Of a stretch of DNA of 43,741 nt, positions 1-43,741 are shown in pieces. The stretch lies in sequence record NC_019724.1; one strand, written 5' to 3'. The position numbers and the translations under genes are program-made. Origin of the DNA: Escherichia phage HK578. Below the pieces are notes generated by a model. The model searched no databases. It was not told where the DNA came from and saw only the letters and a list, made by a program, of their open reading frames with translations. Positions within the stretch are counted from its first letter, which is position 1. Every line of letters starts with the position of its first letter.

Positions 1-573
1 ATGCACAAAAGGGCTTATATCATGGCAGAAATCAAAGTTAAGGGCCGTCGCGCCAAACTGGACGGACGAGTGGCAGTCACCCCGCGCCGTAAACCAGGCG
101 AGCAAACCGAGCATACCAATCTCGGACCTGAAATCGAGTACGGAAAGCGCCGTAAAGGCGGCAAATGTGGACGCCCTACTGACTACCGATCCGTTTACTG
201 CGACCAGCTTCGCCGCTATTTTGCCGATGCCGACGCCTGGCAGGTCAACTACTCCGATAAAGGCGCTGCGCAAGTAATCCCCCGCAACAAAATGCCAACC
301 TTCGGTCGATTTGCCGCGGAAATCGGCGTGGGCGTAGCTTGCCTGTATCGCTGGGCGCGTGCGCATGAGGAGTTCGCCGAGGCGATGGCGGACGCTATGG
401 AGTTGCAGAAAACCTTCCTGATGGAAGCTGGCGGCGTAACCATCGCTGCGGGCTTCGCCACATTCCTGCTTAAAGCAAACCACGGCGTCCGCGACGATGT
501 GCCGCTGGATGATGACGAAGATGATAACGGCGACGTCGTTGTCGAACCTACCGGCAAAGGCCAGGGCGAATAA
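1..573 (+). CDS. terminase small subunit
   Basis: 190-aa ORF with HTH-like segment TFGRFAAEIGVGVACLYRWARAHEEF and acidic C-terminus; stop overlaps TerL start (TAATG). ORF begins at window edge; in-frame ATG at 22 has a better SD (AAAGGG) and may be the true start. Confidence 0.65.
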   Translation: MHKRAYIMAEIKVKGRRAKLDGRVAVTPRRKPGEQTEHTNLGPEIEYGKRRKGGKCGRPTDYRSVYCDQLRRYFADADAWQVNYSDKGAAQVIPRNKMPTFGRFAAEIGVGVACLYRWARAHEEFAEAMADAMELQKTFLMEAGGVTIAAGFATFLLKANHGVRDDVPLDDDEDDNGDVVVEPTGKGQGE

Positions 574-1958
574 TGCGTAACTATGCGGCGGAACACCGCG
601 CACTGGAACGCGCGATCGCAAAGCGCAACCGACCACCACGTCCGACACGCGTTGCGCAGGCGGTGCGTCTTTACCAGCCTGATTGCCTACCGCACCAGGT
701 CGAACTACTGCGCGACACAAAGACTAAAATACTTGGCCTGTGTTCCGGCTTCGGTGGTGGAAAGTCGTGGGTCGCTGCGCGTAAGGTCATCCAGCTTTTA
801 ACCCTGAACCCGGGTCATGATGGCATCGTTACAGAACCGACTATTCCCCTCCTGGTTAAAATCATGTATCCAGAATTGGAGAAGGCTTTCGACGAGGCTG
901 GCTTCCGGTGGAAGTTCAACAAGCAGGACAAGATCTATAGCGTTCTGGTGAAAGGCAAATGGACCCGCGTGATCTGTGAATCAATGGAGAACTATACCCG
1001 TCTGATCGGGGTCAACGCCGCGTGGATTGTTGCCGACGAGTTCGACACCACGAAGCAAGACGTCGCAATGGCGGCTTATCACAAATTGCTCGGTCGTCTG
1101 CGTGCGGGCGTGGTCCGTCAGTTTGTCATCGTATCCACGCCGGAAGGCTTCCAGGCAATGTATCAAATTTTCGAGGTGGAGAAGGATAGCCAGAAACGTT
1201 TGATCCGGGCGAAGACCACCGACAACCACCATTTACCGGCAGACTTTATCGACACGCTGCGCAGTCAGTACCCGGCTAACCTGATCGACGCGTACCTGAA
1301 CGGCCTATTTGTTAACCTTACGTCGGGCGCGGTGTACAAGATGTTTAATCGCGAGGAGAACGCCAGCACCGAAGAAGTACAACCGGAAGACACGCTGATT
1401 ATCGGTATGGACTTTAACGTCACGAAAATGGCGGCGGTCGTGTATGTAAGACGGCAGCGTACCACCGAGAACAAGGAGTTCCGCGACGAGATTCACGCCG
1501 TGGATGAATTCGTGGACCTGTTTGATACCCCGGCTATGATTGAAGCGATCGAGGAGCGCTACCCCGATCATTGCGCTGCCGGTAGGGTTGTAGTGTACCC
1601 TGATAGCAGCGGCAAATCCCGCAAGACGGTCAACGCGTCGTCGTCCGATATCGCACAACTGGAAGACGCGGGCTTCGAGGTGGAGTATGACAGCGTTAAC
1701 CCACCTGTGAAAGACCGATTGATCGCGATGAATACGATGATGTGCAACTCGAAGGGCGTGCGCCAGTATTTTGTCAACCTGGATAAATGCCCTACACTAG
1801 CGAAATGTCTGGAACAGCAGGTGTATGACCTGAAGAAAGGCGAGCCGGATAAAACTGCCGGTGTGGACCACATGAACGACGCCGCGGGCTATCCTGTTGC
1901 GCACTTATTCCCTGTGATTCGTCCGATCGCCGTTGTTCCAACTGTAGACTTCTACTAA
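573..1958 (+). CDS. terminase large subunit
   Basis: 461 aa; Walker A-like GLCSGFGGGKS, Walker B-like AAWIVADEFD, C-terminal nuclease acidic residues (IIGMDFN, VDHMNDAAG); follows TerS. Confidence 0.88.
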   Translation: MRNYAAEHRALERAIAKRNRPPRPTRVAQAVRLYQPDCLPHQVELLRDTKTKILGLCSGFGGGKSWVAARKVIQLLTLNPGHDGIVTEPTIPLLVKIMYPELEKAFDEAGFRWKFNKQDKIYSVLVKGKWTRVICESMENYTRLIGVNAAWIVADEFDTTKQDVAMAAYHKLLGRLRAGVVRQFVIVSTPEGFQAMYQIFEVEKDSQKRLIRAKTTDNHHLPADFIDTLRSQYPANLIDAYLNGLFVNLTSGAVYKMFNREENASTEEVQPEDTLIIGMDFNVTKMAAVVYVRRQRTTENKEFRDEIHAVDEFVDLFDTPAMIEAIEERYPDHCAAGRVVVYPDSSGKSRKTVNASSSDIAQLEDAGFEVEYDSVNPPVKDRLIAMNTMMCNSKGVRQYFVNLDKCPTLAKCLEQQVYDLKKGEPDKTAGVDHMNDAAGYPVAHLFPVIRPIAVVPTVDFY

Positions 1959-1969
1959 GGAAACCGACC

Positions 1970-3490
1970 ATGACCGTTAACGTTGACAACCAGCACCCGC
2001 TCTATGCGCGCATAGCGCCAGAGTGGAAAATGATCCGTGACTGCGTAGCAGGGGAGCGCGCCGTGAAGGCGTGCGGGCCATTGTACCTGCCACACCCCGC
2101 AAGCGGGGACACCACCGACCCGAAATCACGGGCACGCTATAAGGCATATAAGCAACGTGCTGTCTTCCTGAACGCCACCGCCCGCACACTGAATGCCCTG
2201 TTAGGCGTGGCCTTCGCCAAACCGGTGAGTCTGGACCTTTCCGGGGCAATGGCTGACCTGATTGATGACGTAGACGGCAGCGGGATGCCACTGGCGCAAC
2301 TACTGCGCGGCGCTATGTCGGAAGTGCTGCAATCGGGCCGCGCAGGCTTTATGGTGGACTATGACCGCCAGGCGCATTTTGACGAACTGGGTAACGTAGT
2401 GCCGCAGACCGCCGCTGAAATGGCGGCACACCGCCCGCTTATCCGCCTGTATACGGCTGAACAGATCATCAACTGGCGGCAGACACACGGCGTCGACACG
2501 CTAATCGTGCTGAAGGAGACGGACGAAATCAGCACCGAAGACCCGGACGACTTCGCAAACCACGAAGTTACGATCTGGACCGAGCTTCGCATGATTAACG
2601 GTGCGGCACACGCCCGCCGCTGGTTTTACAACGCGGACACGTCCGAGGTGCAAATGGACTTGCCGCGGGGATTCACCCGCACCGACCTTGTACCTCTGGT
2701 GGACGCTGCCGGTAACGCGCTTACGCAACTGCCTTTCTGTTGGTGTGGCGCGGTGGATAACAACGCGACACCGGACGCCGCACCGCTGGCGGATATTGCG
2801 TCCATCAACATTAAGCACTACAACGCCGAAGCAGACGTCGCCGAGATTGCGCACATCGTGGGGCAACCTACCCTCATTGCGACTGGTCTGACCCAATCAT
2901 GGGCGGACAAGAACCTGAAAGGCGGCATCGCGCTCGGGGCAACTAAGGGCGTTATCCTGGGCCAGAACATGGACGCTAAACTGCTTCAGGCGGAGGAGCG
3001 CAACTTGTCTGTTGCACTGTGTGAGCGCCGAGAATTGCAAATGGCTAAACTGGGGGCGGCCCTGGTCGAGAAGGGGACCGCACCCAAGACGGCAACCGAA
3101 GCGGCCTACGATGCGCAGACAGATAACAGTATCCTGTCACTGATTGCCGGTAACGTTGAGAAGGCTTTCAACCGTGCGCTGCAAATCGTTAAGCTGTTCA
3201 CCGGCGACACCGCCGACCAGCGCGTAACGCTGAACAAGTTCTACACTGAAATCACGGTTGATGCGCAGCTTATGACCGCGATGATGGCAGGTGTGCAGAC
3301 CGGTACTGTCCGACTTGCAGACTTTATCAAGTGGATGATGGCCCAGGGCGTTATTGATGACTCGCAAACCGTCGAGCAGGTGGAAGACGAACTGCGAAAT
3401 CAGAATCCATTGCCTCAAATGTCCCCGGATGCGGTAGAATCGACCGAAGAAGCCCCGGACGAGGTAGCGGACAATGGCGAAGACAATTAA
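1970..3490 (+). CDS. portal protein
   Basis: 506-aa ORF immediately after TerL with SD AAGGAAA; size, position and acidic C-terminus typical of portal. Confidence 0.75.
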   Translation: MTVNVDNQHPLYARIAPEWKMIRDCVAGERAVKACGPLYLPHPASGDTTDPKSRARYKAYKQRAVFLNATARTLNALLGVAFAKPVSLDLSGAMADLIDDVDGSGMPLAQLLRGAMSEVLQSGRAGFMVDYDRQAHFDELGNVVPQTAAEMAAHRPLIRLYTAEQIINWRQTHGVDTLIVLKETDEISTEDPDDFANHEVTIWTELRMINGAAHARRWFYNADTSEVQMDLPRGFTRTDLVPLVDAAGNALTQLPFCWCGAVDNNATPDAAPLADIASINIKHYNAEADVAEIAHIVGQPTLIATGLTQSWADKNLKGGIALGATKGVILGQNMDAKLLQAEERNLSVALCERRELQMAKLGAALVEKGTAPKTATEAAYDAQTDNSILSLIAGNVEKAFNRALQIVKLFTGDTADQRVTLNKFYTEITVDAQLMTAMMAGVQTGTVRLADFIKWMMAQGVIDDSQTVEQVEDELRNQNPLPQMSPDAVESTEEAPDEVADNGEDN

Positions 3491-4577
3491 TCAATATATG
3501 GCGGATCGAATGATTCGCCGTCACATCTTCACCCAGCGCCTGAGCAATGACCAGGCGCGAAGGGTGCTGTCCATGTGGGAGAAGTTCCGGCCTACATTAC
3601 TGGGGGAGCTGACCGAGTTGCTTGATGGCAAATCGTCAATGAATAACCGGGCACTTTCCACCCTGCTAACGCAAATCGACAAGACCGTAAAAACGGAACT
3701 GCGCACCGAGTTTAAGGCGTTGGCTGAAAGCCTTCAGGAGTTTGCAGACACCGAGGCCGATTATCTCGCCGACACATTGACGGCAGCGGTCCAGCCGGTG
3801 GTCGCCGTACCCGCGGTCGAGGTAGTTGGCGTAGTGACCGGTGCGCAGATCGCAGCGACTGCGATGAAAAACCCGTTCCTGGGAAATACCATGATGCAAT
3901 GGCCCGACTCACTTTCTGAGTGGACCAGGACGCAGATCGGTAATCAGGTGCGGGCGGGATTCATCCAGGGCAAGCCAACGATGGAAATTATCGCGGACGT
4001 GAGGCGCGCGCTAGGCGGTCGTAGTGCGCAAGCCATCTCAAGCGTTGTTAAGTCCGCAGTCAACCACTATGCGGCGACCGCCCGCGAACTAATGGTAAAA
4101 GCAAATGACGATATTCTCGAAGGTCGCCAATGGTTATCTACATTGGACACGCATACTTCTCCCATGTGCCAGCTACGCGATCGCCTGTTTTATCCGGTTG
4201 ATGTTACCCCCGACACCAAAGGAAAGCGCGGCGGGAAAGTGGTGGCTGGGTCACAATATGGCGCTGGTCCGGGCAAGCTGCATTATTGTTGCCGGTCTAC
4301 GGAGACGTGGAAGGTTAAAGGCATGGAAGATTGGCCCAGTGGTAAGCGTCCGGCACTGAAGGCTGACGCGGGTCGATTGCTGAGTGAGCAGGTCGACGCG
4401 CAGACCGATTTCTTCTCATGGGTGCAGCGCCAGCCGCGCCATATCCTGGAAGAATTATACGGAGTGCAACGCGCAGACCAGATTATGCGAGGCGTGAAAG
4501 TGCCGAAGATGTTCACTGATACCGGCGAACTAATGACTATTGCACAGCTTAAAAACCGGGGGTTATGGCGTGATTAA
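3474..4577 (+). CDS. head morphogenesis / minor capsid protein
   Basis: 367 aa, overlaps portal 3' end; position after portal as in Mu F / SPP1 gp7-like genes; family assignment from position only. Confidence 0.55.
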   Translation: MAKTINQYMADRMIRRHIFTQRLSNDQARRVLSMWEKFRPTLLGELTELLDGKSSMNNRALSTLLTQIDKTVKTELRTEFKALAESLQEFADTEADYLADTLTAAVQPVVAVPAVEVVGVVTGAQIAATAMKNPFLGNTMMQWPDSLSEWTRTQIGNQVRAGFIQGKPTMEIIADVRRALGGRSAQAISSVVKSAVNHYAATARELMVKANDDILEGRQWLSTLDTHTSPMCQLRDRLFYPVDVTPDTKGKRGGKVVAGSQYGAGPGKLHYCCRSTETWKVKGMEDWPSGKRPALKADAGRLLSEQVDAQTDFFSWVQRQPRHILEELYGVQRADQIMRGVKVPKMFTDTGELMTIAQLKNRGLWRD

Positions 4578-4899
4578 ATATGCAGCTATTGGACTGATTA
4601 TCGGTCTGGTGGTAGGATTCTGGCTAGGTGACTCCTATCGCACTGGCGTAGTGGCGGAGGCGGCGCAAGAAGCGCAAGCCCAAGCCCAACGGCAGCAAAC
4701 TAAAGTTGTTGAGCGCTCCGTGCAGGCCGAACAGGCACGCGACGTGGAATACCGGACTATCACGAAAGAGGTTGTTAAATATGTTACGCGCCCTAACCGC
4801 CCTGATTGTAGTTTTGATGCTGAGCGCGTGCGGATCAAGCAACGTGCCGTTGATGCCGCTAACGGAGTCGGCACTGCGACCGCCGTGCAAGTTCGATAA
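4570..4899 (+). CDS. putative i-spanin (Rz-like)
   Basis: GTG start after GGGGG SD; N-terminal TM helix IKYAAIGLIIGLVVGFWLG followed by charged helical periplasmic domain (AEAAQEAQAQAQRQQ...); overlapped by +1-frame lipoprotein ORF. Longer TTG-start version begins at 4540. Confidence 0.5.
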   Translation: MIKYAAIGLIIGLVVGFWLGDSYRTGVVAEAAQEAQAQAQRQQTKVVERSVQAEQARDVEYRTITKEVVKYVTRPNRPDCSFDAERVRIKQRAVDAANGVGTATAVQVR

Positions 4900-5011
4900 C
4901 CCGTCTGCGGACCCCGACGAAGATTTGATGATTGACGTGAAAAATATGGAATGCGGGGCTAAGCTAAGGGCGCAGGTGCTGGAGTTGCAGCAAATAATTA
5001 AGGGGCCGTAA
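4781..5011 (+). CDS. putative o-spanin (Rz1-like lipoprotein)
   Basis: ATG 4781 with SD AAGAGG; signal peptide MLRALTALIVVLMLSAC with lipobox LSAC; mature part short, Pro-rich, with Cys; in +1 frame overlapping 3' end of 4570..4899. Confidence 0.55.
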   Translation: MLRALTALIVVLMLSACGSSNVPLMPLTESALRPPCKFDNPSADPDEDLMIDVKNMECGAKLRAQVLELQQIIKGP

Positions 5012-5022
5012 TGGCCCCTTTT
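5002..5022 (+). terminator. intrinsic terminator after spanin genes
   Basis: GGGGCC-gtaat-GGCCCC followed by TTTT; stop codon of o-spanin lies in the loop; second hairpin GGGGC-tttc-GCCCC at ~5053-5066. Confidence 0.6.
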
Positions 5023-5077
5023 CGTCAGTCTCATTTTTGTGTCCTCGTTGTTGGGGCTTTCGCCCCGTTTGGTTTAG

Positions 5078-5485
5078 TTAAAGTGCTTCAAGAATCTCGT
5101 AAAACTTATTCGCCAGCGCCTGGCGACGTTCGAATTTCTCAGTGATAACCAATTCAGGGCGGTTAAATCTCTTTGCGTGTATGTTCCAATTGTGGATTTC
5201 CGTCTCCATTATTTTCTTACGGTTATAGTCGGTGTTTTTGATGCTAAATTCCTTGATTGCGTTGTTAAGAAAATCAGTCATATACTCAATGTCGGATATC
5301 GTAACTTCGAACGTGCGGGCTTCGATTACGCTATTGGTGCGAAGTACGACGACGCCGCCGTGGTAGGTGTCGACTACCATATACTTGTAAGTCACCCCGT
5401 CCCACTCCGGATCGAAAGGGCGACCAAATACGTCGTCGGCTTTCCAGACTTTCAGGTACGGTGTTTCTTTGATTAATGTTGGCAT
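5078..5485 (-). CDS. hypothetical protein (moron)
   Basis: 135-aa ORF from ATG 5485 (MPTLIKETPYLK...) with SD GAAGGAAAA; opposite strand to flanking head genes; appears AT-richer than neighbours by eye. Confidence 0.6.
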   Translation of the reverse strand: MPTLIKETPYLKVWKADDVFGRPFDPEWDGVTYKYMVVDTYHGGVVVLRTNSVIEARTFEVTISDIEYMTDFLNNAIKEFSIKNTDYNRKKIMETEIHNWNIHAKRFNRPELVITEKFERRQALANKFYEILEAL

Positions 5486-5520
5486 CTTGTTTTCCTTCAT
5501 ATCTCTGTTGGTGTGCAACC

Positions 5521-5550
5521 AATATACTGCAACCAATATCCGCAATGCAA
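5521..5550 (-). promoter_or_regulatory. sigma70-like promoter for 5078..5485
   Basis: minus strand TTGCAT-18 nt-TATATT; spacer and -10 overlap two TGCAACCAAT copies (5514-5523, 5528-5537). Confidence 0.4.
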
Positions 5551-5639
5551 GCGAATTTTGCGATTATTTTTATCGCTGATAATATTAAGGCGTGAAGTCA
5601 AGCGGGTGGCCCGCTTTGCCACAATCCCAGGGGGATAGC

Positions 5640-6344
5640 ATGAAACTTACTAAAGCAGAATATGACGCGTTGCCGGAAGGTATGAAGGCGCTTTTTGTTG
5701 CCGATGGTGACGGGTATAAATCAACGTTCATGACCGCCGAAGAAGTACAGGCGGAGATCAAGGGTCTGAAAGACAACAACGCGAAGCTGGTTAGCGAGAA
5801 GAAAGCAGAAGCCGAACGTCGCGCCGAAGCCGAGCGCCTTGCGAAAGAGAAAGAGGAAGCCGCCGCGCGCAAAAATGGCGACCTCGAAGCGATCGATAAG
5901 TCCTGGAAAGATAAGTTCGCAAAACATGAAGCGGACACATCGGGGAAAATCGAAGCCTACCGCAAGCAGATCCACGATCTCACCATCGGCAGCGCTGCCA
6001 AAGACCTGGCGTCGAAGCTGTTCGGTAAGAATGCGGGCATCATGCAACGCCACGTAATGGACCGCCTGACGCTGGAAGACGGCGAAGACGGCAGCTTGAA
6101 AGTGCGTGTCTTGCAGGATGGCAAACCGTCCGCGCTGACTATGGAAGAGCTTGAAAAAGAGTTCCGTAATAACGCCGATTTTGCATCCGTCCTGGCTGGC
6201 ACGCCAGCCGGTGGCGCTCCTAGCAAACCGACGCAGGTTGTCGAAGATGTGAAGTCGAAAATCACTATGGGCCATAGCTTCGGCATCACTGACCTTACGA
6301 AACAGGCAGGTGATATCATCGCTAAGATGGGCGACGACGAGTAA
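5640..6344 (+). CDS. scaffolding protein
   Basis: ATG 5640 with SD AGGGGGA; acidic, Ala/Glu/Lys-rich coiled-coil-like sequence (AEERRAEAERLAKEKEEAAARK) immediately upstream of major capsid gene. Confidence 0.6.
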   Translation: MKLTKAEYDALPEGMKALFVADGDGYKSTFMTAEEVQAEIKGLKDNNAKLVSEKKAEAERRAEAERLAKEKEEAAARKNGDLEAIDKSWKDKFAKHEADTSGKIEAYRKQIHDLTIGSAAKDLASKLFGKNAGIMQRHVMDRLTLEDGEDGSLKVRVLQDGKPSALTMEELEKEFRNNADFASVLAGTPAGGAPSKPTQVVEDVKSKITMGHSFGITDLTKQAGDIIAKMGDDE

Positions 6345-6348
6345 GCAG

Positions 6349-6373
6349 ATTGCCCGCGAAAGCGGGCAATTTT
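6349..6373 (+). terminator. intrinsic terminator / attenuator
   Basis: ATTGCCCGC-gaaa-GCGGGCAAT followed by TTTT, between scaffold and capsid genes. Confidence 0.6.
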
Positions 6374-6441
6374 GCGAGCGCGTAAATCTAAGGTAACATT
6401 AACGTCACTGGGCGAATGCTCACAACTCAAAGGATTTCGAT

Positions 6442-7542
6442 ATGTCTTTAACAGTGTTCCAGCGTAAACTCGTTACCGCGGTTACGCAAATGATCCCCGA
6501 CAACCTGAACGTTTTCAACGCCGCCGCCAATGGCGCTGTTGTTCTCGGTACTGGTGAAGTGCTGAAGGATGTTGTAGAGAAAATGTCCGTAGGCTTGATC
6601 GCCAACCTTGTTACCGACCGTAACGCCTACGCCCCTGTCGGTACTCCGGCAACCGCTAAAGTGCTGGCGCGTATGCTGACCAACTCGGTTAACCTGTCCG
6701 CGAAAGTGGGTCCGGTGGCAATCACTAAGGCTATGATGGCTAAAATCGAAACCAACGTTAACAGCGTTGCGGCTGAGATTGCGGCACAGGCTACTCAAGC
6801 GATTTTGCTGCACTACCTAAAAGCGGGTATCGGTGCAGGTAAAGCGGCGATCGAAAGCAACGCAGCGGCAAAATACACCCAACCGGCGCGCGTTGACGGC
6901 GTTGGCGGTCGTACCTTCCCTACCCTGGCAGACTTCCCGCTGGCTGCTTCTAAGTTCGGCGATCAGGCGTCTTTGATTAAGTCATGGTTTATGGACGGCG
7001 TTACCTGGGCAAACTTCATTGCGTACCAGGCACTCCCTTCCGCTGAACAGGTATTCGCAATTGGCGATCTCCAGGTAATGGGTGATGGTCTGGGCCGTCG
7101 CTTCATTATCTCCGATGCCGCTGCCGATGCTATGGGCGCAGGCAACATGCTGGGCCTGGTCCCTGGCGCGGTTGCAGTTACCACCAACGGCCTCGATATG
7201 CTGGCGCAGGAGAAAGGCGGTAACGAGAACATTGAGCGCTGGTGGCAGGGCGAGTTCGACTTCAACGTGGCTGTTAAGGGATATCGTCTGAAGGCGTCCG
7301 CTCGTACTCCGATCGAAGGCGTTCGCTCGTTCAAACTGGACGACATCACCACTTCCGCTAACTGGGAACTGGACCAGGGCCAGGTAGACAACGCACCGGC
7401 AACCGTGCAGGATGTTGGCGCCGTTGGTGATGGCGATACTAAAGGCCGTCGTAAGACCCAGGCCGCACAGGCAGTGCCTACTCGTCACATCAAGGAAACG
7501 GCGGGCGTACTGGTTACGCTGACTGCGACCACAGCGTCCTAA
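6442..7542 (+). CDS. major capsid protein
   Basis: 366 aa, SD AAAGGA, follows scaffold gene and is followed by a strong terminator; assignment by position and size. Confidence 0.65.
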   Translation: MSLTVFQRKLVTAVTQMIPDNLNVFNAAANGAVVLGTGEVLKDVVEKMSVGLIANLVTDRNAYAPVGTPATAKVLARMLTNSVNLSAKVGPVAITKAMMAKIETNVNSVAAEIAAQATQAILLHYLKAGIGAGKAAIESNAAAKYTQPARVDGVGGRTFPTLADFPLAASKFGDQASLIKSWFMDGVTWANFIAYQALPSAEQVFAIGDLQVMGDGLGRRFIISDAAADAMGAGNMLGLVPGAVAVTTNGLDMLAQEKGGNENIERWWQGEFDFNVAVKGYRLKASARTPIEGVRSFKLDDITTSANWELDQGQVDNAPATVQDVGAVGDGDTKGRRKTQAAQAVPTRHIKETAGVLVTLTATTAS

Positions 7543-7557
7543 CAGGCGCACATCCCA

Positions 7558-7586
7558 AAGGGGCGGGCTTATGCCCGCCTTTTTTA
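7558..7586 (+). terminator. intrinsic terminator after capsid gene
   Basis: GGGCGGGC-ttat-GCCCGCC followed by TTTTTT. Confidence 0.7.
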
Positions 7587-7600
7587 TAGGAGTGAATGAA

Positions 7601-8101
7601 ATGTATGGCGACCCACAAACCTTTATTGATTATGCCGCCGCGCGGGGCGTTGAAGTCACGCTGAGCGATGCAACGCGACACCTCACCGTCGTTAATGACT
7701 TCCTGAACGGCATCAACTGGATCGGCGAACCCGCAGACCAGACAGGCCTCGACGCATGGCCCCGCATAAATTACCCATCGGATGGTAAGCCGGTGCGCGA
7801 CACGCTCACTGAAGTTGTGTCGGTAGTTCCTGCGTGGCAGATCGTAGACTTTGCGTCAATCCCCGTTGCCGTTGAACAAGCTGTTTACAGGCTGGCGCTG
7901 TTGGTGGCAGACGAGATCGATATTTCTCCTGTTGGCAGTGGTAAGGAGACTATCCGCGAAACTGTTGGCCCAATCACGATGGAATATGACCCTGCGACGA
8001 TTGGTAGCGGTGTCTCGTTCCCGTGGTGGGATGGCTTGCTGGGCCACTGGATTGACTCCGACGGCAACGCAGCTGGTAATTTTGACGTATTCCGGGGGTG
8101 A
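7601..8101 (+). CDS. hypothetical structural protein (possible head-tail connector)
   Basis: ATG 7601 (MYGDPQTF...) preceded by SD AGGAG; track ORF start at 7571 lies inside the terminator stem and is rejected. Confidence 0.5.
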   Translation: MYGDPQTFIDYAAARGVEVTLSDATRHLTVVNDFLNGINWIGEPADQTGLDAWPRINYPSDGKPVRDTLTEVVSVVPAWQIVDFASIPVAVEQAVYRLALLVADEIDISPVGSGKETIRETVGPITMEYDPATIGSGVSFPWWDGLLGHWIDSDGNAAGNFDVFRG

Positions 8102-8102
8102 T

Positions 8103-8219
8103 ATGAATCCAGCATTACAGGCGGCTATTATCGCCGCAAATACTAAACGCCAACCAGAACCGGAACCAGCGCCAGAACCGGAACCACCGGTACAGGAGGA
8201 TGATAATGGCGGGCTTTAA
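8103..8219 (+). CDS. small Pro/Glu-rich hypothetical protein
   Basis: 38-codon ORF (MNPALQAAIIAANTKRQPEPEPAPEPEPP...) starting in TGATATG overlap with upstream stop; weak evidence. Confidence 0.25.
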   Translation: MNPALQAAIIAANTKRQPEPEPAPEPEPPVQEDDNGGL

Positions 8220-8559
8220 TTACGCGGGGTTAAAGCGGAAAGTCAATCCGCTGATTAAAAAGTTCGGAATGACGGCTACGGTGACGCGTCCCGGTACAGT
8301 CGACCGCGTAGACGGCGACGAAGTGGTCATCCCAGCGACCTCGTTTGATGTTATAGGGCTTCGCGAGGAGTACAAGCCGAGCGAGATCGACGGGACGCGT
8401 ATCGTTGCCGGGGATGTGAAGTTTTTGTGCCAGGCCGTCAAGCAGGTGAGAGTAGGGGATTTGGTTAGCCTGAACAATACAGACTACCGGGTTATCAATC
8501 CCAACCCCCTGCAACCGGCGGGCCAGACCATGCTGTTTCAATTACAGCTAAGGGGATAA
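8206..8559 (+). CDS. hypothetical head-tail joining protein
   Basis: ATG 8206 (MAGFNYAGLK...) with SD AGGAGG; position in neck region. Confidence 0.5.
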   Translation: MAGFNYAGLKRKVNPLIKKFGMTATVTRPGTVDRVDGDEVVIPATSFDVIGLREEYKPSEIDGTRIVAGDVKFLCQAVKQVRVGDLVSLNNTDYRVINPNPLQPAGQTMLFQLQLRG

Positions 8560-8560
8560 C

Positions 8561-9154
8561 GTGGCTGAGGTCTACTCATTCGCCGCCACTATTGCAACAT
8601 GGGTGGATAAGACGAAGGAGAACAACGACAAGGCGGTGCGGGCGTACGGTATGCAAATACTAGGACGCCTGATCGAGATCTCCCCAGTGGGCGACCCTCG
8701 CCGGTGGAAAATTAACCGGGCTTACGCGCTTGCCCGCCAGCACGCGAACAAGGTGAACGCCGCACAGCGTCGCAAGAATGGTGGCAAACTGAAGCGCGGG
8801 CAGAAGAAGCACGCCAGCGTGCTGGTATCATTCAAGACTAAAAACGGCAACGTCACGTTCCGCCAGCGTGGCTGGGCCGCGAAGAATTACACCGGCGGAC
8901 GCTTCCGGGGAAACTGGCAGGTTACGTTCGACCGTCCGGCTGTCGGCGCTATCGACCGCGTGGACAAGGCCGGAACGGCAACACTAGCCGCAGGGCGTGA
9001 AGTGCTGGCGCATTATGATTCCAGTGAATACGGGTCGATCTGGTTTACTAACAACGTGCCATACGCGCAGCGACTTGAGTATGGCTGGAGTAAACAAGCG
9101 CCCGCGGGGATTGTTCGCGTCGTAGCGGCAGAAATTAATTCGAAGGTGAAATAA
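8561..9154 (+). CDS. putative head-tail adaptor / neck protein
   Basis: 197 aa, GTG start with SD AAGGGGA; position between head and tail genes. Confidence 0.5.
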   Translation: MAEVYSFAATIATWVDKTKENNDKAVRAYGMQILGRLIEISPVGDPRRWKINRAYALARQHANKVNAAQRRKNGGKLKRGQKKHASVLVSFKTKNGNVTFRQRGWAAKNYTGGRFRGNWQVTFDRPAVGAIDRVDKAGTATLAAGREVLAHYDSSEYGSIWFTNNVPYAQRLEYGWSKQAPAGIVRVVAAEINSKVK

Positions 9155-9576
9155 TGAGCAATACTCTAATCCGCAAGGCGCTTAACCGCGTGGTGGAAGA
9201 TTTATCGGTAAGCCTGAGCACCAGCCAGCGACCGATCCTTGTTAACTGGGAGAACGTGAGCGGCGACCACGCAAACGGCAGCGGTGTCTACCTGGAGCCG
9301 TACCTGCTACCGGCCCCGACCCAGTTTGTTGGCTTCCAGCAGAAGGGCCGGATCTACGCTGGCGTTTATCAGGTTGCCGTAGTGTTTCCCGCTGGCACTG
9401 GCACACAGTATGCGAGCGAACTGGCGGACGCCATCGCGTCGTCGGATAAATGGCAGGGGGTAAAGATTTCCGGTGCTGCCTTCCAGCTTCAGGACGCGCC
9501 ATACACCAGTTCGGTGGTCGAGGACGTTGATCGCGCCCGCATCGTGGTTACAGTCCCCTACACCTGTTGCGCCTGA
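9154..9576 (+). CDS. putative tail completion / terminator protein
   Basis: 140 aa, TAATG overlap with upstream gene, directly upstream of major tail protein. Confidence 0.5.
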   Translation: MSNTLIRKALNRVVEDLSVSLSTSQRPILVNWENVSGDHANGSGVYLEPYLLPAPTQFVGFQQKGRIYAGVYQVAVVFPAGTGTQYASELADAIASSDKWQGVKISGAAFQLQDAPYTSSVVEDVDRARIVVTVPYTCCA

Positions 9577-9637
9577 TTTGGCGCAATTCTGCGCGTGCTG
9601 TATCATTAAACCGTATATCTAAACAGGAGCGTTCATT

Positions 9638-10363
9638 ATGGGTTATCAACTTCCTAACGGGTCCAGCGTCCAGATTGGGTCCGTATTGGGTGCAGGCATC
9701 GCTGTTACGGCAGCGACCAACGCCGCGGCGTCAATCTCCGACCTTACGCAAGGTTGCGTAATTACCTGCGCGGAGTCTCACGGTCTGGTTGTTGGCGACG
9801 TTGTTATGTTCACTAAAACCCCGTGGGTCCGTGCGCTGAACCGCGCGTTCATCGTTGGTAAAGTGTCCGGGAACGACGTGACGCTGGCGCGCTTCGATAC
9901 TCAAGACGCCACCAAATACCCGACCGGTGCTTTCGGCGTAGGCACACCAGGCGAAGTGGTGAAAGTGTCGAATTTTATCGACTTCCCGTTTATCACCAAC
10001 GTTGCCGTGTCTGGTGGCGACCAGCAGACGACTACCTTCCAGCCGTTGCAGGTGAATACCGCGATCAGTCTGAACACCACGAAAAACCCGTTGGTACAGA
10101 CCTACACTTTCACCCATGACGAAGAAGACCCGATCCGCCCAATCCTGGAAGACCTGGACGACACACAGAAAACCACTGTGATTAAGTTCACTAACCCAGC
10201 GGCAGCAAGCGGCAAAGGTGAAATCCGCATTTACCCGGCGAAGGTGTCTTTCCGGAAGATTCCATCGGCTGAAGTAAACAACGTGGAGACGGTGGAGTCC
10301 ACGCTGACCATGCAATCCGATATGGTTATTTACCGTAAGGATCTGGTTGAGGCGCTGTCGTAA
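9638..10363 (+). CDS. major tail protein
   Basis: 241 aa, SD AGGAG, followed by strong terminator and then the chaperone/tape-measure genes (conserved siphovirus order). Confidence 0.65.
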   Translation: MGYQLPNGSSVQIGSVLGAGIAVTAATNAAASISDLTQGCVITCAESHGLVVGDVVMFTKTPWVRALNRAFIVGKVSGNDVTLARFDTQDATKYPTGAFGVGTPGEVVKVSNFIDFPFITNVAVSGGDQQTTTFQPLQVNTAISLNTTKNPLVQTYTFTHDEEDPIRPILEDLDDTQKTTVIKFTNPAAASGKGEIRIYPAKVSFRKIPSAEVNNVETVESTLTMQSDMVIYRKDLVEALS

Positions 10364-10393
10364 TTTGGTCGCTTAAATAGCGGGTGTTAATAT

Positions 10394-10416
10394 GGGGCCA
10401 GTACGGCCCCTTTTTT
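10394..10416 (+). terminator. intrinsic terminator after major tail gene
   Basis: GGGGCC-agtac-GGCCCC followed by TTTTTT. Confidence 0.7.
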
Positions 10417-10432
10417 ATTGGAGAATACTACA

Positions 10433-10795
10433 ATGGCTAAAGCACAACTCTTTACACTTGACCCTAAGCCGACTTTTAAGCTGCCGATTGAAATCCCGCG
10501 CCCCGGCGAAAACGAACCAGGCAAAATGACGTTTACCGTGCGCCACCGCCCTATAGACGAATTTTCGCAGACCATGCAGGATACAGAGCGAAAGTTGTCG
10601 GAATATGACGACAATGATCCGGACGGCTTTAATGTTATGGTCGAGGCCATCATGCACGTAGCGGAAGGGTGGAATCTGCCGGACGAATTTAACGCGGAGA
10701 ACGTCCGCCGCCTGGTGGTCAACTATCCGCGCGCGTTCGGCGTGTTCCACACTTCGTACTATCTCGAACTGATGGGATTGCGTGAAAAAAACTAA
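10433..10795 (+). CDS. tail assembly chaperone (G-like)
   Basis: ATG 10433 (MAKAQLFTLDPK...) with SD GGAGAA; ends with slippery A AAA AAC directly before stop; located before the tape measure gene. Confidence 0.7.
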   Translation: MAKAQLFTLDPKPTFKLPIEIPRPGENEPGKMTFTVRHRPIDEFSQTMQDTERKLSEYDDNDPDGFNVMVEAIMHVAEGWNLPDEFNAENVRRLVVNYPRAFGVFHTSYYLELMGLREKN

Positions 10796-11109
10796 TTGAG
10801 GCGGCGCGACGCTTTTATGGCCCGCCGCCACCCTCCGAAGATTTAGCCGCGAGTTTATGGGGCGCGACACCCGAAGACGTGTGTCCGCCCGTTGCGCTGT
10901 GGCCCGACAACGCGAAGGTAGTCGCAGTCTTCACAGATTGCTCCACGCAATGGCGTACCGGATTTGGCGGGGCATACGGCATAGACTACGGCGTACTGGA
11001 ATGGTTATTTAAGATGCACGGCATTGAAAACGCGCAACGTGCGTTTAAAGATATCAAGCTAATGGAACGCGTTGCGCTTGATGAAATGGCGCGGCAGAAC
11101 CCCGCATAA
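10433..11109 (+). CDS. tail assembly chaperone frameshift fusion (G-T-like)
   Basis: predicted ~225-aa product made by -1 slip at 10786-10792 joining 10433..10792 to the -1 frame ending at 11109; matches the conserved G/G-T arrangement upstream of tape measure genes. Confidence 0.55.
10786..10792 (+). other. -1 programmed ribosomal frameshift site (A AAA AAC)
   Basis: heptamer X XXY YYZ at the last two codons of the G-like ORF; -1 frame is open from here to 11109 (checked codon by codon 10792-10881). Confidence 0.6.
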
Positions 11110-11115
11110 CGAAGC

Positions 11116-11381
11116 AGGACAGGCGGGACGTCCCGTTTTATCCCGTTCTGTCCCGCACCTCTAAAAACTGCATATTTACCCACTCCTATTGCATAAATTA
11201 AAAGCGGGACAGGGGTGCTGTCCCGATCTGTCCCACCCCCAAAATGTGAATAGTTATGCAGTTTTCGCGCATAAAACAAACGGGACAAAAAGCGGGACAG
11301 AATTGGGCGGGACAAAGCGGGACGTCCCGCCGCCCCCATCAGTGCTGCCGCGTGTTTCAGCCGATCGGGACAGGCGGGACA
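11116..11381. repeat. GGGACA / TGTCCC iteron array (copy A region)
   Basis: about 13 copies of GGGACA or its complement in ~270 bp, including palindromes GGGACGTCCC (11125-11134, 11318-11327) and pairs spaced 9-12 nt. Confidence 0.7.
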
Positions 11382-11435
11382 AAGCCCAGTCTTTCAGACT
11401 AGACGGGGGTCATTGGCCCCCCTCGTCTGAGACTG
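11246..11435 (+). repeat. ~190-bp dispersed repeat, copy A
   Basis: aligns by eye at roughly 85 percent identity to 38348..38539: shared blocks tgaatagttatgcagtttt, cgggacaaaaagcgggacaga, gggcgggacaaagcgggac, gggacaggcgggacaaa and the terminal hairpin. Confidence 0.75.
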
Positions 11436-11503
11436 AATAAGGTTTGTTTTAAATTCGCTGATACAATGTCAACCGGCAACTGCATAAAAAGGGGGACTGC
11501 ATA

Positions 11504-14146
11504 ATGGCAGATCAGGCAGCGGGCATCACGCTCAAGGCGGACGTCGCGCAAATTAAAACGGCTAATACTGTGCTGGACACATTTGCGCAGAAATCCGAGA
11601 ACACAGAACAGAAAGTAAAAAAATTAAACGACACACTCGGCAAGTCTAAAAAGGTTACTGGCGACGCCGCGGGCGGAATGGAAAAGTTAGCGACTGAATC
11701 GCAGCGTGCCGCCGATGGTATGTCAAAACAGGAGCGACTCGCCAGCCGATTAGGCATGTCGACCAAAAACCTGGGATTCGCATCGCGGAACGCCGCATTC
11801 CAGTTACAGGATATCGCGGTAACGCTCGAGATGGGTATGCCGGTGCATCGAGTAATGCTTCAGCAGCTACCACAGCTTACGGGGGCGTTTGGTGGGTTGG
11901 GGAATACGCTGCGTTATGTCGTCGGCACCCTCGGCCCGATAGGGATCGGAATCGCTGCATTAACGGCAACGCTAGGCGTGGGCGTGGCGATTACGTCCCG
12001 CGCGGAAAACCAAGTGGCGGCGCTGAATAAGACGCTGGCGCTGTCCGGTAATATTTCGGGCCTCACCGCTAACCAGATCCTGGTGCTATCCGAGAACGCC
12101 GAGCGGATGGGCGGATCATTCCGCAAGACGCGTGACACAATTCAGTCACTGGCGGCGGCTGGGGTGAAAGCCGGAGCGGATTTCGGCGGGTTAGCAAAGG
12201 TGGTTAATGACTTTGCAAAGACGTCGGGCCAGCCTATTGAGGACGTGGTCGCGTCGGTGGCGAAGCTGTCCACTGACCCAGTAGGTGGTTTGCGCGCACT
12301 GGCGGATAAGTATCACGTCGTAACCGAAGCGCAGATCCAGCAGGTGCAGTCATTGGTGGATGTGGGCCGCGAGACAGATGCGGTTGCGCTGGCGAACAAA
12401 ACCGCCGCGGCGTCGTTTACCACTATGACAAACGATATCAAGGCGAACATGGGTACGCTTGAGCGGTCGATGAACGTCGTCACATCGGCAGCTAAATCCA
12501 TGTGGGACGCCATCCTGGATGTGGGCCGCGCGCAGTCCTCCAATGAGTCAGAGATGAAAGCGCGTGAATCCTTGCAGCGCATGACCACGGCTTACTATGC
12601 CGAGATGAAAGCGGTAAACGCTGCCGGTGGGGTGATGACTGAAGCGCAGAAAGCACGTATTAACATGCTTTACAGCGAAATGGTCGCCCAGGAGAAAGTA
12701 GTGGCGTCGCTCACCCTGCGCAACCGCGCCGAGCGGGACAACGCCCGCGCCTCGGACGAATCGGCGAAGGCGAACGAGGAGGCCAACCGCGCTGCCCGCG
12801 ACCGCGCCGCATTTGAGAAGGAATTCGCCACCAACGCGAAGAGGCGCTCCGACGAGATCGCTCGCCTCAATTTGCTGAATAAGCGCGGCGTTATTAGCGA
12901 GAAAGAGCTTGCCGAGGCGGTGAAGCAGGTAAACGAGCGCTACAAAGACCCGGCCCCGAAGAAGGCCGCGGCTGTTCGCGTGGATGCCGGTATGAAAATG
13001 CTGGAAGTCGCACGGAGCGAACTGGCCCAGCTTCGAGAATCCGGCAAGCAGATCGAAGCCAACGCATCGACGCAGACCCGCACACAACGCGCTCAAGCGG
13101 CCCTAAACAAGCTGATCGCCGACAATGAGCAGTTAATTGCTGCGAGCAAAGAAAGAGCGCTAACGGCAGCCGAAAAGCAGCAGATGGTCGAATTCGGACG
13201 CGTGAAGGAAGTGCGCGAGCAGATCGTCGAAGAAGCCAAATTGCTGGATGCGAAAGAGCAGCAGGTTAAGGCGCACGCGCAGATCGATGCCTTCGTTAAG
13301 AACCAGAACGCCGAACTAAAAGCCACCGCCGCGGGGTATGCGCTTTCCACTCGCGAAGCGGCAAACCTGCGCGAAGAATTGCAGCTAATTGATCGCCTGA
13401 AGCGGGTTGGCGCTAACGATACCGATATAGACAAGGCGGTGTCTAAGCTGCGCGAAGTGCAGGAAGCACAGACCGGAGCTAACGCCTCGCTATGGGATGG
13501 CTTCAGCCACGGGCTTAAGGATAGCGTGGATGAAATGGGTAACGGATATACGCAGATGGCGTCTCTCACGAAATTCACATTCAGCGCTATGCAGGACACG
13601 ATGAACGAGTTTTTCGAGACTGGCAAGCTGAACGCAAAGGATATGGTTAAGTCCATCCTGAGCGAATTAATCAAGCTGGCTACCTCGCAGGCGTTCAAGT
13701 CCATCGTTAGCGCTTTCGGTGGTGACGGCGGCAAAAACGGATTGTTCGGCGCTATCTTCTCTGGCCTTACTAAGAATGCGGACGGTGGAGCGTACGCAGG
13801 AGGCAATCTCGCGGCCTATTCGGGGAAAGTGGTAAGCCAGCCTACCTTTTTCAGTTATGGCGTCCAGGCGTTCGCTAAGGGCGCTGGGTTGATGGGTGAG
13901 GCTGGGCCTGAGGCCATCATGCCGCTGAAGCGCGGGCCGGACGGGAAACTGGGCGTTGCTGCGTCTGGCGCAGGTGGTGGTATGGTCGTGACGACTAACG
14001 TTTACACGGGGACCGGTAAAACGGATACCAGTGTCGGCGGGCCGGACCCCCGTACCGCGCAGGCGTTCGGCAAGCAAATCACCGAGGCGGTGAAGGCCGA
14101 GATCGTGAAGGCGACGAAACCGGGTGGTGTACTTTATAAACGATGA
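11504..14146 (+). CDS. tail tape measure protein
   Basis: 880 aa, helical Ala/Gln/Glu/Lys-rich, Gly-rich C-terminal region; SD AGGGGGA; follows G/G-T. Confidence 0.85.
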   Translation: MADQAAGITLKADVAQIKTANTVLDTFAQKSENTEQKVKKLNDTLGKSKKVTGDAAGGMEKLATESQRAADGMSKQERLASRLGMSTKNLGFASRNAAFQLQDIAVTLEMGMPVHRVMLQQLPQLTGAFGGLGNTLRYVVGTLGPIGIGIAALTATLGVGVAITSRAENQVAALNKTLALSGNISGLTANQILVLSENAERMGGSFRKTRDTIQSLAAAGVKAGADFGGLAKVVNDFAKTSGQPIEDVVASVAKLSTDPVGGLRALADKYHVVTEAQIQQVQSLVDVGRETDAVALANKTAAASFTTMTNDIKANMGTLERSMNVVTSAAKSMWDAILDVGRAQSSNESEMKARESLQRMTTAYYAEMKAVNAAGGVMTEAQKARINMLYSEMVAQEKVVASLTLRNRAERDNARASDESAKANEEANRAARDRAAFEKEFATNAKRRSDEIARLNLLNKRGVISEKELAEAVKQVNERYKDPAPKKAAAVRVDAGMKMLEVARSELAQLRESGKQIEANASTQTRTQRAQAALNKLIADNEQLIAASKERALTAAEKQQMVEFGRVKEVREQIVEEAKLLDAKEQQVKAHAQIDAFVKNQNAELKATAAGYALSTREAANLREELQLIDRLKRVGANDTDIDKAVSKLREVQEAQTGANASLWDGFSHGLKDSVDEMGNGYTQMASLTKFTFSAMQDTMNEFFETGKLNAKDMVKSILSELIKLATSQAFKSIVSAFGGDGGKNGLFGAIFSGLTKNADGGAYAGGNLAAYSGKVVSQPTFFSYGVQAFAKGAGLMGEAGPEAIMPLKRGPDGKLGVAASGAGGGMVVTTNVYTGTGKTDTSVGGPDPRTAQAFGKQITEAVKAEIVKATKPGGVLYKR

Positions 14147-14180
14147 TAAAATGGCCCTCACTACAACGTGGGGGCTTTTT

Positions 14181-14780
14181 ATGTCACAAGGTACAATCAC
14201 ACTAACGAAAGGAAGTAAGACCGTCACGGGCGCGGGAACGGCGTTCCTTAGCGAGATCGGTAAGGTACTCGTATTCGCCCGCATCGACGGCAACGACTAC
14301 ACCGGCAAAATTGCTGCATTCAACTCGAACACGGTCATTACTCTGAAAGATAACTGGGCTGGGCCAACGAAATCCGGTGCGGCATATGAGCTAATCGAAG
14401 CACACGACCCGCGATCAAACGAATGGCCATATTACTGGCACATGCAATTGCAGGGCGGTGGCGACGTGCAGTTAGCTTTCCGGTCCGAGGAATTGCAATT
14501 CGGTAATGGCTACGGGCAGAACATCGCGGACGGCCCGAACGCCGAAACTAAACAGTTCCCCGTGCAATTCGTCGGGCTGACTACTGACAAGTGGTGTAAC
14601 CCTAAGCTGGTTTACAACTTCCTTCGCGGGCACTTCGTCAAGCCGTTTGTCGTCACCGCGCCGGATGGAGAAACAGGTTTGTTCGTGGTTGAGCGTTCGA
14701 GCTTGTCGTACACGGACGACGGGCACTACACGGCAACGGTATCCGCCACCCTTAAAACAGCTATTGGATTCGTAAGATGA
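14181..14780 (+). CDS. minor tail protein (M-like)
   Basis: ATG 14181 (MSQGTITLTKGSK...) after SD GTGGGGG; first gene after tape measure in lambda-like order M-L-K-I-J. Confidence 0.55.
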   Translation: MSQGTITLTKGSKTVTGAGTAFLSEIGKVLVFARIDGNDYTGKIAAFNSNTVITLKDNWAGPTKSGAAYELIEAHDPRSNEWPYYWHMQLQGGGDVQLAFRSEELQFGNGYGQNIADGPNAETKQFPVQFVGLTTDKWCNPKLVYNFLRGHFVKPFVVTAPDGETGLFVVERSSLSYTDDGHYTATVSATLKTAIGFVR

Positions 14781-15565
14781 ATAAACTATATCGTGAGGCG
14801 ACGCGCTTTGACCCATCGGGCCGAGTTCGCCTGATTCATATTGACGCGCAGGACGTGGAGCCAGGCGACGGTGCGATCGGAGCGGGCCATCACTATTTTC
14901 ATTACTGCTTTATTCCGCACACTGCGGAGGATATTGCTGCCGCTGGGGGTGACGAGGATAAGCTAAAACCTAAATCCATCTTCTTCGGCGGGCAGGAGTT
15001 CGAATTTTGGCCCTTCGATTTGTCCGGCCTCAACTTCTCCACATCAACGGCAGCAGAACCGCAGCTGACCATTGTCGATATTGGCGGAATTATCACCCGG
15101 CTGTCGCTGAATCACGACCAGCTACTGGGCGCGAAGGTTGAAATAATCGACACATTCGCGAAGTTCCTGGACAACGGGACCGATCCAGACCCGACGCAAA
15201 AACGTGTCCAGGAGTATTACATCGACTCGCAGGTCGGGCGCAATCCGGGCAAGCAAATCACCTTCGCACTATCCTCACCCGCGGATATGGAAGGGCAGGT
15301 TGTACCACGTCGCCAAATCATGAATATGTGCGAATGGGCGCTCAACGGGAAGTACGCCAGCGGGGACGGGTGTACGTGGAACCTTGCGAAGCCTGGGATC
15401 AAGTATTACGACGAGCGTGGTAACGAAGTCATTGCGATGAATATGGACCGATGCGGAGGCTGTTTGTCTGATTGTTATCTTCGTTTTGGGCAGGGGCTTG
15501 CCGATCCTAAAGCTGCGGTGTTGGACTTCGGTGGTTTTCCTGGGTCCAAATTGATTAAGGGGTAG
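14777..15565 (+). CDS. minor tail protein (L-like)
   Basis: 262 aa; start overlaps upstream stop; contains Cys cluster (CGGCLSDC) near C-terminus; position in M-L-K-I-J block. Confidence 0.6.
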   Translation: MNKLYREATRFDPSGRVRLIHIDAQDVEPGDGAIGAGHHYFHYCFIPHTAEDIAAAGGDEDKLKPKSIFFGGQEFEFWPFDLSGLNFSTSTAAEPQLTIVDIGGIITRLSLNHDQLLGAKVEIIDTFAKFLDNGTDPDPTQKRVQEYYIDSQVGRNPGKQITFALSSPADMEGQVVPRRQIMNMCEWALNGKYASGDGCTWNLAKPGIKYYDERGNEVIAMNMDRCGGCLSDCYLRFGQGLADPKAAVLDFGGFPGSKLIKG

Positions 15566-15567
15566 CC

Positions 15568-16308
15568 ATGTTAACGAAGAAGGTTAAAAGCGATATCGCC
15601 GCGCACGTTGCGGCCTGTCTGCCGGAAGAAGCCTGTGGGTTGGTCGTCATGGTAGGCCGCAAACAAGTATTTGTCCCGTGCATGAACGTATTCGAAGACC
15701 CTACCGGCGTGCGCTCGCGAAAGGACGCGTTTACAATCAGCGATATGGCCTGGATGGATGCCGAGGATATGGGCGACGTCGTGCGCGTAGTCCACTCGCA
15801 TCCAGGACAGCGAGAGCTTACCCCCTCACTGGGCGACGTTAACGGATGCAACGGCAGCGGCGTAGTCTGGACCATCACTAACGAATATGGCGACTTTATC
15901 GAGATTGACCCTGAAGACCCTCCGCTGGTGGGGCGTCGATTTGTTCTCGGAATTACGGATTGTTACGGCCTCGTCATGGACTGGCACAAAAAGCAGGGTG
16001 TAAACCTGCCAGACTTCCGCGTGCCGTATAACTGGTGGGAGACAGGCGAAAACCTGTATATGGACAATTGGTACGGCGCGGGCTTCAGGGAGTGTGAGGA
16101 AAATACGCCGGGGGCGATGGTCATAATGCAAATCAGCGCGCCGGTGCCTAACCATGCCGGGATATTCCTTCCGGGCAACCAACTACTACACCATATCTAC
16201 GGCAGTCTGTCGAGCGTAGTCCCCTTCCGGGCAGGATTTTTCCGCGACAATGTGGTTAAATGGGTACGTCATAAAGACCTACCAGGGGATATCACAGAAT
16301 GGCAATGA
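15568..16308 (+). CDS. tail assembly protein K-like (MPN/JAMM + NlpC/P60)
   Basis: JAMM motif VVHSHPGQ...SLGD and downstream Cys/His pair (DCYGLV ... HAGIF) consistent with lambda K-type proteins. Confidence 0.8.
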   Translation: MLTKKVKSDIAAHVAACLPEEACGLVVMVGRKQVFVPCMNVFEDPTGVRSRKDAFTISDMAWMDAEDMGDVVRVVHSHPGQRELTPSLGDVNGCNGSGVVWTITNEYGDFIEIDPEDPPLVGRRFVLGITDCYGLVMDWHKKQGVNLPDFRVPYNWWETGENLYMDNWYGAGFRECEENTPGAMVIMQISAPVPNHAGIFLPGNQLLHHIYGSLSSVVPFRAGFFRDNVVKWVRHKDLPGDITEWQ

Positions 16309-16916
16309 CCACGTTTAAATTGTACGGCGTCTTAGGGCGTCGTTTTGGTAAAGTGCATAAGCTGGACTGCTTCACACCGGGCGAAGGCATCACAGGCCTG
16401 TGCGTGAAGCTGCCAGGGTTACAAGACTTTTTAATGTCGGCCCACCTGGAAAATATTATGTTCAAGGTGCGCAAGGGCAATCACACAATGACCGGATACG
16501 ACGAGTTGGGAGAGTTCCACGGCGACCGCGTAGTGACCATCGCACCGGTTATGACCGGCGCAAAACGCGGACTAGGCCAATTACTGGCGGGAGTAGCCAT
16601 CGTGGTGGCGTCGTTCTACACCGGCGGGCTTGCTACTGCCGCTTTTGGTGCTTCCGCCGCGACCGCTGCCGCGATTGGTACGGCGACGTTCTCGTTCGGG
16701 ATGTCGATGGCGCTGGGTGGCGTTATGCAATTGCTGTCGCCACAGCCGAAAGGATTGCAGACACGGCAGGATGTGGACAACAAGGCGTCTTATGCGTTCG
16801 GCGGACCGGTAAACACAACCGCGCAAGGTACGGCACTTGGTGTATTATGGGGCGAGCGTGAGATCGGCGGCGCTATTATTTCCGCCGGAATCGTAACAGA
16901 GGATTTGAACGAATGA
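16299..16916 (+). CDS. tail assembly protein I-like
   Basis: 205 aa with Gly/Ala-rich hydrophobic C-terminal half; between K-like and J-like genes. Confidence 0.6.
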   Translation: MAMTTFKLYGVLGRRFGKVHKLDCFTPGEGITGLCVKLPGLQDFLMSAHLENIMFKVRKGNHTMTGYDELGEFHGDRVVTIAPVMTGAKRGLGQLLAGVAIVVASFYTGGLATAAFGASAATAAAIGTATFSFGMSMALGGVMQLLSPQPKGLQTRQDVDNKASYAFGGPVNTTAQGTALGVLWGEREIGGAIISAGIVTEDLNE

Positions 16917-19900
16917 CGATTGTCTACGACGTCACAGGCCATAAAGGCGGCGGTGGCAAACAGCACACCCCACAGGAGACACCAGATAGCCTGCATTCGC
17001 TGGCTAAAATCCGCATCTTGCTCGCACTGGGTGAAGGTGAGTTCGAAGGCATTCCCGACCCCAACGAATTACGGCAGCGCGTTTATTTGGACGGCACACC
17101 GATCCAGAACGCCGACCGATCCGAAAACTTCCCCGGCGCGCGCGTGGAGTTCCGCCCCGGCACACAGCACCAGGACGTGATTCACGGATTTTCCGCGGTG
17201 GAAAGCGAGCAAACCGTAGGCGTAAAACTGGAATACGGCACGCCGTGGGTGCGCCAGATTAACGACACCAGTCTTGACGCCGTGCGCATTCGCATCGGCA
17301 TTCCAGCCCTGTACACTAACGAAGATAATGGCGACCTGGTGGGCGGGCGCATCGACTATAAGATAGTTGTGTATACGGATAACGCCGACCCGCGTGAGTT
17401 CAGATTCGCCGCCGTTGGTAAAACAATGTCGCTATATGAGCGCGATCACCGCATCGAGCTACCGCCGAACGTTAACACCGGCTGGCGCGTGGAGGTGCAC
17501 CGCATAACGGCAGACTCCACATCGGCGAAAGTGGTTAATGATATCCGGGTGCAGTCCATCACTGAGATTATCGACGCCCGCCTGCGTTACCCGCTAACCG
17601 CGCTGTTGTTCGTGGAGTTCGACGCCAAAGCGTTCCAGAACATCCCGCGCGTGTCCATCAAGTGCAAAGGCCGCAAAGTTCTAATACCGAACAACTACGA
17701 CCCGATTAATCATACCTATTCCGGGGACTGGGATGGTACGTTTAAACGCGCCTGGACGGATAACCCTGCGTGGCACTGGTACGACATTTGTATTACTGAG
17801 CGCTTCGGCCTCGGTCGGCGTATCAAACCGCAAATGCTAAATCGATACGCGCTCTACCAGATTGCGCAGCGCTGCGATCAGTTGGTCAGCGACGGCAACG
17901 GTGGTCGCGAAATCCGCTTTAAGAATGATATGTACATTCAGTCACAGACGGATGCCTGGACCGTGCTTAAGGATTTGGCTGCCATCTTCGCCGGAATGAC
18001 CTGGTGGGGCAACCAGATGTTGAATATCGTCAGTGACCAACCGGTAGCCGCGGTGTCCCACACTATTACCAACGCATCTGTTATTGATGGGCGATTCGAC
18101 TACGCATCTGGCAGCCAGAAAACTCGCTATTCCACATTCGCGGTAGCATACGGCAATCCGAAAAACCACTATGATGACGCCATCGCAACGGGCCAGCGCG
18201 TCGAACTGGTGCGCCGCCATAAGATTAACCGTCTCGATATTACGGCGATCGGCTGTACGCGCGAATCCGAAGCGCAACGCCGGGGGCACTGGGCGCTAAT
18301 CTCAAACCAGCTTGACCAGCAAGTTAGTTTTAAGGTGGGCATGGAGGGGTTGTTCTTTATCCCTGGTAGCGTAGTTGCGATCGCAGATACTAATATTTCT
18401 GGCGGATTCGAGACTCGGGGTGGGCGTCTATTGTCGGACCCCGGCACGCGTATCGTGCTGAACACAGACAGCGAAATCACATTCCGCCCCGGCGATAAGT
18501 TCCTGGTCCGCACAGATAGCGGAAATGTTGAGACTCGCGAGATCGCCAGCGTCAACGGTAACAAGGTAACGCTAAAAACCGCACTGGATGCCGACCCGAT
18601 CCCCGATCAGCCGTTTTGCGTTGACGGGAATGATATCCAGTTGCAAAAATTCCGCATCACCGATCTGGAATATGACGACTCTACGAGCACTTTCTCGGTG
18701 CGCGGGATTGAATATAACGATAGCAAATATGATGCCGTTGATAATGGCGCGCGCCTAGACCCGGGCATCTTTACGCAAGTGCCGGACGGTGTAATGAAGG
18801 GGCCAGAATCCGTGACCATAACCCCGTCGCAGATTTCAACGCAAGGCCAGCTAATCACCAACGTGGATATTGTATTCCCTCCGGTGAAGGATGCCGTGGT
18901 GTATGAAATCCAGTGGCGACGTACCAGCTTGCAGAATATGGAAATCCAGTGGGGAAACGACTGGGTGAACATCCCACGCACGGCATCAAACGGTGCGCAC
19001 ATCCATAACGTGTTTTCCGGTAACTATCAGGCACGCGTCCGCGCGATCGGTATGGGGGAGATTTCATCCCCGTGGGTGTCTTCCGAGATCACGCCGGTGG
19101 AAGGTCGCCTCGGCGGGCTTAACGCACCTATCATCACCAACGCGATTTCTGGCCTTCACCAGATTTTGTGGAAGTGGAACCACAACAACGCCGCGACGGA
19201 TATTTCATACACCGAGCTTGAAGTGCGCAAGACGGGCGAGACGGAATGGAAATTCCTGTCCAACGTCCCATATCCTGGCGCGGAGTACGCGCAAACGTCG
19301 CTGGAGTTCGGCATATACCAGCAGTTGCGCGCCCGTGTAGCGGATAAAATCGGCAACCTGTCGGACTGGTCAGCCCCGTTCGAAGGCCAAGTGAGTGACA
19401 AAGTTGACGAGTACATGAAGGGACTTGATGACGAGTTCTTGACTTCCGAGGATGGTAAACACTTCCAGGAAGCTATTAACACGATCCCGCAAGGCATTTA
19501 CGAGGCGATGCTCACTGACGCGCAGCAATTATTTAACGCCCGTGCCGAGTACAAAGGGATTTACGCAGAAATCAAGGTGGCTTATAACGTAGCCGCGGAT
19601 GCCCACCAGGCAGTAGCACAACTGGAGACGTTGATCGGCTCGCGCCTTGATGACGCGGAAGCATCAATCCACACGTTGCAGACCGCGCAAAGCACGCATG
19701 AACAAGCGTTCGCCCAGTACCAGCAAACTGTTGCCGCTAAGTTCGCCGATCAGGAAGCCGCCATCCAGTCAGTGCAAACGGCAACGGCGGATGTAGCTGG
19801 CGCGCTGGCGGAGTACAAGACCCAGGTCGCGGCACAGTTCGGTCAGCAGTCCGCCGCAATCGAGCAGAAGATGACGTCTTCGTTTAACCACTCTGGTGGT

Positions 19901-20365
19901 AGCGCCACATACAGCCTGAAGGCTGGCGTGACGTATAACGGGACTTACTACGATGCGGGTATGCAGCTTTCCGTAGTGGCGTCGGGCAGCGCGGTTAAAT
20001 CGCGTATCGCGTTCAAGGCGGACCAGTTCTACATAATGCATCCGTCTAATGGGTCGCTTTCGTCGGCGTTCATTGTTGACGGTGGGCAGGTGTATATTGA
20101 CACGGCACGCATCAAGGATGCGTCAATCAACTTCGCACAGATCACGGACACGCTGCAATCAAACAACTTCGCTTCCGGGTCGCGCGGATGGCGCATCCAG
20201 AAGGGCGGCGCTGCGGAGTTTAACGAAGTAACGGTCCGCGGCAGGCTGTACGCTGATAGTGGTGATTTTGCTTTTAACGGAATAAACAACACCGTGCAAA
20301 TTAACGGGAATGGGGTGACGGTTAACCTGCCTGGAGGAGGGAGGGTTGTATTAGGTACATTCTGA
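16913..20365 (+). CDS. host specificity / central tail fiber protein (J-like)
   Basis: 1150 aa, last and largest gene of the lambda-like tail tip block. Confidence 0.8.
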   Translation: MTIVYDVTGHKGGGGKQHTPQETPDSLHSLAKIRILLALGEGEFEGIPDPNELRQRVYLDGTPIQNADRSENFPGARVEFRPGTQHQDVIHGFSAVESEQTVGVKLEYGTPWVRQINDTSLDAVRIRIGIPALYTNEDNGDLVGGRIDYKIVVYTDNADPREFRFAAVGKTMSLYERDHRIELPPNVNTGWRVEVHRITADSTSAKVVNDIRVQSITEIIDARLRYPLTALLFVEFDAKAFQNIPRVSIKCKGRKVLIPNNYDPINHTYSGDWDGTFKRAWTDNPAWHWYDICITERFGLGRRIKPQMLNRYALYQIAQRCDQLVSDGNGGREIRFKNDMYIQSQTDAWTVLKDLAAIFAGMTWWGNQMLNIVSDQPVAAVSHTITNASVIDGRFDYASGSQKTRYSTFAVAYGNPKNHYDDAIATGQRVELVRRHKINRLDITAIGCTRESEAQRRGHWALISNQLDQQVSFKVGMEGLFFIPGSVVAIADTNISGGFETRGGRLLSDPGTRIVLNTDSEITFRPGDKFLVRTDSGNVETREIASVNGNKVTLKTALDADPIPDQPFCVDGNDIQLQKFRITDLEYDDSTSTFSVRGIEYNDSKYDAVDNGARLDPGIFTQVPDGVMKGPESVTITPSQISTQGQLITNVDIVFPPVKDAVVYEIQWRRTSLQNMEIQWGNDWVNIPRTASNGAHIHNVFSGNYQARVRAIGMGEISSPWVSSEITPVEGRLGGLNAPIITNAISGLHQILWKWNHNNAATDISYTELEVRKTGETEWKFLSNVPYPGAEYAQTSLEFGIYQQLRARVADKIGNLSDWSAPFEGQVSDKVDEYMKGLDDEFLTSEDGKHFQEAINTIPQGIYEAMLTDAQQLFNARAEYKGIYAEIKVAYNVAADAHQAVAQLETLIGSRLDDAEASIHTLQTAQSTHEQAFAQYQQTVAAKFADQEAAIQSVQTATADVAGALAEYKTQVAAQFGQQSAAIEQKMTSSFNHSGGSATYSLKAGVTYNGTYYDAGMQLSVVASGSAVKSRIAFKADQFYIMHPSNGSLSSAFIVDGGQVYIDTARIKDASINFAQITDTLQSNNFASGSRGWRIQKGGAAEFNEVTVRGRLYADSGDFAFNGINNTVQINGNGVTVNLPGGGRVVLGTF

Positions 20366-20369
20366 AACT

Positions 20370-20389
20370 AAAGCCCCGCCAGGGGCTTT
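20370..20389. terminator. bidirectional intrinsic terminator
   Basis: AAAGCCCC-gcca-GGGGCTTT between convergent J-like gene (+) and 20388..21320 (-). Confidence 0.6.
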
Positions 20390-21320
20390 AGTACATGTTG
20401 GGGAGGTACGGCAGCGGAGTTGGGATCGTAACGTCGGGTCTGTTGCCGATTTCGTACCTTACAATTCGTGAGCCAGTTCCCGACCTTACATATCCGCCGC
20501 TCATAACCACGCCTTTGTTTCTTAGTTCCTTGTAGGCGGGTATAGCCCTTGTATTGAACCCACACCTTAGTATTGGGAAGTAGGAGTCTCCAATATACTG
20601 ATTGCTACCCGACAGACTTATAAACCCAGACACAATAAGTGGTCTGGTAACTGTTGAAAGTGTACAGGCGCCTTTGTGGTTAAATATGTTTAACCCCGGC
20701 CCCGGCACGGGCGCAACCATCTGGAAAATAACCAAATCCATAGTAACACTTCCGGGTGTGTGCCCGGTATCATTTGTGTTTATGTTTGTGCATATCAACC
20801 GATTAACACCGTCGTACTCAACTGAAACACCAGAATTATCCCACCTGCCGAACGGTATGCCGTATATTGGAAGGGTGTAACTATCATGGAATGATATAGT
20901 TTGAGCAAATTTGCAGACAAGCAACCTGTCAGTTGTGGTTATCGATGTGAAATCCGTGCTGTCGGCAACGTAAAGCCCCTGCCCTGATGACCTAAGAACC
21001 TCAACTACAGTCCCTGAAAACTGCGTTACGCGGTCTGGATAGCCGTTCTCATAGCCAATAGATATTGTTCCGCTGGATTCTGTTGAAGAAAAGCCCTTTA
21101 TATAATAAACCTCAACACCACGATCTAGTTCGAAGGAGTATGCGCCATTGTTCGGCAGAAGAAACCTTGAAGCCCCTTCATTACCTTGAATAGGGAATGA
21201 CTTGCTAAACCCGCCACTTGAAACATTGAAGTTCCCCGCAAAATTCAAGGCACGCATACCCGCGGTGATTGTCATCGGGTTGCGTCCGTCATTAAGATCA
21301 ATGTAGATACCTTGTGCCAT
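20388..21320 (-). CDS. hypothetical Ser/Gly/Thr-rich protein (candidate adhesin/receptor-binding protein)
   Basis: 310 aa from ATG 21320 ([12 protein letters not shown]...) with SD GGGAG; start overlaps stop of upstream lipoprotein gene (TAATG); opposite strand to tail genes; function inferred from context only. Confidence 0.55.
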   Translation of the reverse strand: MAQGIYIDLNDGRNPMTITAGMRALNFAGNFNVSSGGFSKSFPIQGNEGASRFLLPNNGAYSFELDRGVEVYYIKGFSSTESSGTISIGYENGYPDRVTQFSGTVVEVLRSSGQGLYVADSTDFTSITTTDRLLVCKFAQTISFHDSYTLPIYGIPFGRWDNSGVSVEYDGVNRLICTNINTNDTGHTPGSVTMDLVIFQMVAPVPGPGLNIFNHKGACTLSTVTRPLIVSGFISLSGSNQYIGDSYFPILRCGFNTRAIPAYKELRNKGVVMSGGYVRSGTGSRIVRYEIGNRPDVTIPTPLPYLPNMY

Positions 21321-21550
21321 TAGTTCCACTCCCGAGAGCCATAATCACGAACTGAGCCACCATGCCCTTTAATTCCGTCATAACGAATATCAACTTCACC
21401 CGCCGGAACAACTACACCGCCTTTCCATTTAGCTACACATACGCCGCTTGCTTGCGTCGCGCACCAACCATCCGTACGCGGGCCAGAAGAGCAACCAACA
21501 GCCATGACTACTATCGCGGCAATGATTGCAGATTTGATTAAAGTTTTCAT
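21320..21550 (-). CDS. small lipoprotein (candidate superinfection-exclusion protein)
   Basis: 76 aa from ATG 21550 with SD AGGAGA; signal peptide [20 protein letters not shown] with lipobox-like AVGC; mature part has 3 Cys. Confidence 0.6.
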
Positions 21551-21630
21551 GGTATCATCTCCTGTATTAGGTTGAGTTTTAGTATTGCACCACTCAACCA
21601 AGAATGCAACCAATTTATGAGGATTCAGCT

Positions 21631-23472
21631 ATGGCAGCGGGTACACTATCCGTAACGAATAACAGCAAGGCGGTTGTCGGTGTAGGAACGACGTTTACCG
21701 CGTTTAATGCTGGCGACTTTTTATCGCTGGTAGTCGGGCAAGTGCCCTACACTGTTGCGATCGCGTCCGTCGAAAGCGACACCGCGCTTACGTTGGTGCT
21801 GCCGTTCGACGGCCCAACGGCAACTGGCCTCGCGTGGGATGGCGTTAAGCGCGATACCATGTCGCTGGCAACGATGGGTGTAACCGTACAGGCACAGAAA
21901 GCGTTGCGCTTGATGATCGCGGACGAAAACAACTGGCGCGCAATCTTCGGAGACGAAGAAGAGATCACGGTAACGCTGCCGAACGGGCAAGTTATGCAGG
22001 GTATGTCGTGGGGCTATCTGTCGCAATTGCTGAAGGAAGTTGACCCCGTTGAAATGCGCAACCTGCAACAACAAGCCACTACCGCGAAGAACGACGCCGT
22101 TACCGCAAAGAATCAAGCCGTTACCGCGAAGAACGACGCCGTTACCGCGAAAACGGGCGCGGAGACGGCGCGCGACCAGGCTAATACCGCAAAGACCGGT
22201 GCAGAGACGGCGCGCGACCAGGCTAATACCGCGAAAACGGGCGCGGAGACAGCACGGGATCAATCGCTGACTTACCGTAACCAGGCCGAGCAATTTGCTA
22301 ACAGCGTTAATCCGGATAACATTCTGGATCAAGTCGGTGTTGGTGCAAACCCGCGGCACTTACCGGATATTAACGCGCCTGTGAAGGGATTCTGCCGTAT
22401 TATCGCGGGTCAAACCGCGGGGGCGAATGGGTTTAGCGGGGCGGGATGGATCGCCGGTTACGACGGCAGCCAGTCTTATACCGGTATGTTTGTGCAGCCC
22501 GACGGTAACCGCATTTTCGCAGGCGGAAAATCACCAGCTATCGCTGGCGGGTTGTGGCAGTGGCATGAGGTGCCGACTATAGATCGAGCTAATACATTTA
22601 CGCAATCGCAAGAAATTTTAGCGTCATACCCGGGCCTTGAACTGACAACAACCGCGCTCAATAACAACAATCTAGGGAAGACAATCCTTATTGAAAATGA
22701 TGCGGGCGATGCTCTTAACTTTTTCTACAAGATGCTCGACGACGACACGGGACGTTACACCATTAGACTACCGAAGCCTGGGTATAAGACGACGATGACG
22801 ATCGGGCTTGACGGAGGGTTGGCTCCAAACGGCAACTCGTTTAACATCGGTGCCGTTCAAGGATTGGACTTCAGTGTCGGGCAGCAAGGGTGGCGCGCGG
22901 TGGGCGGTGCGTGGACTAATGGCCCAACCAGCGGCAATCTGTTCGGGGCAGTATTCACCCATGCGGTGCAGGGTCTGAATGTCGGGGGGTATGACGCTAA
23001 TGGCACGGATAACCACTGGTTTATACAGCGCTTTTACGACACGTCGGCGAATATCTTTACGCGCGTGCAAGTGAACGACTACCCGTGGGGTAACTGGTAT
23101 AAAGTCACCACGTCCGCTGTGTCGGATGAACGCCTGAAGGATATCAAGGGCAATCTGAATGTGGAGGGTGCGCTGGATAACATCAACCGCATGGAGTTTA
23201 AACTGTTCTCGTTTAAAAATGAGAAGTCAGAAAGCAAACAGCCTGTTACGCGTCGCGGTGTTATCAGCCAGCAGATCCGTCTTATTGATAAAGAGTACAC
23301 AACGGAAGTAGGCGGATTCTACCACCTGGACCAGACCCCGATGTTGTTAGATGGTCTGGCGGCAATCAAGGCTCTGCGCGCGCGTGACGAAGCAAATAAA
23401 GCTGAAATCGCGGAATTGAAAGCTGCCGTGGCGGAATTGAAAGCTGCCGTAGCGGCGCTGTCTAAAGCATAA
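21631..23472 (+). CDS. tail fiber protein with C-terminal intramolecular chaperone (S74-like) domain
   Basis: ATG 21631 with SD GAGGA; nine TA(K/R)xxAx heptads; SDERLKDIKG motif near C-terminus (auto-cleavage signature of S74 chaperone domains); C-terminal AELKAAV repeats. Confidence 0.75.
   Translation: MAAGTLSVTNNSKAVVGVGTTFTAFNAGDFLSLVVGQVPYTVAIASVESDTALTLVLPFDGPTATGLAWDGVKRDTMSLATMGVTVQAQKALRLMIADENNWRAIFGDEEEITVTLPNGQVMQGMSWGYLSQLLKEVDPVEMRNLQQQATTAKNDAVTAKNQAVTAKNDAVTAKTGAETARDQANTAKTGAETARDQANTAKTGAETARDQSLTYRNQAEQFANSVNPDNILDQVGVGANPRHLPDINAPVKGFCRIIAGQTAGANGFSGAGWIAGYDGSQSYTGMFVQPDGNRIFAGGKSPAIAGGLWQWHEVPTIDRANTFTQSQEILASYPGLELTTTALNNNNLGKTILIENDAGDALNFFYKMLDDDTGRYTIRLPKPGYKTTMTIGLDGGLAPNGNSFNIGAVQGLDFSVGQQGWRAVGGAWTNGPTSGNLFGAVFTHAVQGLNVGGYDANGTDNHWFIQRFYDTSANIFTRVQVNDYPWGNWYKVTTSAVSDERLKDIKGNLNVEGALDNINRMEFKLFSFKNEKSESKQPVTRRGVISQQIRLIDKEYTTEVGGFYHLDQTPMLLDGLAAIKALRARDEANKAEIAELKAAVAELKAAVAALSKA
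22081..22263 (+). repeat. in-frame tandem repeats inside tail fiber gene
   Basis: 3 x 21-nt units (TAKNDAV / TAKNQAV) followed by 3 x 42-nt units (TAKTGAETARDQAN), nearly identical at nucleotide level. Confidence 0.8.
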
Positions 23473-23476
23473 CGAG

Positions 23477-23499
23477 AAGGGGCCATGCGGCCCCTTTTT
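23477..23499. terminator. bidirectional intrinsic terminator
   Basis: AAGGGGCC-atgc-GGCCCCTT followed by TTT; between convergent tail fiber (+) and early leftward operon (-). Confidence 0.7.
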
Positions 23500-24073
23500 A
23501 GTTTGAGTTTTCCCAATCCATTTTGCGCCGCACCAGCGGGCTTTCGTAATATTCCTTCCCATCCACTTCCACTAAGGGCCAGTCGTTCACTATAACGTAT
23601 GGCTCCGCGATATCCTCAATCACGCCGTGCGCGCTATGTTGTCCGAAATCTACGCCCACCAGGATAACACCGGCAACGCGACGGGTGAGGTATTCGCGAG
23701 CGCAACGGGCCTCGACCAGTCCGCGACGGATGCCGCTGGTAGCTTTGACCTCGTAGGTCCAGACGGCATCAATCATATGTTCTCGGAAGTCGGGGCCGGA
23801 CTTAACCTTGCGTTTACCGACCATGATAATATCTCCGCGGTCGATAGTGTTAGCGCTAAACAGGCCGGTACGCATTAGCAAACCTTGCGGGATACAGCTA
23901 CGCCCGCCTGCCTGCCCTTCGAGGTACATGCCAGCAAACATTTCGCCTAGCACACCTACGAGTCTGCTTTGCTTGCACGCGTCAGACTTGTATCGCCACT
24001 GGTCAAACTCGATGCTTGCTATCATTGCCGCCAGGTGGAATTGTTTACCGGTTATTTCGTATTCGCCGTACAT
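23498..24073 (-). CDS. hypothetical protein, possible PD-(D/E)xK-type nuclease
   Basis: 191 aa; segment IDAVWTYEVKAT fits a D...ExK arrangement; weak, motif-only. Confidence 0.4.
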   Translation of the reverse strand: MYGEYEITGKQFHLAAMIASIEFDQWRYKSDACKQSRLVGVLGEMFAGMYLEGQAGGRSCIPQGLLMRTGLFSANTIDRGDIIMVGKRKVKSGPDFREHMIDAVWTYEVKATSGIRRGLVEARCAREYLTRRVAGVILVGVDFGQHSAHGVIEDIAEPYVIVNDWPLVEVDGKEYYESPLVRRKMDWENSN

Positions 24074-24115
24074 CGTGTGGTACTCATTGATGCGGGCCGA
24101 AGCCCGCGATTAGAA

Positions 24116-24658
24116 TTATTTAAGTGCGCCAGTCACCAGTGTTTTTTCCATGTTACGGAAATCTTCCTGCGTCATGCAGATTTTCGATCCGTCTTCGCCG
24201 GTGAGCACGACCATAGCCTGCACATCTTGTGCCTCGACGCCCTTAACCGTCTTGCCGAAAGAGGCCACCGTGTCCTCCGCAACTCGAATTGCGCTGTTAT
24301 ACGCATTAATCTCACCGTCGAGACGCATGGACAGGCCTTTGAGGCTGTCGAATTGTGCTGCCGTTGTATCGATCTGAATCTCATCATGCACGGTCATGTA
24401 CGACTCGCCCAGCAGGGAGGCATACGCCACCAGATCCACGATGTTATCTTCCTGGTGCTTACGGTGCTGGCGCACCAGCTTCAGGCAGATCAGGAAGGTC
24501 CAGGCTTCTTGCTCGGACAGGTCGCGCCCGGTAAGCGCGTTAAACACGGCGGCGATCTGTTTAGCGCTGCGTTCTTCTTTCGCGTTGTCATAGCCGTTTT
24601 CTTTCCCGCGCTGTTCCATAGTGGTGGCGGCGTTTTTACAGTATTCGTATGCTTTCAC
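24116..24658 (-). CDS. hypothetical protein
   Basis: 180 aa, GTG start with SD AAGGG; preceded by promoter-like element and 5'UTR hairpin GGGGGC-gataca-GCCCCC. Confidence 0.5.
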   Translation of the reverse strand: MKAYEYCKNAATTMEQRGKENGYDNAKEERSAKQIAAVFNALTGRDLSEQEAWTFLICLKLVRQHRKHQEDNIVDLVAYASLLGESYMTVHDEIQIDTTAAQFDSLKGLSMRLDGEINAYNSAIRVAEDTVASFGKTVKGVEAQDVQAMVVLTGEDGSKICMTQEDFRNMEKTLVTGALK

Positions 24659-24705
24659 AGTATTACCCTTTTTAGCGAGGGGGCTGTATCGCCCCCGACA
24701 CGTTT

Positions 24706-24735
24706 ACTATAGTGCAACCAACCTATTGGTTGCAA
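24706..24735 (-). promoter_or_regulatory. sigma70-like promoter overlapping palindromic operator-like site
   Basis: minus strand TTGCAA-18 nt-TATAGT; embedded perfect inverted repeat TGCAACCAA-ccta-TTGGTTGCA (24713-24734). Confidence 0.4.
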
Positions 24736-25193
24736 GTGAATTTTGCAACGTTTATTGCGTAAATTTTCGGGACCAAATCACCACACGCCCGACGAATCGC
24801 CGCGATGTTCTTCTCGCAATCTTCAATGATGACCAGTTCAGACACGTCCGCGTAGCAGACCATTTTGAACACGGCGCACGCCTTAAACTCTGGCGGCGGG
24901 GTGTCATCCAGCATGTGGCGCATAAACAACCGGCCTACGGGGAAGACCTCCAATTGCTCGGCGGTGGTGTCCCAACATTCTCGCTGCCGGTTGGTCAGAT
25001 ACGCGATCTCGAAGCCTTGCTCTTTATACATGTGCAACAACGGCAACATATCCATGTTCAGGTCTTCGCGGACGTGCGCCTTGTGCCACTTCGCCCAAAA
25101 GGTGGATTTAGTTTTTATACCCGGCACCAGGTCGGCGCGCGCATCGCTTGAACCGTTAATAACGCCATCCAAATCGCAAATCAGTAATTTCAT
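24723..25193 (-). CDS. HAD-superfamily phosphatase (nucleotidase-like)
   Basis: N-terminal DLDGV (HAD motif I), YLTNR (motif II), IIEDCEKN (motif IV); SD GAGGAA. Confidence 0.7.
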   Translation of the reverse strand: MKLLICDLDGVINGSSDARADLVPGIKTKSTFWAKWHKAHVREDLNMDMLPLLHMYKEQGFEIAYLTNRQRECWDTTAEQLEVFPVGRLFMRHMLDDTPPPEFKACAVFKMVCYADVSELVIIEDCEKNIAAIRRACGDLVPKIYAINVAKFTCNQ

Positions 25194-25414
25194 TTCAATT
25201 CCTCAATAAGGGTGGCTCGGGCGCTGCGCGCGGTGTAAGAGTTGCACACGAAATGACAACGTCGGGTAATGACAAGCCACCCGGTAAGGTCCATACCAAG
25301 GAGGTGTTCTGGCCGTGACACGCGACGCACACGATCGCGGCGCGGGTCGATGTTATAGTCTTTTTGCATTTGGTCTACGACCGCGTGGTCGCGGTCAACG
25401 ATTAAGATATTCAT
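25190..25414 (-). CDS. hypothetical small protein
   Basis: 74 aa from ATG 25414 (MNILIVDRD...); overlaps the Dam 3' end by ~20 nt; start uncertain. Confidence 0.35.
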   Translation of the reverse strand: MNILIVDRDHAVVDQMQKDYNIDPRRDRVRRVSRPEHLLGMDLTGWLVITRRCHFVCNSYTARSARATLIEELK

Positions 25415-25880
25415 GTAGCTCACTCTCGCTCATTATTTCAATTTGTGCGCTGCCGGTGGGCGGCGCTTCGTCAAATATTATCAATTGCTGGCACTTGTTA
25501 TTGCTCGGCCCGACTTCACCGGTCACAGCATGTATAAATCGGATCCGCCAGTCCAGAAGAATTATCAGGTTTGCAGTCTTCCGGGCCAGCTTCGCCCACT
25601 TCGTCGACGTGTCCTGATTCAGTAGCATGACGGTCCGGCGTCCGTGCGCTGCACACTCGACCCACGGCAGCGGATCGGAATACGGCGGGTTGCACCACTT
25701 CCACCCTTTCAACTCTGACCAGTCCACTTCAAGCGCGCTGTGCTCTGCCGTGAAGTAACGCGGTAGCAGGTGGTTGTCATCGCTCGCCGCCATGTCATAA
25801 CGGAATCGGTACTTCCGGCGCAGCGGTTTAAATAAAGCTGGCGGCGTGCACCAGCTATCTTTTTGCTCATTCTTCGACAT
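25395..25880 (-). CDS. DNA N6-adenine methyltransferase (phage Dam family)
   Basis: ATG 25880 with SD GGAGA; motifs DMAASDDNH and WCNPPYS characteristic of phage Dam-type amino-MTases. Confidence 0.8.
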   Translation of the reverse strand: MSKNEQKDSWCTPPALFKPLRRKYRFRYDMAASDDNHLLPRYFTAEHSALEVDWSELKGWKWCNPPYSDPLPWVECAAHGRRTVMLLNQDTSTKWAKLARKTANLIILLDWRIRFIHAVTGEVGPSNNKCQQLIIFDEAPPTGSAQIEIMSESELHEYLNR

Positions 25881-25899
25881 CTCACTGTCTCCAGGTATT

Positions 25900-25924
25900 A
25901 AAAAGGGCGTCCAACCGGACACCC
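25900..25924 (-). terminator. intrinsic terminator / attenuator inside early operon
   Basis: minus strand GGGTGTCC-ggtt-GGACGCCC followed by TTTTT, located between promoter-like element and Dam RBS. Confidence 0.5.
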
Positions 25925-25926
25925 TC

Positions 25927-25955
25927 AATATAATGCAGCCAATCTAGTTATGCAA
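25927..25955 (-). promoter_or_regulatory. sigma70-like internal promoter
   Basis: minus strand TTGCAT-17 nt-TATATT; overlaps direct repeats TGCAGCCAAT (25934-25943) and TGCAACCAAT (25951-25960). Confidence 0.4.
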
Positions 25956-25960
25956 CCAAT

Positions 25961-26284
25961 TTACGCATAAAAATTTGGGTCGCGCGCTACGTCTACCAGA
26001 TACAGGTTGCTCATGCGGTTGCCGTAGTGCCCAGGCGTGCGCTGGCGACACACAACGGCGAAGCCTGGAGGGATTGTATTGCCTGTCTCAATAATCCACG
26101 CCACGCGTGCGCCAGACAGCGTCTTGCCGTTGTATTCGATGCGCGTGCCCCCATCGGCAGTGTTAAGGTTGCCAATCTTACAGCCTGTGGACTTCAGGCG
26201 AATGACACCGGTCTTGCTGTCGTAGGAAAAAAGCTGATTGGTCATTGCCACTGAAAAGTCGATTGCGTCGAATGCAGTATTCAT
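25961..26284 (-). CDS. HNH_3/AP2-like domain protein (catalytic status unclear)
   Basis: 107 aa; segment order DGGTRIEYNGKT / ARVAWIIETG / GNRMSNLYLV resembles HNH_3-type homing endonuclease domains but the usual His positions are not obviously conserved. Confidence 0.4.
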   Translation of the reverse strand: MNTAFDAIDFSVAMTNQLFSYDSKTGVIRLKSTGCKIGNLNTADGGTRIEYNGKTLSGARVAWIIETGNTIPPGFAVVCRQRTPGHYGNRMSNLYLVDVARDPNFYA

Positions 26285-26976
26285 TTTAAATTTTCCTCGT
26301 TAACCGCTATCGCGAAGCCGCGCGGGGTGAGTGAGCGGATTAATTTTGTACGAGCGGATTTACCACCGAGGCGACTATACTGCTTCGAGTACCCTTTTTC
26401 AACGAAAACAGGTTTCTTCTCGGGCATACGGAAGCCGTTTCCAGTCCATAAGCAGGTCAGCTTCGGATATGAATCGCGGGCGTTGATGTATTCAGGGAAG
26501 AGCGGGTGTACGTCATCCTCTGGCAGATATCCGCCATACTCCCACGGGTCAAACGAGTGGTCCGGCTTACGCCACTGGGTGGAAAGCACGCTGCGCGGAT
26601 TCTCAATCATATATGGCACTTCGAAGAAATCACCCAGGTAAGCTGCGATCTTCGCGGTGCGCACCGCCTTAAGCTGGAAGGCAGGGTCGCGGGCGCGTTT
26701 GCGCGGGAAAGCTGGCGCACCGCTAACCGCCAGATCCGTACACGGAGGGAATGCGTAAATGATATCCGGCGTGCCGAAATCGCCATTCATAGCGCGGGCC
26801 ACGAAGTCCAGGTCTATAAACTCATTACGATAGCGGATCCCGCGCCCATAAATCCGGTAGTCCAGGTACGACCCGTGATCGGCTTCGGAGTAGTTGAAGC
26901 AGTAACACTTATGCCCCATCTCGGCAGCACGCTCAATCATCAAGCCGCTGCCGTCGAATAATGACCAGATAATCAT
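26281..26976 (-). CDS. C5-cytosine methyltransferase-like protein (compact)
   Basis: 231 aa; motif I-like LFDGSG (res ~7), PPC (res ~78, PCT rather than PCQ), ENP (res ~126) with C5-MTase-like spacing; too short for a typical target recognition domain. Confidence 0.5.
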   Translation of the reverse strand: MIIWSLFDGSGLMIERAAEMGHKCYCFNYSEADHGSYLDYRIYGRGIRYRNEFIDLDFVARAMNGDFGTPDIIYAFPPCTDLAVSGAPAFPRKRARDPAFQLKAVRTAKIAAYLGDFFEVPYMIENPRSVLSTQWRKPDHSFDPWEYGGYLPEDDVHPLFPEYINARDSYPKLTCLWTGNGFRMPEKKPVFVEKGYSKQYSRLGGKSARTKLIRSLTPRGFAIAVNEENLK

Positions 26977-28397
26977 TTGCGCGCCTTTTTAGCTTTCATG
27001 TATTCCATTAAATCGTCCTGAATATCGCGCTTACTGTCGCGACGTTCGGCGACCAGTTCATCCAGTGTGCCGCGAGCCTGGATAATGTAGACGAATACTG
27101 GACGAGGGTGCCCGGCTTGCATCTGGCGAACTGGCCCGATACGCTCCACGATCTGCGCAAAGTGCTCGTAGTTCCAGGTGTCTGAGAAGATAGCAAGGTG
27201 GTGTCCGCCATCCTGCAAGTTAAGGCCGTGACCCGCCGATGCCGGGTGCGCAAACATGATGGGGATCTCGCCCCTGTTCCACGCTTCCATATCCTTATTT
27301 CCTTGCTTTCCCTTACCCATCGCTACGCCGTGCGGGAATTTCTTCTTAAGACGTGCCAAGTCATGCTTGTACTGGTACGCGACGAGCAACGGTGCGCCGT
27401 TCAACTCCTCCACGATACTTTCCAGCGCGTCCAGTTTAGCGTCGTGGATTTTCACCCATTCGTCGGTGCGCTCGCCGTCTTCGTCGACTTTATACACGGC
27501 CCCTGAAGCAAGCTGAAGGCACTTAATAGTCTTCGACGCAGCGTTCGCCGCCTCCACAGTTCCGCTTTCCAGTTCGGCAAATAGCTCCGCTTCGAACTGG
27601 TCATAAATCTTGCGGGCTTTCTTCGGCAGGTCCACAACAACCGGCGTATAGATTGGCTTGTCACATCCGAAGTATTCAGCCGCATCAACTGTGAGCGACA
27701 CGTCGGACAGGCGTTGTTGTATTTCTTTCTCGGAGTTCTTAAGCGGGGCGTGCTGCATAGTGAAGCTGCCAGGCTTAACAGGCTTGCTAATAAACCAGCG
27801 ATCCGTGAATGCCTTATAGCTACTGCCGAGGCGTTCGCCACCATCGACAAACCACGTCTGACCCCACAGGTCTTTCAGTCCGTTTGGTGCGGGTGTGCCG
27901 GTTAGGTTAATCCAGCGCTTGACGTGCTTGTGAGCAATCGCCGCCAGCGCACGGGCGCGCTTACTTCCCTGCTTGCTTCGATAGCCTTTCAGCTTAGTCG
28001 ATTCATCGGCAACCACGACCGTAAAGGGCCACTCGTCGCCGCAATACTCAACAAGCCACTCAACTACATCATAGTTAATACAAACCACGTTAGCGTCGCT
28101 CTCAAGCGCAGCGATGCGGTCCTTCTCCGACCCAGTGCCATCTACTACCAGCAAGGCGGGGAAGCGCCATTTTTCCTGCTCTGGGGGCCATGTACCGGAC
28201 GCAACGCGCAGCGGGGCCAGCACCAGTACGCGGTCCTCCTGGTTGGACAGGATGCCGGTCTGGAACATTTTATTCAGTGCCCACATAGTCGCGCCGGTTT
28301 TGCCCGACCCCATTGTCGCCCATATATTGCATCGCTTATGCTTGAGGATGAACGCGGTTATCAATTTCTGATATTCGCGACGTCGGAATCTTGCCAT
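26973..28397 (-). CDS. SNF2-family helicase
   Basis: Walker A MGSGKTG, motif II VVADEST, motif III LTGTPAPNGL; start taken at ATG 28397 (MARFRRREYQ...), longer ORF to 28487 possible. Confidence 0.8.
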   Translation of the reverse strand: MARFRRREYQKLITAFILKHKRCNIWATMGSGKTGATMWALNKMFQTGILSNQEDRVLVLAPLRVASGTWPPEQEKWRFPALLVVDGTGSEKDRIAALESDANVVCINYDVVEWLVEYCGDEWPFTVVVADESTKLKGYRSKQGSKRARALAAIAHKHVKRWINLTGTPAPNGLKDLWGQTWFVDGGERLGSSYKAFTDRWFISKPVKPGSFTMQHAPLKNSEKEIQQRLSDVSLTVDAAEYFGCDKPIYTPVVVDLPKKARKIYDQFEAELFAELESGTVEAANAASKTIKCLQLASGAVYKVDEDGERTDEWVKIHDAKLDALESIVEELNGAPLLVAYQYKHDLARLKKKFPHGVAMGKGKQGNKDMEAWNRGEIPIMFAHPASAGHGLNLQDGGHHLAIFSDTWNYEHFAQIVERIGPVRQMQAGHPRPVFVYIIQARGTLDELVAERRDSKRDIQDDLMEYMKAKKARK

Positions 28398-28401
28398 ATC
28401 T

Positions 28402-28620
28402 TTATTCCGCCTTTTTCCAGACTTCTGTCTCACTGTTCCAGTTCCTTTTTGTCGCGTCGTAGTTGGTGGCGTGTCCGATGTGCACACCAGTAGCCCGGAA
28501 GCTCTTAAATTTTTGCCAGCACACCGTCAACGGCAGCGGGTAATTCATGCCCGCGATAAACCATACGCGATCGCCTGGTTTGCATTCGCCCAGTGTGGTA
28601 AGTCGGTAGTGTTCTTTCAT
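28402..28620 (-). CDS. hypothetical protein
   Basis: 72 aa from third ATG (MKEHYRLTT...) 7 nt after GGGAGA; alternative starts up to 28635. Confidence 0.4.
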   Translation of the reverse strand: MKEHYRLTTLGECKPGDRVWFIAGMNYPLPLTVCWQKFKSFRATGVHIGHATNYDATKRNWNSETEVWKKAE

Positions 28621-28663
28621 CGTCATGTCTCCCAAAAATGGCGGGACAAGCCCGCCGTATTAA

Positions 28664-28837
28664 TTATTTTTGCGCTGCGCGGTAGCGGCGCTGCCGTTCG
28701 CGCTCTTTCTTATTGCGGCATGATTTGCACTCGGCACGATACCCATCGGGGCTGCGCGCAGTTTTGCCGGTGTATTTATGGAACTGGGACAGCGGTTTAA
28801 CACAACCGCAATTACTGCAGCGTTTTTCTTCAATCAT
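28664..28837 (-). CDS. small zinc-ribbon protein
   Basis: 57 aa from ATG 28837 with SD GAGGA; CxxC...CxxC (CSNCGC ... CKSC) and basic C-terminus. Confidence 0.45.
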   Translation of the reverse strand: MIEEKRCSNCGCVKPLSQFHKYTGKTARSPDGYRAECKSCRNKKERERQRRYRAAQK

Positions 28838-28877
28838 TTCTAAAATCCTCGTTAGTGCTAACCTGCTCACTATACTG

Positions 28878-29156
28878 TTAAGCGACCAATTCAGCAACCA
28901 ATAAATCACAGTCGGCTATGTTGTCGATAACGCGAACGTCCGCACCGCGGCGGGCCATTCGCTCATGTTCTCGTACCTGGTGCGGCTTCGGTTTGCCGCC
29001 GGGGCGCTTCACTTCGACGAAAACTATCTTGCCGTTGATGATGATTATAAGGTCTGGCGCTCCCGCGCGCCCCTCCCATGCCACTTTACGGCAGAATCCG
29101 CCGACGGCTTTAACCAACTTCATAAGGTGACTTTGGATCTTGCCTTCTGGTGTCAT
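28878..29156 (-). CDS. VRR-NUC domain nuclease
   Basis: PD-(D/E)xK signature PDLIII...GKIVFVEVKRPGGKPKPHQ; start at ATG 29156 with SD GAGGAA. Confidence 0.75.
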   Translation of the reverse strand: MTPEGKIQSHLMKLVKAVGGFCRKVAWEGRAGAPDLIIIINGKIVFVEVKRPGGKPKPHQVREHERMARRGADVRVIDNIADCDLLVAELVA

Positions 29157-29485
29157 TGTGCGTTCCTCACTCGGCATATCTCACCCGCAATATGCCCGAT
29201 TAAATACGCCATAACCTCCTGGTTGTGGAGGTCCGGCGCAACCCCCCGGTCCCTCATGAGATTCATTGCTACGTGGGTGGCCTCATGAGCAACCGTGTGC
29301 ATACTTGCGGTGTGTGGCATCCATACAAGGCATGTTCCGTTGCCGAAAACGACGAAGGCATTGGCCTTAAAATCATCGATGCCAGGTTGATACCCGGTTA
29401 TCCGCTTGCATTTTGCCGCCACCTCGTCAGCGCATGGCGAGACAAAAAATTCATATCTATAAACGTCTACTTTTACTTTTTTCAT
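29153..29485 (-). CDS. putative zinc metallopeptidase (HExxH)
   Basis: 110 aa from ATG 29485 with SD AGGAAG; HEATH motif (VAHEATHVAMNL); family not assigned. Confidence 0.5.
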   Translation of the reverse strand: MKKVKVDVYRYEFFVSPCADEVAAKCKRITGYQPGIDDFKANAFVVFGNGTCLVWMPHTASMHTVAHEATHVAMNLMRDRGVAPDLHNQEVMAYLIGHIAGEICRVRNAQ

Positions 29486-29489
29486 AGTC

Positions 29490-31781
29490 TTACTTCCTGT
29501 AGCGATACATAACATCGCCCTCTGCGGCAAGCGGGAAGCCTTTCGCCCAAATAGGCAGGTCGCACATCAGCGCGCACAACTCCTCGGTTGTGTAGTCGTC
29601 AGTATCCGGCACTTCGGTGATCAATTCATCGTGTACGGACAGTACGATCTCATACCCCGCAGCTTCAACACCCGGCATGGACCATGCGAGGATATCGCGG
29701 CACAGCGCCTGCACGATGTTTTCCGTCAGTTTGCCGCCGTAGGTGTACTGGAATCCCCACTGGCGCGTCGTCTGATTCTCACCCTGATATTTAATGCGGG
29801 TGCTGGTGCGCTTCTTGCCGGTATCTTCGTCGATCTCGGTCGTCACTGACAGCGCAATGCCTGGATAACTCATAATACGCCCCGACGGCAACTCAATTTT
29901 CAACCACCACCCCGCGGCGTTCGGGTCGTCGCGCTCCTCGTCGAAGGTTGGGTCGTGCTTCGCCTTCGTGCGCACAATCTTGAGCGCTTTTCTACCGTCC
30001 GGGCGAACGTTCGCGCCAGCCCAGTATGCTTTGCCCGGATTGCGGATTGCACACAACACCGCGTCCTCAAGCTCGGCCCAAAATGCTACCGTCTTCGGGT
30101 GCGACTCACGCCACATACGTTTGATCGCATCACACGTCAGCCATACGTTTTTCGGCAGTATGTAAGTTGGGCGCTCGTCCTTCTTGCCAGGCTTCGGCGG
30201 GCGCTTCGCTTCGTTAATGCGGGCATATTCATAACCCCGTTTCGCCGCCGCCCAAATGTGATCGGGGAATGTGCCCTTCATCACTTCAGCCATCGCGTAA
30301 AGGTCAAGGCCCAGGTTTTTAGCGAACTGCAAGAACGCGGCAACGCCACCTCCATAGCCCAACCCCAATTCGCACGCCTTACCAATCTGGCGCAAGTCTT
30401 TGCGGTTGGCTTTAATGTATTCCGGGTCGAGGCCGAACATCTTACCGGCAGTTTCACAATAGATATCGCGTCCGGCCTTAAACACCATTAGCGCGGTTTT
30501 CTCGCCAGCGATCCAGGCGAGGCCACGCCCTTCCACGTTGGAGTAGTCCGCTACGACAAACTTCTTACCCTTCGCCGGAATAATGCACCCGCGAACAGTC
30601 GAGGCCGTTAGCTTCGATATGTCATACGCCCAGTGCGCTGTCCCGCGTAACAGGGAGTTGATGCCGTTGGTGAGCATGTGCGACCGCACCCAAAACGCTA
30701 CGTCGCTCTCGCCTTCACGGCGTTTAATCTTCCCTTCGTGGTCGTCGCTATACTCGCCGCGTGCCAGGTTTTGAGGCTGAAAGCCTTTACCGGCCCAGCG
30801 TAGCGTGCGCTTTGCGCCGCCATACTGGAGACACCCACGGCGGCGACCATCGGCGGATAGACCATTCACAAGCGGATTGTACTTAGTCGATGCCGTTGAT
30901 GACGCACCGAGGCGCATCTCGATAAGCACTTTGCCTTCGTCGGGGAAGTCTGGGTCTTCAAGCAGGTCGTTAAGCGTGGATTTCTGTGCGTTGTGGATTG
31001 TGAACGCAGGCGCGAGGTCGCGCAGCGCGGGCAAGAAGTCATTGCCGGTTAGCTTACCCCCGAAGCGCTCCCAGGCTTCTTCCTTCAATTCTTCCTTATG
31101 CGCTTGCACCGCTTTGATCGCGGCGTTCGCCAGGTCAACGTCCACGTAGAAGCCGCGGTCATTGATCAACTGGTCAATAAGCAGGATTTCGTCTTCCTTC
31201 GGCGTGTTGCCCCAGTCCGGTATGCGCCAATAGACTTCCCTCATAGCGATGATATCCAACGCGGCATAGCGCAGGAATTTGGCCCATTCTTCAGGGTGAG
31301 TCTCGCGGGTGTAGCGGCGGATTTTGTAGGTCTTAGGGGTAGGCTTACAGAATCGTTTGATCAGCGCCTTGCCAGCCTTATCCTTCGCGTGATCTGCGTC
31401 AACGCCCAGCACCTGGCACTGCATATCGAGACTACCCGGCAACGCGTGTCGAAAGGCCATAATCATGGTATCTTCGATCTGGCACACTGGCAGGTCAATG
31501 CCCCACTTCTCGCGAATGACCAGGCGGTCAAACAGGAGGCCGTTAGCCATCACGATTTTTGCTTTCTTGCGGGATACCCGGCGGAGCGCCTTGCGCAGTT
31601 CACGCGGCATTGTGGGGGACTCGGTGCAATCCCAGGTCTGTACGCGGCCCTCGTCGATGGCATAGGTGCAGATCATAATCTCGGTTGTCGGGTGCTCTGC
31701 GTAGGCGTATGCGCCCACTTTCTTCAGATCCACCCCGCTAAATGTCTCGGTATCGAGAAACAGGCGTTCGAAGTCTTTCAT
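29490..31781 (-). CDS. DNA polymerase, family A, with 3'-5' exonuclease domain
   Basis: 763 aa; Exo motif FLDTETFS; motif A-like DYSNVEGRGLAW, motif B-like RQIGKACELGLGYGGG, motif C VLSVHDELI. Confidence 0.9.
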   Translation of the reverse strand: MKDFERLFLDTETFSGVDLKKVGAYAYAEHPTTEIMICTYAIDEGRVQTWDCTESPTMPRELRKALRRVSRKKAKIVMANGLLFDRLVIREKWGIDLPVCQIEDTMIMAFRHALPGSLDMQCQVLGVDADHAKDKAGKALIKRFCKPTPKTYKIRRYTRETHPEEWAKFLRYAALDIIAMREVYWRIPDWGNTPKEDEILLIDQLINDRGFYVDVDLANAAIKAVQAHKEELKEEAWERFGGKLTGNDFLPALRDLAPAFTIHNAQKSTLNDLLEDPDFPDEGKVLIEMRLGASSTASTKYNPLVNGLSADGRRRGCLQYGGAKRTLRWAGKGFQPQNLARGEYSDDHEGKIKRREGESDVAFWVRSHMLTNGINSLLRGTAHWAYDISKLTASTVRGCIIPAKGKKFVVADYSNVEGRGLAWIAGEKTALMVFKAGRDIYCETAGKMFGLDPEYIKANRKDLRQIGKACELGLGYGGGVAAFLQFAKNLGLDLYAMAEVMKGTFPDHIWAAAKRGYEYARINEAKRPPKPGKKDERPTYILPKNVWLTCDAIKRMWRESHPKTVAFWAELEDAVLCAIRNPGKAYWAGANVRPDGRKALKIVRTKAKHDPTFDEERDDPNAAGWWLKIELPSGRIMSYPGIALSVTTEIDEDTGKKRTSTRIKYQGENQTTRQWGFQYTYGGKLTENIVQALCRDILAWSMPGVEAAGYEIVLSVHDELITEVPDTDDYTTEELCALMCDLPIWAKGFPLAAEGDVMYRYRK

Positions 31782-31948
31782 TGCTTAATCCTCACTACGG
31801 CGTCGGTGCTGCCGATCATGGAGAAGATACCGTCGGAAAGGGTTATCTCCTCGCCGTTGTTGCGAATCTCGGTAACGATGAAATACTCGCCCAGCGTTTT
31901 GGACCATACTCGCATTCCGACTTTTACTTCGCTGGCTTTAATACGCAT
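31778..31948 (-). CDS. small hypothetical protein (not in ORF track)
   Basis: 56 codons (MRIKASEVKVGMRVWSKTLGEYFIVTEIRNNGEEITLSDGIFSMIGSTDAVVRIKQ), SD AGGACA, stop overlaps polymerase start (ATGA). Confidence 0.4.
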   Translation of the reverse strand: MRIKASEVKVGMRVWSKTLGEYFIVTEIRNNGEEITLSDGIFSMIGSTDAVVRIKQ

Positions 31949-31964
31949 TTTTCATTGTCCTATT

Positions 31965-31988
31965 AAAAAGCCCGCATTAAGCGGGCTT
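31965..31988 (-). terminator. intrinsic terminator / attenuator between SSB-like gene and polymerase block
   Basis: minus strand AAGCCCGC-ttaat-GCGGGCTT followed by TTTTT. Confidence 0.5.
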
Positions 31989-32006
31989 GAATAGTGGGCT
32001 TCGCCC

Positions 32007-32729
32007 TTAACGGCGGCGACGTTTACGTGGTGCTTCGTCTTCGTCGTCTTCGTCCTCATCCTCATCGTCGCGCGGCTTACGACGTTTACGAGGTTTTTCA
32101 TCTTCGTCATCATCGCGGCGCTTGGACTTTTTGGACTTGCGCGGGCTTTCATCTTCGTCATCATCGCCCAGGTCTTCGTCGGAGCAAGAAGACCCGCCAC
32201 CGCCGAAGGCTTCACCGTCATCACGGAAGCGTAAACCCAGCAAGCCAGCACCGAGTCCCTTGCCGTTGGTATTGTTCCACGCCCAAATATCCAAGGACAC
32301 GTTGCAATAACAACCGGAGTAGATCTCCTGGCCTTCGATCTCGTCGCCTTCTACGGTCAGACCTTGTTCCGTCTGCTTCTCGCCGAGTGACGTTTGAATG
32401 ACCGGCTGTTTGAACGATTTGGCGTTGATGTACAACATGCCTTCGAATTCTTCGGTTACTTCGTCGCGCTCGTCACCGTCGCGAACTGCGCATTCCTTAG
32501 AATCCTGGGCGTAGTGGCGGTCCATCCACTTATCAGCATTCTTCTCGGATTTCAGCTTGTCGGTGAGCACTGCGCGCGCTGCCGCTTCCACTTTGTCCAC
32601 CTGCGGGTCTTCTTTATCAAGAAGAATCACTGCGCGGTATGCCGGTTTTTGTCCATCCTGTTTAGGGGTATCACGTTCCCAAATTTTAAGGAAACATACG
32701 CGCACATTTTTCAGGTTGACTTTAGCCAT
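32007..32729 (-). CDS. ssDNA-binding protein-like (DUF2815-type)
   Basis: ATG 32729 (MAKVNLKNVRVCF...) with SD GAGGAA; family assignment from memory of the N-terminal pattern and co-occurrence with exonuclease and PolA; highly charged C-terminal tail. Confidence 0.5.
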   Translation of the reverse strand: MAKVNLKNVRVCFLKIWERDTPKQDGQKPAYRAVILLDKEDPQVDKVEAAARAVLTDKLKSEKNADKWMDRHYAQDSKECAVRDGDERDEVTEEFEGMLYINAKSFKQPVIQTSLGEKQTEQGLTVEGDEIEGQEIYSGCYCNVSLDIWAWNNTNGKGLGAGLLGLRFRDDGEAFGGGGSSCSDEDLGDDDEDESPRKSKKSKRRDDDEDEKPRKRRKPRDDEDEDEDDEDEAPRKRRRR

Positions 32730-32793
32730 TTTCCAATTCCTCATTTTACATGTATCGGGGTTATTGTAAGCCACCCCGTTCGGCTTGGTTGCT

Positions 32794-32822
32794 AATCTAC
32801 TTGGTTGCGCCTAAGCGGTCAA
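32794..32822 (-). promoter_or_regulatory. sigma70-like internal promoter
   Basis: minus strand TTGACC-17 nt-TAGATT; direct repeats TTGGTTGC at 32785-32792 and 32801-32808. Confidence 0.35.
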
Positions 32823-32833
32823 GCACTTTTTTA

Positions 32834-34261
32834 TTAATTTTTTAAATCCTCGTCAGTAGCTTCAGACCACGCGGGGCGCGGGTCGTCGATAGGTGCTAAC
32901 ACCGGTTTAGCAGGTGCGCGCGTGATTTTATCACACAGCTTCGCCCACACTTTCGGTTTTTCGTCCTTCAGCACCTTCTCGGCATCTGTTGGGCTGAGCA
33001 ATGTTTCTTTGTACATCACATCGCGCTTGATCCGGGCCTTCGTGAATATTTCAATCACTTCGCTCTCGTCCGCCCACTTCCGGATCCCTTCCTTGCCTGC
33101 AACCATCTTGAGGCCCAGCGATTCGCCATCCCCAGCCATTACCGCTTTGAATACCGCGGACTCGATAGCTTTGATGTGCTGGCGCATTGCGTCCAGACCT
33201 TCATAAGCCTTGCGCAGTTCCGCCGCGCTCATAGCACCGGGGGCCGCTTCTTTCTTGCCCCGTTTAGCACGTCGTGCCGCCTTGCGGGCTTCGCGGGCCA
33301 TATTGAGGCCGTGGTTGGCGCATTCTTCCGCTGTCGCAATACTCTCGTCGTCGCCCAGGTCTTCGTCGGTTGCCGTTGGTGGTGTCATCGTATCGATTGC
33401 AGCCTTCGCCCTGGCGCTACACTGGTCCGCAAATCTGCACCACTGGCACGCATCAACGCTGGGGCGGAAGTCGGCACGGGTAAGCCCCTTCTTGCCGCGG
33501 GTGTACGCATCGAGAGCGGCGATAGCACGCTTGGACGCAAACTTCGCGAATATCTCCAGCGCTTCTACCGAAATATCCCACTCCGACGCCCCGCCGCAAT
33601 ACGGCTGGAAGATAACCAGGCGCACGGTCGTAATGTCGTACATAGTTTGCAGCTTGCGTAGCAGGCCCAGCGCGTACAACATAAGCTGTTTGTTTTCTTT
33701 TGCCTCGACCTTATGCCGCCCGGTCTTCAGGTCGCCAACAATCAGCATGTACGTGCCGTCGGTCTTTTTCATTACCATGGCCATATCGGCAGTACCGAAC
33801 GTTTTAATCCTGTTGCCGTCGCTCTCGAATCCTGAATGAAGGACGCGGGTCAGATCGGCGCGCATCTCAAGCTGAACAAACTCCGCCACTTCGAGGAGCG
33901 GTCGCCAGTGGTCGATGTACGCGTCGCACTGTTTCACCATGTCGTCGTTGACCAGTACGCCGCCTTTCGGTGCTTTCGGGTGGGCCTTTACTGGCCCCTT
34001 GCCTTCGTTCTCGACGTAGCACCCTTTATACGTCTTCGCGGTTATCAGCTTCTCCCCGGCGATAATGCGGTTTAGCACCACTTCAGATACGGTGTGCATA
34101 CTCGTACCGTTAATCGCCGCTTGCCCGGATTCGTTAGGGATATCTTTTTCCACCACCAGGGCGGCGGGGCAACCCATCCATTTTTTAGCACCGGACGGGC
34201 CGAGTAATGAGTGTTCCGTGTTGCTACCGGATTGCGTTTTACGTTTTGGTTTAATCGCCAT
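32834..34261 (-). CDS. RecB/Cas4-like exonuclease (DUF2800-type PD-(D/E)xK nuclease)
   Basis: 475 aa; nuclease motifs GTADMAMV, IVGDLKTG, QLMLYALGL and C-terminal Cys cluster CQWCRFADQC (Fe-S-type); adjacent to SSB-like and PolA genes. Confidence 0.7.
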   Translation of the reverse strand: MAIKPKRKTQSGSNTEHSLLGPSGAKKWMGCPAALVVEKDIPNESGQAAINGTSMHTVSEVVLNRIIAGEKLITAKTYKGCYVENEGKGPVKAHPKAPKGGVLVNDDMVKQCDAYIDHWRPLLEVAEFVQLEMRADLTRVLHSGFESDGNRIKTFGTADMAMVMKKTDGTYMLIVGDLKTGRHKVEAKENKQLMLYALGLLRKLQTMYDITTVRLVIFQPYCGGASEWDISVEALEIFAKFASKRAIAALDAYTRGKKGLTRADFRPSVDACQWCRFADQCSARAKAAIDTMTPPTATDEDLGDDESIATAEECANHGLNMAREARKAARRAKRGKKEAAPGAMSAAELRKAYEGLDAMRQHIKAIESAVFKAVMAGDGESLGLKMVAGKEGIRKWADESEVIEIFTKARIKRDVMYKETLLSPTDAEKVLKDEKPKVWAKLCDKITRAPAKPVLAPIDDPRPAWSEATDEDLKN

Positions 34262-34440
34262 TATTCCACCCGTGTAAACTGGACAATTACATATTTCACA
34301 TTAGCCATGCCCGCTTTTTCGACGCGGCGCTTAACTTCATTTTGTGCGTCAACAAAGCAATTGCTTGCGTTGGTGTTTTCAACAATAAAAGAGCAATGGT
34401 CGTCTAATTCGTGGCATGTTGCCATCACGAAGAATTTCAT
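34261..34440 (-). CDS. small Cys/His-containing hypothetical protein (not in ORF track)
   Basis: 59 codons (MKFFVMATCHELDDHCSFIVENTNASNCFVD...); start overlaps upstream stop and stop overlaps exonuclease start (TAATG both sides). Confidence 0.4.
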   Translation of the reverse strand: MKFFVMATCHELDDHCSFIVENTNASNCFVDAQNEVKRRVEKAGMANVKYVIVQFTRVE

Positions 34441-34691
34441 TATTTCGTCTCCCAGCGGTCAATCGTTCTTGCCTCGGATGCAACTGCGAAGCGAACATAT
34501 TCCAGATTGGAATCTGCCCAAATATAAAAGTCGGGATTAGTAAAGGTGGTGCGCTTAATTTGCGCGGGGGTATTGCGGCGTTTATCTAATACGGCAACGC
34601 GTGACTGAAAGCCGCCGATGCGTTCGAATAGCCAATAGCACGGGCGCTGGTCGCGGGAATCCACCGCCTCGATTAATGTAAATCGTGCCAT
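34440..34691 (-). CDS. hypothetical protein
   Basis: 83 aa, ATG 34691 with SD GAGGA, preceded by terminator-like hairpin. Confidence 0.5.
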   Translation of the reverse strand: MARFTLIEAVDSRDQRPCYWLFERIGGFQSRVAVLDKRRNTPAQIKRTTFTNPDFYIWADSNLEYVRFAVASEARTIDRWETK

Positions 34692-34704
34692 TGTCTCGTC
34701 CTCT

Positions 34705-34731
34705 AAAAAGAGGCCCGCAGATTAGCGGGCC
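34705..34731 (-). terminator. intrinsic terminator / attenuator
   Basis: minus strand GGCCCGC-taatct-GCGGGCC followed by TCTTTTT, between first and second genes of the leftward operon. Confidence 0.5.
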
Positions 34732-34739
34732 GGATAATA

Positions 34740-35171
34740 TTAGTCTTCCAGTTCGAAATAAGTTTCGACGATTTCTTTCAGGTCTTTGTGGAAGTCTTCC
34801 ACGTCGTCGTCTTCCAGTTTAGCGATTGATTTGATCTCGAACGCTTCCAGCAGGTCGTCAAATTCGTCGTTCGCGTCGTCGTCATCGCCCCCGGCGATAA
34901 TCGCGGCATACTGTTTGATCTCGTCGCGCATCTCTGCCAGCGGATCGGCATCTTTCTTACCTTTGCCTTTCGCCGTGGCTTTTTTACCTTTCGCCGGTTT
35001 TTCGTCTTCGGCTTCTCCATCGTCGTCATCTTCTACGACTTCTTTTTTGGCCTTAGACGGCTTCTTGTCTTCCTGCTTATCAACGGCAGCGCCAACGGTT
35101 TCATAATGCTTAGCGATGGTTTCCAGTGCTACTACGCCGCGAGTAATCAGGTTTACGATTTGTTCAAACAT
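34740..35171 (-). CDS. acidic hypothetical protein (first gene of early leftward operon)
   Basis: 143 aa from ATG 35171 (MFEQIVNLITRG...) with SD GGAGA; upstream part of track ORF to 35399 is treated as 5'UTR. Confidence 0.5.
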   Translation of the reverse strand: MFEQIVNLITRGVVALETIAKHYETVGAAVDKQEDKKPSKAKKEVVEDDDDGEAEDEKPAKGKKATAKGKGKKDADPLAEMRDEIKQYAAIIAGGDDDDANDEFDDLLEAFEIKSIAKLEDDDVEDFHKDLKEIVETYFELED

Positions 35172-35367
35172 GGTGTATCTCCAATTGGTTAAGTTTAGGT
35201 GTCGGCAGTAAACTTCGTCGGTGGCCTTAACATATTGCCAGGTTACGCGTTCTCCCTTTCGGGTAGTGGACCTGGTTATATAATCACGGTTGGGAATCCT
35301 GACACTTCGATCCGGCCCCTGCGTTGCCCCTCTCCAGTTTGCGTCCTGCATCCTGTCGACGAGGTGA

Positions 35368-35396
35368 ATATTAGATTGGTTGCAGAAGGGAGTCAA
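35368..35396 (-). promoter_or_regulatory. early leftward sigma70-like promoter
   Basis: minus strand TTGACT-17 nt-TAATAT; ATTGGTTGCA (35375-35384) lies in the spacer. Confidence 0.5.
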
Positions 35397-35407
35397 CAAC
35401 TAATTTC

Positions 35408-35441
35408 AAAAAAAAAGCGCCGAGGCAAAATGCAACGGCGC
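35408..35441 (-). terminator. minus-strand intrinsic terminator in divergent control region
   Basis: minus strand GCGCCG-13-nt loop-CGGCGC followed by nine T; would stop antisense transcription entering the leftward promoter. Confidence 0.45.
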
Positions 35442-35512
35442 TAACCAATAAGAGACAATGAGACGGGAATTATTATTACACGCGCGCGCGCCCGTTTCAA
35501 TATCCAAAGGAG

Positions 35513-35541
35513 TTGACACTGTTTATTTTTAAGCATAGTAT
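35513..35541 (+). promoter_or_regulatory. early rightward sigma70 promoter
   Basis: TTGACA-17 nt-TAGTAT, 33 nt upstream of ATG 35575. Confidence 0.55.
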
Positions 35542-35574
35542 GCGACCCGCACCCCGAACACACGAGACACAGCA

Positions 35575-36003
35575 ATGAGCACAAACGAGACCTTAAATCG
35601 CTGGAACCATAAGAAATGGCCCCACCAAATTAACCGCGCCACCGAGGATGATAATACCATCGCTTTCGGCGATATGGACGCGGACCCTATGACCCCTGAG
35701 CAAATAGCCGCCGATGTGCTGTCAATGGACCGACATACGGCTTCGGAAATAATCGTTGCTCTGATAAACGAAATAAGCGGCAGCTATAACGAACTGAATG
35801 ACCTGTACGCGGAGCTTGACCTGTTGAAAGGTGGCGCTATCGCAGCGGTGCGTAAATCCGAAGAGGCAGCACGCGAGATGGCTATCGCCCGCGAGAAATA
35901 TATGCCTGTCGTTAAGCGCCTGCGTGCGGAAGGCTTGTCATGGAATCAGATCGCCGAGATGACTGGAATCAACCGTTCTACAATCCGCCAGTGGGCTAAA
36001 TGA
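35575..36003 (+). CDS. putative HTH DNA-binding regulator
   Basis: 142 aa; C-terminal helix-turn-helix LSWNQIAEMTGINRSTIRQWAK; first gene downstream of the rightward promoter. Confidence 0.55.
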   Translation: MSTNETLNRWNHKKWPHQINRATEDDNTIAFGDMDADPMTPEQIAADVLSMDRHTASEIIVALINEISGSYNELNDLYAELDLLKGGAIAAVRKSEEAAREMAIAREKYMPVVKRLRAEGLSWNQIAEMTGINRSTIRQWAK

Positions 36004-36013
36004 GACGAAAACA

Positions 36014-38275
36014 ATGAAAAATTACTTAATCGAGTTCGGCACCGTCGGCGGTAAGTACGGCAAGCGTGTTAAAAACCATTCTATGACGGAAGCCGAGTTT
36101 ATGGAATACGTCGCGGATACAGTGGAGCTGTCCGGCGTTACCATTACCGGCGACGAGACTAAGAAAGAATACGATGCGGTGAAGGGTAAGGCGGAAGGCA
36201 TTGTCGCCACCACTAAAGGCCGCGGTCGTCGCGCCACGGAAGTGGGTGTGCGTTCGGTTTTGTTCTACGATCTGGACCGCACGGACAACCGAACCCTGGG
36301 TCGTGTTAAGCGGGCATTTCGTAAATCCGGCCTGTCCCACGTCTACTACTCCACTACTGGCGACCGCCATCCGCTGAAGGGCGGCACACGTTGCGCACGT
36401 TTCCTGGTACTAACCAATAAACCGGTCGACGTTACCGATTTGGGGCGTGCTCAGTTCGCACTGTTACACGACCTCGGACTGGAAGACGTACCGTTTGACG
36501 ATTGCACAAAAAACGTCAACAACCTGCAGTTCCTCCCGCATTCCGGATCTACCGTGTCTTGCCACCACGGCAAACGTGCCAATGTGCGGCGTCTGCTCCG
36601 CCTGGCTGACAAGCTGGGGGTGGAGAAAGAGGAAGTACGCCGCGAGCTTACCCAGGGCGACGACGCAGTGGCGGACGGTATTCTGGACTGGTGCTTCCAG
36701 GCAGGATTCGAGGAGTTATCCTCCGGTCGCGGTTATGAAGTGCCTTGCCCGAACGAACATCTGCACAGCGGCGAAGGATCGACGGCCATCATGGTCAAGG
36801 ATGGCGAGATCCGTTTCAAGTGTATGCACACCGGCAACGAGTGTTGCTCGGAGCTAAATAGACACCAGCACCTGGCGCTACGTCTTATCGGGATACCGGA
36901 CCACCTGAACGTCGAGCCGCACAACATGTCCCGTAAGCAAATCGCCGCCATCCTCCCAGGGCTGGACGACGAGGAAGTCGAATCCTTATATGAACATATT
37001 GTTGATGCGGTTGGCGACGGCGAAGAATACGGCGTATGCACCGATGCGGATCTGGATAACGAGCCGGTTGCGCTGTTCAGTAAGCACGACCCGATCATCG
37101 AGGGGTTGATTAACTTTAAATCGACCTGGTATATGGCGGGCGAGTCGAATATCGGTAAGTCGTTCTATGTGCTGGGGCAGATGGGCGCGGTTGCCGCCGG
37201 TATCCCGTTTGGCGGTGCGAAGGTCGTCCAGTCGCATTGCTTCTATTTCGATGCGGAAGGCGGCGAAGCCTCCAACCAGCGTAAGGAGGCATTGCAGATC
37301 AAATACGAGCACGACCTGGACAAGCTGCACATTATCGACCTGCAATCACGCGGCTGGGATATCACCAGCAAGTCTGGCTTGCGCGAAGTTATCAGCTTTA
37401 TCAATCGCACAGCTAACGGGGAGCCGGTTGGCCTGGTGGCATTCGACTCACTCAACCAGACTGTTGCGCTGCGGTCCGCCGATGCTAAACCATTTGACGA
37501 GAACAACGCCAGCGATATGGGTGAAGTGGTCAAAGCGTTAAAAGCCATCGCGGAAAACACAGGCGGCAGTGCGGGCGTCATCCACCACCCGGCGAAAGGT
37601 GCAAACGGCAGCAGAACCCCCCGCGGGTCCGGTGCGCTTCATGGCGCTGTCGATTCTGCGTTCTTCCTGGAACAGCCGGACGACAACCAGCCGGGGCAAC
37701 TTAACCTTTATCACGAAAAATCACGTAACGGCATCAAGCAAGCGCCTCGTGGCTTCGTCCTGCTCAAGTGCAAGGTGAAGGTAGATCTCCGCAAGTCAGA
37801 AGCGTTCGCGTCGCACCAGTCCACCAGCACCGGGCCAGACTTCGGCGACGTTGTTGCCGGTTGGGACGTCAAACCAATTGCGTCCACGCCACGCGACGAG
37901 ACTCTGTACCTCGTGCCGGTCGCCCTGGCGCCGTTCGCCATCGAACAGGCGAAGGCCGCGGGCAAAGCTGCAGTTAAGGAAGAAAACGCCGCCGGTCCGC
38001 GCAACGAAAAAGAGAAAGTGCTTTATGCTGCCCTGGAAAAACTGATGGAAGATAACCCGGACCATACTGGATTTAGTAAATCGGCAATTGTCCGCCAGGC
38101 TGGACTCGCGAAGGGTGGCACTTCGACGAAGGCAATCGACGATATGGTCGAGCGCGGCGTGATTGGTTTCTACACAGATCCGCACACCGGGGCCATCTAT
38201 GGGTCGTCGAATTTAGTCATCAAATCGGATAGCCCCATAACGCTTTCGGCGACCGATGATGACCTGAAAGATTAA
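36014..38275 (+). CDS. primase-helicase (Prim-Pol domain + zinc-binding region + RecA-like ATPase)
   Basis: 753 aa; N-terminal VLFYDLD and TTGDRH (archaeo-eukaryotic primase-like), Cys/His cluster CPNEHLHSG...CMHTGNEC, Walker A GESNIGKS and Walker B LVAFDSL; C-terminal ~100 aa possible DNA-binding domain. Confidence 0.8.
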   Translation: MKNYLIEFGTVGGKYGKRVKNHSMTEAEFMEYVADTVELSGVTITGDETKKEYDAVKGKAEGIVATTKGRGRRATEVGVRSVLFYDLDRTDNRTLGRVKRAFRKSGLSHVYYSTTGDRHPLKGGTRCARFLVLTNKPVDVTDLGRAQFALLHDLGLEDVPFDDCTKNVNNLQFLPHSGSTVSCHHGKRANVRRLLRLADKLGVEKEEVRRELTQGDDAVADGILDWCFQAGFEELSSGRGYEVPCPNEHLHSGEGSTAIMVKDGEIRFKCMHTGNECCSELNRHQHLALRLIGIPDHLNVEPHNMSRKQIAAILPGLDDEEVESLYEHIVDAVGDGEEYGVCTDADLDNEPVALFSKHDPIIEGLINFKSTWYMAGESNIGKSFYVLGQMGAVAAGIPFGGAKVVQSHCFYFDAEGGEASNQRKEALQIKYEHDLDKLHIIDLQSRGWDITSKSGLREVISFINRTANGEPVGLVAFDSLNQTVALRSADAKPFDENNASDMGEVVKALKAIAENTGGSAGVIHHPAKGANGSRTPRGSGALHGAVDSAFFLEQPDDNQPGQLNLYHEKSRNGIKQAPRGFVLLKCKVKVDLRKSEAFASHQSTSTGPDFGDVVAGWDVKPIASTPRDETLYLVPVALAPFAIEQAKAAGKAAVKEENAAGPRNEKEKVLYAALEKLMEDNPDHTGFSKSAIVRQAGLAKGGTSTKAIDDMVERGVIGFYTDPHTGAIYGSSNLVIKSDSPITLSATDDDLKD

Positions 38276-38347
38276 ATTTTGCGCGCATTGGTTGCCATTT
38301 TGAGTGTTTTTAGCTGGTCGCATTGGTTGCCGTGTAGTGTGAATATA

Positions 38348-38539
38348 GTGAATAGTTATGCAGTTTTATTGCATAAAGCAAGCGGGACAAAAAGCGGGAC
38401 AGACCAGGGGCGGGACAAAGCGGGACAGCACCCCCTGTCCCGCCCGGCTGGCGCGGCTCTCAGAGGAGCGGGACAGGCGGGACAAACCCCAGTCTTTCAG
38501 ACTAGACGGGGGGTCAATGGCCCCCCTCGTCTGAGACTG
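38348..38539 (+). repeat. ~190-bp dispersed repeat, copy B (GGGACA iterons + hairpin)
   Basis: seven GGGACA/TGTCCC copies at 38384-38484 and hairpin 38490-38539; homologous to 11246..11435. Confidence 0.75.
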
Positions 38540-38698
38540 CATAAAATCCCGGATTGCATAATACACGGCAGCATGTTGCGGATTGCGGTCGTCGCTGAAC
38601 TAGGCAACCAATGCGAGTTGCAGAATGGTGGGTGAAAAATGCAGTTTGCAGTCACAGCAGATAGCGATCAACTTTTTCATGCGCGTGATTAATATTGG

Positions 38699-38727
38699 TT
38701 GCATCCGCCCCAGCACCCTGCTATATT
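38699..38727 (+). promoter_or_regulatory. sigma70-like promoter for 38755 gene
   Basis: TTGCAT-17 nt-TATATT; ATTGGTTGCA copies at 38694-38703 and 38725-38734; downstream 22-mer identical to the one upstream of 5078..5485. Confidence 0.45.
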
Positions 38728-38754
38728 GGTTGCACACCAACAGGAGGGCGGAAC

Positions 38755-38934
38755 ATGAAAACCGAAATGGTTGATAAGCACGAAATCAAGATCGGAGATA
38801 CGGTAGTCCACAACGGGGAGCTTCGCACTGTGTGCAAGCGAGCGTTTAGCATCGATGAATTTATGGGCCTGCTACTTTGGGGCGACAGCTACCGTTTAGG
38901 GTATAAACTGGTTGAGAGGGTTACGGAACTATGA
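38755..38934 (+). CDS. hypothetical small protein
   Basis: 59 aa from ATG 38755 (MKTEMVDKHEIK...) with SD AGGAGGG. Confidence 0.45.
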   Translation: MKTEMVDKHEIKIGDTVVHNGELRTVCKRAFSIDEFMGLLLWGDSYRLGYKLVERVTEL

Positions 38935-39236
38935 AAGCGATTATCTGGAATTACTCCCTGGCCGTGGCAAAGCTGGACGAAGCGAAGGCACTAAACAGCA
39001 ACGTATACCCGGCACTTCAGGTCGCGATACTGGCGCATCAATCACTTCGCAGCGCGCTTTACGGTATGGGCGCCAGCATGGACGAACTGAGGCCGTTGCG
39101 TATGGCAATCCACGAATACGCGCGGGCATTCTCTCGTGAGCGCCTGGCGTATCGCTTCGGGATCGGTGAGACGGCAGCGACAAACATCGCCCGGATTGCA
39201 GCCCAACGCGAGCTATTCGCCCAGCTTGCGAAATAA
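38931..39236 (+). CDS. hypothetical protein
   Basis: 101 aa, start overlaps upstream stop (ATGA). Confidence 0.5.
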   Translation: MKAIIWNYSLAVAKLDEAKALNSNVYPALQVAILAHQSLRSALYGMGASMDELRPLRMAIHEYARAFSRERLAYRFGIGETAATNIARIAAQRELFAQLAK

Positions 39237-39245
39237 GGGGCCAAA

Positions 39246-39515
39246 ATGGACCGCAGACGAGCTAAACAGCTTTCATGGCATATTCCACTGCACTGCATAC
39301 GAATATGGGCTAATAATGCGATTGAGGGCGATTCTGTGTTCTGGAGCTATCGCGATGATGTGAAGCCATTAACGCAGACTCGCTACTTGCACCAGTTCGC
39401 CGCACAACATGATTTCTATGTGCGGACCTCCTTGCAACCAATGGGGATCCGTATTACATTACGCCGGAAGCCCGCAGTCGAGCGGGTAGGCGAACACTGG
39501 AGACTGCGCAAATGA
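39246..39515 (+). CDS. hypothetical protein
   Basis: 89 aa, ATG 39246 with SD AAGGGG. Confidence 0.45.
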   Translation: MDRRRAKQLSWHIPLHCIRIWANNAIEGDSVFWSYRDDVKPLTQTRYLHQFAAQHDFYVRTSLQPMGIRITLRRKPAVERVGEHWRLRK

Positions 39516-39641
39516 TGATAGGCGGATTCCCGCAAAACTAATAGACCTGCATATGTGCGTACTTGACTACGAACAAAACGGCATCGCTACGGTGTGCGAT
39601 GGCGACACGAAGACTGTCGACGAGATTGAGGAGACCGAGCA

Positions 39642-40166
39642 ATGAAATTACTATTCCGCCGTAAAGCAGACGGCAAAATCCTGAGACCAATACAGACCCT
39701 TGAGGCACACGTCCGCTTGCACCACGCCGCGAGTGATCGTGTATGGTGGGCGAAGAAAGACAAGCTGTCTGAGAACTACGAAGTCCTCACTCACGATATT
39801 GAGCGCGGCGATGTGCTGCGTGATATTCGCGACGGGCAATTGTGGGTCGTGGAGCACACCCACCAGCACGGCTTGCGGTTGAAGTCCGGCATCTTGTTGA
39901 AGGGGATGACTTACTTCGGCCTTGTCAACTACGAGCGAGTAGGCCGCAAATACTGCCCTCGTGACCGCCAGCCGCGTGAGCGCGCGACTTACGACGCGAG
40001 CAAAGTGATGGAGCCGATCCGCCAGGCCACGCGAGAGATAGTCAATCGCTTTGATGCCGTGACGAATGCACAGCGCCAGGCGCGGGAATACGGTGTGGGG
40101 TTTATCCGGGTGGAACGAGACGGCAGCATGAAAGCCATAGACCCGCGCTCGGTGATTCTGAAATGA
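39642..40166 (+). CDS. hypothetical protein
   Basis: 174 aa, SD GAGGAG upstream. Confidence 0.5.
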   Translation: MKLLFRRKADGKILRPIQTLEAHVRLHHAASDRVWWAKKDKLSENYEVLTHDIERGDVLRDIRDGQLWVVEHTHQHGLRLKSGILLKGMTYFGLVNYERVGRKYCPRDRQPRERATYDASKVMEPIRQATREIVNRFDAVTNAQRQAREYGVGFIRVERDGSMKAIDPRSVILK

Positions 40167-40303
40167 GTGCGGCTATCCGTGATATGCTTCAGCACAACCG
40201 CTTTGAGATAGGAGGGCGAGTATTTCGCAATTACTTCGTGGCGCGTGCATGGGCGCGCCATATTGGCAAACCGGAATGGGCAATACGATGTTACACGATG
40301 TGA
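40163..40303 (+). CDS. small hypothetical protein (not in ORF track)
   Basis: 46 codons (MSAAIRDMLQHNRFEIGGRVFRNYF...) starting in ATGA overlap with upstream stop; weak. Confidence 0.3.
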   Translation: MSAAIRDMLQHNRFEIGGRVFRNYFVARAWARHIGKPEWAIRCYTM

Positions 40304-40575
40304 TTTATTGGTTTGGTTTGATCTGCGGGCTGTGCCTGCTTACCGCGGTGCTGTTGGGCGTTCTGATGTTCGTAGTATGGCCCGCTGTGGAAGCCGCCAG
40401 CATTACCCGCATGACGTTCGAGATCTACAAGCGCCGTGGAATCACGGAGCACCCGACAAGGTTGCGCATGTGGTGGCTGTGGTATCGGGATATGATAGGC
40501 GGTAGAACATTCGAAGCCGTCCGATCATCCGGGTGGGAATGGAAAGGCGTCGGCAAGTGGTCCATTTTCGATTAA
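40288..40575 (+). CDS. small membrane protein
   Basis: 95 aa from ATG 40288 (MLHDVIYWFGLICGLCLLTAVLLGVLMFVVW...); one clear TM helix; start uncertain (alternative 40249). Confidence 0.4.
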   Translation: MLHDVIYWFGLICGLCLLTAVLLGVLMFVVWPAVEAASITRMTFEIYKRRGITEHPTRLRMWWLWYRDMIGGRTFEAVRSSGWEWKGVGKWSIFD

Positions 40576-40594
40576 ATATGCAAGCGTGATATAG

Positions 40595-40627
40595 TCCCAG
40601 TGAGCTAAAACTTACTGGGACTTTTTT
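40595..40627 (+). terminator. terminator-like hairpin abutting the holin start codon
   Basis: TCCCAGT-12-nt loop-ACTGGGA followed by CTTTTTT, then ATG 40628 with no SD. Confidence 0.45.
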
Positions 40628-40918
40628 ATGGATAAGCTAAACGAGTGGCTATTCGCCCTGGCATGTCTGGCGGGTGGCTTCGTAGGCGCACGCCTTCATG
40701 GTGAGGCTACGAAAGGGCCGCTAAACTTCGTTTTGTATGTCGTAGTTGGCTTCCTGTGTGCCATATTTGGCGCACCGGCTATTGCCGAGTGGGCTGGTTT
40801 GTCGGGTGAGCGCACTGTCGCCGGTTTGGGCTTCGTAACCGCGATTTTCTGGATGCCAATCGCCGACCGGATCAGGGAGACTATTGCGTCGTTCCGACTT
40901 CCGGGGGGTGTAAAATGA
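40628..40918 (+). CDS. putative holin
   Basis: 96 aa with ~3 predicted TM segments and charged C-terminus, two genes upstream of the lysozyme gene. Confidence 0.55.
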   Translation: MDKLNEWLFALACLAGGFVGARLHGEATKGPLNFVLYVVVGFLCAIFGAPAIAEWAGLSGERTVAGLGFVTAIFWMPIADRIRETIASFRLPGGVK

Positions 40919-41160
40919 TTATCACCGTCCTGTTGTTTGTTATCATAGGGGCTTCGTCCCTGTTTAACGTGTATGCGCCGTCCGTCCAGGATGGCATCTT
41001 GGGCCGGGTGCTGTATCTGTTAACGGCAATGGTCTGTATTATCGGATTGCTGCAAACAGGAGACGTATCAGATACCACCTGGACCGCGTTAATCTGGCTG
41101 TTTGCATTGCGCACCCTGCGTAATGCTGTTTTGAATGGGGTAAAACATGCGATTCAGTGA
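40915..41160 (+). CDS. small membrane protein (second holin or antiholin-like)
   Basis: 81 aa, ~3 hydrophobic segments, SD GGGGGGTG, overlaps both neighbours. Confidence 0.5.
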   Translation: MIITVLLFVIIGASSLFNVYAPSVQDGILGRVLYLLTAMVCIIGLLQTGDVSDTTWTALIWLFALRTLRNAVLNGVKHAIQ

Positions 41161-41638
41161 TAACGGTCTACGATTTACGGCAGCATGGGAGACTTTCAGC
41201 CCAGTGCCGTATTTCGCGACTAAGAAAGAGCAGGCCCGCGGCCTGTACACCTGGGGTTATGGTCATACTGGCACTAATCCGCCTCGAAGCATTACCCGCG
41301 AGGAAGCGCTGGAACTGCTCAAGCGCGATGTGGCGTATGCCGAGGACTGGGTGAACAAATACGCGCATAAGAGCATTAACCAGGCGCAATTCGACGCGCT
41401 GGTGGACCTGGTAATCAATGCCGGTCCGGGGCCGATCGTACCGGATGACGTCGCGAATGATTTCGATGATGCGGTGCGACTGGGAGACTGGGCGAAGGTC
41501 CGTGCTACGCTGCCGCAGTTCCGAAAACAAGGCGGTGAAGTGCTTAAGGGTCTGGTGCGCCGTGCAATCGGCAGACAGGCGCTATTCGATGGTAAGCAGT
41601 GGGACGTTGCCGAGCGAATCGGTCGTAACGCTGCATAA
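41147..41638 (+). CDS. endolysin (GH24 lysozyme)
   Basis: 163 aa; catalytic-region pattern WETFSPVPYF...YTWGYGHTG and INQAQFDALVDLVINAG resembling lambda R / T4 e-type lysozymes. Confidence 0.85.
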   Translation: MRFSDNGLRFTAAWETFSPVPYFATKKEQARGLYTWGYGHTGTNPPRSITREEALELLKRDVAYAEDWVNKYAHKSINQAQFDALVDLVINAGPGPIVPDDVANDFDDAVRLGDWAKVRATLPQFRKQGGEVLKGLVRRAIGRQALFDGKQWDVAERIGRNAA

Positions 41639-41654
41639 GACGAGGTGACACGAT

Positions 41655-42056
41655 ATGTTAGATTCGATCTTGCGACGTAAAGAACGCATTATCAAGACAC
41701 TGCCCGCAGTGCAGAACCCAGAAGCGCGCCGCATCCTGGCAGGGGATATGAATGTATCAGGCGTCTTCGACAAGGCCGTGCCTGAAGGGACGCCGGTGGC
41801 GAGCGCTACCGTTACCATCACGCCAGCTACCGCCGCAGTTGGTGAGACCGCCGCCGCGACTGTTGCCATCCTGCCATCCGGCGCGACCAACAAGGCCGGA
41901 TCGTGGGTGTCGGCGAACCCTAACCGCGCCTCAATCAATCCGACTACCGGCGAAATCACCGCGAAAGCTGCGGGTAACGTCCGCATCGTTTGGGTGGCGT
42001 CCGACGGTAGCGGGGTGCAGGCTGACGCAGGCTTCACAGTAACGGCAGCAGAGTAA
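41655..42056 (+). CDS. Ig-like (Big_2-type) domain protein
   Basis: 133 aa; C-terminal ~80 aa Thr/Ala/Val-rich with pattern typical of bacterial Ig-like group 2 domains; followed by terminator. Confidence 0.5.
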   Translation: MLDSILRRKERIIKTLPAVQNPEARRILAGDMNVSGVFDKAVPEGTPVASATVTITPATAAVGETAAATVAILPSGATNKAGSWVSANPNRASINPTTGEITAKAAGNVRIVWVASDGSGVQADAGFTVTAAE

Positions 42057-42062
42057 ACCAAC

Positions 42063-42088
42063 AAGCCCGGTTAATTCCGGGCTTTTTA
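42063..42088 (+). terminator. intrinsic terminator
   Basis: AAGCCCGG-ttaatt-CCGGGCTT followed by TTTT. Confidence 0.7.
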
Positions 42089-42151
42089 TTGCTTGACTTG
42101 CAACCAACATAGACGCCATACTGCGACCAATCAACGAGAGGAGTAATCAAG

Positions 42152-42232
42152 ATGGCACGTAAAGATATTTGGGTATTAGCGATCTGGACCACCGCGGCTT
42201 TTATCGGCATGGTTATTTGCGAATTGATATAG
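42152..42232 (+). CDS. hydrophobic micro-ORF (26 aa)
   Basis: MARKDIWVLAIWTTAAFIGMVICELI; SD GAGAGGAG 8 nt upstream; preceded by TTGACT and two motif copies; not in ORF track (below length cutoff). Confidence 0.35.
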   Translation: MARKDIWVLAIWTTAAFIGMVICELI

Positions 42233-42293
42233 CCCGCCGCCATACGGACCGTGATATATTGTCCACGGTCCACTAATCAGGAATTAATTAAAT

Positions 42294-43436
42294 ATGCACC
42301 CGCAAACTAAAATTACCGATGAGCAATTGATCGCAGAAATTCAGGCAGGGACTACGGTTAAAGAGATTGCGAAGAAATACGGGATTGCCCTGCGCAATGT
42401 CTATATGCGGAAAGCCCGCCTGTCGAAAAAAGGAATTGGGCACGGCAACGACGCCGTAATCCGCAAGCGCGTTGCCGATGGATTCGGCGTTAAGCGCGTA
42501 TCGGCCCTGGTGCGCGGCAATGGCGAAGAGGTCATGTCGTGGGTCATCACTGAGCAGGATAAGGAGCGCCAACTCGAAGCTATGCGCGCTGTTGTCGAAG
42601 GTATGAACAGCGAAATCACACCGGCAGCGCCAGTAAAGGCCCCGCCAGTCCCGATCCAGGCGCTCGACTTGCTCAACCTGTACACTGTGTCCGACTTCCA
42701 CTTGGGCATGTTGGCATGGGGTGAGGAGACTGGCGAAGACTGGGATATGGCGATTGCTGAAGACCTGTTCTACCGCTGGTTTGTCGAAGCCTTCGCCCGC
42801 GCACCGGACGCAGGCACTGCCGTTATCAATATCCTCGGCGATATGGCCCACTTTGACAGCCTTGATGCCGTCACACCAGCAAGCGGTCACGTACTGGACG
42901 CCGACACGCGATACCAGAAGTTGGTCCGCTATATGATACGCATGGTGCGCAACGTCGTAGAACTGGCGCTGCAAAAACACCACAAAGTCAAACTGCTAAT
43001 CGTCCAGGGTAATCATGACGAATCGGGTATGATTTGGCTTGCTGAGATGTTCAATACCTTGTATGAGAACGAGCCGCGCGTTGATGTGGACACGTCCCCG
43101 GACGTCTACAAAATGGTGCAGCACGGTAAGACTACGCTATTCTTCCACCACGGGCACAAAGCGCGATTCGATGTTATCGAGCAGGTTATGATCGCTAAAT
43201 TTAGACAGGCATTCGGGTCGAGCGAATACAGCTACGCGCACGTAGGCCATTTGCACCACCAGAAGATTGTCGAGTCTCGCAACATGATTGTTGAACAGCA
43301 CAGGACGCTCGCAGCGAAAGACGCCTACGCCAGCCGCGGCGGCTGGATGAGCGGTCGCAGTGCCAACGTCATTACCTACAGCGCCAACTACGGCGAAGTA
43401 GCGCGCTTAACCATTAGCCCGGAAATGTTGAAATGA
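42294..43436 (+). CDS. HTH domain fused to calcineurin-like metallophosphoesterase
   Basis: 380 aa; N-terminal HTH (TVKEIAKKYGIALRNVYMR); phosphoesterase motifs SDFHLG, GDMAHFD, LIVQGNHDE, FFHHGH, VGHLHH. Confidence 0.6.
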   Translation: MHPQTKITDEQLIAEIQAGTTVKEIAKKYGIALRNVYMRKARLSKKGIGHGNDAVIRKRVADGFGVKRVSALVRGNGEEVMSWVITEQDKERQLEAMRAVVEGMNSEITPAAPVKAPPVPIQALDLLNLYTVSDFHLGMLAWGEETGEDWDMAIAEDLFYRWFVEAFARAPDAGTAVINILGDMAHFDSLDAVTPASGHVLDADTRYQKLVRYMIRMVRNVVELALQKHHKVKLLIVQGNHDESGMIWLAEMFNTLYENEPRVDVDTSPDVYKMVQHGKTTLFFHHGHKARFDVIEQVMIAKFRQAFGSSEYSYAHVGHLHHQKIVESRNMIVEQHRTLAAKDAYASRGGWMSGRSANVITYSANYGEVARLTISPEMLK

Positions 43437-43645
43437 TTAGACAAGTATTCATGAGCACGCAGGCGGCCCGCCTGAAAGAGCTACGCAAACAACTCGAAGG
43501 CTTGCGACGATTCGAACGAACGGCAGCGGCAATCGGCATGTCTATTAGCGAGCGGATCGAGATACTATCGCAAATACGCTACACAGAAGGCGCGATAAGC
43601 GAAGTAGAAAGCATGTTAACCCGATACTACGGTCGCGCCGTTTAG
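43433..43645 (+). CDS. hypothetical small protein
   Basis: 70 aa, start overlaps upstream stop (ATGA), followed by terminator. Confidence 0.45.
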   Translation: MIRQVFMSTQAARLKELRKQLEGLRRFERTAAAIGMSISERIEILSQIRYTEGAISEVESMLTRYYGRAV

Positions 43646-43652
43646 CCCTCCT

Positions 43653-43678
43653 AGCCCGCCGATTTGGTGGGCTTTTTT
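43653..43678 (+). terminator. intrinsic terminator
   Basis: AGCCCGCC-gattt-GGTGGGCT followed by TTTTTT. Confidence 0.7.
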
Positions 43679-43741
43679 GTGCCTGTTATAATCCCCCTTA
43701 GATGGCAGGGCCGTCTCCTATGTTGCCGATGGTCGGCGCAT

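Follow-up and report, generated by a model that had tools for sequence, protein, structure and literature searches.

A short reading frame conserved among Dhillonvirus phages very probably encodes an accessory membrane micro-protein

Comparison of related phage sequences indicates that a 26-codon reading frame of sequence record NC_019724.1 is, in all likelihood, a real and selected gene for an accessory membrane micro-protein of the genus Dhillonvirus. The amino-acid sequence of this micro-ORF is under purifying selection, and its peptide is predicted to span the inner membrane once. A well-supported gene is thus added to a genus featured in phage-therapy and defence-system work. The frame had been pointed out in an earlier note, made from the DNA letters, as a strongly initiated, hydrophobic micro-ORF with a single helix, situated downstream of a terminator and a motif pair. 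The terminator, the TTGACT hexamer, the motif copies, the Shine-Dalgarno sequence, the ATG and the 26 codons all lie where that note had placed them (Table 1).

Table 1. Features in and around the intergenic region that holds the micro-ORF. Coordinates refer to the window, i.e., the whole stretch analysed (43,741 nt).
Feature	Position	Strand	Details
Two holin-like genes	40628-41160		
Lysozyme gene	41147-41638		
Ig-domain protein gene	41655-42056		
Intergenic region			237 nt; between the Ig-domain gene and the gene for the 380-residue protein; holds the micro-ORF
Minus-strand ORF, "JL1_4" type	42034-42273	-	79 aa in the window
Predicted terminator	42063..42089	+	hairpin 42063-42084, 8-bp GC-rich stem, 6-nt loop, T-run to 42089; terminator scan
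Putative promoter P1	42093..42122	+	-35 TTGACT 42093-42098, 18-nt spacer, -10 CATACT 42117-42122; promoter scan
Motif copy 1, TGCAACCAA	42099..42107	+	adjoins the -35 hexamer
Motif copy 2, TGCGACCAAT	42122..42131	+	overlaps the final -10 base and the likely transcription start
Shine-Dalgarno sequence GAGAGGAG	42136..42143	+	8 nt before the ATG at 42152; read from the sequence
Micro-ORF	42152..42232	+	26 codons and TAG (42230-42232); peptide MARKDIWVLAIWTTAAFIGMVICELI
TTG-start ORF	42169-42276	+	35 aa, +3 frame
Inverted repeat GGACCGTG-N10-CACGGTCC	42246..42271	+	the only one in the window
Extended -10 element of putative promoter P2, TG-A-TATATT	42252-42260	+	enclosed by the inverted repeat; for the phosphoesterase gene
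Phosphoesterase gene	42294..43436	+	380 aa; phrog_704 "DNA repair exonuclease", E = 2e-161
70-residue ORF			after the phosphoesterase gene; followed by the terminase genes at the window start

The window is a complete Dhillonvirus (HK578-like) genome. The 600 nt around the micro-ORF are 80-97% identical to 156 phage records; almost all of these are Escherichia phages of this genus, which comprises HK578-like virulent siphophages of 43-46 kb described as relatives of Drexlerviridae (PMC8594841). The micro-ORF starts 95 nt past a holin-holin-endolysin-Ig gene block. The terminator hairpin that follows this block is kept in all relatives compared and bears a terminator annotation in the records of PTXU06 and WF5505; by its sequence, it closes the lysis and Ig-domain gene unit. 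The 380-residue protein encoded on the other side of the intergenic region, referred to here as the phosphoesterase, gives a weak Pfam Metallophos match and a weak N-terminal helix-turn-helix (HTH) match. Papers on Dhillonvirus that deal with anti-Tmn, Retron-Eco7, ApeA, daunorubicin, and BASEL do not mention the region.

The first line of evidence for the gene is the pattern of variation among its homologs. With the peptide as query, tblastn matched 111 phage records, which share 73-100% identity with it and are without exception Dhillonvirus-type. The micro-ORF was collected at 35 loci drawn from IMG/VR, metagenomes, and phage entries in GenBank, and these gave 24 distinct 75-nt cores; a degenerate DNA pattern for DIWVLAIW gave 11 metagenome and 8 viral-contig matches and added few usable loci. 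The earlier note had named a reading frame that is not conserved as the observation that would count against its proposal. Instead, every one of the 24 distinct cores starts with ATG and contains zero internal stops, and the variable columns fall at codon positions 1, 2, and 3 in the proportion 7, 5, and 17. The pairwise pN/pS is 0.16 in this frame (frame +1) versus 0.39-3.5 in the other five. Among 40 distinct single-site variants, 24 are synonymous, compared with 11.4 +/- 2.8 upon random placement of the same base changes (P = 5e-5); these statistics count alleles from mutually related sequences, not independent events. Half of the residues are invariant (13/26: M1, R3, D5, I6, V8, A10, I11, F17, I18, M20, I22, C23, and E24).

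The same comparison bears on the other annotations of this DNA. Some GenBank records imply that the true gene is the overlapping minus-strand ORF, which is annotated in PEC14, JL1, and others, or the +3-frame ORF, which is annotated in McMelon and 101114BS4; either proposal is hardly credible. The minus frame does show some synonymous excess (17/40, P = 0.014), a partial signal explained by the coincidence of its wobble position with that of frame +1; its pN/pS, however, is 0.39 versus 0.16, stops interrupt it in 3 of the 24 sequences, and the ORF would cross both the terminator and the promoter. The pN/pS of the +3 frame is 3.5, only 5/40 of its variants are synonymous, and it starts with TTG. 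Because the rival frames fit worse and frame +1 carries the coding signature, we take the 26-codon frame to be the coding one. Three conflicting GenBank annotations of a 240-nt stretch are thereby settled in favor of the frame that most pipelines drop as too short.

The gene appears to have been largely overlooked by annotation because of its shortness. The remark in the earlier note that the frame falls below the ORF-track length cutoff agrees with the database records, as most of the 111 tblastn-matching entries carry no annotated feature under the match. In-frame annotation was found only in SSL-2009a (orf65, 29 aa), PS2, HH3, Opt212, and CHD5UKE2. The stop codon is lost in PS2 and HH3, for which a 52-aa product is annotated, and the Opt212 and CHD5UKE2 annotations have implausible 5' extensions that start within the promoter.

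The second line of evidence is the character of the peptide. ORFs of at least 20 aa number 52 in the surrounding 3.7 kb, and the micro-ORF by itself is within chance. Its hydropathy is exceptional: the mean Kyte-Doolittle value over residues 6-26 is 2.1, a value that none of the other ATG-ORFs of 20-40 aa reaches (153 in total over the six frames of the whole window). The description of a strongly initiated frame for a hydrophobic single-helix peptide has stood up well. The peptide is predicted to form a single transmembrane helix from I6 to I26, i.e., over almost its whole length, and would be translated and inserted into the membrane. The charged N-terminus, MARKD, is predicted to be cytoplasmic by the positive-inside rule and hydropathy; E24 and C23 would then be near the periplasmic face, while the line of small residues A15, G19, and C23 would suit helix-helix packing.

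Small membrane peptides of 20-50 residues include the type I toxins ShoB, Ibs, and TisB and the regulators MgrB, AcrZ, and KdpF. The Dhillonvirus peptide resembles all of these in length, in having one hydrophobic helix, and in its short charged end. It matched nothing in Pfam (hmmscan, E up to 10), PHROGs, NCBIfam, PADLOC, or PDB sequences. A collection of 15 billion proteins does not contain the exact 26-residue sequence, and the 52-residue stop-loss form retrieved five proteins from 5.8 billion protein clusters, all encoded on Dhillonvirus-type contigs. A DNA-level search of 5,426 complete E. coli genomes did not find the micro-ORF, and hence there is no sign of host origin.

The third line of evidence is the conservation of signals that would drive expression. 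An ATG and a GGAG-type ribosome-binding site are present in 34/34 loci with a full-length ORF. Relatives keep GAGAGGAG, GAGAAGGAG, or AAGAGGAG as the Shine-Dalgarno sequence; in those with an extra ORF upstream, the last codons of that ORF provide GGAG or GAG for the micro-ORF. Among relatives, the ribosome-binding site itself and the motif copies are kept, and variation is found in the stretch from that site to the ATG. P1 is a consensus-like, putative promoter of the sigma-70 type from which the micro-ORF would be transcribed. Its hexamers and spacer length are kept in about 30 distinct relatives, in some of which the -10 hexamer is TATACT, while the central spacer bases vary. Taken alone, the hexamers do not exceed chance, as the promoter scan returned 2 sites versus 2.1 expected from shuffles.

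The two motif copies that bracket P1 are real, as the earlier note had it, but the pair is not specific to the ORF: both copies belong to a genome-wide 9-mer, TGCRACCAA, which occurs 12 times in the window versus 0.86 expected, a count reached by 0/100 shuffles. The relative Lzu_P3 has 13 copies versus 1.03 expected, at syntenic sites. Copies are mostly intergenic or in promoter regions, and copy 2 at P1 may act as an operator. Because two copies of the 12-copy motif bracket P1, this promoter is probably integrated into the transcription programme of the phage itself, and whatever binds TGCAACCAA possibly controls it. One site of the motif, at 24713-24734, is a perfect palindrome.

Promoter, ribosome-binding site, and ORF together form a cassette of about 140 nt, the GC content of which is 43-44% versus 54.5% for the genome. 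In three loci (L010, L011, and L013), a precise indel of about 140 nt removes the promoter and the ORF, and the sequences are otherwise collinear; in a fourth (L016), P1 is kept and the ORF is absent. In Sodalis phage SO-1, about 45 nt are deleted between CCGCCGC repeats, which truncates the micro-ORF. Since the cassette is absent from some relatives and truncated or of stop-loss form in others, it is dispensable and moron-like.

Other relatives have gained genes at this position. In EK99P-1 and two others, a 70-residue ORF is inserted upstream, and its stop overlaps codons 3-4 of the micro-ORF. An ORF of 57 residues follows the micro-ORF in SSL-2009a, Oekolampad, and Opt212, and one of 56 residues follows it in KarlBarth and WF5505; the ATG of the inserted downstream ORF overlaps the last micro-ORF codons. 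In these genomes, the tail ELI or ELL of the peptide is changed to EVMYGF, EVTYGI, or EVING, and codons 24-25 are GAG GTG, which provides the ribosome-binding site of the next ORF. Judged by these overlaps, the micro-ORF acts like a normal gene within a small operon.

The closest parallel to this arrangement is, in some respects, gene 15 of HK97, the product of which (gp15) is a YebO-like protein of superinfection exclusion (PMC3594210). Both are genes for small inner-membrane proteins inserted between conserved genes, with a promoter of their own; the membrane location and the promoter are predicted in the present case. Like morons, as defined in the same paper, the cassette differs from its neighbors in GC content, varies in presence among relatives, and is dispensable. 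By sequence, the cassette would have all the attributes of a moron except its own terminator, and its own promoter is putative: the hairpin at 42246-42271 has no T-run, and a + strand scan of 42090-43653 predicts no terminator. Unlike HK97 gene 15, moreover, the micro-ORF belongs to a virulent phage, encodes a much shorter peptide, and has no YebO match.

The slot upstream of the phosphoesterase gene was surveyed in 68 IMG/VR loci with a relative of this enzyme and in 14 more loci for the T1-like branch. The Kagunavirus-type branch has an enzyme about 75% identical to the 380-aa protein. A protein of family PF14373 (Imm_superinfect) is encoded directly upstream of the enzyme in 28/56 non-Dhillonvirus loci. 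This protein has 59-63 residues and two helices (E = 2e-15), is assigned to phrog_1039 "immunity to superinfection", and is named "superinfection immunity protein" in GenBank. Its gene ends 43-84 nt before the ATG of the enzyme and is preceded by promoter-like hexamers, annotated as a promoter in one record. The Dhillonvirus peptide resembles it as a small, predicted inner-membrane protein encoded in the same slot, upstream of a homologous phosphoesterase gene; in contrast, it has only 26 residues and no match to the profile even at E = 10. At one locus, the slot holds a protein of 97 residues that is anchored at its N-terminus and weakly matches YebO (E = 7e-4, short of the curated cut-off); HK97 gp15, the product of an exclusion moron, belongs to that family (PMC3594210). 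At other loci, the slot holds either proteins of about 108 residues with a signal peptide or further small membrane proteins.

T1-like phages (Drexlerviridae), the enzyme of which is about 41% identical, have in this slot a micro-ORF of 22-26 hydrophobic residues (MWRLFALPFPVIIATAIMYKIIMLGA and variants). It was found by tblastn in 142 records, and most of those examined have no annotation in its frame. Its stop lies 1-14 nt before the ATG of the enzyme, and it includes the enzyme's ribosome-binding site. About 12 T1-like loci could be brought into the comparison, and with a pN/pS of 0.44 over six distinct sequences, the coding signal of this micro-ORF is weaker. The two micro-ORFs are alike in size, hydrophobic single helix, position, and scarcity of annotation; unlike the T1-like frame, which abuts the enzyme gene, the Dhillonvirus one has its own putative promoter, and P2 lies between it and the enzyme gene. 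Homology of the two was considered and rejected (hhalign probability 0.1%). In the group of Cronobacter phage ESP2949-1, the slot contains yet another small ORF. Taken by predicted features, the slot appears to be recurrently occupied by small envelope-targeted proteins, and for two of the families there is a link to superinfection exclusion. That a micro membrane protein repeatedly accompanies a phosphoesterase across siphophage groups is, in our opinion, the most interesting lead of this work.

According to the proposed mechanism, host RNA polymerase would transcribe the cassette from P1, and the transcript would yield an accessory inner-membrane micro-protein made of one transmembrane helix, with the MARKD end in the cytoplasm. 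Because the same slot in relatives holds other small envelope proteins, including those of the superinfection-immunity type, our best guess is that the peptide may serve in superinfection exclusion. That exclusion would occur at the step of DNA entry is a tentative suggestion, possible and well short of probable. The argument for such a role is one of position, as the PF14373 and YebO-like PF13974 profiles do not match the peptide (Pfam, E up to 10), nor does any other family; moreover, 26 residues offer very little surface to act on an incoming phage tail. Should these peptides prevent superinfection or cooperate with the nuclease, few known phage effectors would be as small; their length also permits chemical synthesis, which makes them easy to test.

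It is rather unlikely that the peptide is instead a membrane-active toxin or host-takeover factor that depolarizes or otherwise perturbs the inner membrane early in infection and so shuts down host functions. Its size and its layout, with a charged N-terminus followed by hydrophobic residues to the C-terminus, are those of ShoB- or Ibs-type peptides, and the gene comes with a strong ribosome-binding site and a putative promoter of its own. The small-residue face formed by A15, G19, and C23, together with the invariant E24 and D5, would suit oligomerization. However, Pfam and NCBIfam searches (E up to 10) found no match to type I toxin families (Hok, Ldr, Ibs, ShoB, TisB, and others). Unlike genes for ShoB/Ibs/TisB-type peptides, the micro-ORF has no antisense RNA signal, there being no minus-strand promoter-like site or antisense element in 41000-43741, and no homolog at the DNA level in the complete E. 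coli genomes searched. Finally, several relatives lose the gene without replacement.

The survey of the slot also raises the possibility, which we consider unlikely, that the peptide partners the downstream HTH-metallophosphoesterase as a membrane tether or modulator within an old conserved two-gene module. In most loci examined, the phosphoesterase homolog does follow a gene for a small hydrophobic or envelope protein, and the T1-like micro-ORF, present in 142 records, abuts the ATG of the enzyme and carries its ribosome-binding site. In Dhillonvirus, however, the two genes are separated by P2 and, in some genomes, by unrelated ORFs as well. Moreover, each can occur without the other: KarlBarth keeps the micro-ORF and has no phosphoesterase gene at this position, while the three loci with the precise indel keep the enzyme without the peptide. 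The small proteins of different lineages are, furthermore, not detectably related. Decidedly unlikely is the wider version of this proposal, in which the peptide (or its Imm-type replacement) and the HTH-metallophosphoesterase would constitute an old module common to Dhillonvirus, T1-like, and related siphophages, with a nuclease placed or controlled at the inner membrane and acting on entering DNA, either superinfecting or the phage's own.

The proximity of the lysis genes suggests an accessory function in lysis, that of a holin modulator, an antiholin, or a spanin substitute. The micro-ORF adjoins the lysis cassette, its product is a predicted membrane peptide, and a spanin is not annotated in these phages. 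We nevertheless regard this function as improbable, to much the same degree as the wider module, given that a conserved terminator and a separate putative promoter split the micro-ORF from the lysis unit and that it is missing from some relatives whose lysis genes are the same. The peptide has no lipobox, as read from its sequence. Furthermore, the small membrane ORFs of Kagunavirus-type and T1-like phages adjoin the phosphoesterase gene, not the lysis genes. The notion that the peptide mimics a holin helix was likewise rejected, since neither holin-like protein aligned with the peptide in BLASTP at E up to 100.

A leader or upstream ORF, the translation of which would matter while the peptide would not, could in principle tune the expression or stability of the downstream message. 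The micro-ORF lies between P1 and the phosphoesterase gene, a hairpin begins 14 nt past its stop, and neighboring ORFs are translationally coupled to it in the variant genomes; because no terminator is predicted between them, P1 transcripts would run through the micro-ORF into the phosphoesterase gene. This explanation is highly improbable, however, since it is the amino acids that are selected (pN/pS 0.16, 13 invariant residues) and since a putative promoter and a ribosome-binding site, both conserved, serve the phosphoesterase gene separately. Among Rfam families, none attains its threshold: the leader families score 18-25 bits where 41-55 would be required, and their hits fall on the upstream terminator. 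The complete transcript is no more stably folded than shuffled versions (z = 0.17), and no terminator is predicted after the ORF. A small RNA or leader element is accordingly unsupported by Rfam and RNA folding.

The hairpin past the stop codon is formed by the inverted repeat, the RNA of which has a folding energy of -15 kcal/mol (z = -1.9) and arms that are only moderately conserved. Because these arms vary without clean covariation while the TGGTATATT core is almost invariant, we read the region 42246-42271 mainly as a promoter element. P2 thus reads as a putative promoter of the phosphoesterase gene. Its core, (C/A)(C/A)(G/A)TG(G/A)TATATTG, is present in 33/33 distinct relatives, including those without the micro-ORF, and most of them have CCGTGGTATATTG.

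In the T1-like (Drexlerviridae) phages, a hydrophobic micro-ORF of the MWRLFALPFPVIIATAIMYKIIMLGA family, 22–26 residues in length, ends 1–14 nt before the ATG of the phosphoesterase gene, the ribosome-binding site of which lies inside the micro-ORF. By tblastn, this micro-ORF was matched in 142 phage records, in which it is often left without annotation or is covered by a mis-extended phosphoesterase annotation. The group of Cronobacter phage ESP2949-1 carries a hydrophobic ORF of 24–27 residues (MKSFIGVVLAALITWFFVYIVVMQ), which is conserved in 7 records and is unrelated to the others. The position directly upstream of the phosphoesterase homologue is occupied in Kagunavirus-type phages by a PF14373 superinfection-immunity protein of 59–63 aa, in locus L045 by a weakly YebO-like protein, and in several other loci by phrog_14165, a protein of roughly 108 aa with a signal peptide.

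Most public records contain no annotation over the region corresponding to window positions 42034–42276 (240 nt). Where annotations exist (GenBank records of PEC14, JL1, McMelon, 101114BS4, PS2, Opt212, CHD5UKE2, and SSL-2009a), they are of three mutually exclusive kinds: a minus-strand ORF, a TTG-initiated ORF in the +3 frame, or in-frame forms that differ in length. The stop codon of the micro-ORF is lost in phages PS2 (L108; TAG to TAT) and HH3 (P0003; TAG to TTG), giving a 52-residue read-through product that crosses P2, the extended −10 element preceding the phosphoesterase gene, and overlaps the start of that gene. Escherichia phage KarlBarth (L101; NC_073057, 42129–43006) lacks a phosphoesterase gene at this position: after the micro-ORF comes a 56-residue ORF, and immediately behind that the homologue of window ORF 43433–43645. 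The KarlBarth junction, TTGAAATGATTAGACAAG, recurs unchanged where the phosphoesterase gene of the window ends.

The extended −10 element TG(G/A)TATATT is almost invariant. It is conserved even in relatives without the micro-ORF and so is probably a promoter belonging to the phosphoesterase gene itself. The arms of the inverted repeat enclosing it could serve as an operator, or could form an RNA hairpin on transcripts from P1, the promoter-like hexamers upstream of the micro-ORF.

Coordinates of the features discussed
Feature	Location	Remark
T1-like micro-ORF, MWRLFALPFPVIIATAIMYKIIMLGA family	L111–L124, ~520–602; L072, 2407–2487	loci of related phages
ESP2949-1-group hydrophobic ORF	L053, 2402–2485	stops 9 nt before phosphoesterase gene
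Slot upstream of phosphoesterase homologue (PF14373 protein; L045, YebO-like; other loci, phrog_14165)	L017–L058, L062–L063, L071	~45–85 nt upstream of match start
PF14373 protein, Kagunavirus-type, GenBank	MT711524, OM272052, others	
Terminators flanking lysis block	window 40593–40622; 42063–42084	upstream; downstream
Inverted repeat	window 42246–42271	encloses TG(G/A)TATATT
TGCRACCAA sites	window 5514–5536, 21605, 24713–24734, 25951, 35376, 38695–38734, 39433, 42099–42131	
Two minus-strand genes, annotation in Lzu_P3	P3_00009, P3_00010	

The lysis block, which consists of two holin-like genes, a lysozyme gene, and an Ig-domain gene, has a terminator on either side. The upstream terminator stops 5 nt short of the first holin ATG and therefore leaves no space for a promoter there. 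No spanin candidate was seen.

The 9-mer TGCRACCAA occurs in 12 copies in the window, compared with 0.86 expected, and in 13 copies, at corresponding sites, in the related phage Lzu_P3. The copies, which are frequently paired, are located mostly in intergenic or promoter regions; one site forms a perfect palindrome (TGCAACCAAcctaTTGGTTGCA), and at 35376 a copy lies between the −35 and −10 hexamers of a TTGACT...TAATAT promoter. The 9-mer looks like the binding site of a putative regulator. Elsewhere, at window ~4624–5545, two minus-strand genes break up the plus-strand block of head genes; the region upstream of this gene pair contains a tandem TGCAACCAA motif pair, which reads as two copies of TATATTGGTTGCA on the minus strand.

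Follow-up and report, generated by a model that had tools for sequence, protein, structure and literature searches.

An HTH-metallophosphoesterase family of Dhillonvirus and T1-like phages as a candidate Mre11-like nuclease

Introduction

During infection by phage T4, the gp46/gp47 pair and the den nucleases break down DNA, and the resulting nucleotides go to phage DNA synthesis. In phage T1, 'gene 2.5' is a host-DNA-degradation locus. T4 gp46/gp47 also provides a precedent for an enzyme of the phosphoesterase fold that attacks host DNA (T4 database record). T1 and TLS break down the host genome and reuse its nucleotides; which gene product does so was not identified (PMC11447400). T1 mutants impaired in this breakdown of the host chromosome were reported to show better transduction (Roberts and Drexler 1981, cited in PMC11447400). 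Furthermore, Gp48 of mycobacteriophage A10ZJ24 has phosphodiesterase activity and damages or disrupts host DNA (PMC12287305).

Here we describe the analysis of a gene of Escherichia phage HK578 (NC_019724.1; the window is the whole stretch of 43,741 nucleotides analysed) which encodes a helix-turn-helix (HTH) domain fused to a calcineurin-like metallophosphoesterase. Its homolog in phage TLS, gp66, has been given only as 'proof-reading exonuclease' (PMC11447400).

Results

Family and distribution

Deposited phage proteins share 99-99.7% identity with the encoded protein, which matches PHROG 704 ('DNA repair exonuclease', a label assigned by computational annotation) with an E value of 2.3e-161, residues 5-380 aligning with profile positions 2-390 of 390. 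By tblastn, 2,060 phage records contain homologs, and in ~150 Dhillonvirus records the copy is near-identical. Those from Jerseyvirus and Kagunavirus are 60-80% identical to the query, T1 ORF16 and TLS gp66 are 45% and 48% identical over their full length, and further homologs occur in Webervirus, T1-like, Vibrio, Campylobacter and other phages. An exhaustive search yielded relatives in 4,662 clusters at 50% identity, mostly of 370-420 aa among the matches listed. Scanning bacterial genomes added 102 confirmed copies from Alpha-, Beta- and Gammaproteobacteria, of which 80 loci were kept.

In public records, members are named 'phosphoesterase', 'DNA repair exonuclease', 'HTH-type regulator/nuclease SbcD', 'HTH luxR-type domain-containing protein' or 'DNA polymerase small subunit'. 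Going by these names, the HTH-phosphoesterase fusion has therefore already been annotated. As far as sequence records tell, both the sequence and the domain fusion are known and PHROG 704 is widely annotated; the find itself is ordinary, since both are already in the databases. A full-text literature search found no experimental study of any member of the PHROG 704 family, and the family is unmentioned in the STAND-sensor, BASEL and PUA-Cal-HAD papers. The exonuclease of a Vibrio coevolution paper was excluded as a family member, being RNase T-like. Phage PTXU04 of the CRISPRi-ART work is said there to bear limited relation to known proteins.

Genomic locus

The window represents a complete Dhillonvirus-type E. 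coli siphophage genome, opened at terS. It is collinear with phage SSL-2009a (aligned blocks 80-97% identical, mostly 92-97%), and the region around the phosphoesterase gene is 95% identical to phage Psq-1, whose record has the same gene order there. The small and large terminase subunits are encoded by ORFs 1..573 and 573..1958. Therefore, the phosphoesterase gene is located between the lysis cassette and terS on the circular map, in the order holins, endolysin, Ig-domain ORF, phosphoesterase gene, terS. The initial annotation had placed the gene just upstream of the terminase genes on the premise of a circularly permuted genome. The locus comprises the following elements:

42063..42084, + strand: terminator-like hairpin (8-bp stem, 6 GC pairs, then a T run), closing the upstream lysis/Ig-domain unit
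42093..42122, + strand: candidate sigma-70-like promoter of the phosphoesterase unit (TTGACT-18 nt-CATACT, 9/12 matches)
42152..42232, + strand: hydrophobic 26-aa ORF, possibly coding, between the promoter candidate and the phosphoesterase gene (MARKDIWVLAIWTTAAFIGMVICELI)
42294..43436, + strand: HTH-metallophosphoesterase gene, PHROG 704 (ORF of 380 aa, at exactly the coordinates of the initial annotation)
43433..43645, + strand: accessory helical ORF of 70 aa (phrog_20931, E 5e-48)
43653..43673, + strand: terminator-like hairpin (9-bp stem, 6 GC pairs, then TTTTTT), closing the unit before terS

Judged from these elements, the phosphoesterase gene appears to form a small transcription unit by itself. 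The upstream hairpin starts 7 nt past the stop codon of ORF 41655..42056; the downstream one lies 8 nt past a stop codon, and phage WFI has annotated terminators at the matching place. The number of terminator-like sites in the region (4 found versus 2.6 expected) is not above chance, and the two hairpins were taken as terminator-like because each is located directly 3' of a stop codon. The promoter candidate is weak, as the scan returned two sigma-70-like sites versus 1.8 by chance.

The 26-aa ORF had no match in a search of PHROG profiles; at the equivalent place, Jerseyvirus encodes a small Imm-like membrane protein. The 70-aa ORF overlaps the phosphoesterase stop codon via ATGA and is translationally coupled to the phosphoesterase gene. 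As a conserved partner it was rejected: homologs occur in 73 phage records only, all of them Dhillonvirus-type, and it is missing in the collinear genome of SSL-2009a. A 76-aa ORF in the same position in Jerseyvirus is unrelated by sequence.

ORF 41655..42056 upstream codes for 133 aa with an Ig-like domain (phrog_215, 'structural protein with Ig domain'; there are also major-tail-protein Ig-domain matches). It directly follows the endolysin gene, distant from the structural genes, with the terminator-like hairpin 3' of it. According to the SSL-2009a annotation, Rz-like spanin genes come after the head-morphogenesis gene (window ~4570-5011), ~7 kb on the circular map from the holin/endolysin genes (window 40628-41638). 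On this annotation, the lysis cassette therefore appears split.

Domain architecture and conserved motifs

The initial annotation had described a two-part protein, with an HTH formed by the N-terminal 40 residues and a C-terminal phosphoesterase of ~230 residues. We found three parts:

42315..42431, + strand: HTH of the LuxR/GerE/sigma-70-region-4 type (residues ~8-46)
42471..42611, + strand: conserved beta-hairpin (64-88) and helix (90-106), W83 invariant
42660..43433, + strand: calcineurin-like metallophosphoesterase core (residues ~123-380, ~258 residues)
42693-42701, + strand: motif I, SD134-F-H136-LG
42837-42851, + strand: motif II, G182-D183-MA-H186
43008-43019, + strand: motif III, G239-N240-H241-D242
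43146-43157, + strand: motif IV, H285-H286-G-H288
43245-43256, + strand: motif V, G318-H319-L-H321

Thus, HTH and phosphoesterase stood up to scrutiny; the core had been taken as too short and the middle module (64-106) overlooked. The five motifs already named are all readable in the translation and invariant or nearly so in the family: across 56 cluster representatives, each only 33-48% identical to the query, D134, H136, G182, D183, N240, H241, H286, G318 and H321 are invariant, and H186, D188, D242, H285, H288 and H319 are at least 90% conserved. The protein therewith contains all five motifs of the superfamily (DxH, GDxx(D/H), GNH(D/E), H, GHxH). The query scores below the Pfam thresholds for Metallophos and Metallophos_2 (22.5 bits versus a cut-off of 27, and 20.3 versus 21.5); a relative, P0127, passes (25.1 bits). 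The PHROG 704 family is a divergent branch of the calcineurin-like metallophosphoesterase superfamily. Two very strongly conserved loops specific to the family, VTPxSGHxLDxDxR (193-206) and EQHxTLAAxDAYAxRGG (334-350), have low model confidence and can be regarded as family signatures from the alignment.

An AlphaFold2 model built on 124 homologs reached a pLDDT of 84.2 and a pTM of 0.75, compared to a pLDDT of 44 from the single sequence. The HTH is modelled as three helices (9-17, 22-29, 33-45; pLDDT 87-91), followed by a disordered linker (48-55), a long beta-hairpin (64-73/79-88) and a helix (90-106). From residue 123 to the C-terminus, the core follows a beta-alpha-beta-alpha-beta order, and all motifs are found at C-terminal strand ends, in keeping with the fold. 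A PDB profile search with the hairpin-helix module (64-106) gave no sequence match among solved structures.

The HTH is weak in the query alone (GerE, E 0.017, under the Pfam cut-off) and solid at the family level, where the best member matches reach E values of 1.5e-9 for Sigma70_r4_2 and 2.4e-8 for GerE. Several members each match Sigma70_r4_2, HTH_1, GerE, HTH_28 and HTH_8, and the N-terminal family profile matches the HTH domains of RhlR, DesR, GerE, FixJ and NarL in the PDB. Members with longer, non-aligning N-termini keep HTH domains, and one has two. The profile matches together with the three modelled helices confirm the N-terminal HTH that had been proposed from the query alone.

Placement in the phosphoesterase superfamily

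Archaeal Mre11 was the top hit in a Foldseek search against the PDB (E 4e-8), with almost equal fold scores for MJ0936, YfcE, Rv0805 and LpxH. By fold and profile comparisons, the catalytic domain is nearest to the SbcD/Mre11 and PolD-DP1 nucleases, and the nuclease-domain fold of Mre11/SbcD is the closest among the phosphoesterases. Searching PDB sequences with the catalytic profile returned T. maritima Mre11 and the P. putida nuclease MPE, both as weak matches (E ~1-2), as well as a protoporphyrinogen oxidase that apparently matched by chance. A phmmer match to designed armadillo-repeat proteins in the PDB (E 2.6e-6) was discarded as spurious, because its score sums many sub-threshold repeat matches with no single stretch passing.

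Among phage proteins, the family profile aligns with T4 gp47 over 183 columns including motifs I-V (E 8e-4), with Bxb1 gp47 over 87 columns covering motifs III-V only (E 0.014), and with lambda NinI at an E value of 0.15. The alignment with T. maritima Mre11 pairs DWHLG with DxHLG and GDLLH with GDxxH, and motif II has this Mre11-type GDxxH form (G182-D183-M-A-H186). The motifs can be aligned with their counterparts in T4 gp47 and T. maritima Mre11, so the outcome that would have refuted the initial assignment, motif residues off the metal-binding positions, did not arise. The choice between Mre11/SbcD and NinI-type phosphatases had been left to profile and structure searches, which place the domain far from the NinI type; neither a GDxxDRG motif II nor close similarity to lambda phosphatase was found in the query. 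On the basis of the Foldseek and profile comparisons and the motif alignment, the catalytic domain thus resembles Mre11/SbcD-type nucleases and not NinI-type protein phosphatases.

Only 182-192 of the 319-386 residues of SbcD/Mre11 chains align to the query. No Rad50/SbcC-type ATPase is encoded among window ORFs of at least 350 aa or in the collinear SSL-2009a annotation, and none recurs in 78 prophage neighbourhoods.

Gene neighbourhoods in phages and prophages

Adjacency to terS was observed in Dhillonvirus and an HK97-like phage. It is not general, and the terminase linkage is lost in Jerseyvirus, T1, TLS and Webervirus. In Jerseyvirus, the gene has the opposite orientation and is placed among the tail genes, with an Imm-like protein and an antirepressor encoded next to it. 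T1 and TLS carry it immediately before holin and endolysin; in Webervirus it is followed by a polynucleotide kinase, a dNMP kinase and then the lysis genes. A lambdoid phage has the gene filling the stretch from the nin region to the lysis genes (Q-to-S interval), and another temperate phage carries it between the tail-fibre genes and the integrase. On the lambdoid phage contigs (L008/L009, 9565-9927), the third gene downstream from the phosphoesterase homolog, located beyond the lysozyme, codes for an Acb2/Tad1-hairpin-family protein; the Acb2/Tad1-hairpin family is an anti-CBASS/anti-Thoeris sponge family.

For the prophage context, ORFs were called in 78 loci and all neighbours were clustered. 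None of them is universal among these loci. Lysis enzymes recur upstream and terminase or portal downstream, and the families recurring immediately downstream are deoxynucleotide-pool enzymes:

dNMP kinase (PF21448, phrog_139): 14 loci
HD dNMP phosphatase (phrog_318): 13 loci
second HD hydrolase (phrog_990): 7 loci
dATP/dGTP diphosphohydrolase (PF18909): 4 loci
nucleoside 2-deoxyribosyltransferase-like protein (phrog_355): 4 loci

These enzymes are concentrated at positions +1 to +4 (30 of 42 occurrences; 297 ORFs there versus 1,302 elsewhere in the flanks), and at least one is found within 8 genes in 25 loci from 20 genera, counts that come from crude ORF calling on loci of which many are related Rhizobiales prophages, and from a lysis-to-terminase interval that is a general cargo site.

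Other elements of the genome

An intergenic element of ~200 bp occurs twice in the window (11149-11450 and 38332-38545; 83% identity) and also in two copies in SSL-2009a. In each element, CGGGACA occurs 7-8 times, for the most part as direct repeats, and a long GC-rich hairpin (CCCAGTCTTTCAGACTAGACGGGGGGTCATTGGCCCCCCTCGTCTGAGACTG) comes after them. The whole genome has 20 copies of CGGGACA versus 6.1 expected, with 15 copies in the two arrays. One array separates the tail chaperone gene from the tape-measure gene, and the other comes shortly after the primase-helicase gene. The element looks like an iteron or operator array and therefore may be a replication origin or a regulator-binding site. 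We considered the arrays as targets of the HTH, but there are no copies near the phosphoesterase gene or terS, so no link between the two can be claimed.

On the - strand, ORF 32834-34261 encodes a 475-aa PD-(D/E)XK/DUF2800 exonuclease (phrog_69) adjoining a Gp2.5-like ssDNA-binding/annealing protein. These two likely represent the phage's recombination module, separate from the phosphoesterase. Given this adjacency, the phage would already have a recombination exonuclease.

Discussion

Since the active site is invariant, catalysis appears to be the selected function, and the ever-present HTH argues for action on or at DNA. By fold, nucleases come closest, and the genes recurring next to it encode enzymes of deoxynucleotide metabolism. 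The best-supported reading, in our view, is an Mre11-like nuclease that is anchored to DNA, needs no partner and serves to supply nucleotides or to process DNA. The protein would be a two-metal (probably Mn2+) phosphodiesterase from the Mre11/SbcD-like branch of the calcineurin-like superfamily. Its N-terminal LuxR-type HTH would hold it on DNA, which would most likely make it a stand-alone DNA nuclease. Its most likely job would be to break the host chromosome or free DNA ends into 5'-mononucleotides, which would then feed phage DNA synthesis. We infer the DNA substrate, the mononucleotide products and the role in host-DNA breakdown and nucleotide supply from the features described above. That the protein acts as a DNase seems somewhat probable; the full explanation, a DNA-anchored Mre11-like nuclease for DNA breakdown and nucleotide supply, is tentative and has rather less than an even chance, and the specific role in host-DNA breakdown and nucleotide supply is if anything more doubtful. 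The initial annotation had suggested a DNA-targeted phosphoesterase for end processing, packaging or nucleotide signalling. A DNA-targeted, Mre11-like enzyme is supported by our results, while a packaging or signalling role gained no support.

A nuclease could alternatively trim ends, hairpins or branched replication intermediates for concatemer formation or packaging, which we consider rather unlikely. This would suit the SbcD/Mre11-like fold, the gene order directly upstream of terS in Dhillonvirus and the HK97-like phage, and the location between lysis genes and terminase or portal in many prophages. But terminase linkage is not retained in Jerseyvirus, T1, TLS or Webervirus, the protein has neither a Rad50/SbcC partner nor a capping domain, and the phage already possesses the PD-(D/E)XK exonuclease beside the Gp2.5-like annealing protein. 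Unlikely to a further degree is a hydrolase of small nucleotides, namely dNTPs, dNDPs, cyclic or linear signalling nucleotides or 2',3'-cyclic phosphate ends, which would reshape the nucleotide pool or destroy defence signals. The nucleotide-pool enzymes next to the gene, the polynucleotide kinase of Webervirus, the Acb2/Tad1-like sponge near the gene in a prophage locus and the high scores of MJ0936, YfcE, Rv0805 and LpxH would all agree with such an activity. However, it leaves the universally kept DNA-binding HTH unexplained, both motif II, in its GDxxH form, and the best matches at the sequence level favour nucleases of the Mre11 type, and no known anti-CBASS or anti-Pycsar enzyme was matched in any of our searches.

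The LuxR/sigma-70 region 4 type of the HTH could also indicate a protein that mainly regulates transcription, such as that of late or lysis genes, by binding promoters, with the phosphoesterase as a sensor or auxiliary activity. The gene is indeed often found at an early/late boundary, before the lysis genes in T1, TLS and the lambdoid phage and before terS here. Yet every catalytic residue is strictly conserved, which argues for catalysis as the selected function; the sole repeated motif array found, CGGGACA, is located elsewhere and no operator-like repeat lies near the gene; and T1-like phages have a separate annotated transcriptional regulator. We therefore judge regulation as the primary function to be improbable. 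A NinI/lambda-phosphatase-type Ser/Thr protein phosphatase, already disfavoured by the superfamily placement, is very improbable, even though lambda NinI comes from the same superfamily and from a phage, where its gene directly precedes Q and the lysis genes.

Within the preferred reading of a DNA-anchored nuclease, a more specific proposal would make the family (T1 ORF16, TLS gp66, PHROG 704) the host-chromosome-destroying enzyme of T1-like and related small siphophages. The HTH and hairpin module would target the nuclease to the DNA of the host and not to that of the phage, and the freed dNMPs would pass to the co-located nucleotide kinases. In this full form, the proposal is rather unlikely. 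If true, the enzyme would also control the frequency of transduction and the release of nucleotide danger signals sensed by defences. The family is a reasonable and easily tested candidate for the T1/TLS host-chromosome-degrading enzyme, an old question in T1 biology. More than 2,000 of the phages sequenced so far keep the gene, among them many candidates for therapy (Dhillonvirus, Jerseyvirus, Kagunavirus, Webervirus, T1-like), and so do prophages across Proteobacteria. A positive answer would have consequences for the nucleotide supply of phages, for generalized transduction by therapy phages and for the way defences sense DNA breakdown products.

Comparison with known systems

SbcD/Mre11 proteins have a C-terminal capping domain, whereas the query ends with the core at residue 380, and sequence similarity between them is marginal (E ~1 versus PDB). 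Both SbcD/Mre11 and T4 gp47 work with a Rad50/SbcC/gp46 partner; the query has an N-terminal HTH and hairpin module instead. Lacking the capping domain and a Rad50/SbcC-like ATPase, the enzyme is therefore not an orthodox Mre11/SbcD. The archaeal PolD small subunit DP1 is a 3'-5' proofreading exonuclease. Its N-terminal domains differ from those of the query, and the phage encodes a family A DNA polymerase and no PolD large subunit. The cluster A mycobacteriophage phosphoesterases (A10ZJ24 Gp48, Bxb1 gp47) are, like the query, five-motif phosphoesterases of phages, but they are ~255 aa long, have no HTH and belong to a different branch of the superfamily, without full-domain homology. Lambda NinI shares with the family that it is a phage calcineurin-like phosphoesterase encoded near lysis genes. 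Within PHROG 704 (T1 ORF16, TLS gp66 and the Jersey/SETP3-type proteins), the architecture of HTH, hairpin and phosphoesterase is common to all and to the query, with no substantive difference.
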